Shown: positions 1 to 64,000 of the stretch, one piece after another
Layout of the letters: each line of letters begins with the position of its first letter
How positions within the stretch are numbered: the first letter of the stretch is position 1
Assembly: GCA_964106915.2 (NCBI GenBank)
Contig: OZ066915.1
Origin: Podarcis gaigeae
Taxonomy: Eukaryota
DNA: 64,000 nucleotides
Reading direction: 5' to 3' (one strand)
Program-made: the position numbers and the translations under genes
The notes under the pieces: model-generated
What the model was told of the DNA's origin: nothing
Databases searched by the model: none
What the model saw: only the letters and a program-made list of their open reading frames with translations

Positions 1-342
1 ATAAGCCCTTCTCACGCTACCATATTAAACAGCCATGAAGAAAGAGAGACATTTTCTATTGTGGTGCCCCTCACGTGGAACCATTTTCCTACTGAATTGA
101 GGCAGGCACTCTCAATGTTTTGGCACCTCCTCAAAATATCTCTCTGTCACCACTTAGGCCTTTGCTGGTTCTTTCCTTCTTTCCTTCTTTCTTTCTTTCC
201 TTCTTTCTTTCTGAAACTCTTTTAGTATGTTATGTTTGTATTGTTTTACTGAACTTTAACATGTATTTTGTATTTTATTACTGTAAATCACTGTGGGATA
301 CCTTGGGATGTGTGAGACAATATAGAAAGAGAATAAACTAAA
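1..342 (+). mobile_element. L2 LINE 3' end (degraded)
   Basis: Reads FSIVVPLTWNHFPTELRQA, followed by a T-rich 3'UTR with (TTTC)n and an A-rich end. Confidence 0.65.
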
Positions 343-497
343 CTAGTTCCCATATATGATCTGTTTAATTCCTGCCCATTTTCAGTTTTACTTATTTTTA
401 TTAATTCCATATGGTAATGATACTGTATTTTTAAATTAATGTATTATATATTTGTATAGCACCTTGACCCTGTATTGGTCAGCAGGATAAAAACCTG

Positions 498-499
498 TT

Positions 500-544
<45 letters not shown>
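498..544. repeat. (TAAG)n microsatellite
   Basis: Direct reading. Confidence 0.95.
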
Positions 545-545
<1 letters not shown>

Positions 546-1639
546 TTGGCCTAAAGACAAACAGGTTCATTGTGACAGATGCCCTCATGGACTAAAGTTC
601 ATCAGACACAAGAAGTGTTCTCCTTAGTTGAGTTATAGCAGGAAGTACAAAAAGTACATTCTGTGACCATTCAGCTGACATTCAAGTGTATGCAAAACAA
701 GCACAGTGACCAGTCACATCAACAGTATTTGGTGATAACATAGCCAACTTGATTACCCCCAAACACTGCTGATTTGAATGGTCACTGCGTTTATTTTGCA
801 TGCATTTAAATTTCAGTTCAGTGGTCGCAGGCTGTGCTTTTTGCATTTCATGACATTTTACGTCAGACTTTTCTTCTCCCTACCTATCCCTGACACGCAT
901 ATGTATGAAGAAAATGTCTGATGCATCTAATGAACTGGACTCTGGGCCATGAAAACTTATTGCACAATAAATCCATTGGTTTTAAAGCATCTCCAGGTAG
1001 GGCTGAGAGAGACCCCTTTTGAAACCCTGGAGGACCACTGCCAATAAGTGTAGACAATATTGAGCTAGATAGGCCAATGGCCTGACTCGGTGTAAAGCAG
1101 CTTCCTGTTACATCCCTGGCATCTCTCTTCCAAAAGAAATCTGTGAATAAGCCCTCCCTTGATTTTATAAAAACCCGACAATACATATTGGAATCAGGCT
1201 TTCTCCTGCTACCTGGCCTCTGTCTAAACTGGACTTGACATGTCCTATAGTGAAGGAGATGAAACAATGTTTGGAGCTTATTCCAGGAGCCATCTACATT
1301 TTGGAATATGTGTCTGGCCAAGCCCTTCTAGAAAAGAGCAATCTTTGATCAAATTACTTTCAGCCAGATCTTTCTTGTGATTTCATCACTTACTCATTCC
1401 CAGTGGGAAATGGTTTGTCAAAGCGCGAGTGAAACACAGAGGAGATGAACATTTGGAAAATGAACTTGTGGCAAAAAGGTTCCAAAGAAGGCTGATTTCT
1501 TTAAGGTAGATTGAAATCCTGATTTCTTAAGAGAAGCTATCAAAGCAATTTATCCAGGCATAGACAAGAGGGTATACAAAGCCAGAGAGCAAAATTGAAG
1601 CCTGAGATTCCAAGATCAAAGCCTGAGAGGACTCTCTTC

Positions 1640-1990
1640 AGATTTCAGTGACAATGTGGGCCAGATTCTGATGCTTATGGATATTGGGCATGTCCAGGAT
1701 GCCCAAAAATCTGTTCAAGATACGGCTATATATCTCAGAATGAAGAATAGAATAGGAGTTTGTTTTCCAGCAGCACATTGATCTTACTCTCTCAAAAATC
1801 TTGAGGTAGTCATGCAAACTGTCCCTTTGTATAGAGAAGAGGGAACCTATAACTGGGCTTGAACTATACAGGATCTCACAACTGTCCAGAGTTTTGAGCA
1901 TGACTTTGGCTTATTAAAAGTAAAATACATAAAGAGCTTGATACAACACCTGGCATTGTATTATTGTTATTATTATTATCATTGCCATCG
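1640..1990 (+). mobile_element. Degraded RTE-like LINE 3' end
   Basis: tggatattgggcatgtccaggatgccc resembles the RTE W-x-G-H-V-x-R-M motif and is followed by a (TTA)n-like tail. Confidence 0.4.
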
Positions 1991-3424
1991 TCATTAGTAG
2001 TATTATAACAAACTTTTTACCCCAGTATTTTACCTTAAGGAAAAAGACCTCAGGGCATAGCACATTGAGAACTAGAATCCTACAGGCAAACTCTCATAGT
2101 GATCCACGTGTAAAATGCTTCATTAAAATAAATGATATTTGAATTATCAGGGTGTTTTCAGGATGTTATCAGAGTGTTTTCAGGATGTAGCTGGCACCTG
2201 TTTAATGCAATAACACAAAACGAGGTTGACTTTGTACCTGGCAATGTAAACAGTGGGCAACTCAGACAGGTATGTATGAGTTACGGTACAACAACATTTG
2301 AAGGGTATCACATTGGCTGTTCTTGTCCTAAAGCAAAAGTCTTACTGTTCAAACTGGTTATCTTGAACAGCAACTTATTAATTGCGCATGCATCCCATGT
2401 AGCTATACGTAAGGATAATGGTTGTAAAAATCCTTACTCTTAATCTGAAAAATGTGCATTGTCTCCCAGAAATATGAAGGAATACTGCTCAGAAAAAGAC
2501 TGATTTTCGGGGAATTTTTTTTATCTCAATAGCCACGTAGGCCTTTACTCCTTACTATTTTAAATAGATTTCTCATATTGGATCAACTTTTTCACACAAT
2601 GCTTATCACAAAACCCTGGATGCTAATATCTGGCCATTTTCATACACAAGGCATTTCTTGGCTTCTGCTTGAATCAATTTGTGTACAGTCAGAATGCTCA
2701 TTCCCCCCCCCCCCCAATGCCTCTCTTTTGCATTCTCTCCCATATGAACAACAATCTGATCTTCATATAAAGAACAAGAGAGTGACTCAAAGGTGACTTA
2801 AGCCTCACGTGTATAAAAGTTCTCATAAGTGCTCCAAAGAATTCTCCCTTGATTTTGAGTGGCTCATTCTGCTTTTGTCTTGTTGCTACTATCGTCTTAT
2901 CTCAGGCCTTGTGACAATTCTTTTCCACTGGGTTGATTTTTTAAAATACACACATACACACATATAAAGAGGAAGAAGTGAACATTTACGAAAGGGCCGA
3001 GTAGATTCTGAAACTGTAAATAAACGAGGTGCATGAGTCATCCTTGTCTAGAAATGACGAGTAAGGGCAAAAAAGATAGCAGTTTACGATACAAAAGCTT
3101 TGTTCTATCCAATAGCATGAGCTCTCTGAACTTAGTATGAATCATCAGAGTATCACAATCACATTACCAGCATCAAACACCAAAAAGTCCCATGCTAAGA
3201 AAACGCTGCTTGTTATGAAATGAACCTGGTGGAAGGTGTGACCACATTCTAAAACATTATGTACAAACTGATTAGCACATGTACCTGTTGGAAACAAAGG
3301 AGTGTGTAATAATATAATATGGTGTGTGGGAAATGAACATAATTTTAGTCTTACAGTTTATAGTATAAAGAGATTTCTACATCTCTATATTTAAATTGTT
3401 ATTTATGAGAACATACTGAGGACG

Positions 3425-3656
3425 AAAGCACATCAAAGTGCAAGTAGATAAATAGGTACCGCTCCGGCGGGAAGGTAAATGGTGTTTCCGTGCGCTGCTC
3501 TGGTTTGCCAGAAGCAGCTTAGTCATGCTGGCCACACGACGAGGAAGATGCCTGCGGACAAATGCCGGCTCCCTCGGCCAATAAGCGAGATGAGCGCTGC
3601 AACCCCAGAGTCGTCCGCAACTGGACAATGGTCAGGGGTCCCTTTACCTTTACCTT
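3425..3656 (+). mobile_element. 5'-truncated Sauria (Squam1) SINE
   Basis: aagtgcaagtagataaataggtaccgc core and (ACCTTT)n tail. Flanked by TACTG(A/G)GGACG duplication. Confidence 0.9.
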
Positions 3657-3660
3657 TACT

Positions 3661-4040
3661 GGGGACGTGGGTGGAGCTGTGGTCTAAAGCACAGAGCCTC
3701 TTGGGCTTGCCGATCAGGTTGGCAGTTCAAATCCCCGTGACGGGGTGAGCTCCTGTTGCTCTGTCCCAGCTCCTGCCAATGTAGTAGTTCCAAAGCACAC
3801 CAATGCAAGTAGATAAATAGGTACTTCTGTGGCAGGAAGGTAAATGGTGTTTCCGTGCTCTCTGGCTTCCATCACGGTGTTCCGTTGCGCTAGAAGCGAT
3901 TTAGTCATGCTGGCCACATGACCCGGAAAGCTGTCTGTGGACAAATGCCGGCTCCGTTGGACTGAAAAGTGAGATGAGCGTCACACCCCACTGTCGCCTT
4001 TGACTGGATTTAGTCATCCAGGGGTCCTTTACCTTTACGT
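3661..4040 (+). mobile_element. Full-length Sauria SINE (older subfamily)
   Basis: GGGACGTGGGTGG head, B-box-like gttcaaatcc, same core, acctttac tail. Confidence 0.9.
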
Positions 4041-5034
4041 TTTTACTGTGACCATCCTAAAGTATGAAGGCATACTTTACGTTGTTACCTTTCTGTGTTT
4101 GTTCATTTCTAATAAATCTAAATCCAATACATAAGAATAAATATATTGAAAATATAGAATATTCATTTTCATTGGAAAAATTCATCTTTAAAAATAAGTA
4201 ATGCATAATTAACTGTATTATGATTAATACCACAGGTTAAGCAGCTAAAAACCAGTTTTTCCTTTGTTCAGTAACTGCTTTAAGAATAGAGAAAAGAGGC
4301 TCTGAAAATCAGAGAATCTCTCTACTGGATAATATTCCTAGCATAATATTGGCCTCTGAAATTACAGCCCAGAAACTTGATTGGGTAAACCAGATCTAGG
4401 AGTATTCCTTGGTCTCAAACCAGAGAAAAGTTTGTTCATCCCATTGAAATTAAAAGGTGTTGAGGTTAGCTGTTACTAACACATCATAGCATGATTACAT
4501 TTCTCTGGATCGGACCCTTCTATCCCATGATTGCGGAGAAAAGGGTAAAAGAAAGGAGAAGTCTGACTAAAGAATGAGTCAGGGAGGGTCATAAATGGGT
4601 GGAAGTTTTCTTGCTCTTCCCAGCTCGCAAGAGGAACAGCAGCTGTGTCCAAGCAGTTTATGCTGCATTTCCAGCCTACCAGTTATTAACTCTGCTTGGA
4701 GGGACCAAGTGGGTGAGTCATGTTTGCTGCTTCTATCCTCCTGCTGATATTTGTTGACTTAAAAAAACAACAACCCATTGCTCCCCCACATCCATTCTTT
4801 CCTCCAACATTGTGAGTTTGGTTGGAAAGAAAATTCATTATTTCCAATATTCTGCATTGTTTACACCTACGCTTGAAACACAGCTACCAGCCAGGCATAG
4901 TTTGATAGTTCGTGTGCTATATCGACATTACACAATCATTAGATTTCCCAGCTAGCTCCTGGCTACTCTTCACTTCCACGGCAGCCTATCTAGCTAGAGC
5001 AGGGTGGCCCAACTTTTCATACAAGAGTACTTTG

Positions 5035-5769
5035 TTTTTTTTTTAAATATTTTTTATTCATTTTCACAAATATAACAAAATAAAAACATAACATAACATA
5101 CAATGACATAACATAACATACTAAAACATAACATACAATAACATACATAACACGACTTCCCCAAGCCTTCCCTTCACTGCACCCTTATTTTTTTTAAGAC
5201 AGCATTTCTAGCAATCCTTCATTCCAATTCATAACTGATTCTCTTTATATTTTATTTAAATTTAAGATTTAACAGCTATAATTCTCTATCTTATATCCCT
5301 TGACATTTTAGCATTCCGAAATTTTACAACAGTTCCTAAGATAAACTTTAAATTTTCTCCAGTCCTCTTCCACCGTCTCTCTCCTCTGGTCACGGATTCT
5401 GCCGGTCATCTCTGCCAATCCCATAAATTCTGTCACCTTGGTCTGCCATTCTTCCAGAGTGGGTAGTTCTTGCTTCTTCCAATATTTTGCTAGTAGAATT
5501 CTTGCTGCTGTGGTTGCATACATGAAGAATGTTCTGTCTTCCTTTGATACCATTTGGTCGACCATGCCCAAGAGAAAAGCCTCTGGTTTTTTAGCAAATG
5601 TCCGCTTAAGAATTTTCTTCATTTCATTATAGATCATTTCCCAGTAGGCCTTAATCTTTGGGCAGGTCCACCAAAGGTGATAAAAAGTTCCTTCACATTC
5701 ATTACACTTCCAGCAATTATTATTGGGCAAATGATATATCTTTGCTAGCCTGGCTGGGGTCATGTACCA
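5035..5769 (-). mobile_element. 5'-truncated L1-clade LINE (ORF2 C-terminus, 3'UTR, polyA)
   Basis: Minus strand encodes WYMTPARLAKIY...CWKCNECEGTFYHLWWTCPKI (CCHC knuckle of L1 ORF2) to a stop at 5308. AATAAA plus polyA at ~5035-5060. Perfect 17-bp TSD CATACAAGAGTACTTTG at 5018-5034 and 5770-5786. Confidence 0.92.
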
Positions 5770-5939
5770 CATACAAGAGTACTTTGACATGGAACCTGCC
5801 TTATTGCAAGGGGGTGGGGAATGAGGCCAAAATTTGACACACACACCTCCCCCCAGCCCTTGCATTGCCTTCCCAAAGCTGGGAAAGTAAGATGCTGGAC
5901 TTTGGCAGGAAGTTGCAGGGCTCTGGCAGGGTCCTTGAG

Positions 5940-6761
5940 TAAGGTTACCATATTTTTTTCAAAGAATCCGGGGACACTTTTTTTTTGAAAAGAGGGGAAA
6001 AAAGGTTTTTAATTTTTTTTTTTAATAAAATAAAATAAGAACTAATATCTTCTCTTCTGTGGTCTCTTTTGTCGCATGGCCTTCCTCTGGGTCCCGGCCA
6101 GCTCTCTTGGAGTGCTAGCCAATGTGGAGTAGGCTCAGGTCGGGCCTGGGCTTGGCCACGTGTCCTTGTCCTCCCAGTGCTCTCCGACATTTCCTCCTCA
6201 GCGGTGGCAGCAGCTCGGCAAGGTCGGGGCTCCCCTCTTTTTTCTCCTTCCTCTTTCTCTCTCTTCCTTTTCCTCTCTTCCTTCTCCCTGCATCAGCTCT
6301 GGGGTTTTCCTGGCTCCAGAGTGTCGCTGGGCAGTCGGCTGGGTGGCTGGCTGCTCTCACTCCTGGCTCGATTTGGGTCATGGTGTGTGTGTGTGTGTCA
6401 GTGGTTCCGCCAGTTGACGCGCCGGGCGTCCCCGGTTCCCCCTTGGCACTGGTGGTGGTGGCGGCAGTCTCAGCAGCCCAGAGGCAGCCTGGTAGCGCAG
6501 TAGGCACTGGCTGGCTTCAGGAGCTGCTCACTGCCATGGAGCCCACCATTATGCCTCACCAGAAGTCCCCATATGATGTGTCTTGTGCTGTTGAACCAAT
6601 CACACAACATTCATTCCCTACTAATAAATCTAGAAAACTTAAAATATAAATCCGGGGACATTAAATGAAATCCGGGGATATTCCAGGGACGTATTTTGTC
6701 CAGGGACAGATTTGTAAATCCGGGGACTGTCCCCGGGAAACGGGGACATCTGGTAACCACA
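5940..6761. mobile_element. Non-autonomous hAT (Blackjack-like) DNA transposon
   Basis: Termini taaggttaccata / tctggtaaccaca. Subterminal tccggggaca repeats at both ends. 8-bp TSD TCCTTGAG/TCCTAGAG. Confidence 0.8.
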
Positions 6762-7207
6762 TCCTAGAGCCCTCCCACCTGCAATCCAAAGCTGGGAAAG
6801 TGCAAACTAGGCTGTGGGAAAGAGGTGAGAGAACTGTAGGACCCTTGGGCTGTCTGTAAGGATCTTCTTTTTGCTTCTTTTAATAATTTCAATGTGTGTG
6901 CGGGGGTGACAAGAAATTTTTCGCGCCGGGTACCATCTGACCTTGCTACGCCACTGTGTGTTGCACCACTCTGAGCTAAAGAGTGGAAGTGGCCTGACGC
7001 TGGGCTTGTTGGATGACCCCCAATCAGCACCATGGCCTACTCACCACAGGCAATTTGCTCAGCACCTTCCCCCCCAAACCCTGGAGCTAGACCTGCCAGT
7101 AACAATCACGATAGCTGTCAATATCATATTACACTTACAAAAATACCCTATAATATAGTAGACCCTGTGCACCAGTAAAGGTGAGCATGTTTCTGACTGA
7201 TGAGGTA

Positions 7208-7576
7208 CCGTATTTTTCGGCCCATAGGGCGCACCGGCCCATAGGGCGCACCTAGTTTTTTTGGGGGGAAATAAAGAAAAAAAAATTCCCCTCCAGGTGT
7301 GGGGCTGGGGCGGGGGAAGCCCGAGCTTCCCCCGACCCCAGCCTACAGAACAGGCAGCTCTCCACAAGCCGTGGGAGAGCTGCGCGGAGTCGCGCAGCTC
7401 TCCCACGGCTTGCGGATAGCTTCCTGAAGCCTGGAGAGTGAGAGGGGTCGGTGCGCACCGACCCCTCTCGCTCTCCAGGCTTCAGTGAAAGCCTGCATTC
7501 GCCCCATAGGATGCACACACATTTCCCCTTCATTTTTGGAGGGGGAAAAGTGCGTCCTATAGGGCGAAAAATACGG
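7208..7576. mobile_element. Tc1/mariner-superfamily MITE (CCGTATTTTTCG termini)
   Basis: TA|CCGTATTTTTCGGCCCATAGGGCGCAC ... GTGCGTCCTATAGGGCGAAAAATACGG|TA. CpG-rich, so probably young. Confidence 0.88.
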
Positions 7577-8640
7577 TAATTTTTTTAGTTGCTACACCAG
7601 CAACTAATAAAAAACAGGTAAAAGCAAGGAGAACGTGGAGGAGAAAGGTGGAATACAAATGTTTAGGATTGAGATGCCATGTGTATTTCACTGGAATTAG
7701 TGGGCCCAATTCTCTTCAGGAAACTTGGCCGGCTTAATTTGACAGCTGTGGAATGTAGAGCTTCCATATTAAGCTAATCAAAAACATTTGCAGTCTTTCA
7801 TTATGGGAAATGAAAGAATAGAAATATTTCTGACAAAAAGATATTACTGATGCAGATGTGGGTAAGAAAGGCTGAGAAGGGGGGAAGAGACACACTTCTC
7901 AAGAAAAAACTGCTGGAACACACTGCAGTAATGTCATTTACCAAGAATGTCCGCCCTTCCCAAAATGCATAAGGTTCCTATTTGTGGTCTGAAGACCACC
8001 AAAGCTAAAAATATTTCAGCTGTATTTTTAAAAAGAACTGGACAAGTTTTCTGTTTTACTTCTTCTTCTTTTTTTTAAAAAAAGATCTGCTTAACAGCAT
8101 TTTCTAACTTCTAAATGCCATTTGTTTAGCATGTCTAGAAAATTGTCTGGATTCCAGCCTACACATCATCAGGACCACAACATGGTGGGAAGAGCCCTTC
8201 TCTTCCTCGTAATTTCAGGATGTTGTTGTAATTGATAGCATAGCTGTACATAGCTGTACAAGAATATGTGAAATGAAACTTTCATTCCATGTCTGTATGA
8301 TTGTATTGGATCATGAGCTATGACCTCAAAAACTGGCCAAGAAGACTGCAAGTAAGTGGATGATGCCCCAGAGACACCTACAAAACCAGGAAGACATCCG
8401 TTGCATGGCTGCCTTATACAGGAGGCTTATTTCATGCCAGAAGATTATTTAAAATAGAGCTGGAAGTAAATATTAATCATCAAATGGGAAGTAGCTCTGT
8501 AGACAGGTCTGTGTGTTCTTAAAAATTTGCAGGATGGCAGGCAGCTCCAGAAAACTTCAGCTCTAGGGTGAGTTCTGGCACCTTTAACATTGTGTTTAAA
8601 GTGTTGTAACACACTCTGGGACCTTAGGGTGAAGATCAGG

Positions 8641-8675
8641 ATAATAATGATGATAATGATGATGATGATGATGAT
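8641..8675. repeat. (ATA/ATG)n microsatellite
   Basis: Direct reading. Confidence 0.9.
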
Positions 8676-8710
8676 ACTTTTATTTAGCATTCAAGTAAAA
8701 ATTTCCAAAC

Positions 8711-9447
8711 GGGACGCGGGTAGCGCTGTGGGTAAAACCACAGTGCCTAGGACTTGCCGATCACATGGTCGGTGGTTCGAATCCCTGCGGCAGGGTGAGC
8801 TCCCGTCTTTCGGTCCCAGCTCCTGCCCACCTAGCAGTTTGAAAGCACCCCTAAGTGCAAGTAGATAAATAAAAGGTAAAGGTAAAGGTACCCCTGCCCG
8901 TACGGGCCAGTCTTGACAGACTCTGGGGTTGTGCGCCCATCTCACTCAAGAGGCCAGGGGCCAGCGCTGTCCGGAGACACTTCCGGGTCACGTGGCCAGC
9001 GTGACAAAGCTGCATCTGGCGAGCCAGAGCCGCACACGGAAACGCCGTTTACCTTCCCGCTGGTAAGCGGTCCCTATTTATCTACTTGCACCCGGAGGTG
9101 CTTTCGAACTGCTAGGTTGGCAGGCGCTGGGACCGAGCAGCGGGAGCGCACCCCGCCGCAGGGATTCGAACCGCTGACCTTTCGATCGGCAAATCCTAGG
9201 CGCTGAGGCTTTAACCCACAGCGCCACCTGCGTCCCTGGGAGAGAGGTACCGCTTTATAGCGGGAAGGTAAACGGCGTTTCCGTGTGCTGCGCTGGTGCT
9301 GGCTCGCCAGAGCAGCTTCGTCACGCTGGCCACGTGACCCGGAAGTGTCTCTGGACAGCGCTAGCCCCCGGCCTCTTAAGTGAGATGGGCGCACAACCCT
9401 AGAGTCGGACACAACTGGCCCATACGGGCAGGGGTACCTTTACCTTT
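8711..9447 (+). mobile_element. Sauria SINE (outer; 8711-8871 plus ~9245-9447), interrupted by an inverted SINE
   Basis: Head gggacgcggg and B box ggttcgaatcc. The core is split at agataaata|ggtaccgc. ACCTTT tail. Degenerate TSD aaa(a/c)tttccaa at 8698-8708 and 9448-9458. Confidence 0.9.
8872..9236 (-). mobile_element. Full-length young Sauria SINE (inner, antisense)
   Basis: Starts with (AAAGGT)n, the reverse of the tail, and ends gcgtccc, the reverse of the head. CpG-rich and nearly identical to the 53329-53678 copy. Confidence 0.93.
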
Positions 9448-12444
9448 AAAACTTTCCAAGGGAAACCTCTCCCCGTTTCCCAATAGGTCAATATATCCTA
9501 GTATCAAAAAAGGGAATGCCAATCACAATAGCGCCCTAACAATTGCCTGGTCAAGGTGTATCGGGAAGCTGCACCTCACTCTCCACCTTTAAAGCACCTC
9601 TGTTCTTGCCAGCCTGCACGGGCTCTCTTTCCCCACCCTCACCCTGGTACTGGGAATGGGCCTCTCCTTCTATGTCTAATGATAGCCACTTACGAAGCGG
9701 TTGCCTAGCCCGAGATGTTTGTTGTGTGTACAGTTTATATCCAGCATTCTGCTAAGTAAGGAGAATGATAGCTCAGCTAACGCACTTTTCTGTTTTAGCC
9801 TCTCAGCCCTCAGAGATTATTCATAAGAGTATTTGCAGGCTGACCTTTGATTTATTTTTACAGGGGCACAGGAGTATGTAACCAAATTAATGTTGGCATT
9901 CATTCTTTTCATCCCTAATGGGACCGAACACTTTAAATGTGTTAAAAATTATCTAATAGGTCACCCTCCCATGACGAAAGGAAACAACGTTGGTTAGTTT
10001 TATTTTCTTCCACTTTTTGACCTTTTCTGCAAGGGGAGTTCCAACAGCAGGCCGCAATAGTCCTACGCAGAAGGATATGAGGCTTCCAGATTGAGGGATG
10101 CAACTGAAATCCATGGTTACAGCTCCAACCCTTGACCTTGAAACTTCTCACCCATCCGCTACAGCTTCTGCAGTGTACATAATTTTCAGGGAGGTTCTAA
10201 TTTCTGGTAGGAAATAATTAAAATGAGTCTGCAGCCCACATGGCAATATATTTGGGGATGACATCACTGACATGAAAAGCAGAATTATTGAGGAGTGGGG
10301 AAATCTCATCCCTCTGAGAAATCTCAGTCTGGAGAAAAATATTTTCATTTCCTCCTCAGGCCTTGCATTGCTCAGGCTGCCACCCATGACCATCAATTGA
10401 GGCTCTGTTCCATGTTTAGGGCAAAATTATAAGCAGGAAACGTGATGCCTGAAGTGAAGGAAAGTGCAGAGCAGAGCTACTTTGGCTGAAACCTGTAAAC
10501 ACCCAAAAGCCCTTTCTGTGTTCAAGGTGAGGAAAGCACAGCCTAGGGTGACTATTTGTCTGATTTTGCAAAACACAGTCCTCTGTTTTCAAGGGCCGTC
10601 ACAGGACAGTGGCCTGTACTTGAAGGATGTTCAGTCCAAGTCTGGTTTAAGGATAAGGAATGAGCAGTTAGCAGCATCTGGTCAGCAGACTGAGTGGGCG
10701 CATGAGTCATAACTTGGTGTATTCTCCACTTTGGTGAGATGCATTTTATTTCTTTTTAGAGTATAGTATTTTTTTCTAAATTTGTGTCTATACATAAAAA
10801 ATAATGTTTACACATAAATTATGCAAAATTTTATGCACATGTCTACCCACTTTTATCTTCTTTTTTGGCGATGTAAAATTGACCACAAGCCAGGGAAGCA
10901 GGGCCAAAACCTACTACATGTGGCAAAATGTTCAGTGACAATCCTTCACCTTCATGGTTCAAATTGTCACTTCGTCCCATCATTTCCTTTCAATGCTCTA
11001 ACAGAGTTGCCAGCTTTTCAGCTATACTCTGTAGCTATGCCTTTCACACTGCAAACATTACCAGGTGAATGGAATCAAAGGTCACCTCTTCATTTTCACA
11101 CCTTGTGTTGCTATTAAACACAGAAGAGCATGGGATTTCCCCCGTGTTATTTCATATTATAGAGCTGGTCTATTTAATGTTGTGCTAACATAAATAAAGA
11201 TTTCATTTTAAAGTCAGGTTTTTTTCTGAACACAAGCAATTTGGAAGAAATAAGGGGTGATGATGATAATAAATGACAGCCTTCCCTTGTGGATATTTGG
11301 CTCTATTTCTTATTTTCAGGATATCTTTGTGGACATTTGTGAAATGTCGTGAATTGAAGTGGGAAAATATCCCATTTCAAGCCAGTTCAGTTTTAAGCCC
11401 AGTTATTATTTTCGCTTTATGTTTTTTACTCAAAATATTGTTGCACACCACCCCAATCTCAGAGTGGCAAGCGATTCCAGGGATTTCAGGCACTTACCCA
11501 GGGTTCAGTTTCCTTGGAATAAGGGGCAGCAGAGATTGTGCTGTCTTTACAATATATGGTTTATTTACACATATATACAACCTGAGCCTACAATGGAGGG
11601 GCTCACAGCATTAATGTCCCAGAAGATCTTGCTTCTATAGTCACAACCTTGGATTCCAGCAGAAATCAAGCATGGCTCTGTCTCTCTGGCTTCTTCCTGT
11701 TTCTAGCCCACCTCAAACACACCACTCAGGCCATTGTCCTTCCTACTACCAACCAGGTGAGGGAGGGGAGCCCACCCATTTGCCCTCTGGCACAAAGCCA
11801 CTACATTTGTTATACTAACAACCATGCTTGAGCCCATTAAATCACCAGGAAGCTGGCCTGGCTACTTGAACAATTGAATCCCCCAAACTCACAACACTAT
11901 AAACAGTCACAATCTAGATCATCATCAAAATCCATACAGTATACCAATTTCCTTCTGCTTCCCAAATAGTGACTGTACGTATTTAAGATCCAGTAGCAAT
12001 AAAGGGCAAGTGTTAGCATTGTGTGTATTCTGGATCTCATATTTTTGCACTGGAGACAGTGTATGTCAGTTCCTCTACAGACATACCTGTTCATTGAGCA
12101 TTCATCCTAATTTGCACAAAGCTTACACGGAGATTAAACTACGGTATGTCTGACCCTTTTCAAGCATTCATTGGGGTTTGCTTGCAGGGATGTTAGACAA
12201 CAATGAACATTTATTCCAATTTGCTTACGCAGCTTTTATTATTTATTTAGTTCATGCAATTATACACCACTTGAGTGTTTAAAAAAAGTTCTTGGCATGC
12301 TTTACAATGATTTATATGTCTTCACATTAATTATCCATTAACCCTACACTTTTCAATAACTTTCCCCATCACTTTCCTAGCTGGAAAAGTCATTTTTTAA
12401 AAAGAAGTGGATTTGTTGTAACAGAGCACTTGCATCCACTCCAG

Positions 12445-12805
12445 GGTGGTCTAAACCACTGAGCCTCTTGGGCTTGCTGATCAAAAGGTTGGCGGTTCAA
12501 ATCCCCATGACGGCGTGAGCTCCCATTGCTCTGTCCCAGCTCCTGCCAACCTAGTAGTTTGAAAGCACACCAGTGCATGAAGATAAATAGGTACTGCTGT
12601 GGCAGGAAGGTAAATGGTGTTTCCATGCGCTCTGGTTTCTGTCACGGTGTTCCGTTGCGCCAGAAGCAGTTTAGACATGCTGACCAAATGATCTGGAAAG
12701 CTGTCTGTGGACAAACTCTGGCTCCCTCAGCCTGAGGTGAGATGACAACCCCATACAGTAGTCACCTTTGACTGGACTTAACATCCAGGTGCCCTTTACC
12801 TTTAC
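12445..12805 (+). mobile_element. Sauria SINE, slightly 5'-truncated
   Basis: SINE body and ACCTTT tail. Perfect 12-bp TSD CATCCACTCCAG at 12433-12444 and 12806-12817. Confidence 0.92.
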
Positions 12806-15800
12806 CATCCACTCCAGTAGTGCTAACCTAAATTTCAGGTGTGTGTGTGTGTGAATCCCTCCTGCAAAATACAGCATCTACTCAGATAGATGCTGTGTGC
12901 TTCTCCAATGAGCAGTAAATCAGAAGAAAACCCCCACCCACCCAAAGATGCTTTCCTCTGTGAAACCACATAAATCACCTCCCCTTCAATATGCCTAGAT
13001 GTACATAGTTTTGTTAACAGACAACCTTTCCTGGTGGGTGCAAGTACAAGAACCAAATGTACAACCCCTTGTGAAAGAGTTGGAGAAACATGCAAATTGC
13101 GTCCTATAACCTGCTCTTAGTCATTGCGCTGGGGGAAGTTGCTCTTGCAATGCAACTACTTCAGTACACAAAGTACATTTGCTTCTCTGCATTCCTTACT
13201 GTCTTTCAAGAGCCTCAGGAATGTGAGATACTTTCTCCTTAAAAAATGATTGTGACTTGCAGCAGCTGCCTGGGAGGAAGTATTTTCTCTCCCTTCCTTT
13301 CCACATAGCATATTGCAGTATTCTCCATGAGCTCACCTTAGGGCTTGCATAACAGCTGAGATAGCAAAGCGGAGGAATTTACAGAGGACTTTCCACCAGC
13401 CCTGCTCTACTAATTAGGCCTATGGAACATCAAGGCAAGGAAATGAGCAGCATTGCTTGTATAGTAGAGTTGCAAGACTTGAGCAGGAGATAGATTGTCA
13501 TGTGAATGCCCAAATGCCTGCATTACAGTTTCTTGCAGAGAGAACTTTGCAGCACAGTTTTGTGATGGGAAGGAATGTGAAATCACCTCTTGCTTGTCTG
13601 TATTTCCCGCTCTAGGCTCAATCCTTGTTTCCCTTGAATAATCATCATGAAAATACATATACTCAGAGACTACAAAAGCTGTATTTTTAAAACAAAAATA
13701 ACACCAGTTTATTTTATATTTAATAATGGACTTTATTAATTCCATCACAGACACTCATGACAGCTGTAGTTTGGATATATTCTACAATGCAGTAAATAAT
13801 AAAAAACAAATAATAATCCTATTTCTTTTCTTTTTGTAAGTGGGGAATAAGCTGCAATACAAAAAGCATCTCAGATGTGATACAATAGTTGCGGATTGTA
13901 CTTTCTGGAAACAACTGAAGATGATAAGATTTTCCAACTACATGGGGTCTGAGGTTTTTGTATGTCTCCGCCCTGGGTGTTTATTTGTATTATTTGTATC
14001 TGTTTTCACTCCTAACTTTATTTTTGTGTATGTGTGTTTTGTATTTCTTTTGAATCTGTTTTAGTTGTTTTTATTGTATGGTTTCTTCCAAAGAAAAGAC
14101 GTCATATTTGATCTGCCAAAATAAATTGGGGTGGGGAGGGAGGATAATATATATCAGAAAACAGCAGATGGCAAGAAACACACAGGATGATTTAGGGATT
14201 ACCCCTCCCCTTTCCCTCTTTTCAAATGTGCCTGGCATTTGAGTTCTAAATGCATTAAGTGCAAATACGTATGCTCCACTGAAAGCAAGGGAGTTGCCAT
14301 TAAAGTTCAGTGTTCAGGACTGTGGTATAAGTCACAACATAGTGAGCTAGGGCCTTTTTGCAGCTGGGCCAAATAGACATTTTGTGGAGGAGGGGGATTT
14401 TCAGGGCTCGCCGGCTGTGTCTTGTAAAATAAAAAAGTCACTGGGAGTCCAAATCATCAGCTACCCACTTCACCTCCTCCTCCTCTTCCACTTCTGCTTC
14501 CTCCTCTCCAGCACATGGTGCACCTGCCGCTTTCTGCTCTCCCCGCCCACTGTCCCCACCACAGCATCCTTCCTTAGAAGAGTGTGAGGCAATGTGATAA
14601 GCCAAGGCGGCCTCAGATCTTCAGAGGTGCCCACACCACTTCTGCTTTGCTATTGCAGCAAAACCTATTAAATAAGCTGTTAAGTATAGTTTTTACCATT
14701 CTGGCAGGGTGATGGCAGTGCCAGCCTGAAATAGTACCCTACGTTGTGAGACATAGCAGCCTTTCTTCCAGGGCAGAGGGTTTTGGAAAGGTGTTTGCCA
14801 GGTGTTGCCAGCCGCTTTGTTGCACTGGCAAATACTGTTTAAAGTTTAACAGCAAACTGTTGGACTTTGGACGGTTCTTGTTGTCACAGCAAAGCAGTAG
14901 CATGGGCACTGCTGTAGGCTTTCTGTGGCCATCTTACCCCACAATCCTTTGTTCTGAGGAAGGAGCCTGTGTTGGGATGCAGCTTCCTTCATCTGAGTGA
15001 GGCATTGGCTTAACTGGGTGAGAAGGCTTGACAGAGCTCGACAGGAGCAGCTGCTTTCCTGTGGCAGCAAATGCTCTTTAAAGTTTGACAACATGCTATT
15101 AAAACTGCAAACAGCTTTTCTGTGGTCGTGGCGAAATGCGTTAGGCCAGGGGCTGCTCCTCCGCCGTGCCCAGGAAGCACACCCAGCTTTCTACTTCGCA
15201 GGGGGTGGGAGGCCAAGGAATGGGTAGGTGGGTGACAGGAGGGAGGTGGCAGCAGTGATGGACGTGCAGGCTCTTTGCCATCCCTCCCATTCTTCCACCT
15301 GAGACAAATGTCTCAGTTCACCTCATGGTGGAGCCGGCCCACAGAACTCTCCCATCATGCCTAGCGTGCCTCATAGGTGCATCATGCCAGCGTTTTGCTG
15401 TGTACACATTTGTTACCCAACCACAGCTTGATCGAAAGGCTCCTTCTCTTTTGTGCTAGTCATTTGAAATAAGACGATCTCAGGTGACTGGACAATGGAG
15501 TTGAATTTGAAACTGGTAGTATGAGTAGACTTTGGATCATACAGAACAAATACCAGCTTCTGTTTGTTCTACTCAGAACAAAGAGAGTCAGGCAGCTCTT
15601 ATCTGAACAAAACAATTTGCATTTAACTTTGAACTTTTCTTCCCTTCGCCACTCATGCATTACGTGACACAAAGTCACTCGTCAGCAAGCTGAGGCCCAT
15701 AGAGTCTATAATAATAGCTTATCTGTGCTTTTAATCACATTGAAGTGAACTAAGGCTGTGTAAACACAATACATTTAAAGCACACACACCCCGCAAGTAA

Positions 15801-17083
15801 TTTTGGGAAATGTAATTTACCCCTCACAGAGCTATAGTTCCCAGCACCCTTACCAAACTACAGTTCCCAGGATTTTTTTGTGGTGTTGGTGGGGAAATGG
15901 GCTTGAAATGTGTTTTAAATGTATGGTGTGTATGCAAATGAGACACTTGTCTTGTAGCAGAAGAAGATATCTATTTCAGTCTCACAAACTTTGACCCTCA
16001 AAGCTATTTGTTGGTACCTTATACAGGGTAAAAGGCTGTTTATGGGAAAGAATTCAGTACTCTTGCCCTTTACAATAACCACAAATGTGAAGCCGCCTGG
16101 TAGAAGTCCTGCTCCTCCTCCTCCTTCTTGCTGCTAACCGACCCCAGTGGCCTCCCCACTGTGAAATTGTTACAGTAAATGCCACATTTTTAACCAGTGC
16201 TTTCCTTTTAGGGGAAAAAAGGTGCTGGTACTGTGTACCCTTGAGTACCCCCAGAAAAAAAGCAATGCTCCCAGCCTACGTCATTCCAAGTTGAAACCCT
16301 AAACCTGGCCTTTGCCTCTGTCCACCAGCTCCCAGCAAAAAAAGTACCCCACGCCACCCTTGCCTGGCAGTCTTACCCGATGATGATGATGATGATGATT
16401 ACTATTAATTAAATTTATATACCACTCTATACCCGCAGGTCTCAGGGTGGTTCATTGATTTCATTGATGGGCCATCACTGGCTTTTGTCCCCTGCTAATG
16501 GCCCATCCAGCTGGCTTTGTGGAGCTGGCTTGGCTTCTTAGTATAACTAAATCCTGTGGGTTTCTGTGATTGGCAAAGTTTAATCAAACCTGGATTAATT
16601 CTAACTTTTGCTAAATCCAGGAATTATGGGGAGGGTGTGGCACCCAGCAATTTAGGGGAATCTGGCCCCCCACAAACCCATAACCGTACTCTGCCAGACC
16701 ATTTTAGTTTCAGACAGTTTTTATTGGGTTATGATTCCGGTAGACTTACATACTTGTGTGTGTGATTGCACATGTGAAACTCAACAGCAATATGTTGACA
16801 TTCAACTCTGATTTACAGCAAGAGATATTTCGGAAGTTTCTCTGAGGTATTCAGGAAGTAGTGCAGAGACTACAAGGTCATCAGCAGGCACTGAGAACAA
16901 AATTGCACTGAGATCTGCTTTATGTAATGACATAGAAAATATGTCATATCACTGCACCTCTGCAGTATGATGCAATTTTATATCATACTGATGTAAGATT
17001 ATCACACAATTGACCTCCCTTTGGGAGTCTGGTGCAGCCAAGATTGATTTTGTGGGGTTTGGGTGGGATGAGAATATTATATG

Positions 17084-17084
<1 letters not shown>

Positions 17085-17127
<43 letters not shown>

Positions 17128-17333
17128 CCCTCCCATCTGGCTGGGTTTCTCCAGCCACTCTGAGCGGCTTACAACCTATCTAAAAACATAATAAGAACAT
17201 CAATCCGTAAAAACTTCCCTAAACAGGGCCGCCTTCAGATGTCTTATAAAAGTCAGACAGTTGTTTATTTCCTTGACATCTGAAGGGAGAGCGTTCCATA
17301 GGGAGGGCACCACTACTGAGAAGGCCCTCTGCC
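17085..17333 (-). mobile_element. L2 LINE 3' end with (TTA)n tail
   Basis: Minus strand reads RAFSVVVPSLWNALPSDVKEINNCLTFIRHLKAALF, a typical L2 ORF2 C-terminus. It abuts an (AAT)n array. Confidence 0.85.
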
Positions 17334-17460
17334 TTATGATGTCATGATCACATGTGGCAATTCATTTGCACATTTATTTTGCTGCATTGCATATGTGGCA
17401 TTCATAGTATTCAGGGACTGGAACCTGTGGCCAATCATGACTTCCTAACGTTTGCAAATA

Positions 17461-17702
17461 CAGTGGTACCTCGGGTTAAGTACTTAATTCGTTCTGGAGG
17501 TCTGTTCTTCACCTGAAACTGTTCTTTACCTGAAGCACCACTTTAGTTAATGGGGCCCCCTGCTGCCGCCGCGACGCCGGAGCATGATTTCTGTTCTCAT
17601 CCTGAAGCAAAGTTCTTAACCTGAAGCACTATTTCTGGGTTAGCGGAGTCCGTAACCTGAAGCTTATGTAACCTGAAGTGTATGTAACCTGAGATACCAC
17701 TG
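17461..17702. mobile_element. Tigger/pogo-like MITE
   Basis: TA|CAGTGGTACCTC ... GAGATACCACTG|TA, with internal aacctgaag repeats. Confidence 0.85.
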
Positions 17703-20698
17703 TACACTATACATGCATACATACATACTCACGATATATCATGATCTATACATTATCTGGTGCTCTTCTATCCCACTGCACAGAAACACTTCTCTCCTAA
17801 CTGATAGTTTAAGACATTAAATAACTCAGGTAAGACATCAGAGTTTGTAAGGAGCCTGAGTCTACTTTGGAAGCATTTTTAAATTGAATGGGCATATTAG
17901 CAGCATAGTGAGCTTATCTTTGCCCCAAGTGCAAAGACACTAAACAGTCTAGGTCCAAAGAAACTTAAGAACTGCCTGAGCCCTCCTATACATTCAAAAT
18001 CAGTTGGAGAGGTCCTGGTACAGACCTCTTACTTGAAAGTGGGGTCCTCAGGTGAGGTCAGGTACAGGTTTTTATTAGCTGTTGCCCCAATTTCTATAGC
18101 ATTCCCTCTCCCTGCTGTTAGGAAACTGGATCAGATTTATTATCGTATCCTGAAGTCAAACTGTATTTTTAAATGTTTTATGGTATTGTGCATTGAGTTT
18201 GAAGACATAAAATAAAATAAAACAAACACGATCCAACAATCTAACTTCTAAGTGAAGGGGGTTTGGAGTGGAGAGGCACCAGACTTTGCACTGATAAAGC
18301 AGCTTCCACAGAATTGCATTTTTGACATACCACTTCCCTAATTCTGCAATTTATTCTAAATATGTCCCAGTTTTCCAAGAATTTATCGTACCATTTGGTT
18401 CTATAAAGTTCAGTCAGCCACAAGAGTTTTAGCTGCTCCCCTGTATCTGCTGGCGAGATGCATGGAACATGAGTCACTGGGATGATGCATATAAGAAACA
18501 AGGACAGCTAGAAGGGTCAAAGTCTTGGAGCGTAATTTGTCTCTTCCACGCCATGCTAGTGTAACTCCAGAGACCTGAATGAGTGATCAGTTTCGCCTGT
18601 ACTGGGATAAAGTAAGATTTGGGGCTTCTGCCTAGAATCGTATCTTTTGACGATGACACATGGTGAATTCCTCCCAGGATTTGGCTGAATTAATTTCTCA
18701 TCAGCATCACTGCTGCCCCGGGTCCTCTGCTTGTGCTGGGGTCATTACAAGGTGGCACGTATTGCAGGGCCATTCTTCAGCTGAACTTTTTCTATAACAG
18801 TTCAAGGGGCTGGAAGATCTTGACAAGCCTTTTAAATGACCCCAGAGCAATTGGTTCCCGGTATACAACCTGCCACAATCCACAACTTCTCCTTTTCATA
18901 ACCCCAGTTAAACGTCTTTGCTCAAGTGCATACGTCGTAATGTATTTTGCAATCTAACCGCACGCAAGACAATCCAGCAAGCGTCAGCTAACAGATTACT
19001 GTAGTGTAATTTGTTCAGGGTGCCACAAGGGATACATTGTCAGAGGCCCGTGCCAGTCCACTGTGTGTCTGCACTGTCCCTTGTGTACAGCTGTGATGCT
19101 GAAGAACCAAGAGTTGTTACCATTTTGGATAAGAAAGCAGAATAGTGCAACACAGTGCAACCGAGCCGAGATCAAGGAGAGAAAATGGGAAGTGACAGCA
19201 ATTTTTTTCTCATCTTCTGTCCTGTCCTTTCATTTTATGTACATTTAGCTTGCTGCCATGGAAAGCTGCCATGTGGCAGGTACATCATGTGCTACAGGTG
19301 CTTTCATGACATCCACATGACCCCAGCTGGTGTCCGGATTAGGGAAATTAACAAGCACTCTGAAGAATAAATTTCCCTAGGATGGAAAGAAGAAGAAATA
19401 GCCTGTCATGACCGTTACTGTACGGTTTCATTTCCAAAGACGCTTAAAGCTAAGTTTATTTTAAGGGAACAGGGTGGTGTCGGCATGGGAAGCAGCCATC
19501 TTGCTGGCCCAGCCCCACAGCCCCACCCACACAATTAACTTTCTTCAAATGTTATGGGAAGTGGCATGTGAGCAGACAGTTCTGTATCCACTGCTGGGAA
19601 CCACAGTTTTATATCACTGCTGTGACACCAGCTGCTAAAGGACAAAGCAGTATGTCTCTTACCAGGAGGACCACATTATCCTGGTTCTGCATTGGCTAAA
19701 TCAGGAGTGGACAGACTGGAAGCTTGTGGGATCTACTTAATTCAGTTACATGAACCCTGAAGCCCATCAACTAGAGACAGGTGAATGTGGTCAGAGGCAT
19801 ACCTAGGCTCCCTTGCACCCTTGTCAAGGAGCTTTATCAGTGCCCCCCACCCCTGGCCCTTGTACCCTTGGCAAGAAGATGTATCAGTGTGTCCCACATG
19901 GACCAGAAACTAAAAAGACAGAGCTTTTTGTCACCTTTCACATTTTACCAATGAACACTTCTAATAGTGCACAGGCAGGCAGGCAGGCAGGCTTATAGCC
20001 ACTCTGAGGCAGAGTGCAGAGGTGCAATTTTTGCACTCCCCTGGGCCTGGACCCTGGGCAGGGGCAACTTAACCAACCCCTAGGTATGCTCCTGAAAATG
20101 GTGATTCAGGAGGGTGGCCATAAGCTAAGAACTAAGGATCCTTTGGAGGAGCTTTATACTTGTTGTTTTTTGATATTTGAGAGTCAGAAAGTCTTGCCAA
20201 TCTACTGCAAATCACCAAAATCCTTCGCAGGCACAGGTAAAAAAAATTGATTGGCACAATGTTCTGTTGTCCCTCCTTGCTCTTACAGGAACTGTTTCAT
20301 TTCTTACTGTTTCACTAGGGCTCTGAAATGCAGGTACTAAGCACAGGAGTAGCAGGGCCTGAGAAAAGTCACATTATGGAACGCTCCTAATTCCCTAATA
20401 GTAGATAGATGGCTTCAATCTCGTCTGGATAGCTCATGATTTTGCTGTCAAAGAGGTCAACCTTATCAAGAGGTCTGAACTATTGCATCATGTGTCAAAT
20501 AGCTGTCCCAGGAAACTCAACTTTGACCTTTTGTAAACTAGCTCAAACCAGTTTAGTACATCCCCAATAAAATGACAAGGTGTATTTGGGGAAGGTGTAA
20601 TCAGCTAAGGCCTTTGACTTTAAGATCCTCTTGTGCTGCCCGTTGTGGTTCTGTCATAAATTAGAATGAACATTCTAGTGTACCCAAGGACCATAAAT

Positions 20699-20901
20699 TA
20701 GGGTTGCCATATTTCAAAAATCTGTACCAATTCTTACCCGAAGTTGTTAAGCTTTTTTTTAGACAAACCCCAAAGTTTGTCTGGATCTCACTTGACAAAG
20801 AGCCAGAACAAACCACCGCCTTCCGGAATTCCCCCTGGTCATCACTTCTGCCTTTGAAATCCCAGTAATGTCTGGGAGATCCCAGATGTATGGCAGCCCT
20901 G
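20699..20901. mobile_element. hAT (Blackjack-like) MITE
   Basis: TAGGGTTGCCATA ... TATGGCAGCCCTG inverted ends. Degenerate 8-bp TSD ccataaat/ccagacat. Confidence 0.7.
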
Positions 20902-23722
20902 CCAGACATGTCTACTCAAGCATCCCTTTTCAGAACAGACCACTTTGGGAAGTCATCTAAACTGCTGCCCATTCTTATGAAAATTCTAGTTTACCTCAGA
21001 ATCATAAATTTGATTACAAATAACCCCCAAGGCAGTTCCTGAAGTTGCTTGTAGCTACACATGTTGCTGTCATTTCCTTCTTCCTTGCATATTGCTGCCT
21101 ACACACCTCCCACACAGCTCTTCTAAATGTTTCTAAATGTTGTCCTCATTTGTGCCGGTTGCTGGTCTCTATGATTTCAGCACTCTGTTGTACTTGGATA
21201 TTTCATTATTTCATTATTCTCTTGTTTCAAGCCTAGAGTCATGGTCAGTTCCAACATTTACTGCTAAATCTCAAGAGCTACTGACCTTGGGTGATACCAA
21301 TTCTTTCTATATACTGAAAAATGTTGGTCTTTTCTACCAAGAGAGGTAGGTTGATGTCCAAAGTAAGCCTGGTAGATACCATCTGTTCTCTGAGTAAGAA
21401 GTAAATTTTAACTTTTTCCAAGTACTTCCAATGAATGGCTCAACTTCTTCCTAGTTTCCAATATTTACATGAAAGTGTTTCTGTTTGTCAATATGAAATG
21501 ATAAAGGAATTCAAGTGCAATCCTGAATAAACATCCCAAAGATCCATGTGTTAGAAGTATTGGTAAATGACAATTTTTGTAGTTTTGAACTTCGATGAAA
21601 ATGCTTTTTGACGTTAATGGCAGTCATGGCTAAACTGATCTTTTTTCAAAGACATTGAGAGGGAAGAGACTATATAACATATTTGTAAGATGGCAGAAAT
21701 TTATTGATTAGTAGTAAGACTTATTGGTTTACAATGTATTAATATTTATGAAGAAGTAGTATGGTAAATGATACAGATATGGCAAATGCCTTTTTATCTT
21801 GAGAAATATTAGTGAAACCATGCTTTTGATAGGTTTATGATTCGGGATGAACATAGGTAGGAATGATTAAACATATCCTTCAGTTAGGCTGTAATTATAA
21901 TTTCTGATCATGGATGAGGTGATTATAGTTTTGCTGCTTGCTTTTGTTATGATCAGTAATTTCAGTTTATTTTTATTTGAGACAGAAATAGGTATGTTTC
22001 TGAGACAATAGCTAATCTGTGCTAGAGAAGCAGACATAATTTTTATGAATGAGGTAATAAGTCTGTTTGGTCTTGTTTTACACATTATACATTTATTGTT
22101 TTGGCCTATACATTCAGAAATTGTTTTCACCATGTACCTTTCAGAGCTTTGGAGAAATAAAGGAAAAGGTTTTTTGATTGGCTCACATCTTGGCAGTAAG
22201 CTGGGCTGGATTGTGAAACAATCATACAAAGAAAGGAAATGTCAACATTCTGATATACTTTTCCCTGGGAGTCCTGATGCTACTATGCCCTGGCCTGCAC
22301 AGGTACCGATGTCATATAGAGAATTTGGTACTTGGGAGATGATTACACAGTGGTTCAAACAGTCATGATGGGAAGAGTTCTCCTTGGGTTTTTAAAAATC
22401 TAAACATGCTTTCACGTATCTTGTTGTAGTCTTATATTTTGAGCAGGCTTGATATGGCAGAATATGTAATACTGGACAGTACAGTTTTCATAACACTGAA
22501 TCTAGAGTATTCATTCCTTCTTACTACCACCAGCAGCAACTTTATGCTGCCTGAGAATTGCCAGCAAGAAGAACTTGATGAGAGGTAGGAGGGTTGTTCT
22601 TACCTATAAAAGGAGGCAGAGCACTCAGAGAAAGGGTTCATTTCTCATCTGGAAAGTATCGCAGGCTTCACCGCAGTTGCCTTGGAAAGTTCTGTGGCGC
22701 AGGTATTGCATCTGAAGGAATGGGAGTAACCAGGAAGTGAGGATGCTGTGGGAGTCTGCTTCACACCCTAGAGCTGAGTCAGAATACCTTCATTTGGTGG
22801 CGGATGTGAACCATCAGGCCAATAGAATAGATCAAAAACTCTTGGAAAGCAGCACAGATATATATCAATGGCCTTCACAGTAACGGGCAAAGGATGGTTC
22901 CCAATGGTTTCAGTGAGGCTGGTTTCATAAATGATGTTGCATTTTAGTCTGAAATGTGTCATTTATGAATGCTGTTAATTGCCGTACAGAAAGTGTAAAT
23001 GCACTCTTTAAAAACCTAGTGTATGTTTTTGTCATGGTAGCTGATTCATTTGATTTGCAGAAGCAGAAAATGCAAGAAATAATTTATTTATTACTTGTGA
23101 AAGTGGTGTCATTCATTATTTTTATATTGTACACTATATATTGTCAGTGTACATGTTTTCTGAGTGAGAGTGATAATGTAACTGAATAAACCACTGGCTT
23201 CATTTGATTCAATCTTAGCTTTATCTACTTGAACAAAGGATACATCCTTTGACTTTGGTGCTGAAATAACGTAAACGTTATAAAGCAAATAATTTAAAGT
23301 CTTCCTTCTTGCTTCAGTGTCTTGAGATAATTGCTCAATAATACTATCAAGGAACTGTAGTGGCCCCAATCAAATTGGTCCAGGCTGGCACCTAATATAT
23401 GTCCTAAGGTGCATATTTGGTTTTTTCAAGCAGTTCATTCAGTATTTCTTGGGGCTGTGGCAGATATGGGTTATTTCTGGGATAGCTAGAAAAAGAGAAC
23501 CCTACCATCAGTGGCATGGTCAAAAGAGGAGGTTCATGCACCTCAGATAATGCATTGCCTTTCTGCTAGCTGAGAAAATCAAGAGCATTCTCTTCCTCTC
23601 AGGGTTTATTTTGCACATTCAGGCCTCAAGATTTATCTGAAAGTTGTTTACAAATGGGTCTTCTAGCCACCAATTCTTTCTGACTATTTTGGATCAGTCA
23701 AACATCATTGTGGTATTGTACA

Positions 23723-23971
23723 CCTGCCCACCTAGCAGTTCGAAAGCACATTAAAGTGCAAGTAGATAAATAGGTACCGCTCCGGCGGGAAGGTAAATGG
23801 CGTTTCCATGCGCTGCTCTGGTTTGCCAGAAGTGGCTTAGTCATGCTGGCCACAAGACCCGGAAGCTGTCTGTGGACAAACGCCAGCTCCCTTGGCCTAT
23901 AGAGCAAGATGAGCACACAACCCCAGAGTCGTATGCAACTGGACCTAACAATCAGGGGTACCTTTACTTTA
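23723..23971 (+). mobile_element. 5'-truncated Sauria SINE
   Basis: cctgcccacctagcagttcgaaagcac...ggggtacctttac, similar to the 3425 copy. Confidence 0.88.
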
Positions 23972-23978
23972 CACTACA

Positions 23979-23979
<1 letters not shown>

Positions 23980-24020
<41 letters not shown>

Positions 24021-24073
24021 TTTATTTATATCCCGCCCTCCCCAGCTGAAGCCGGGCTCAGGGCGGCTAACAA
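23980..24073 (-). mobile_element. L2-type 3' terminal fragment with (AAT)n tail (similar at ~16378-16452, 27765-27860, 44150-44273)
   Basis: (aat)n followed by tttatttatatcccgccctccccagct...gggctcagggcggct, shared with the 27765 copy. Confidence 0.65.
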
Positions 24074-27000
24074 CAGTAAGTGCAAGTACCAAGTGAGGTA
24101 CTTCTGGAATACTTTCTTCATTTCTGGGGTAACATTTGATGTGAGAGAAATCCACAGCAGAGGTGCTTTGCAGCTCACCCAATGGGAAATATTCTTATTC
24201 CGACCTTTTCATGTTACCCTTGAAGCATGACTTTACTCATGCACCCTGTTTTGATCCTCCACATAAGGTGCAAAGCTTCCTTGTTTGTGCCAATGAACCA
24301 TCAGTTCCATCTACCACCGAGGACAACTCAGCTGTTGTTTACACCATCACTGATAGAAGAAAGATATGAAAGGGCCATTGACCTTGTGTTAATTGTTGAA
24401 TTTTGCTCAGATCACCGCAACTTTTGAGTCAGTTCTTGAATATATATAAACTAATCAGCAGCTTGAAGAAGGTTCAAAGGTTCTTATAATAGTCTAAAGA
24501 ATAATATACACAGGCCTGTGTGAGCCTTCTATGCTGGATTTTAGCCAAGGTTGTTACCATGCAATCATGAGAGAACCCTAGTTTTATAAATAAACCATAA
24601 ATTATTTGGAAAACAACTCTGAATTAACATTGCTCTATGGAAAAACACACAAACACAAAGATTTTTAATTGTGCAAAGAAGCCTTTTAAGATCATTAGAG
24701 ATAAGATAGTGTTGACTACATCTGTGTTCTAGTAACCCCATTTTCACCGGAGGGAGAATATTTGAAAGGGAATTCAGTCCCTTAAGGATTACTGACTCAC
24801 AGAATTCATCAGTTTGCAAGCTTAGGTATCTCTGACTCTTTATGTTTTCATCACAGGTGTCCCCCCATTCTCAAATGTAATTTACCAAATGCAATGTTCA
24901 GTCACACTCTCCATAGAATATCATGTAATATGCATACAAACACACCCTGCAAGGCAGTATGGTCACTTGAAATACACAATATTCCCTGATGTGTGCTGAG
25001 TCTCAAGTCAAAAGGGAAAAGTAGATCAAGTGGTTCTTATCTGGTAGATGATTCAATGTGTGCTTAAGTTCATCTGGAGTAGGAGGAGCACAATGTCAAA
25101 TAAGCATACACCCACTCTTATAGCAGGTGGCGCTTCTCACTCAGGCACTAGCACCTATGCAACTTCTGAACAAAATCTGATGTACATTGTAGGCTTGCCT
25201 TTCTTTTCTGGCTCTGCTTTGGCAAGACACACAGAACCTAAGCAGGCGAAAGCTTTCCTAACACGAAGAGCAATTACCAGGCAACCTTCACTGTGAAGAG
25301 CTGGCCGATATGCTCAATAGCTCCTGTTTACTGGGAACAGTCCCTGTTGTCTTCTACCTGTTCAGAAAAAAGAGGGTTTACCCCTATTTTTACCAGTTAA
25401 GAAAATGTTGGGGATGCCTTAAATTTTTTTGTAGAACAAAGTTCTGACTCCTAGAGGTGCATCTTGACCCTAGAACCCCTTTGATGTAATTGTACGCCTG
25501 TGGATATGAAAAGCAAGAGGACAGCTGCCTTCCACTCCTCCACCTGATCATTTTTTTCAGATAGTAAATGTTGTTGGATGTGTTTACATCACAGCTATTC
25601 TGCAGCATGGACAACCAGCCCCACTATTATTACCTTTTAAAAAGATGTTAAATTTTCAGAGTCGTTTTACTAACACACCCTCCATTAGAAACTACAACAA
25701 GGGAGGCTATTGCAAGGTAAATTAATGAAGCATACGGTGGGCTGAAAAGGGCCTTGTAGCAGTGGGGAATGGCAGGGATGGAGGCTCTCTGAAGGTATGG
25801 ACTCCTCTCTCAAGGCCTCCTGATCTGACCGACTCTTGCTCAGGCCTGGTTATGATCCAGGGGCCTGGGATGGTCTCTAGCATCTCTGCTACTGTGATGG
25901 ATCAGGATGGTTACTCCTTGTTTGAATCATTTACTGTACTGGCTCCCTGTAATCACCTCATTTTTATGTACTGTAAAATAATATATTTAGTACTTTACCC
26001 CCTAGTGACCCATTTTTTGTTAGTCATGTCAGGTTTTATGATTTATGTGTGTACAATTTTGTAAGGAGAACATTAAAAAATATTTTTAAACCAAACAAAA
26101 AACCCTGCACACTAAAGACAGAGCACCACTAAATCTTTCATTCTAATGTGTTAAGTCTGTTACATGTAGGGAAACCTTGACACAAGAGATCATTTCATGA
26201 GTGAGAAAACACATACTCAAACACCCCTCAGCTGACACCCCCTGCTATGTATATAATGCTAAATTATATACAGTTATGTATATGAAACTAATTATTTTTT
26301 GTAACCTGCCTTGGGACAGTTTTGTCCTGAAAGGTGGCATATAGAATTCAACAAACAAACAAACATTTTAAAATGCAGCAGCAGCAACAACAACCAAGAC
26401 CCCACAAACACAAAACCATCTGCAATCTAAAGCAATACAGTCAATAATTCAGTCATGGTTCTTGTAGATTGGCTCTAAAATTTGGAATGCTTGATTGAGC
26501 AAGAGGAAGGTAACTTTACACAGGCCATAAATCAAAGCAAATTCCTTGAAAACGCTCTGACTTCAGATTAAAGTACCTAGTCATTGGGTCTTAGTCATAC
26601 ATACTGGCCTTCAGTGTTTCTGAGTCTCTCAAACATGAGGCATAGGTTCAGAATTCAGATACAGTCACATATAATCTATTTAAATTTAGAAAGTGATCAG
26701 GAAACTGAAATGTGTTGCTTTTCATTGCAGGGGGAATGAACAAAGTGCAGGAAAACAAGTTCTACATTACTAATTGTAATTCTCAGATTCAGCCCCTTTG
26801 GTTGCTTGACTCACTGCCTCAGATTCTTCATCTGTAAAATGGCATCTTCTGAGTAATAGTATGAGGATCATTTGGTAACATATGTTGAATGGTTTCTACA
26901 GTTATTAACATTACCGCTTGCTGTATTTTCTTAATTGCAAGTAAAATATAATGTTTATTTCAGTTGAGATCATCAACGACAACTAGCTTCCTATGTACTG

Positions 27001-27622
27001 ATCATGTTATCCTCACCTCATTTAAACTCTTGCTTTGCAAGCCCATTTTGGCACACTCTGGAATGATCTAAGGAACTGCGCCCAGCTGGAACGCAGTCAA
27101 ATTCCTGTTTCTTATCTCATACTTTCTAGAAGATTCATGTTATTAAACAATGTGATGACAGGGGTCTTATCTCAGGGCAATAATGTCTTAATGCTTAGAC
27201 AGGATAAAACATGGAGCATTGTCAATGTTCTGGCAGTCTTTTAGGGGGTGGGTGGGTTGTTGTTTTTAAAAGAATGTGACCTTTTAAAATATAGTGTCCC
27301 CCCCTCATACATTGTGAAATGTCTGCCAGAAAACTCACCATGGGCCTTCCAAACGCAACTTTATTAATGTGTGTAGATGAGTAACATTAATCTTACAAGT
27401 AAACCAGGTTTATGTAACTCATTTAGTAAAGCAGCCCTCCCAAATGCTGGGAATTTTAGTTTGTTAAGGGGCTGGGAATTATATCTCTGTGATGGCTCCA
27501 ATGCCCAGCATTCTTTGGGGAGAGGAGAAATGTGCTTTAAATGTAGGCAGCCTTAGCAGAGCAAGTCTAGAGTCCTGAGGTGAAGTACCTATTAGGATTC
27601 TAGGCAGAAAAAAATATTAGTT

Positions 27623-27757
27623 GGGGAAGGGCTGTAGCTCAGTGGTAGAACCACCTGCTTTGCATGCAGAAGGTCTAATTCCCAACATCTCCTGGCAGGA
27701 CCGGGAAAGATCTCTGCCTGAAATCCTGGAAAGCCATTGCCAGTCAGCATAGACAAT
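27623..27757 (+). mobile_element. tRNA-derived Squam3-like SINE (other pieces ~985-1110 +, ~34085-34250 -, ~44275-44345 -, ~57880-57998 -)
   Basis: A box tagctcagtggtagaa, tgctttgcatgcagaaggtc, and body gaaatcctgga..tgccagtcag..tagacaat. Confidence 0.75.
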
Positions 27758-27764
27758 GGTTTCC

Positions 27765-27810
<46 letters not shown>
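27765..27810. repeat. (AAT)n microsatellite
   Basis: Direct reading. Confidence 0.95.
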
Positions 27811-28275
27811 TTTTATTTATACCCCGCCTTCCCCAGCTAAGGCTGGGCTCAGAGCGGCTGAGGATGGGAATCTCTATGTTTGAATGCTATATCCAACAGA
27901 GGCTAGAGAAGGTGGCATCCTGACTCCAACTAAGGGGCAGGGGCAGATGTGATGCATGTACGTCTCTGTGTGAAGGCCAGCAGTTTTCAGTTTGAGGTAG
28001 AGAGGCTGAAAGTGTGTGTTGAGAGCTGTTTTTTCCCTGCAATCTGTGTTAGTGAACAGATCTGCCGCATTGTAGGAATGCCTGCTTCTTGCCTCCACTT
28101 ACGTTCTGCTGCTTTTATTTGTAAATAAGGCAAATATGACAAAGATACCATCTCATGCCTGGTAAACCTGGATAGTGCTTTCCCTGGAAATTTTCGCCAC
28201 TTGAGGAAGTAGGGAAGTGCAAAAAAAAAAAAAAATGTTTTCCCTCTTTCTCCTTTGCTATTACATGGTGTAGTT

Positions 28276-28463
28276 TAGGGTTGCCATACGTCCGGAATTT
28301 CCCAGACATATCCGTAATACTGCTGTCTCTAGCAGTGTCCAGGCGGAAATCATTAAAAATGTCAGTGAAAATCCATGTCATTTTTGCTGATTTTCCATTA
28401 AAAAAATAGCTCAAAAATGGCTTTTCTGTCTGGATTTTTACTGTTTTAAATATGGCAGCCCTA
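28276..28463. mobile_element. hAT (Blackjack-like) MITE
   Basis: TAGGGTTGCCATA ... TATGGCAGCCCTA. TSD GTGTAGTT/GTGTAGCT. Confidence 0.82.
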
Positions 28464-28569
28464 GTGTAGCTAGATCAGTGGCCTTTGAGAAGGGGAGGCA
28501 TTGGCATGGGTAGGGCCCACATGATCAGACCTGCCCATGTGATACAAACATCCCTACATTACTGGAGCA

Positions 28570-28738
28570 CAGTGGCGTAGCGTGGGGGGTGCAGGGGGGG
28601 CCGGCCGCACCGGGCACAACATCTGGGGGTTAGGGTTAGGGGGCGCAAATCCACGGGTTAGGGGGCGCAAATCCATGGGTTAGGGGGCACAAATTACTTG
28701 CCTTGCCCCGGGTGCTGACAACCCACGCTACACCACTG
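28570..28738. mobile_element. hAT MITE (169 bp) with internal TTAGGG-containing tandem repeat
   Basis: TIR CAGTGGCGTAGCGTGG / CCACGCTACACCACTG. Perfect 8-bp TSD CTGGAGCA at 28562-28569 and 28739-28746. Confidence 0.9.
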
Positions 28739-30339
28739 CTGGAGCAGCATTACAGGGAGCAAGCTTCAGGGTAGTGACAACTTTAAAATATATGTATCAG
28801 CATTTCAATCGGCCTGCACTGTTGAAAAGGCTCCTTTTACCTTTATGGCTTAAAAATAAATTTAACTGTCTTTGAGGGTTAATTGGTATTATGATTAATG
28901 ACTCCTTATTATCTCTTCTTGATGTGCTTGTGCAATATTATTTATGATGACTGAAGGTCAGAACAAATAAATAATTATCTGTCTAGCCTTATTACAAGGT
29001 GAAATGTGGACAAACATTGTATTTCTTCCAGCCATTAGGGGTTAATTAGGGCCCCTAATGGGTGACATAATATTTTCATCCAGTGTGGTATAATGGTTAG
29101 TGTGTTGGGTTGGGTTTTGAAGTGGGAACACACAGGTTCTGAGCACACAAATAGCATAGACAAAAGGAACGGATTTGAAAATTTACATTACATTGTGTTC
29201 TTTGCACTGATTACTTCCCAGGATCTGTAATCCGTTATCATTTCCCCTCTGTGCAGGATTGTGGTATAGTATGATTAAATTGATGTGATTCTTCCTGCAC
29301 TTAAACCTGAAGAGTATCTGAAACAGGCAGAAAACGTAGACGGTACAGGATTCATTGGCTGAATTTTTGTAAACTGTTCTGAAGGTGTTTCATTTTCGAA
29401 GAAATGTTCACAAGTCAGTTACATTAAGAAATGTAGTGTAGTAGCTAAAGTTGCGATCTTATGAAAAGTTATTTGAGATTAAGTCCCTCTTTGTTCCAGT
29501 GGAGACTTCCATGAAGGGGCGCTAGAAGGCAATTTTCTATTATTCCCTCTTCCTTCTGCAGCCCTTGCCCGCCCCCCCCCGGCCGCCGCCCCAGAGTACC
29601 ATGTAGGCCTCTGTACCCACTAACACCACAAAGAAAACCTTCATAGCAATGAAATACGTATCAACATTCTGCTATAGAATTTGTGCATATCTTTTCAGAA
29701 GTTGGACCCACTGATTTAAATTGGATTAACTCCCAGGTAAGCATGTCTCGGGTCACAACCTGAGTAATAAACAAGAGGTTTAAAGACTGTCTCAAGGCAA
29801 ATCTAAAAAAAAATGTAGTATAAACAATGACAACTGGGAAACACTGGCCTGCGAGTGCTCCAGTTGGAGAACAGCCTTTATCAAAGGTGTCATGGGCTTT
29901 GAAGACACTCGAACTCAGGACGCAAGGGAAAAACGTGCTATGAGGAAGGCACGCTTGGTAAATCCACACCGTGATCAACTCCCGCCTGGAACCCAATGTC
30001 CCCACTGTGGAAGGACATGTGGATCCAGAATTGGCCTCCACAGTCACTTACGGACTCATTGTTAAAACCGTGTTTATTGGAAGACAATCTTCCTGGGCTA
30101 CAGGAAGATGTTGTCCACTCTTTCACTGCATGTATTTCAATATGTGTGAAAGTGCTGTGGCACTCATCCGAGGTTAACTGAAAATTTCAGTAAGACTGGG
30201 GTCACATAACACACCGGTGTCATTTAATGCAAGCATCTAGCGCCTATTATTCATTCATTTACTCCCAGTACAGTACTTGTATGCCACCTCTCATGGCTAG
30301 CCCTCCCAAGGCGCCTGACAGCTTATTTAAAACATAAAA

Positions 30340-31210
30340 TCATTATTATACCAACGCGTGTTTACGCAGAATGTGTTCAACGACACTTATTCCTAAGGCA
30401 CGTAGGTAGTAGGATCGTGGCCTTCCTGTACAATCTTATAGGTCTACTCAGTTCGATGAGAGTTCAGTTATAGACTCACTGACAGGTAAGCGAGCATAGG
30501 AGCGCATTCTTAAATCACGAGCAAATTGCCCCCCGCTCTTTGCGGACACGTCCGCCTGCGCCCTTTAACCCGTTAAGTTCCCAGCCCTTAAAAGTTTGAC
30601 GCGTGTATGCAGACGGAGGGTTCCCACCGGCTCGTGCCTAGATTTTAGGATCGCCTCCCCCGCCTTTCGCTTCGCTCTGCCCCCAGCGCCCACCTGCCCG
30701 CCCCCTTTCCCTCCGCGGCGGAAGCGGCGCGTCGGCCGCTCTCCGGCGCCCAATGAGTTCTTGCTGCGCGTCCTCTGGCCTGGCCGGGCTGGGCCCGTCA
30801 CTTCCTGCCCCCTGTAGCCGGCACGACCGAGCCTGAAATCCCAGGGAAGAGGAGGTGGAGGTGGCGGCCGTGGAGGCGGAGAAGGAGGAGGAGGGGGGCG
30901 GGGAGCAGGGAGGCTGAGCTGCGTTCGCCACCAACATGCCCTTTGATTTCAGGAGGTGAGTGCGGGCGGCGTCCCCAGAAAAGGGGTGTGTGAGAGAATG
31001 AATGGATGCATGCATGTGCAGGGAGAGCCTTTGCAGCAAGCGGTGGGGGGCGACCCATCCCACCCAGCACCCCCCAATATTAAGCTGGTGCAGCTGTCAT
31101 CTTTCCCATCAGGATGTGGGGAGAGGGCCACGCGCCACGGTCCCTCAGGTGCGGAGCGCCCCTCTGCGGTGCTCGGTGGACGGGGAAAGGAAAGCGGGTG
31201 GGGGGGGCAT
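30340..31210 (+). promoter_or_regulatory. ERGIC1: CpG-island, TATA-less promoter and 5'UTR of ERGIC1
   Basis: Sharp rise in GC and CpG content. GC boxes (cccgcccc), ETS-type CGGAAG 30719-30724 and ACTTCCTG 30800-30807, and CCAAT 30750-30754 lie upstream of the ATG. The TSS cannot be determined from sequence. Confidence 0.85.
30936..30955 (+). CDS. ERGIC1: ERGIC1 coding exon 1 (MPFDFRR, phase-2 intron follows)
   Basis: gccaccaacATGCCCTTTGATTTCAGGAG|gtgagt. A at -3 of the ATG, canonical donor, inside a CpG island. The peptide matches the recalled vertebrate ERGIC1 (ERGIC-32) N-terminus MPFDFRR. Confidence 0.95.
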
Positions 31211-34200
31211 CCAATTTATGGGCCCATTTGGGCAGATGTTCTACTATAAAAATCCATGAAAAAGGCTTAGCCTCGGGTTGTAGAACAAAGCCCACATCTC
31301 ACTTCTTTTAAAATTATTCTGATTTTAATCTAAGGGTAATATAGATCCTTCTCTTCATGGGTGCCAGGCAGAGCAGGCCCCCGCCCCAGCCAAAACCCTC
31401 TGACCCCTAGATTTTCTTAAAAAGGGGGGGAAAGGTGAGTTTCTAGCTCTTGTGAGACCTGAGATACGAGGCAAAATGTATAGCTCTCAGATATGAGGCC
31501 AAATGTACTGTTCTTCTCTTTTTGTGTGTAATAGTCTGCCCCCACATTCAGTGTTTTGCTTTGTCCCACCCCCACCCCCGAAAACCTCTGTCAAATGCCC
31601 ATGTTTCCCTCAAGTCCCTTCTGCCCTATGAATAGTGATTTCTGTACTTGAAGCATGAATGTGAGGTAGCAGTCACTGGGGCAGATATGGCTTGGAGAAG
31701 GGTACGAAGTGGATTCACTTTGCCAACCCCGAGGCAAAAGAAGGTGATGGTGGGAGGCAGTGGTAAAAACTGAGTTTGATGAGCAGGATGCTGTAGGCCG
31801 ATAGAGTTGGCCCACTTATTCCTTCCCCCTTCTTAAAAGTGGCTCTCAAGCAAAACTGGGTGCTTCTTAAGGTCATAAAGGGTGCGCTGAGATGAGTGAC
31901 TGACAGCACAATCCTATACATGTCTACTCAGAAGTCTTAATGAGTTCAGTAGGTATGTAGAAGTCAGAGTGAATTGAAAGGAATAAAAGTGGAAATGCCC
32001 AGTAGCTGGTTTGAGATGAGCTCTTTTAGTCCCCAAGATAAAAGCATGGTGACTCAAAGGAGAATAGTAATAAGGTGTGTGCCCTGGACGCAGCTAGATA
32101 GAACAATAAGAGTTAAGGAGAGTAGGTACACAGGAAAGCTGAGATTTATTTCAATCACACACTGACAAATAGCATGCTGATTTCCCTTTCAACTGTCTGC
32201 CAAAGTAGTCTTGGCTGTTATATCAGATGCATTGGTTCCGTCATCAAACTGCTTATGATGCCAGCGAGGTGCCACACATTCCTTGGCATAGGTCTTTCAT
32301 TCCCATCCCCAACAAATGATGTTCTGTCATTTGGCCCTTCTTTATATCAGCCTTTCTGCCTGTTTCCATAGTGCTATATGAGACTTGTTAACCCTTTTTT
32401 TAAAACAAGAGTTTGCTGCCATACCTTCTATTCCTTCTGCCCCTGTTCATTCCAGCTAATGTAACACTTCTATTATGCATTGCAGTTTGAAAAAGAATAT
32501 ATTATTGCAAAACGGCATTTCCCTTAATCCTTACTATTTTCAGCCATTATCCCATTGTACAGTATTAGAAGATCCTCAAATGGATCGGCTGAAATTTGTT
32601 CTGTGCAAGCTGTGTTAATATGCAGCAGTGGGAGGGAACCTGTGGTCCCCTATAGATTTTACTGGACTACCACTCCCATCACCTCTTGACAGGCGGCATG
32701 CTGGTTGGGGCTGATGGAAGTTGGAGTCTGATAACATCTGGAGGGCTACAGGTCCTCCTCACCCCACACCCCATTTTACAGGATTGCAGGCTTTTAAATT
32801 GCACTTTAAAAATGCTTCTTCACTGAAACAGTTCTTCCTTTATTTTGGGGGGTAGATAGTTTGTAGTGCCCTTCAAAAGTTCTTTTTCTGCAACCGAGTG
32901 AGACAAGTGAATCTTGTTCTCTGGCTCTTCTGTTGGTAGGCATGCCTGAGAGAGCAGTTTGTTTGCTTGTCTCAAGGTGCTTGATGCCAAAGATTCCACA
33001 GCCAAGCTTGAAAACCTCATTTGCCCTCATAACATGGGGCAGTTCCCTGTGTACTTCCTTCCACCTGCGTCTTGAGAGGGTACCACCTCTGCATACATTT
33101 ACTAGGTGTGCTTACATCTTTCCCTGAGGGGTGGGGAAACACAGGTGAGGATGTTATCCTTATAAATGGAAACATGCTATTATTATATAATACTTCAGAT
33201 GCACCTAGTATTTTGTGAGGTCCCTGCCCCAAGGCCTTATGACATAAGTTAACACACAAGCAGCAGGCATAAAGGGAGGGTGTGGTGGCCTGACGACTGG
33301 ACATAGGGTGGTTGCATGCAAGGTGTAGTTTTGGAGGAACATGTAGGTGTGTAGAAGGTTAAGGATTTTCCAAACATATTATTATTATTATATAACATGT
33401 TACTCTTTCTCCATCAGATACTTCAAGGCACCTGGGTGTGTTGGGGAAGGTAATCTCAGGGTACAGTTGAATAATTCATGCCTCCTTAAACTGGCAATGG
33501 AAAAACACTTGTTCTCCACAACACAAACAATGACCAGGAAACATGGGACAATGGCATATATTGTGCTTTTTTTGTCAGTAGAGGTGCCTAATCTCTGCAC
33601 TTGTTTGACTAACATATATTAAAATTTATTTGGGAAGCTGTCCAGGTACTGCTTGTCATGCTCAGCAGGAATTATTATGCAAAGTATTTTGAATAGGAAG
33701 CATTATATTAAGAGTGTTTGTGATCCAGAATTTGTTCTGCTCCTGTTGACAAACATGAATACTTGAATGATAAGGAATGTTGTTTTATGTTCCCTTTATG
33801 CACTTTAAATGTGCTGGATTAGTTTGAAACGGATGCTTGGCTAAGGTTTCAGATACTCTTAGTGCTTTTCTTTAACTTGTGACTTAATTTCCCAATCTCA
33901 AATTCTTTAAAAAATAAACAAATCTTTCAGTTGCATTTGTATTTTTCCCTTTTATCTCAGTAGCCTAGAGCAGCAAGCATGGAAGGATTCAATTTCCCCC
34001 AAATTCACCAGTATAACTCCTACATAGAACTCTTCCGAATTGGAACCAGAAGTGAATAGGTAATCCATATGGTACAGAAAGCTCCCTTAAACTGAATCAA
34101 ACCATTGTTCTCTCTTGCTCAGTCTTGGCTACTGCACACTGACTGGCAGCAGTTTCCCAGAATAGACAGGAATCTGTACCTGGAAATCCTGGGGATAGAA

Positions 34201-36189
34201 CCTGAGGCTTTCTGCCTGTAGCTCATGCGTGCTTCCACAGAGCTACAGCACATAAATATCTCAGGTCACCCAACTCCTGCCAGTAGACAGGATGAAATTT
34301 CTGAATAGCCTTCAGGGGCTACTATTGGAGTGCATTGTATTAGTCAGGCCTACCTGGCTGATCACAGAGGCAACTAAGCCCCTTTTAGTCATAACCTCTT
34401 GCACTGCGCCAAAGGGCAGTCATTATTGCATGATTCTTCCTCCCCCTCCTGGTTCCAGACTTGTCCCTCCTGTCACCAATTTTCTTTTAATCTGTTAGAT
34501 AGAGCTTCCTATTTAGTGCTTAGCTGCACAAACCTGTGCATGGAAGTAAGCTCTGTTGTATTCAGTGGGGTTTATTGTTGTGAAATTGTGTGCAACATTG
34601 CTACTTTAGTTTACCTTTAGAGATGGCAAATATCTTGTTTCCTCCATGCTTGGTTACTTGGAAGTCAGGTGTTTTAAGCTGCTGCAAGAACCTTATTGCT
34701 ACCTCATTTCTTTCATAAGTTGTCCAGAATGATATGTGGCCTGGAATGTAATATCTGTGTGCCTAAATAGTCCAGTTCTGTTCCCAGCAACTAGACAAAC
34801 AGTGAACATGCAGTAGAAATACTCCCCCACACTCCATAAATATCCCTCATTAAAGGAATAACCCGTCTGCAAATGCGCCAAGTAAAGAACCAGAGCTGCA
34901 AGCCTTAAGAGTGGAGTCTCTACACAGGCAACACTAAGCTGTGAATTTTAAATGACGTATTGATGTACTGTACTGGGGTGTGCAGTTTGCTTCTTCCTCC
35001 AATGTAGTCTTCTCCAACCTGCTACCTGCCAGATGTTTGGACTATAGTTGTCAACTGCCTGAGCCAGTGCTGGACTGGGGTGATTGATGAGAGTTTTAAG
35101 GCCAGAATTTCTGGAAGGCACCAGGTTAGAGAAGGTGGCATACATGGATAGATAAGATTCTCTTTTTTGCCAGTTACTATTACTTTCTGATAGCAGATTC
35201 CATGATGGCCTGCCTTTGAAATAATGGTTTTCTGCTCTGCGTTAGTTATCTGGTAGTTGACTCAGTGCTTCTTCCACTGCTTCTTTCTTGATTTTTTACT
35301 CTGAGCCCCCCCCCCCAAAGGACCTTGACACTTAATCATTTGCTAGTGTATATAGATCTCATATAATTAGCTATTCTGGAAAATAAGTATTTGACAGTGC
35401 AATCCTATACATGTCTATTCAGAATCAATCCTCATTTGTGTCCAGTGGGACCTCTATTCATGGAAGTATGTTAAGTATTGAACTGTATAAGAAATGGCTT
35501 TTCTGGAGAACTGTGTTCGTCTACTGATTTGATAATGTGTACTGCTTGTTCTTCCCATAATCCTTACATGGGCCGTGATAAAGCAGGGCAGTTTATGAGC
35601 AAACTTATGTACTAAATTGGTACTGTAAAGATGTTTGTATAGTCTTTCCATGTGGAACATAATGTTAGTCCTGAGGCTATGCGGCAGTAGGTGTATTTTT
35701 TTTATAATAAACAAGAGATAAGAGATACAGCCTGTGTAAACTCCTTGTTTAGCAGACCAACTGATATTAATGCTCTGACATTTTCTAGCACCTAGTGACA
35801 ATGCTAAGTACCTGGTGGCCACTTATAAATGTAACTTCAGTCAGAGCAATTTCTGACCATTTACATCATGCAACAGGGACAGGGGAAACCTTTTCTAGCC
35901 CAAGGGCTACATGCTAGTGATGGATGGGTTTAGAGGCAAAAGTGGGTGTGACCACAGCTGTGACCCTTTAACCTTTTCCAGTAGACTTCATTCCAAGAAG
36001 TCTCTCCATCCTCTATTTGGGCGAGCAAGATGCACTGACACAGTTCAAGGACACATTCCAGCCAGGTAAAAAGCACCTGAGGGCATGGAGGAAGGCTGGT
36101 GGGGGAATGTGGCATGGAGAGAGTCCCAAGTGCCAGATATAGGGGCTTCATTAGGCTTCTAGGCCTCAAGTTCCTTACCTCTGCAAGGG

Positions 36190-36363
36190 CTTATGATGCT
36201 ACAGCAGCTTTTTGTATGGGTACCCAAAGTCAAAAAGGATCTTATAGAGCTGGAAAGGGTGTGGAAAAGGACAGCCAAAACTATCATGGGGTTGAAGCGT
36301 CTAACCTACAAAAAAAAGGCTAAAGCACCTGAGGCGTTTTAGATCTAGAAAAAGATGGCTAAA
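36190..36363 (+). mobile_element. CR1 LINE ORF2 C-terminal fragment
   Basis: Reads KKDLIELERVWKRTAKTIMGLKRLTY..RLKHL..LEKRWL with frameshifts. A CR1-like 3' end lies on the minus strand at ~36460-36525. Confidence 0.75.
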
Positions 36364-37819
36364 GCTCCATCTATTCCCCCCCACCCCCTTATTGGATGTC
36401 CCTATCCTGGGAGGTACATCCTACTCATCTGGTTCTAACTGACCATATTTTCTACTAGATATAGAATTGTAGAGTTGGAAGGGACCCCGAAAATCATCTA
36501 GTCCAGCCCCCTGCAATGTAGGAATAAAACACAGAAAAGAGAGATGGGGGTGGAGGACTATAAAGCTGTGATTCTCACTTTTGACATTACTACGTCTGTG
36601 ATATCATTGTTTCAAGGGCAACCTGCTTATGGTAGCATCTCCTGAACGTAGTTAGGAGCAGTGGAGGCTGTGGGTGAAGGTGAGTGTGAATGATGAGCAG
36701 ATTATATATAGGCATCTGTGTTTGCTCATGGAAAATAGCAAAACGTGTATTAATGATGATCTTATCCATTGAACGGCAATGTGTAAGAATAATTTTGCAA
36801 TGACTGTGTTGCTAATTTTACTTTGCTTCTAAAACTGTTTTCTAAACAGTTGCTTTGATTAGTGACCAGCACTCTGAGTTTGGCGAGCAAACTGGTGCCC
36901 TGAGATAGCTTGTTGGTAAAGTAACAGAAATTCATTACAAAGGTGCCAGTTTTAATGATGAAGAGAAGAATCTTTTAATTTGCTTGCTCAAGTGTACAAG
37001 AAAGTCAAAATACATGAAATACAGTATATGCTAACTTTTTGGATTAAATTTAAAAATTTGGTTTTGTAGCTAGTAACACTTGTGTGTACTGGAAGTAGTG
37101 GATGAGAAACCATTTTACACTATCAGTGGGTTCTATAAAGGTCTCTACATTTGCATAAACCTAATGGAATTACTGTGATTCACTGCACATAAAACCTCGT
37201 ATTTTAGCTCTTAAGTGAAAAGGATTTTTGGACTTTTGACTTGTTTTCCTTACCATTGGACCTAAGGCACATACTCTGAAATTAAAATTTGAGAGCCCTT
37301 ATAAAATGTATTATATAAGCTTATGTGACCCAGTTCTAATCTCAGGTTGATGTTAATTTGGCAAAAGCCTCTGTATAATAAAACAGAAATCTGGACTTGG
37401 TTAGGAAGTCTCTAGTAATTTTTTTGTGGCTGGTTAGTAAGAACATAACAAGAGCAACTATCTTTCTCTCTTCTTAGCTCTGCAAAATGTGGGTGACTCT
37501 GGCTGGAAAATTGGGTTATAAATATGTTTGAAAGCCAGGTGTTGTGGTTGACTTGAGGTAATGCCGTATAAACATAAAATATTGTTCTATTCCACATGTG
37601 GTATTTTAGTGCCCAGACTGCACTGTGCGCAGTATAATTTAAATAGGGTTTGTGATGTCATCTGTCCTTATTAAGGAGATATTTAGAAATATTTTTGTAG
37701 CGTTTTCTCCTCGTATAGTACATCCCAGAATGTTGCTGTATAACTCAGCATCTCCTCAATATCCTATCTTTACCAGAAATAAGCAGTACTTGGGTAAGTT
37801 GCTAAGGGAATATGTGACT

Positions 37820-38124
37820 GCTGAGAGAAAATGTTATCTAATGGGCCTTTTCTGCAGTTGCCCTCCATTTGTGGAATGCTCTCTCCAGCGAGGTTTGTCT
37901 GGCACCTTCATTATATATATTTTAGGCTCCAGGCAAAACTTTGCTCTTCAACCAAGCATTGGGATGATTACTATTCTACAACCTTTTAAATGTCTTGGTG
38001 GAAGAGGGGGTTATTGTTCTGTTGTTTCTGTTTTAACTACTTAATTGTGCTTTTATCTTGTGTTTTTTTTCTTGTGGAGCACCCTGAGATACAGGGCGGT
38101 ATATAAATCTAATAAATAAAAATA
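37820..38124 (+). mobile_element. L2 LINE 3' end (host of the LTR-like insertion)
   Basis: Reads AFSAVALHLWNALSSEV and ends gggcggtatataaatctaataaataaaaa. Confidence 0.7.
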
Positions 38125-38129
38125 TATAT

Positions 38130-38889
38130 TGTCAGGGGTTCAGAAGGAGAGACACAGGAGGGGGAGCAAATGGAGAGTGAGGAGGAGGAGTACGAGGGGG
38201 GCGCAGGCAGTGACAGTGGCCAGAGTTATTCCACAAGCCTCTCTAGCGAATCGGAGGACTCACAGAAGGGAGCGCCGGTGGCCAGAGCAAGGGAGATTCC
38301 AAGGGAGAAACCTCAAGAGGGAGGGGCCAGCGGGGAGTCCCTGAACAGCAGCTGGAGATCAGGGCCAGCGTCTCCACCAGAGCGCAGTGGGGAGGGGGAG
38401 TCCCAGGAGTCGGGACCAGTGTCCTCACCACCAGAGGGAGGAGAGGAGTCAGGTTTGGCAACACCCACATCAGGAAGCGGGGAAACGGTCAGAAGGAAAG
38501 TCACCGGCTGGGCGCGCGCGCCAAGTTCAAATGTACAGGAGCGCGGCACAGCGGGGAGCCCGGGAAGGGAGCCAGGTCCTAAAGCCCGCCGGAGGGAGGG
38601 GCAAGACTCAGGAGGCTCCGCGTCAGAGGAGTCCAGGAAGGAGGGAACCCCAGAGGGCAGAAGGACCCAACGCAGGAAAGAGCAGCGCAAGAGGTGGAGC
38701 CGGGCTAGAATCTTAAACTGGTGTGGGTGGAGCAGTGAGTCAGAGGGGACTTAGCCGGTCTAGCGTTAAGACGTGGGCCTGCGCGCCCAGAGCTTGGAAA
38801 TGGAAACTAAACTTCAATAAAGACTTTTGTATATAATATCCACTGGGCGTTGGTCCTCTGTGAGCTGGGACCTAGCGGCAGTCCTGACA
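38130..38889 (+). mobile_element. Solo LTR-like element (760 bp; Gypsy/Ty3- or ERV-type, family unassigned)
   Basis: Ends TGTCAGG...CCTGACA (7-bp inverted, TG..CA). TATAT is duplicated at 38125-38129 and 38890-38894. AATAAA at 38816-38821. GC/CpG-rich with sharp borders against AT-rich flanks. Confidence 0.8.
38170..38754 (+). CDS. Putative LTR-encoded ORF, 194 aa, acidic/Ser-rich disordered protein with C-terminal Arg-rich motif
   Basis: Longest ORF in the window and wholly inside the LTR-like element. The frame stays open back to the LTR edge (38131). The stop lies ~60 nt before AATAAA. No homolog recognised. Confidence 0.4.
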   Translation: MESEEEEYEGGAGSDSGQSYSTSLSSESEDSQKGAPVARAREIPREKPQEGGASGESLNSSWRSGPASPPERSGEGESQESGPVSSPPEGGEESGLATPTSGSGETVRRKVTGWARAPSSNVQERGTAGSPGREPGPKARRREGQDSGGSASEESRKEGTPEGRRTQRRKEQRKRWSRARILNWCGWSSESEGT

Positions 38890-39223
38890 TATATTAACAT
38901 ATCTTTGCAAATGACTTGCTACTTAAACCTTGAAAAGAATGATGTTTCACCACAATATTATTTATTAAACAATTTCCTGAAATCAGATTGACTAGAATAT
39001 TATGCCATGAGCTTTAGTAGGCTATGGTTCTGTTTAGTCAGAGGAAGGAAGTAATTGACTGGGAAGGCAGCAGGTAGGTTTAATATGAAATGTTTGTGAC
39101 TACCTTGTGAGAATATCAAAATTATTGAGGTCTTTCTCCATTAGTTAGAAATTTGGCACAAGCACAATTCAAGAAATCTTTCTTAGTTGCAAAGTGTAGA
39201 TCATGAGCTTCAGGACATCTTCA

Positions 39224-39474
39224 CATGGTACCTTGGTTTAAGAACAGCTTAGTTTATGAACAACTTGGATTAAGAACGCTGCAAACCTGTAAGTAGGTGT
39301 TTTAGTTTGTGAACTTTGCCTTGGAATAAAAACATGTTCCGCTTCCTGTTGAGTGTGTTCCATTTGTAAATTGAGTCCCGCGCTGCTATGGAAAAGCACG
39401 CCTTGCTTTAAGAACACTTTGGTTTAAGAACAGACTTCCGCAACGGATTAAGTTCGTAAACCAATGTACGACTG
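39224..39474. mobile_element. Tigger/pogo-like MITE (degraded)
   Basis: catggtaccttggttta ... taaaccaatgtacgactg|ta. Confidence 0.7.
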
Positions 39475-39906
39475 TACCTGTATGAGAAGCCAGTATTCTA
39501 TTACAGAGCATGCTAGACCACACGGGGCAGATTGTACTTCTGAAGGGTCCCTTTGTCCTTTTCAGCCAATACCAGGTATTTGATTGGGAAGGATTTCTAG
39601 TGGCAGTCATAAATGGCAGCTCCCAGAACACAAAGTGAATTTGCTAATATAAGTATGAATTGAGGGACAGTGGCTCACACAATGTTAAAGGTATGGAAAC
39701 TAGATAAACAATTGCTAATTCGGATTAAAAATTGCCTAGTTTCTAATAAAAAATACTTAATTTTTTTAAATTGGATTTTAAATTTTAAATTTAAAAAATC
39801 TGATTTTAATGCAAACCGTTAGAAGTTTAATTTACAGTTTAATTCAAAACTGAATCAGTGGCACTCTTATCAAAAGACACTGAATTAAAATCCTACTTTT
39901 CTCTTA

Positions 39907-39935
39907 CAAACAAACAAACAAACAAACAAACAAAC
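39907..39935. repeat. (AAAC)n microsatellite
   Basis: Direct reading. Confidence 0.95.
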
Positions 39936-42571
39936 ACCTCATACCATGGTGGGAAATATCTGACTGGTCATATATCATAATTATGACACAAAGATAATGT
40001 GTTGACCTTGATTGTGAGTTCCCCTGCTCCTGCCAGACGGGCTTTTTCCAGTAAAGGAAGGGGCCCTAATTGGCAGAGACTTGTGCTGACAGCAGGCCTG
40101 TGGAAGCTGGGCTTTCTTGACATGACAGAGTAAGTCTGGCAGGCCCTGGTAGCCCCCTCCCCGCCGCGCCAGCTTAGCCATCTGAGGCCTGGGGCAGTTG
40201 TACCCCACTCCTGCACAGGCCTGGGTGGCAGAAGAGAGGGAAATGTGATTTACTGATTCCATACCCCGCTGCCAGTCTCAGCACAGCTCCCTATTCTGTC
40301 CCAGAGGATTCCCCAACCCTCCAAAACACATTGTACAGAAGCAAAGGGAGCTGCAAGGGGGAAGGAACTACCAATGAAAATTGCCTCTTCCCATATGTAG
40401 GATCTTAGGATCCAAGTCATTGTAGAAATTACTATGGCAAATTATGGAGGTTTACAATTGTACCAACAAGGCAGCCTAGGAAATTTACTTCTATCTCTCA
40501 GACAAATACTTCTTTGATTAGTAAACCACCAGTGCTTCCTTATGCGAAGTCTTGACCCCTATCTGGTGTAAAGGAGCTTTTCCACATACGTGTGATGCTT
40601 GCTGCCCTCACAAGCTGTGCTAGAAAGAATTTTTCTTACGTCCTTCATCGTTCCTTTCTCTGCCTCCTTCCCCCCCACTATTATTTGTTATTAATATATA
40701 TCAAATTAATATATCAAAATAATATATCAAAATAGGTGCCTTTGTTTCTATTTCAGCGTGGTGTGGACTTGAGTTGCGCAGCTACCTTCAGTTAGTATAG
40801 TGAGAATCAGGTGATGTCAAGATTGCACAGGATGTAGGTGAGCAGTGGTGCCCCTTGCTCTGCAATCTGCATTTTAAAGAGCCAATAGGGAAATATTATT
40901 GTGCATTGTATTCATTCATTGCTTCTCTTGCAGTGACTTTTTTAGGTTTCAGTCCAAAAATGGGTTGGTCTCCTTGAATACCACTTCTATTACTTGAACA
41001 TATTTCTCCTGTTACTTGAATATATTTTCCTCTCTGATGATGTAACCAAGTCGCTGGCTGGCTTAAAGAGGAGGGGAATTCAACATCATGCTTATATTAT
41101 TTTTTTTTGCTTTTACACTCTTGCTGCCCAATAGAAAGGACAGACTTTTGGCATTAAGCGCAAGCTGAATCTACAAACTTAGCTTCGAAAGTCAGATTTG
41201 TCTAATGTGGTTTTTCACACATCGTCCAACCACTTTAACTCTGTAGTAAGCCTGGGAAATATTCTGATAAAGCCATCAGAGAGGCTTATCGGACACGCCT
41301 GCAAAAGGTTCAGAGCAAATCTTCAGTGTACATGTTCAGTGCATGCACACACATACATGCATTCCCAAATACTATTCTAGCCAAACCTCCAAATTAGTGA
41401 AACTGAACGAACACAGTAGATAAAGTGTAATAATAGTTGGCATGTGTGTTTCAAAACAAGAATTCCCATGACCTGTAGCAGAGTGAGGAATTTTTTTTTC
41501 TGTTATAAAATGATTTTGGATATAGTTCCACAAACTTATGCAAAGCACAGTCTTCAACCACGATGGATAGGTGTCTGCATTTCATCCTGCTAAAAAAAGC
41601 CAGCTAGTGCTTTGCAGGTTGCATCTATTTAGGATGCAATCCCTTTCAAGCATTTTCTTAGAAAATGTTCCCTGGACCTTTTCAGCGCACATGTAGTCTT
41701 TTTCAAGTAGCATGGCACTTCTTTGCAGCTTACAGTGATGTGGCCACCACTTTGCATAGGAAGCCAGTAAGATTGAAGTTCTGGAGTTGCACAGGTTAGT
41801 TCACACCAAGAATGGACACCGGAAACCACTGAACTTTTGTGCCTTTTTTGGTGTGTGGCAGGGGACTGCTTTCCTAATTTCTGGGACCACAGGAGACTCC
41901 TCCATAGATGTGCCTCTCCTGTGATAACAATAAATGGGCTCATGATTGGCACATAGATTGCATTTTGTTTAGCTAGGGAGATGACTCAAGGGTTTGCATT
42001 TGAATATAACCTTCTGTTTTTCAGCTAGGCAACTCAGTAACCCCAGCGTTTTAGTCTCCCGTACTCTTCCTGAGTGAGTACCTCATTGGTGTTCTGTTCT
42101 ACTTAATGAGATTAATATGCCCGTCCCAAATAGTGCTACATCCTTGTTTGCTGGCTGCCTGATCTTCTCCTCTCTTGAGAAACTTCCTCTGCTTAATTTC
42201 AATTAGCTTTTGAAACTGGAATTAAAAGGGAGGAGCAGACTGGTTCTGATTGGTGTTCCTGATCCTCAGTTCTGAGTGTGGCCAACCAGTAAGTTAAAAG
42301 CCAGAGGAGTAAAGGACACTGGAAGAGTGTGCTTATCTTCATTTTATCTGTTTGACAGATGTTAATCGCTTAGTCACTTAATAATCAGTAGGCATTTAAA
42401 ACAAACACTTTATTCATCCTGCTTAGAATAGGTGTTTGGTCAGCTTCATAAAGATTCATGTTCAAGTTTTGGAGAATAACTTCCTTTGTTTTTGTTTTTT
42501 TCCATTCTTACATGAGTCATACCTATGGAGAAAGATTGCATTATGGGACAGTAATATTTACACACCTTTCC

Positions 42572-42815
42572 TGCAGTGTAGCATAGGGCTAAGAGACTGA
42601 GCTATTAACTGGGAATGCCTTGGTTTGAATTGTGCCTCTGCTATGAACTCCCTGGTTAACCTTAGGTAAATCACTCTGGTCTCAGCCACAGCCCCCTGCC
42701 ATCTACAGTATAGACAAGAATGATACTGGCTTACATTACAGGGGTGCCACAAAGACTACAACTAGATAATGTGTGTGAAGTGCTTTGAACTTTGAAATTG
42801 CTATACAGGTGTTAA
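42572..42815 (+). mobile_element. Ancient MIR/CORE-like SINE (another core remnant ~26780-26890)
   Basis: tRNA-like head, ccttaggtaaatcact..tctcag core, and agataatgtgtgtgaagtgctttg tail. Confidence 0.55.
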
Positions 42816-43794
42816 GTATGTATTGTTATTGCTTCTGCAAAGGAAAAAAATTGCGTAACTTGTACTTTCCTCACACAGTTCATGATGCAGTTAGGAAGGT
42901 TTAGCTGGCTTCAAAATGTATAACAAAACTATGAAGGTTCATTGGTGCTTACCAATGGGCAGGACTGGCCAGTCCACTAGAAGCAATTCATCTCAGGAAG
43001 TAGATGCTGGGATTGGCAGCAGCCACAGCCCCTTTGCCTCACCTCTTGAGCTCCTGGCGATTCCTCTCTGTCAGAGATCAGTGCCACAGGCCTGAACGAG
43101 CCTACTTCCCTCAGGCGCACTGAAGGATGCCATACCGTTGCCAGTGTTGACGTAAGATTCAACTGCCAGTCCATTCAGCTTCTGTGCATGAAATGGAGGG
43201 CTGGGCCTCAGGGCACCATCTTGTCTTCTGCCTCAGGCAGCAAAATGTTTTGGCCTGGCCCTGGTATTTGTGGTAACTGACGGGAACTTTTGGCTTGCTG
43301 TTTTGGGAGAGTATTCCTGTTGCTGTGCTGCATTGTCCACAAGTCGTCACAATTCTGTGGTGGAGTTCTGCGGCGTTGTGCTCTATGCTCCCACCCACAC
43401 AAAATGAACTAAGTGAGCAAGATGCGGTAAAGAGAACAGGGAGAGTATTTGTGTCCCCTGTGGCTCTTTCCCTTCACTCTACAGCTATAAAGTAATGGAG
43501 TCCTGCTGCATAATGAAGTATTTCATTAAAGCTGCCTCCTCTACTTTGTTTTTGGTTACATTTGTTATTTCAAGCAGTATTATTATAGTGTATAAATACA
43601 ATTATTTGTACAAAATATAAATGATTCTGTTGTTTTTGCATAGTACTGGCAAGGTGAGGAGGAGAGGGGCCTACAACTGTGCCTGTAATTACCCGTGTGA
43701 TAAGCAACATTGGAATGTGCTTCACAATGCAGAGCACCATGAAAGAGTACTTTGGCCCTTATGTTCTGGCTTTTTGAGTTGTAGCTCTATGTGA

Positions 43795-44000
43795 CAGTGT
43801 AGTGTAGTGGTTAGAGTGCTGGATTAGGACCTGGGAGACCAAGGTTCAAATCCCCACTCAGCCATGAAGCTCACTGGGACAATTACTCGCTCTCAGCCTA
43901 ACTTGACACACAATGAGTTTTTTAAGCATAAAATGGGGAGAAGAGAACTATGTACGCCACACAGAGCTCCTTGGAGTACAGGTGGGATATAAATGCAATA
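43795..44000 (+). mobile_element. tRNA-derived SINE (Squam2/MIR-like)
   Basis: tgtagtggttagagtgctgga A box, ggttcaaatcccc B box, then actcagccatgaagctcactgg. Confidence 0.7.
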
Positions 44001-47000
44001 AAGCTAGAAAATCCAAAATGTCTATCTCATTGGAAACTCTTTATACTGTCGAATCAGTGGTCCATCGTGCTCAGACTCTTGTGCCATCCTGTCTACACAA
44101 ACTGGCTGTGGCTCTCAGGCCTTCAGGCATTTTTCTCAACTCTCTGAAGATGATGATGATAATGATGATAATTTATTTCTACCCCACCCATCTGACTGGG
44201 TTTCTCCAGCCACTCTGGGTGACTGCCAACAGATGAAAAACGGAATAAAACATCACACATTGAAAACTTCCCTAAGATGATGTGGGTTGAACCTGGGGTC
44301 TTCTGTATACAAAACATACAGTTTACCACTGAACTGTGGCCCTTCTCCATCTTTTTCCTTAGGTGTATTGGATTAGATATAATTGGCCAATGGAATTGGA
44401 CAGTTTCTAGAACTCCTAAAAAACTCTTCCCTTCAGTTGAAGAAAAATATGTTTTAAATGTCACTCTTTTAAAAGGAAATGAAACAGCAGTGTGAAAGAT
44501 GTTGGCATCTTCCGCAAATTCTGACCCATCATGGTCTACACAAAAAAACCTGGCAGAGCAGCATTATATAAAAAAGTGTGACAGGGCAATTTGGAATAAA
44601 ATATTCTCCCCCCCCCCTCCTCTCGGCCTATGTGATGCCATAAGTCCTTTTAAACCTTCAAAAAATCTTGAAATGATTTTTCTGCACCTTATTCCAGAAG
44701 TGTTAGTCTTGGGTGGCAAAAATCACAAAGTGTCTTGTGGCAGCTTAAAAGGCTAACATGCTTATTATGGCATAATCTTCCATGGACTAGACGGCACCAG
44801 GTGGCATAAATAAAATTTGTTAAATTTTTAAAGTAGCAATGCTCCCTGTTGTTTTTGTCCTTTTTTCTTCTTCTGTACTCAGCACATGATTTTAAAAATG
44901 AACTGTGACTTTTTAACCCACTCCGCCCCTTTTCCTTCATTCCTTTGGACTAGGATGTGGAAGGGGTTGGCTGAATTATGTGGCCTGCTTCTGTTTGATT
45001 CTAAACAACAAGAACAATCTGTCAATCAATTAATCAAGCAAGCAAGCACATAAAAGCACAACTACAGACACACTAAGCAGGATTTGTTATCCAATTTTGT
45101 TGGCTTTTGTGTGAAGGTCTGAAATAGAAAAAGTGGCAGTGGATTCTGTAAAACTGTGAAATTATCTTGCTCCTTTAAACCTAGAACAGCAACTTCTTCT
45201 TTCTTAATATTGGTCATTGTGCTGTTGCACATTGTTTGTAACAATAATTAAGTGCTAAGTCGTAAGACAGAAGCTATCCAAGTAGGCTTCTGCTTGTAAA
45301 TGGGTTTTTTTGCTGTAGCTGATGCCACAGTTTGATTTCTCCTGTATGACTCACTTTAGAAAGTCATCTTGGGAATGTGTGAAAAAATAAAGGGAATATT
45401 TTAAGATAATAAATAACTTTGTGTGTTCTGTGTAATCTGAATAACAAATGTTGCACTTTTAGTGTGTGCTGGGGGCGGGGAGTTAAAATTAAGGAGGGCT
45501 CCCCACTGCTCTATTTGGGAGGAGATGAGTAATTATCATCTGGTGGCTCCTCGGAAAACTATTTCAAACCTGCAAAAGTTTTAAATTTGGAAGCTAGAAT
45601 GTCAAGGCCTTCAAGTGATTGAAGTATTGGGGAATCAGTTACACAAACTGAACATCCATATTGGAACTCTGGAGGAAGCTAGACCAGCACAACACAGGTT
45701 AGTTGGTCTTGCCTGTAACTCATCTCACTTCCTAGAGAGGATTGATGGACTTGGCTGTGCCCTGTCCCCCCGCCCATAAGAAGAGTTCAGTGATGGTGGG
45801 AAGAAAATAACCTCATTGGCCTATGACCAATATATGCTTTTAATGTCAGAATGACCTCATGAGCCAAGTGACCATTCCTGTGTCTGCAGTGAGGTCAAAT
45901 GCAACCTCAGAAGCAAACATTATAAGGTATTGGACTTTTAAGAGGCTATTCAGTAGGCTGTCTAATGGGAGCCAGAAAAAGATATCTGATGGCAGCTCAG
46001 GGAGGACCATTCAGTTCTTGCAATAATGTTAGGTTATCGGTGAGTTAAGACAAAGGTGTTGCTCTTCCAAGGGTCTGCTCTCCTATCCCTGCTATATTGT
46101 GGTATTAACAAGCAGCTTTTAGTTGGTAATTGCCAATACTCATTACCATCACTTTTCATTCTGCATTCTTGGCATTTCCTGGCACTACAGGGTCACCAGG
46201 TAGACATTACCTGTGCTAAGTCCAGCCAACCAAGCTTCCTGGCTCTTCTCAACAGAGAGCGCACACTAGCTTGGAAAGGGGCATAAGATCCAAGATGGAT
46301 GAAAAGATTCCTTTGTAAACATAATTTAAGATACTTTGATATCCAGTGAGTGGGAAGCTCTGGCAAATGATAGGACCAAGTGACAGCACAGACTCTTGAG
46401 TGGCCGCACAGAACGATAAGAGTCCTTGAACAGCAACGTGAGTAGAGTTGACAGCAGCACGTCTACTAGAGAGGTGCATAGATGTTGCACATCTAGTCAG
46501 CCTTTTCTCACCTGGGATTGGCACCTGCAGCCTCTAGAAAAAAAAACACGTCTCTGATCCAAGTCATCCAAAGGGAAGTTCCAAGCTTGGTAGCTTCCAC
46601 TAAGGCTACAGGTACATTTACAGATCATGCATGCAACTACATACAGAGCTGTTTGGTGCATCTAGCTGCACGGCAGGGCAAATTAATTATGGCCATGCTA
46701 CCTTGCAAATCCATCCAGTAAGAGTGCTAGCAGCCACCATGGGGTAAAAGGTTGATTGATGTTACCTTCTGTAGAGTGCATAGGAGAGGAACCTTTTATG
46801 GTTTTATTTTAAGCTTGAGTAATCTAGCCATCTCTCTGAGAGAACGTGGTGCTCTTGCCAGGCCCATGGTATTGTTTCTGGCTGTTCTAACTGTTTAGGA
46901 TTTGAGTGCCTGTGACCTAGCATTACTAAAGAAGCAAAGATAAATTATCCTGTGGTCATTGTTTCAGAGCAGTGACCCAAGGAAAAGTTGGAACTCGCTC

Positions 47001-48552
47001 GTTATTAAATAATACGCTTCTCAACATGCTTGATGGGTGTGATTAAATGTTGTCCTTTCCTAAAAGGTATTGAAGGGTTGGGTGGGTTTAATTTGCTTAG
47101 CCTCGGAACCTGTTTTCAGTGCTGTGGCTTAGCTCAGGGGTGAGGAACCTCCTGTTCCATTGGCCTAACTAGTTCCAATATAAGCCCCCCCCCAAAAAAA
47201 AAACCCCACCTCCCCTTTGCCAACTTGCCCTGCACCTGACATATGTGGTGTCAGGTGCAAGGCAGGTAAGGGTATGGCTCCAAAGGAACAACTAGGAGCT
47301 TAAAATGAGTTCCAGATTGTTCCTGTGCAAGCAGGCCTTCTTTGTTGATGGTGCCTTTTGGGTGCTCCCTTACTTTGCAAGTATAGATAATGATCTTATC
47401 ATTGGTGCTTGCAAAGAGTTGTGCCTTTGACCACAACAGTTTGATTTCAAACTGTGTAGCTAAAGGAAAATGAGTCACCTGGCATTGTTGTATCATTGTG
47501 TGATTGACAATCCTGTTTCTGGATCCAGTTCTATACCCGTTTCATCAGAATAAATTGGAAAACAGTGAATGCCCTTGAATATGTGCAGAGGCCTATAACT
47601 GGACTAACTATGGAGTAACTAGAGTCCTATAGTTGGGATTTTGGGGTGGGGGATAGATCTGCAGGTCAAATGGTGCAAATTCCCAGATCAGAATCCCTTA
47701 TTTTGTGAACTAAGCATGTGGATTTCTGCATGCACCATGTGCTACAGTCTTGACTTCCCTGTATGGATTCTCTCCTACTTCCCTTCATTTCCACCCCTGG
47801 ATTTGTGTGTTGGGTAAAGAAAATAGCTGTGAGATTGAATTTGTAAAAGCATTGGCCTTTCCTGCGTATATTCTCAGATATATCATGAGAACTTTTATTA
47901 GTTTTCATAACTAAAGATATTGACATTGGAGGAAGGACGTTTGCAGGTACCTCCCAATATCCTTTCCAAAAGCATTGTTACATGGTGAGCTAGTATAGAT
48001 AATGAAGCTGAAAGGTCAAAAGTTTATTTATTTATTTTGGCCTGTAGTAGAATAGCCTTTTAGGAACTGCTATTTAAAAAATAGCAACAAGAAGCTCTCT
48101 ATATCCAGTCCTTCCTATTCCTATACCGTCATACGGCTACAGAGAATGCCCTTTTTATGCATCTTGCTATTTTAACTTCATTTTCCAGTGTCTTCAACTG
48201 GTTGGCCTTATATAGTGTGAAAAATGAATGCTTGGCTTCAGTTTTAGCTTTCTTAATAAGCTAAAAATCACTGAAGGGCATAATTTACTGTGTTTGAAAG
48301 GATCTTTTAATAGAACCAGAGGCTCCGAATTGACAATGTTCAATAGGCAGCCCCCCCCCAAACATATGGCACAATGCAGGGCCATTCACCCATTCACCCA
48401 TATCAAACCTCCTCCATATCAACCCACACTACATTATGTTGAGAGCAGGTGCACTGCAGAAAGGTATCCGCAGAGCAAATGACTGAGTGACTCAGTTCCT
48501 ATTTTTTATTCAGGAGCTGGCAAAGTCGTATTTTCTTCTGTAATGAGGTGTG

Positions 48553-48554
<2 letters not shown>

Positions 48555-48627
<73 letters not shown>
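48555..48627. repeat. Compound (GT)n-(GA)n microsatellite
   Basis: Direct reading. Confidence 0.95.
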
Positions 48628-48630
<3 letters not shown>

Positions 48631-49769
48631 CATATCAGTTGCTGAAGGATGAGAGAATTTAGCATTAATAACAGTGCATCATAAAAGTCTTCTGACGTTT
48701 TTGTGGATTAGAGCCACTTCATCAGATATGTGGAATGTTATCAGATGGATGGGGTGGAGAATCTCTGGGGCTCCCAACTCCCATCAGCCCTAGCCAGCAT
48801 GGCCCACGGTCCAGGATGATGGCCGTAATAGTCTGGAGAGTCACAGCTTTCCTGTCCCTGGTGCTGGGAAATAAATATGTTAGCTGTGAGGTCAGAGGCA
48901 AAGTGAAATGCAATAAATTCAGGTAGTTGTGATTATGTTAAAGGATAAATGTATGTATAATAACAATGTATAATAGTTGTATTGACTATTCACCAAGCAG
49001 TGTTAAACGCAAATTATTTCATTTGTCAACACTTGTCAGATTTTTAAACAAAAAAACAATTTTCAGAGTGACACTCAACCATGTTGGTCTGCTTGTAGAA
49101 GCAGACTTCTCCTTCTTTTCCTCCCCTTGCAGCCCCCTGCATACCCCCAAAATCTGCTGCAGAGAGTTGGGGGTCTCGTTGACTCCTGCTCATTCAATTG
49201 AATATCTTTAATTGTGTGTGGTATATTTTAATTAAGCATCTTTAAATTAAAAATCAGTCTTCTTTCAGGCATCATGTAGTGTAATCTTCTGTGAGATGAG
49301 ATTACACACACATTTAATGTTGTCCCAGGCAGCTGTTTTTTTAACCCAGTTATGGTTAACTTAGTGCCATTTGTCATGCGGACATGGGCCTAAACTGAAC
49401 CAGTTCAGATGTCTTATTGACCAAAGTATGCCCCTTGTTTGTGCATATTCTCCCTCCTCCCCCCACCCCCCACCCCAGTGCTGGCAATAAATGCATCCTT
49501 TGGCCGAAACAGTCTCCTAGTGTGGCTTTACTGGGCATTCTGGAGTATGCAGTTTAAACACATTAACACCCGGAATGTTGGGCACCAGTATTTTGCTTTC
49601 TAGGTACATAACTGGATTTGCAGTGTGGAAAAAATGTAGTCTTTTTGTGAGCCTTTTCAGAAAATGTAGCAGTCCTATTTCTCTACTTCATCTCCCTGTG
49701 AATGAAATATCTTTAAGTTATAGAAATTTCCAGAAGGCGAGGGCGGGGCAATCCTTCTTTTAGCCAGTA

Positions 49770-49995
49770 CAGTGGTACCTTGGTTTACAACCATAATCTG
49801 TTCCGGAGGTCCGTTTGTAAACCAAAACAGGTTGTAACCCAAGGCGCACTTTCGCCAATGGGGCCTCCAAAATTTTTTTGTTCATAATCCAAAAAATAAT
49901 AATAATGAGTTGTAATAAAAAAAATGTTCCAAACCGGGACACGCACTTCCTGGTTTGATGTGTTTGTAAACCAAAATGTATGCAAGGTACCACTG
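49770..49995. mobile_element. Tigger/pogo-like MITE
   Basis: TA|CAGTGGTACCTTG ... CAAGGTACCACTG|TA. Confidence 0.88.
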
Positions 49996-52900
49996 TATAT
50001 TTGAGGCTAGAGGCTAGGATTGAAAAATTCTTGTCAGATCAGATTGCAATGACCTTCAAATGCATAAGCATTGGTATTTCTCTTCTGGTTCCATTCAGTG
50101 GTTCCTGTAAAGAACTGGTTCAGTGTATTGGCCCCCAAATTTGAATAGATTTCCTGAACAGAATGTTTTGAATTAGTTTCAGACTTGATGTTGTTCACTT
50201 ATATAAAGTTCTGCTTCGTTCTCTCATAGTGTCATGCTTGCCCATCATCATCATTATTATTATTATCAATTTTATTCTTTACTTCCTAAACCACTGTCTG
50301 AAGGTTAGCTACATATAAAATGATTAAAAACAGTTAAAAACACAGACACATTTAAAACAAGTCTACAACCCTAACAAGTGGGCATGAGGTAAAGATCCAT
50401 TTATCCAGCTGGCAAAGCCTTTCTGAACAAAAATACCTTCAGCCATTTCTGGAAATGGCAGATAGTGAGCTTCCGTCATATCTGTTTCACAGAACAGGGG
50501 CAGCCACACTAAAAAGCCCTGCTGTGAGGTACTGCAGGAGAGGCTTTTGAGACCTTTGGAAGTTGCAGGAGAAATTCTTCTGCAGACTGCAGCGATCTAC
50601 TGGGGAAAATGGATAAGGCTGCCTCTCAAGTGCCTTTTACTTCTGCTGGTGCCAGGCAACCATGCTCTCTTAACAGGGCTTTTTTGTTTTGTTAGGATGT
50701 GGTCTGTATACCCAGATATAACAATATATTCATTGTCTAATTTGGCTTAGGTAGGTTGAATATTCCTGGTGTTTTCATCTTGGAACCGTTTGGCGATTCT
50801 ACTGATGTATGGACTATGCTGCTGCATAACTGATTTATTGACTTCAGAGTCAGTCTCTGAAGTGATGGCGTGTGCAACTATTTTCAAGACTGTTACACAT
50901 AATTGAAGCCTCCTGCCTTCCCATGCTTATATGCCTCCCACCACCTATAAACAACAGAGGTGTGAGCAGATTTGGGAAAACCCCAAAGTTTGTAGGTCCT
51001 TAACTCCCTCCCAACCCACCTGTGCCCCCCCCCCCTTAAAGCAACTGCCTGAAAACTCAATGGGTCATTTGTTGCTGTTCATTTTTTCTGTGGGGGAGCA
51101 TCATGTAATCCTGCCAGGAGAATTGGACTGATTGTTTCTCCCACCTCCTACTGCCCAAACATAGTGCTTGTCTCCTCATCCGTTGCATGTGAGAACTAGC
51201 CCTAAGTGGGCATGTTGTAAATGGGTGTCAGCTAATTTACACCTGAATTTTTTATCCTTAGCCTGGACAGTTGTGGAAGAGGAAATGTGCTTTGCTCTGA
51301 CTGTATATTCCATCTCTTACATACTGTAAGGGCCAAACTAGATGAGATGCCATTCACACACTTGTTTAAATAGTTTAAAAAAGTACATAGCAGACTTGGG
51401 AGGCTCATGAACCATATTAGGACTCTGGGGAGTAGGGAGATGTTAACCCTTTGCTTCCTGCTGTGATTCTGATCTGGATCTCGGCCTCTACACCTGCTAT
51501 CTGCACTGGAAGAAAGGCTTCCTTTGTTAGAAATTGGGGCTTTCTTCCAATGCCCGTCCACTCCATGCAAAAAGAATAACAACAGAACAAATCCAAACAT
51601 CCAGTTCTTATCCCTGGTTGTTTAAAAAATAATAGCTGTGGATTCAACTTGTTCTTTGTTCACTTTTTTCATCTGTTTGGTTTCTGTGTTTAACAATATT
51701 TTGCCTATACCTGAAGTGCCTCTCAGTTCTAGAGTGCTTTGTGCAATATAACACAGTGTGATTGAGGTTGTGGGTAGAGGAAACCTGTGGTTCAAACTAA
51801 TAGACTGAATATACCGCAGTGAAAACTTTTCCTCTCCCGTAGTTCAGCGAACAACTGCACATTTTTGTAAATTTATCTGTTAAATTTTTTCCCCATCTCC
51901 ATCCCTGTCCACCCCCCTGAACACACACCTCAGCTTTGTTTGAGAACTTGTGGAGTGTAGGTGGCTAAGGAATTTCATTTCTCTTCAGTGACTCACCACC
52001 AGAATGATTCACTTGTGTATGGAGAGAAAAACGACCCTGAGAGGCAATTAAGTGGCAGGCTGTGCTCAGAATGCTTCGACTGTGTGGCATCGCACAAACC
52101 CGCGCCCCTTTCATTTCTGAAAGCTGCTACCCTTGCCTCTGTTGCTCTCCTACCTCTGTGGTGGAGGTATGCCCTAGTGAGCGGGTTGTGCATCACTTTC
52201 CTTAAGAGGTGGTAGCCATGTACATCTTTGAAAGGCATGTTGCTGATCGCACTGCAGCATTCTACCAGATTTAGCAAGCTGAGGTGTTTGCTAGCAGCCC
52301 AAGCACAGATCTGACCCCAAGGTTTGCAGAAGTACAAAAAGAATCTGTAGATGGGGGGAGAGGACCCATAGAATATAAAAACAGTGGACACAGTAGGATG
52401 ACTGTTGGGAGGGGTGAGGGAACTAAAAACTGGTCAAAGCAGAAGGGAATGGCGTATCCTGGAAAAAGGGCATATCTGGCTGGCTGGAACCATGAATAGA
52501 AGCTTTCAACAATGCCACCTTTTGTTGCACTTGCCAAGGGTAGATTTTAAGATTAAGATATACTTGATTTCAGAGGAATCAATTACCTTTCTTTCTGCCT
52601 GAGCCCCTGTCCTGGGCATTTTTTTTCTGATTAGAAGGTGGCAGAGCCAGAGCAGTAACGCATGCAACATTGCATAAAGCAGCCTCCGTTGGGGAGTTCT
52701 GTCATGATCTGATGTGATCAGGCAGATAGTGGGACTCAGTAGAGTTGCCTGGTCTCTGTGGCGGCTAATTAGAAGGAGGCAAGGCCAGAGCAATGAGTCA
52801 TGCAGGCTCCCAGCAGGCACTGTCCGCTGTGAATGGCTGCTTTGAGTTCATAGCATCCAGCAAAATTATTTCACAAATTTATTTCTTTGTGGCAGATGAG

Positions 52901-53328
52901 TATTCCTTGGTGCAAAGTTTGAGAGTTGCACTAGGTTAGAATAATGATGAGGGTATTAGTCTTAAAAAGTTTGATTCTCAGCTCTGACCATGATTGTCAC
53001 AGATTCGCCCCTCCGCAAGGTGTCAGTTCTTTCTCAATATCAATGCTGGTTTTCTTCCCAAGTGGTAAGCTTCCAGCACAAACAGCATGGCTGACTAGCA
53101 GGACTATGGGATTTGGAGTTCAACAGCACCTGGAGGGCCACAGGTTAGATACTCCTGCTCTAATGGGTTTTAGGTGCTCCCTGGGGTCATATGCAGAGGA
53201 AATTGAAGAGCACTTTCCCCAGGACAAATAATGTCAAATGGTAACACTGCTGTTTATAATGCAGTTGTACTGAAAAGGGTGAAAGAAAAGGAGAAATATA
53301 TTGCTATATAGCTGGCAGGTGTTTCTAG

Positions 53329-53678
53329 TAAAGGTAAAGGTACCCCTGCCCGTACGGGCCAGTCTTGACAGACTCTGGGGTTGTGCGCCCATCTCACTCA
53401 AGAGGCCAGGGGCCAGCGCTGTCCAGAGACACTTCCGGGTCACGTGGCCAGCGTGACATCGCTGCTCTGGCGAGCCAGAGCCGCACACAGAAACGCCGTT
53501 TACCTTCCCGCTGGTAAGCGGTCCCTATTTATCTACTTGCACCCGGAGGTGCTTTCGAACTGCTAGGTTGGCAGGCGCTGGGACCGGGCAGCGGGAGCGC
53601 ACCCCGCCGCAGGGATTCGAACCGCCGACCTTTCGATCAGCAAGCCCTAGGCGCTGAGGCTTTAACCCACAGCGCCAC
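53329..53678 (-). mobile_element. Young Sauria SINE with 37-bp TSD
   Basis: Reverse SINE lacking the first ~9-10 nt of the head. AGAAATATATTGCTATATAGCTGGCAGGTGTTTCTAG occurs at 53292-53328 and 53679-53715. Confidence 0.95.
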
Positions 53679-55310
53679 AGAAATATATTGCTATATAGCT
53701 GGCAGGTGTTTCTAGCTTGCCACATTTGCCATGTAGGCCCCAAATAGTACAGTAGTGTCTTGACTGGCAAGCATCTTGTGGAGATAAGTAGATAGACCAC
53801 TGGTCAACTTAATTACTTTTTTTTTTTTTTTTTTTAAAAAATCCTTTATAAATATATGAATTCTCTTAATACATGTAACATAATGTCTTTGCCCCCTTAA
53901 ATCTGTTTTCCCCTCCACTGCCCTGCCAGTGACATTCCACAGATGATAGTCATTTAAGACGATTTAAATAAAAAGTTCTGAGAAGAAACTTCCTTATTTC
54001 CAGAGAAGACATCATCCTTCTCATTAAACCACCCCAACCCCGAAATGTTGACAACACATTTTAAAATCTTGCAGTACTCTCCCTCCAAGAACACACTTCC
54101 TTTTATAGTATCCACATAGTGTTATTTTTACAGCCTTCAGCCTGGAGCTATTTCCTGTTTCCAATTATTTAGTTACACGCCAAAGCCCCTCTCTTTCTCC
54201 TCCTGGCTTCCTTGCCAAGTTTGCCAAGGCATTATTGTCATTTCAGTGAGACGACGCCAGTGCTGAGGTTTTAATGGGCTGTGAGCAGGAAGTTTAGCTA
54301 TTTCCTCTGCCTGTGAGGCCATGATGTCATGAGCTGCTATGGGGCTCTTTATCATATGCTGCTGTTGCTGTGGTCTGTGTGGAAAGAATGTAAACAGTGC
54401 TTTCCAGATGTTCCCAGGGAAGCTGCGGGTCCATAAATGGGCCATTTTGTTCAGGAATATTATAAATGAGGGGAAAGATGAATCAGGCTGTAAAATATGT
54501 ATAGCTCTGAAAATGTCAGATGCTACAGGCTTTGTTGAGGTGGTAAAGTCCTCGTGTCTCTCTGGTGTGTGTTTGATATGTTTGTAAGGAACCACACACG
54601 CATACAATTGTGTCATGCTAGAAGGCTGAAAGTGATTCTTTTTTCCAATCTGATTAAACTCTTCACACCGAAGTGATTTCAGATGCAGGGCTCTCTTTTA
54701 ACACCTAAAAATGGGATCCTGTGTTTGGAACCAACATGAATTGAGTAAGCTATCTCCAGCTGTCCATTCCACTTCCATACTGTTACAATGTTTATAGATC
54801 AATTTCTGTGGCTTGCAATGGATAAAATACTGCTAAAAACAGCAGAACAAGAAAATATACAAGACCCATTTGGAACAGTAGAGGATAATAGCATCCACTG
54901 ACTACCATTTCAGCTTGAAATTCTTCCTAGAAGCAACCAAAGAGCTACACTTACATTTCATAGGAGCTTCCTGGGTAGGTAGATTATTACACAGCCTATA
55001 GACCAGAGGGATTGATTGTCAGGTCTCCTCCGTTTAGTCAGGGTTGAGAGTGAGACACAGGGGAAAGAATAGGAATTCTCCTTCTCCCTCCCTCAGTTTC
55101 CTTCCTGTCAAACTTCAGCTAGTAGTAATTGCAAACTAGTTCACTTACATAACTGAGTGAAAAGATGTTTTTTGCACTCTGGTGTAAAATGAGAAATGAT
55201 GTTGTTGGAAAACTTAATGGAAAAATTCTAAGCATCATTCAGCTCTGTTGACTGTGTATAGTGAAATGCTCCACCTGTTTTATAGCATTTTTGTATGTGT
55301 GTTTTTCCAG

Positions 55311-55372
55311 GCTTGACATCTACAGGAAGGTGCCAAAAGACCTTACGCAGCCAACCTTTACAGGAGCAATTA
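55311..55372 (+). CDS. ERGIC1: ERGIC1 coding exon 2, 62 nt ((R)LDIYRKVPKDLTQPTFTGAI(I))
   Basis: Acceptor tgtgtttttccag|G and donor ATTA|gtaagt. Joins exon 1 in frame to give MPFDFRRLDIYRKVPKDLTQPTFTGAI, versus recalled human MPFDFRRFDIYRKVPKDLTQPTYTGAI. Confidence 0.96.
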
Positions 55373-56899
55373 GTAAGTATCCGTGTGTGCATTTGCCTTT
55401 GCAAATCTCTGCTCGGTTCCTTTTTGCTCCTTGATTTAAACAGTATGATTTCCCCTCTAGAGGTCATTACCATAATTCAGCAGATTTGTAACAGAAAAGC
55501 TTGCTGTGATTTTGTACTGAATGGCGAATAAGATAACTGGAAGAGCCAGCATGGACACCCAGGCAGTATATTGGTCTCAGACCTGGGAGACCCTTCTGAA
55601 TCGTGCCATGTTGGGCGGCCTTTGGAAAGTATTTTGGATGCTGGGGTGAAAGCAACTAAGTTCCTCCCACCCCGAAAATTAAACTCAAGGTAGAAGGCTG
55701 TGTAACAAAAGCCATATTGCTGTTTATAGCTAGAAAGTGACAGTCAGAGTCCCTTTTTTGTCCCCAGCCTTTGTCAGCAGATTGCATGGTTTGGGACTGA
55801 CACCCTCTTTTCTTGGGACCTCGTCTCCTTCCTTCTTTGCAAGGTTAAATATTATTGGCTGAGTAATGCAATTTCACACCATCATTGCTAGTAAGCATGT
55901 TGCATGTATCAGTATACACATTGAGCTGATCCTGCCAAGCCTGTAATTAGATGCCTATTATTGCTTTCCTGTTACACACCTGTTTCCTTTAACTGTGTAG
56001 GTGAACCCCAAGTTTACTTACTCCCCTAGTTGGGTTCATTAGCCCTGTATATCCTTGCTGATGCAGACAGAATCACATCCCTAGAACTTAGTAATGCTGA
56101 ATCATTAAGGAAGCGATATGAAATAGCATAGAAGAGTCACTTGACAGAAGATGAGACGTTCTACCAAATATTTAGTGGTGACAGGCCATTTTACGTTAGA
56201 ATGTCACTGTCTGCTCCCTTTCCTCCCTTTCCTCCTCTAAAATTTAGATTGCTGCTTTCACCATACTACAACTTTTCATATGTATCATATGGTTTAGGAG
56301 AAGAACATTACTTGAGTTACTGCTTCACATACCTTGTCTATGCTGTGGTTAGGAAGACAAATTCCAGAACTGTTAGCCGTGATAAGTGCTAGTTGTCGTG
56401 AGACCCTCCAAACTGATTAAGGTGACAGGAAAGGAGCATACAGATCCCTATTTTACTTCTGCAGCCAGCCCCCCCAACAAACCAACCCAACCCCCACAAG
56501 GGACGTCTGCAGTGTTGGCAGCAGTGGTGCTGTGATGGCAACCACAATAGTTGCTGCAACATCTTGGCTGTTTTGTTTTCCTCTCATTTTTTTTACGGAG
56601 CAGGTGCAAAGTTCAAGACAGTTGCGCTGACCACCTTTATTTTCCAGAGTGCCAGATAGCACTAGTGAACATGATTGCCTGGAATTTTACTCCTCGAGAG
56701 TGCAACTGTTTTGTGAAATGTTTAAAAGGAAAAGGGGGGAAAGGAGAGGCTGTTGCTCATGTAGTGCTGCCATTTAAGGGCCCCTGGGCTGCAGGACTCT
56801 AAATCAGTGCCCCATAGTCACTATTGGTCAGCAGTGGTTAATCCAACCTTGGGTTGCTGATATGACAACCCTTTTTATTGCATGCAAAGTAATTTCACT

Positions 56900-57290
56900 G
56901 TTCCCTTCTGCACAGATGAGAGCACTTATGGAGTACTCTATCCAGTCTTGGGAGCACAGGTCATGGCAAATAAAGACAAATGGAAAATGATTCTTCTGAG
57001 GACAGCCACCAAGATGATTAAGGGTGTAAAGGACTAATCCACTGAGGAAAGGAGTGACTTATGCTCATGACCATATATGAAAAAGGGTATCTGAAAGAAG
57101 AGAGGTAGCAGTTGTTCACTCTCTGAGGTGAATGGGGTTGTTCAGAAGGGTGTCCTAAATGGCAGAGCAATTCAGCAAAGGAGCAGGATACATAGGGATA
57201 ATGCAGAATATTTGTTTCATTGGAAAGATTGCAGTGGAGACTTGTTTAGAGGAGATGGTCCACAAATCCCTCCCAGCTCTGCCATCCTTT
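56900..57290 (+). mobile_element. Degraded CR1 LINE 3' fragment
   Basis: gagtactctatccagtcttgg (EYSIQSW) and aggacagccaccaagatgattaagggt (RTATKMIKG) resemble the CR1 ORF2 end. Confidence 0.6.
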
Positions 57291-57737
57291 AAACTATGTG
57301 CTCTTGGCAGGCAAAGCTGAGCTTGAGACATAATTCTGGGAAAACTGGGACTATCCTTGAGGATCTGAACTTTTTAGAGTGTGATCACACTAGACAGCAG
57401 ATGTGTCCATCAAATGTAACACCATAGTCTGTGAAGGGGAGATGCATAGCATCTCAGCAGTGTACAGATTGTCTCCTTACATGTTTACAAACACACGCCT
57501 GTCCTCTTCATCCTTTACAATGTTCACAAGACCAGCATATCTGCTATGTACGTAAGAAGTTAGCTGACCAGTCAAGTACTTAAATGTTCCTTTCTCATTA
57601 GCTCTGCAGTAGGAGTTCTGCTGTGCAGAGATGGCAAAGCCACATTCTTGTGCTAAACCTTTTTTGCACAAAGGCTCAGCCTTCAGTACATGGGAAGCTA
57701 CCTTCTCATGGCTCATCTCGGTCAATATTGTCTATAT

Positions 57738-57873
57738 CAGTGTTTCTCAAGGTTGGGTCTCCAGCTGCTGTTGGACTACAACATCCATCAGCCCTAGCTA
57801 GCAGGACCAGTGATCAGGGATGATGGGAGCTGTCGTACAACAACAGCCGGGGACACAAGCTTGAGAAACACCG
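57738..57873. mobile_element. Short hAT-like MITE (ggactacaa..ccatcagccc family; further copies ~32625-32760, ~35005-35140, ~48720-48870, ~53060-53160, ~60085-60210, ~62195-62280)
   Basis: CAGTGTTTCTCAAG ... CTTGAGAAACACCG termini and a palindromic interior shared among copies. Confidence 0.7.
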
Positions 57874-60456
57874 CCTACATTGGTATCAGATTTCTCTAGG
57901 ATTTCAGGCAGCGGTCTTTCTCACCCTACCTGCAGGTGCTGGGGGTTGAATATGAGATCTTTTGCATGCAGAGCATGTGCTCTACCACTGAGCTACAGTC
58001 ACATTCCCTTCCTGTTCTGAAGGAACTGTATGACTGTCCATTAAGAAGGTGGCATAAATCAGCATTGCTGGGGAGCCCTAAATATACTTGAGGTTTCACA
58101 ACTGATACTGAGTAGTTTAGGCACTACTTTATGGGGTTTTTTGGGGGGGAGCCTATTCCTGAAAGATTTTTTCAAAGCAGGGAATCATTTGCACCAACAG
58201 CCCATTTCTGTTGTAGAGTAACTTGCATGTGTCAGCTGCCGAATGCCTTCAAGATCAATGCAGTGTGTAACTCTGCCAAGGTGCCCATGTTTGGAAATGA
58301 AGCATACAGTGACATGGGCCCTGGCATGTGACAGTTAGTATCCCACTGGCATGAGCGATATTACATACTGTCAGAAGCAAGCAGTTCAGAAAGTGGCTCT
58401 GTCAATCTCACAGTTTAATACCAGAGATTAATCATTATAGCGCACTGGTTTGAGCATCATAATGAACTATACGCACAGGTCCCACTTTACGAACACAATG
58501 CAATCCCTGGAAATCATTCACTAGGTGAGCGTTTGCATGACGAGTCAACAATTTTCGTTCGTATAATGAATTGACGATTTCCATTGGTTTCTATGGGGAA
58601 ATTTCTAATGCGTTGCTACTCATGGAATCTGCAGTGCATATAGCAAGGGTTGGGTACTAATTTGTTGGGTAACTGAATTTTGGCACAGTGAGCGTTCATA
58701 AAGCATGTCCTTTACGTAGTTAAAACAAATTATAATTTAACGCGAGCAAGCAGTTTAGTGGTGCACACAGAAATTCCCCTCACACTTCTCCCTGGTCCGG
58801 TTGTATCATACGTAAACTGCCCTGTTGTGTCTCTTGCTTTTTTTTTAATCAGAGACTAAAAGGCTCTCTGGGAAGTAAGAGTGACTGCTTAAAAAACAGC
58901 AGTGCTTCTTAATCCACAGTAGTAAACATTTACTCATATAGAATCTCTCTGGATTCATGTTCTAAGCCACCACCCCTTGCAGACTCGGTTGCCCAGACAA
59001 ACAGCCTACTCACAGCCCTTAAGTTTTCCCACTTTTTCTGGGATGAGCATGTCTCTCTCGATGAAAACGTTCCCCTTTATGCTGAGTCCAGCAGTAGCTC
59101 AGAATTCCTTCTTGATTCTTCTGAATTATATGTAGGAAGAATAACTGCCTTTGTCCTTTGGGCCTAGAGGCACTGGAAGTTTAGTGGTTTTAAAGCCACT
59201 TTTCCACGTCACAAAACCATTTCTTGTGTACGAAAAGCTGCTAAAGAAGCATTAATGCCTTTAGGATCACCAGTGATGATGTGTACTAATCTCTGGGGTG
59301 TGATACATTGTGATAAAGTGTTGTGTAGGCAGATTTCAGTTCAGCCAGCCTGAATTGGTCCTTGCAATCCTTGTAGGAGTACAGCAGCATGCCTCTTCCT
59401 GCAGTAGAATGAAGTGTTGCAATGAAGTGGTTATCTGCATATAATCTGCCTCTAGCTTTTTAAGCCCCTGTGCCTCAGCATGGTGCAGTTGCGTAGCTGG
59501 GGGAACTGCATGTTCAGTCACAAAGAAGTAGATAACACTTGTACCTGCAAAACAGCCAACTAAAGGGAGTCGTGCAGTCGTTCTCTCATTTTGTATGTGT
59601 TTTATTTGCCTGCTGTGTCCCATTCCTAGAGCTATTGTTCTGTACTAGAAGGAACAAACGTTCATGTATACGAGGAAATTTTCTCCCCTTTTAAAGGATT
59701 TGTCTTCACAAAGTGCAGGTCTGCTGCCTCTTAAATGGTTTGTGTTCTTAAGAAGAGGAAATGCCCTCAACTATCAATTACCCAAATAAATTTGCAATAA
59801 TTATGGCCCTTTAAGAACATGGGATTTTCCTCCTCTGTCCCTTTTGGGCTTGTGGCAGCTAAAAAAGCTGATTTATTGTAGAACTGACATTCAGCAATAT
59901 CTATCTATCATCTATCTCCAAGTTAGGTTTAATGCAACTAAGTCATTTAAAAAGGCTTTTTAAGTCAATACAATTTTACTCTGGTATTAGTGATTGAATG
60001 CGTTATTTATTTTATTTAGAATTTTATTCACATGTCTGCCCCATGTAAAGTATGGGAGGTGAATTTATTGTTTACATCAACCTTCATCAACCCTCCAGAC
60101 ATTTTAGACTACAGTTCCCATCAGCCCAAGCCATCAAGGCCAGTGGTCAGGCATGACTAGAGTTGTATGATCCAACAATATCTGGAGGGCACCAGATTGG
60201 AGATGACTCCTTTGCATGAAGAAGGGCACACTGGGAAGCGGAAGCAAAACCCTGTTTCCTCCCTCCCCTTCACTTTGCTGTGCTCCATTGTTTTAAAGAG
60301 ATTTTTGCCCTGCATCCCTTTTACCCATGTGTTCATTTTACTGTACAGATGATGCCCCACCACACTGTGAATGGGGCATGTGAATGGGCCAAGTATGTTG
60401 ACACATTTAGTTCCTTAAAGGGAAACATGACTTCTAGCCAAAAAAAAAAAAAATTA

Positions 60457-61050
60457 CTGTATTTTTCGCTCCATAAGACACACTTTTTTCCTCCTAAAAA
60501 GTAAGGGGAACCGTCTGTGCGTCTTATGGAGCGAATGTGTGGTCCCTTCCTTGTGAGCTGTGAACTGTGTTATACTACTTGTGGTTTGTACGAGTCCGCT
60601 GTTTTATTTGATTTGTTTTGTTGTGTTGTGTTTCATGATGGGCGTAAAGCCGAATAAACATTTTGTTGAACATTTTGTTGTTGGTCCCTGGAGCCGAATT
60701 CCCAGGGGGAAAAAAAGATCATGCTCTTTTTTTTAGAAATAGGGAAGTGGGTGTTGAAACAAAGCCGCTGAGCAGCTGATCGGCAAGTGATCGGAGGGAG
60801 ATAAGGGACTCTAGTGATAAAGGAGGCTGCCTGGGAGGGGGGAGGTAAAATCACATGGATCCTCAGGATTTTTGCATTGGGTCACCCCAAATTCACCATC
60901 AGATCACATAGCATGTCCATGGCTATAGCCGGCACCAAAAAAAATCACACATCCACTGTTTCGTTCAGAATTTTTTTTCCTCTTGTTTTCCTCCTCTAAA
61001 AACTAGGTGCGTCTTATGGTCGGGTGCGTCTTATGGAGCGAAAAATATGG
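60457..61050. mobile_element. Tc1/mariner-superfamily MITE (related termini)
   Basis: TA|CTGTATTTTTCGCTCCATAAGAC ... GTCTTATGGAGCGAAAAATATGG, with repeated subterminal gtgcgtcttatgg. Confidence 0.85.
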
Positions 61051-64000
61051 AAGTTTCTCCCCACCCACCTCCACCAAATATGAGATGGTGTGAGGATGAA
61101 GGTGGAAAAAGCCGTAAGATGGCTTTGGGAAGTGAAAATTGGGCAGGGCAGGTACTGTGATACAGGTTGGTGTTACACTGTGAGGAGGAAGAGACTTAGA
61201 TGGAATTGAATATAGAAGAGAAATAATAGATAGATGTGCAAGAAGGGCATTCATTAAGGGGGGAGAATAGTATGGCTTTCAACAGATTCTGTTCTTTGGT
61301 GCTAGCTTAGCTTTTATTTGAGAGACTGTGTCATTTATAACATATCATGCTTTGCTGTGCCTGAGGGCTTGCATCCCTATCAGAGATCTGAACTTTCTGG
61401 TCTTTGGCAGTTAGAAGGAGCCTGATGAACCAGTTTGGGCTGCTTTGAACACAGCTTTTTCCGCTTTTAACCAGCCTAAAACAAACCCCTGTATTCAGTA
61501 CAGATGAAGTCTTAAGAGAATGTCACCCTATGCCTTTTTGTTCCTCCTTTGTGTGTCTTTACTGTGGGTTGGCCACTATAAAACTGGATTCTTTCTTCCT
61601 CTTAAATCTCTCTGTTTTGAGGGCCCCTTAATTTGTATCTCCTACTCTCATTGTGTCCTCCTTTCTCTTTCTACCTACTACTACAAGTTATAAAGTTATG
61701 GACATGGCCTTTCTCCAGCTGCAATAACTATTGTACATTGATCACACATCAGTAGGCTCCTTTTAAAGGCCCTTGATAGTAAATTCTTTCCCTTGCAATA
61801 ATTTGAGGAGCAATGAGAGATTTCCCCCTCAGACACTCAATTCCTGAGGCTACGCATTTGCCTTCTGTGTAATTCCAGATTCTGGGGAAGGCGACTCTAA
61901 ATGTATTTGCTATGTGACTTGAAAGAATTATTGACAATATCCTTTCTTGTTTCTTTGGAGTTTTGTGGTGTGTTTTGGCATAACAAAAAGTAAGAGACGA
62001 GGGTGATGATCAAAAAGGTTACATTACAGGAATGGGGAAAGGGGCAAAATCTGATAGAGGGGTGTTGTTTGGCCATTGCTTGAAAACTTGCCCTAGAGCT
62101 CTAGGCAGTGAACAGAGGATTGACAGGTCACAGAAAGCAGAAAGTAAGAGCTGCCAGAACTCTGGATTCAGTTTATGGAAGCAAGCATCCTCCCAGGCAG
62201 TCTTCTTCAACCTGGGGTCCTCCAGATTTGGGCTACAACTTCCATGAGCCCCGCACAGCATGGCCATTGGCTTGAGATGGTGGCTGCTTCCCCCACCACC
62301 TCCGCCCCAGCTGGATGTGCATTCTGATGTATGTCTACAGATCAAGCCTCAGAAAGAAATCAAGAGAAAGTAATGCAATAAACTAAAAGCAGATAAACAA
62401 TGTCAGGAGTAATGTAAAAAGACTGTGCTTATAGATGATTTTTTGCCCTTTTGTTTTGAAGCATTTTATTTGCTTTCATCTTTTGCTGATTTTTTATTTG
62501 TTTAAAAAGTAATTCTATATTATGACCAAATTAGTTTTTATTTATACTTTTGTACACTGCCCTAGAATCTTTTAATGAAATCTTTTAAATTATTATTTTT
62601 AAACACTACTAGAGCAGATCAACCATAAACTTTGGACGTAATCCAGATTCAATGACTTTACCTCCGAAGAGCAGGCAAAAGCCATGATAGAATGCAGAAA
62701 ATGAATGGGAATGGTCAGTGCAGGGCATTTACCCCTTTTTCTTGTCTGAGACCAGCTGTGTTGATCAGCCTTACAGGAAGTTGTGTATGACTGTAAACTC
62801 CGGGATGAATTGGAGTTGAGGGGAAGGAACCTTCCTGGAAAGGATTCCGCCCCCCCCCCCCTGCCTCCATCCCCAGCTACTTTTCCTATCCCTCACAGAC
62901 GTGCCCTTTTGGTATATCTAAGAAGGGGAGATTTGGATCATGCCCCTCATCCTTGATATGTATGGTTAAGAAACAGCAACAAAACAGGTGCCAAGCTTCA
63001 CAATGGCCTGTCTTACATTGTGGCCTTTTTATTTCCCCCAGGATTTTTGTTCTTAAATATTTTTAGTGCTCTTTGGATCTGTTGTGTAAAGATCATTCTC
63101 TGTTGCTAGTTTTATTGTATGTTAGATAATTTTCCTTATTGCATTGTCATATTTTATGGCTTCATTTTTCTTCCCATGTAAAACCACCCTGAGAACCTTT
63201 GTTATTGGGCACTTTGTAAACACTGAAGATTTAAAAAGAATTTTTTTTTTACTTCCATTGCATATTTATTTGAAACTGCCAGAAGTAACTCTGGTTTTTA
63301 GGCTTGTATAGTCATGGAAATCATCCCAAAATAGGAATCGCCAGCCTTTTTGAGTCTCTGGTCACATTTGGAGAAACTTTCCTGGGGGCTGCATGTACCA
63401 CAACGAAGCACATACCTCAACCTCTTCTATTGACTACAACAGAATACTTACTTCAAACCTAATTTCAGGGGGGAAGGAATGAGAGAGGAGACACCGCAGG
63501 CATCCAGGAAGGCCTATTGAATTCATAGGGAATTGGTCTATTCAGCATGGCTACTAACTGTGACAGATTGGAGCTTCCATTTTTCTATCTCTGAATGCTA
63601 GGTGTTGGGAATAAACAACAGAAGAAGCCTGCTACCTTCATGTCCTTGTAAATTTTCCAGAGCCATCGGGTTGGTTGCTGACGCAAAGCAGATTACTTGG
63701 CTAGATGGCTCTTTGATGACCATGTTCTTCTAACCTGAAACCAACCCTGGAGGAAAGACTGGATGGGGGAGTGGATTGATTTAGACAGTGTTTCCCCCTC
63801 TAAGCCACCTTCCTCCACTGACACATGACTCACCCAGGGGTTGTGCTGGTATGCTTTCTCTTTCTCTGACTGCAGGCCAAGCAGAATGAACATGAACTGA
63901 GTGACAACACAAAGGGTGGAAGGGAGAACAGTTAGCCAAAGTGCTTACTTTTTCTGCAACCATCTCTCCCTCTCTGTCCTCCTTCAGTCTTCCAAGCAGA

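Follow-up and report, generated by a model that had tools for sequence, protein, structure and literature searches.

The open frame of a lizard solo LTR as the LTR-coded tail of a chromovirus Pol protein

The long open frame in a 760-bp element of the window, the 64,000-nucleotide stretch of Podarcis gaigeae DNA analyzed here, is almost certainly the C-terminal end of a retrotransposon Pol protein maintained by selection, and not a separate gene. As a whole, the explanation that we regard as probable is that the element, a solo LTR, derives from a young Ty3/gypsy chromovirus and that its frame encodes a selected, disordered integrase tail with a likely role in nuclear import or chromatin tethering. 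The solo copy in the window is itself ordinary. U3 is usually treated as non-coding regulatory DNA, however, whereas the whole 612-bp predicted U3 of this family evolves under protein-level selection.

The solo LTR and its family

The element (positions 38130–38889, + strand) begins with TGTCAGG, ends with CCTGACA, is flanked by copies of the target-site duplication (TSD) TATAT at 38125–38129 and 38890–38894 (+), and contains an AATAAA polyadenylation signal at 38816–38821 (+), all as an earlier note on this DNA had described. The note also took the element for the solo LTR of a family present in many copies and flanking gag-pol, and a search of the same genome with the 760-bp sequence bore this out. 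There were 678 candidates, identity was 100% over 760 bp in all 40 that were scored, and the same sequence bounds full-length gag-pol elements of 6.6 kb. Thirty loci of the family comprised 10 solo LTRs, every one of which had a 5-bp TSD, nine 5′ LTRs, nine 3′ LTRs, and two LTRs with internal sequence on both sides. In four copies with two LTRs, the members of each pair were identical (760/760), and the family must therefore be very young; it is also abundant and was apparently active recently. Tandem copies with one common LTR accounted for two of the 30 loci. Dense clusters of near-identical copies lie near contig ends, for example at 138.1–138.9 Mb of contig C1, and the TSDs GTATG and ACATG recur across independent insertions, a hint of local sequence preference.

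In a full copy of 6586 bp, gag occupies a frame of 370 codons and pol, in the −1 phase, one of 1566 codons. The gag frame matched the Pfam domains Retrotrans_gag, DUF4939, Ty3_capsid, and zf-CCHC, and its nearest solved structure was the PEG10 capsid (E 0.0004); the pol frame matched RVP_2, RVT_1, RT_RNaseH, Integrase_H2C2, rve, and SH3_Tf2-1. The nearest named proteins were gypsy polyproteins of Podarcis muralis (72–83% identical). Paired TG...CA LTRs, a TSD of 4–6 bp, a polypurine tract (PPT), gag followed by PR-RT-RH-IN, and the absence of env are the features of Ty3/gypsy elements (Metaviridae). Below, group A denotes the family of the window together with its older subfamilies, and group B a second group in the same genome. 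At the gag-pol overlap, a slippery GG(A/G)AAAC followed by a 10–11 bp hairpin was present in eight of nine group-A copies scanned; one full copy has GGAAAAC with an 11-bp hairpin a few bases downstream (2179–2240 of that copy), and most older copies have GGGAAAC. These signals predict that Gag-Pol is made by −1 frameshifting.

No host gene was found around the solo LTR: of the long stop-to-stop frames (164 of at least 75 amino acids), 100 were scanned in a way that would miss short exons, 99 had no Pfam match, and the remaining one had a weak C2H2 match. A 216-codon frame at 5311–5958 (−), which had no Pfam match, resembles the cysteine-rich C-terminus of ORF2 of an L1-type LINE. A short frame at 29784–30062 (+) ends in a C2H2-like finger with a weak Pfam match (E 0.00095) and resembles the end of an RTE-type LINE.

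The LTR frame as the end of pol

On the + strand of the LTR, one frame contains no stop between 38131 and the TAG at 38752–38754, which gives 207 codons within the LTR and 194 from the ATG at 38170, in agreement with the earlier note. The note's statement that the frame terminates just before the polyadenylation signal was right about the order and wrong about the adjacency: the stop lies 62 nt ahead of AATAAA, at the predicted start of the RNA. The peptide has the features that had been listed for it, including an acidic N-terminus, two SGP(A/V)S(S)PPE units (38359–38436, +), and an Arg-rich predicted helix ending in ILNWC (38659–38724, +). Older subfamilies contain a third copy of the SGP unit, which results from a 63-bp in-frame insertion. 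A conserved basic patch, PKARRR (38578–38595, +), resembles a classical nuclear localization signal (NLS). The LTR peptide had no Pfam match.

T makes up only 13% of the LTR. Dinucleotide shuffling produced a + frame of at least 207 codons 27 times in 2000 for the whole LTR and 74 times in 2000 for its first 625 nt, and the length of the frame in the window copy alone is thus only modestly beyond chance (1.4–3.7% of shuffles). The coding status of the frame is therefore decided by comparative evidence and not by its length in this copy.

Full-length copies supply the first part of that evidence. Their pol frame runs through PR-RT-RH-IN, a chromodomain-like fold, ~160 further residues, and the PPT, which it reads as GEGGRGGFEGGMD; it then enters the 3′ LTR in the frame that the earlier note had singled out and ends at the same stop (38752). 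The C-terminus of Pol comprises ~365 residues beyond the chromodomain-like region, and 207 of them are LTR-coded. None of 150 scored matches to a junction-spanning query had an internal stop, and ~85 of the 150 (hand count) lay within a 1566-codon open frame. Among four copies with frames listed, pol was whole in two and broken elsewhere in two. Because pol continues in frame to the LTR stop, what remains in the solo LTR is an orphaned fragment: the final 207 pol codons and their stop (38131–38754, +). The earlier suspicion that the frame begins in the internal region was thus correct, as it is continuous with the 1566-codon pol frame.

The note had read the frame as an accessory gene. In retroviruses with env, MMTV sag, HIV nef, and Rev/Tat are ORFs in their own right and are expressed from spliced RNAs; the LTR frame is like them in coding over U3 and in having an Arg-rich stretch. 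By contrast, the frame here is joined to pol, the element lacks env, and the frame is not a separate ORF with a conserved start of its own. The ATG (38170–38172, +), which has a pyrimidine at −3, is an internal Met of the tail: its position is occupied by Met in 24 and Thr in three of 27 open group-A copies and by Thr or Leu in the Podarcis proteins P0002 and P0003, and Met is absent from four of the five group-B tails examined. The idea of a separate LTR-encoded protein of the sag, nef, or Rev/Tat kind is consequently not supported, since the frame is in phase with pol and the ATG is not conserved; what stands of the earlier reading is a real, selected, multicopy frame.

The predicted position of the RNA start bears on the same point. 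Behind the 5′ LTR of full copies is a sequence complementary to LTR positions 613–623, which correspond to an 11-nt self-primer at 38742–38752 (+) in the window and, by prediction, to the 5′ end of the RNA and the start of R. A match of 11–12 nt of the self-primer to the primer-binding site (PBS) was present in 13 of 15 group-A loci with two LTRs (24 examined); one of the other two has 8 nt, and one has another LTR inserted at the site. Group A has four covarying versions of the primer, each matched by its own PBS, and group B showed matches of other sequences, at 6 of 14 loci and at 9 of 20. In addition, when the predicted 5′ region is folded (z −2.9), the primer pairs with the PBS in the MFE structure as well as in the centroid. 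From these observations we infer that R starts at 38742. U3 would then span 612 bp (38130–38741, +) and be coding throughout when it belongs to the 3′ LTR of a full element, and a TATA-like TCTTAAA (38711–38717, +), a candidate promoter element that overlaps the I-L-N codons, would lie 25–31 nt upstream of the RNA start. With RNA starting at the self-primer, only the U3 of the 3′ LTR would be present in the RNA, as the end of pol, and U3 would be dual-use DNA that acts as promoter in the 5′ LTR and as coding sequence in the 3′ LTR. The stop codon of the young family (38752–38754) adjoins the self-primer, whose bases double as codons.

Because the ATG at 38170 would lie 572 nt upstream of the RNA start, a solo LTR would not express the frame from its own promoter. 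The claim that every solo LTR could make the protein therefore conflicts with a predicted RNA start downstream of nearly the whole frame, and the solo copy in the window is very probably silent for the LTR frame and a remnant of recombination. We consider it improbable that the frame is also expressed alone from this ATG, via spliced or read-through RNA, with solo LTRs making an accessory protein. Such expression would fit the retention of Met in 24 of 27 open group-A copies, the splice-donor-like GTAAG(T/C) directly behind the group-A 5′ LTR, the tandem copies that share an LTR (two of 30 loci), and the existence of database proteins (P0008, P0009, and P0011) that match the LTR part only. These proteins are hypothetical predictions, however, the donor-like bases are largely PBS, and group B has GCAAT, which is not donor-like, behind its LTR; the distance of 572 nt from ATG to RNA start, the Thr or Leu in relatives, and the lack of Met in four of five group-B tails also argue against separate expression. 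We dropped a reading of GTAAGT behind the 5′ LTR as a splice donor, as it is mainly PBS sequence and is absent in group B. When contigs of four runs of unknown kind were compared with a full copy, no GT..AG joint was found among the 15 listed of 25, a result with no bearing on expression or splicing. An LTR-coded Pol tail explains the spurious hypothetical genes called on such LTRs.

Selection on the LTR-coded tail

The LTR frame is under purifying selection, which is strongest at its Arg-rich end. Older group-A subfamilies, with LTR identities of 76–84%, were found in the same genome by using the tails of Podarcis relatives, and the group-A set comprised 42 copies after six duplicates had been removed and one of 13 near-identical block copies had been kept. 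U3 was open in 27 of the 42 copies and not open in 15, and codon alignments took in the open copies only.

First, dN/dS in pairwise comparisons with the young copy was 0.22–0.37 for 24 non-identical open U3 copies, and the maximum-likelihood (ML) omega of U3 for 25 distinct sequences was 0.430 (lnL −3652.2 versus −3693.3 at omega 1; 2ΔlnL 82), a tree-based value that is blurred to some extent because the group-A subfamilies look recombined. Second, with the substitution spectrum preserved, 300 permutations never attained the observed pN/pS in any of six pairs, and all five alternative frames in U3 have stops. Third, alleles common to at least two copies fell 54, 70, and 125 times on codon positions 1, 2, and 3, respectively, versus 30, 35, and 31 times for singletons, as expected for selection in active lineages and decay after insertion. 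Fourth, the common U3 lengths to the Trp codon (589, 652, and 655 nt) are all in frame. Over the whole group-A set, U3 length was in frame in 30 of 42 copies and off frame in 12, and two of the off-frame lengths were each present in two copies; we read the non-open and off-frame copies as post-insertion decay. Frame preservation and dN/dS had been named in the earlier note as checks on the frame, and both support it (30 of 42 lengths in frame; ML omega 0.43).

Constraint varies along Pol. ML omega was 0.095 for RT, 0.119 for RNase H, 0.112 for the IN core, 0.208 for the chromodomain, and 0.362 for the pre-LTR tail. The U3 value of 0.43 is far above the 0.10–0.12 of RT and the IN core, which indicates that most of the tail tolerates change. 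The last 22 residues of the tail, encoded by 38659–38724, are its best conserved part (amino-acid identity 0.91, pN/pS 0.12; eight pairs). Within this stretch, the silent sites of the ILN codons hardly vary in group A and the codons overlap the TATA-like box; promoter constraint therefore contributes there. The stop of the young family comes three codons earlier than that of older subfamilies, and the last residues vary between subfamilies.

Group B provides a second view of an LTR-coded tail. Of 1.84 billion representatives searched with a profile, 10 matched, and the distant ones, P0013 and P0015, led to this group of older, self-priming chromoviruses, which are ~56% identical to the window's family over pol and ~61% over RT-IN. 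In these elements, the LTRs are 410–440 bp long, and pol crosses the PPT (EVD|VR) and runs 100–110 codons into the LTR, where the tail ends with a basic run, LLCW, and a stop 21–22 nt behind the start of the self-primer. Omega of the group-B U3 was 0.38 (lnL −2014.7 versus −2044.3), with U3 open in 25 of 35 copies and not open in 10. The motif [LF]LCW was present in 44 of the 45 loci in which the site was found (55 examined) and was spelled by 10 different sets of codons. Several LLCW spellings abolish the TATA-like look of the DNA, which argues that the group-B motif is kept as protein. The distance from the Trp codon to the self-primer is equal in groups A and B. A BLAST comparison of the LTR peptide with the group-B tail showed no similarity (best E 0.86), and the tails are otherwise unalignable, so that position, frame, and the terminal motif carry the case for their homology. 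Protein-level selection on U3 in two groups that are ~61% identical over RT-IN implies limits on promoter change.

These comparisons also weigh on the reading that the frame is a by-product, with pol running by chance into a T-poor promoter region and the extension having no function at the protein level. Such an origin is in keeping with the low T content of the LTR (13%), the 1.4–3.7% of shuffles that yield a frame of this length, an omega above that of the enzymes, and the differing last residues of the subfamilies. It is hard to reconcile with the third-position excess of shared changes, an omega well below 1, a permutation null of 0/300, in-frame common length variants (589, 652, and 655 nt), and the recurrence of the pattern in group B with synonymous variation under LLCW. 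We regard this reading as already largely refuted and give it very little chance of being right.

The integrase arm and known systems

What might a selected integrase tail do? AlphaFold2 models of 14 natural copies (mean pLDDT 39.5) contained a chromodomain-like β-β-β-α fold at residues 12–58 of the modeled segment, pLDDT values below 50 at residues 75–392, and a terminal helix at residues 394–423 with pLDDT of ~60–70. Nearly all of the top ranks in a Foldseek search were chromodomains, with a best E of 0.08 and no match passing E 0.001; the Pfam Chromo domain matched two of the 14 copies (E 0.0078); and relatives in databases are named Chromo domain-containing. A PDB sequence search with the chromodomain region returned no chromodomain, only chance Kelch matches. 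Taken singly, each of these tests gives weak evidence for a chromodomain at the C-terminus of integrase; together they agree. By eye, the aromatic cage of a Group I chromodomain (Y, W, Y) seems to be absent in group A, with one Trp of it kept in group B.

Behind the chromodomain-like fold and upstream of the LTR, all 42 group-A copies have an F-x8-FxGF motif. Group B has two acidic F-x(8–9)-FxGF motifs, each found in 54 of 55 loci, in which only the x position varies. A motif of the type F-x(7–10)-FxGF arises in 1.1% of shuffles of a 160-residue segment. These upstream motifs resemble LEDGF-binding motifs. In the available text of two sources, the LEDGF/HRP2-binding motif consists of a Phe helix, an acidic or Ser/Thr-rich linker of 8–16 residues, and FxGF, and such TND-interacting motifs (TIM, or LEDGF IBD-binding motif) occur in MLL1, JPO2, IWS1, and POGZ (PMC9987994; PMC11910589). 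The sequence pattern of Phe helix, 8–16 residue linker, and FxGF has a single occurrence in group A and two in group B, in both cases upstream of the LTR. The group-A linker, however, is Ser/Thr-rich rather than acidic, and the motif, a candidate by sequence pattern, lies outside the LTR of the window. As far as its available text goes, the review of TND motifs names lentiviral integrases as the sole viral users, and the string 'transpos' is absent from that text. A complex prediction without alignments for the lizard LEDGF domain (P0033, residues 400–490) and the FxGF segment gave a score of 0.12 (mark 0.34). Exons of the host PSIP1/LEDGF gene are located at C30:25411715-25412864, and one of them is 100% identical to PSIP1 of Podarcis muralis and 99% identical to that of Lacerta agilis.

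The LTR-coded part of the arm consists of acidic Ser-rich stretches, PKARRR, and the Arg-rich helix. By analogy with Ty1 integrase, we lean slightly toward a role of the tail in nuclear import and chromatin tethering as a disordered integrase arm. The tail would stay on integrase after proteolysis, its basic patches might act as an NLS or as contacts with nucleosomes or DNA, and the upstream FxGF motif may bind a LEDGF/HRP2-type domain. Arg-rich helices bind RNA, and the helix in the tail, its best conserved segment (pN/pS 0.12), terminates a long chain that is accessible and predicted to be disordered. These properties would also suit an unlikely alternative in which the tail is made as part of Pol and then cut off by protease to give a free small protein, for example a Rev-like RNA-binding export or packaging factor. 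No cleavage site was identifiable, however, both the chromodomain-like fold and the FxGF motif of this arm suggest chromatin, and basic runs are described as typical of integrase NLSs as well (PMC3605345, in the portion available).

Returning to the integrase arm, a broader and more tentative proposal, which we put forward as less likely to be right than wrong, is that these reptile chromoviruses grew a modular integrase targeting arm, its parts being a chromodomain that has degenerated, FxGF motifs (one or two) in mimicry of the LEDGF/HRP2-binding motifs of the host, and a basic helix with LLxW that the LTR encodes. If this proposal were true, a retrotransposon would have reached the chromatin tether of HIV integrase by copying a host short linear motif, and a promoter region would double as coding sequence under selection. 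The conserved FxGF motifs and the basic helix with LLxW could reveal how nuclear entry and site choice work in vertebrate Tf1/sushi elements, which are kin of PEG10/RTL1. Two other motif readings were dropped: a PP1-binding RVxF reading of RILNW, as group B, P0007, and P0009 have no basic residue at the needed place, and a Ku-binding motif, as the Pro is missing.

By the features tested, namely a self-priming PBS and a frameshift signal, the element fits a Tf1/sushi-type chromovirus, a placement made from these sequence features. The Tf1/sushi group corresponds to the V-clade of GyDB, with sushi-ichi, Amn-ichi, and Amn-san. A self-priming PBS and −1 frameshifting are given as features of this group in the available text of two sources (bioRxiv 10.1101/2022.12.06.519325; PMC6317226), and the window's family has the former and a signal for the latter. 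The LTR termini in the window also fit the Sushi terminus motif TGTYANR...CNTNACA (PMC3601003, available part), gag matches DUF4939 and the PEG10 capsid, and a chromodomain-like fold follows integrase. Two differences stand out: Pol of the window's family runs ~365 residues past the chromodomain instead of stopping near it, and its U3 is G/A-rich and T-poor, whereas the Sushi U3 is described as T-rich (PMC3601003).

Entry of pol into the LTR has precedents elsewhere. In plant chromoviruses of the CRM clade (Beetle) and in Bingo1-4/7, the gag-pol ORF is reported to enter the 3′ LTR (PMC3605345, available text), as the polyprotein ORF does in groups A and B. According to what is available of another source, CRM elements have a CR motif downstream of the PPT that is thought to have replaced the chromodomain (PMC6317226). 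The window's family, by contrast, has no CR-type chromodomain downstream of the PPT and keeps a chromodomain-like fold upstream of it; the LTR part is a long, predicted-disordered tail that covers the whole predicted U3 and has no Pfam match; and the family differs from both CRM and Bingo in its animal host and in priming by a self-primer. Ty1 integrase offers a likeness of description: its C-terminal half is long and intrinsically disordered (PMC8487063, in the text available). This half is reported to contain an NLS and a host-targeting segment. Ty1 differs in being a copia element in which integrase is internal and the tail is not LTR-coded. The corn-snake OCA2 element, considered as a parallel, is of the copia type and not relevant (PMC4657000, available text). 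No vertebrate description of pol reading through the LTR was found in the literature searched, although Butler et al. 2001 or Repbase may contain one; pol-into-LTR reading is thus known in plant chromoviruses and, as far as that literature goes, apparently undescribed in vertebrates.

A large share of the older, diverged full copies of groups A and B is located on one contig (C32, 29.5 Mb). Some of the older copies on this contig are in repeated blocks near 24–27 Mb, and the contig may be a repeat-rich chromosome of low recombination such as a W.
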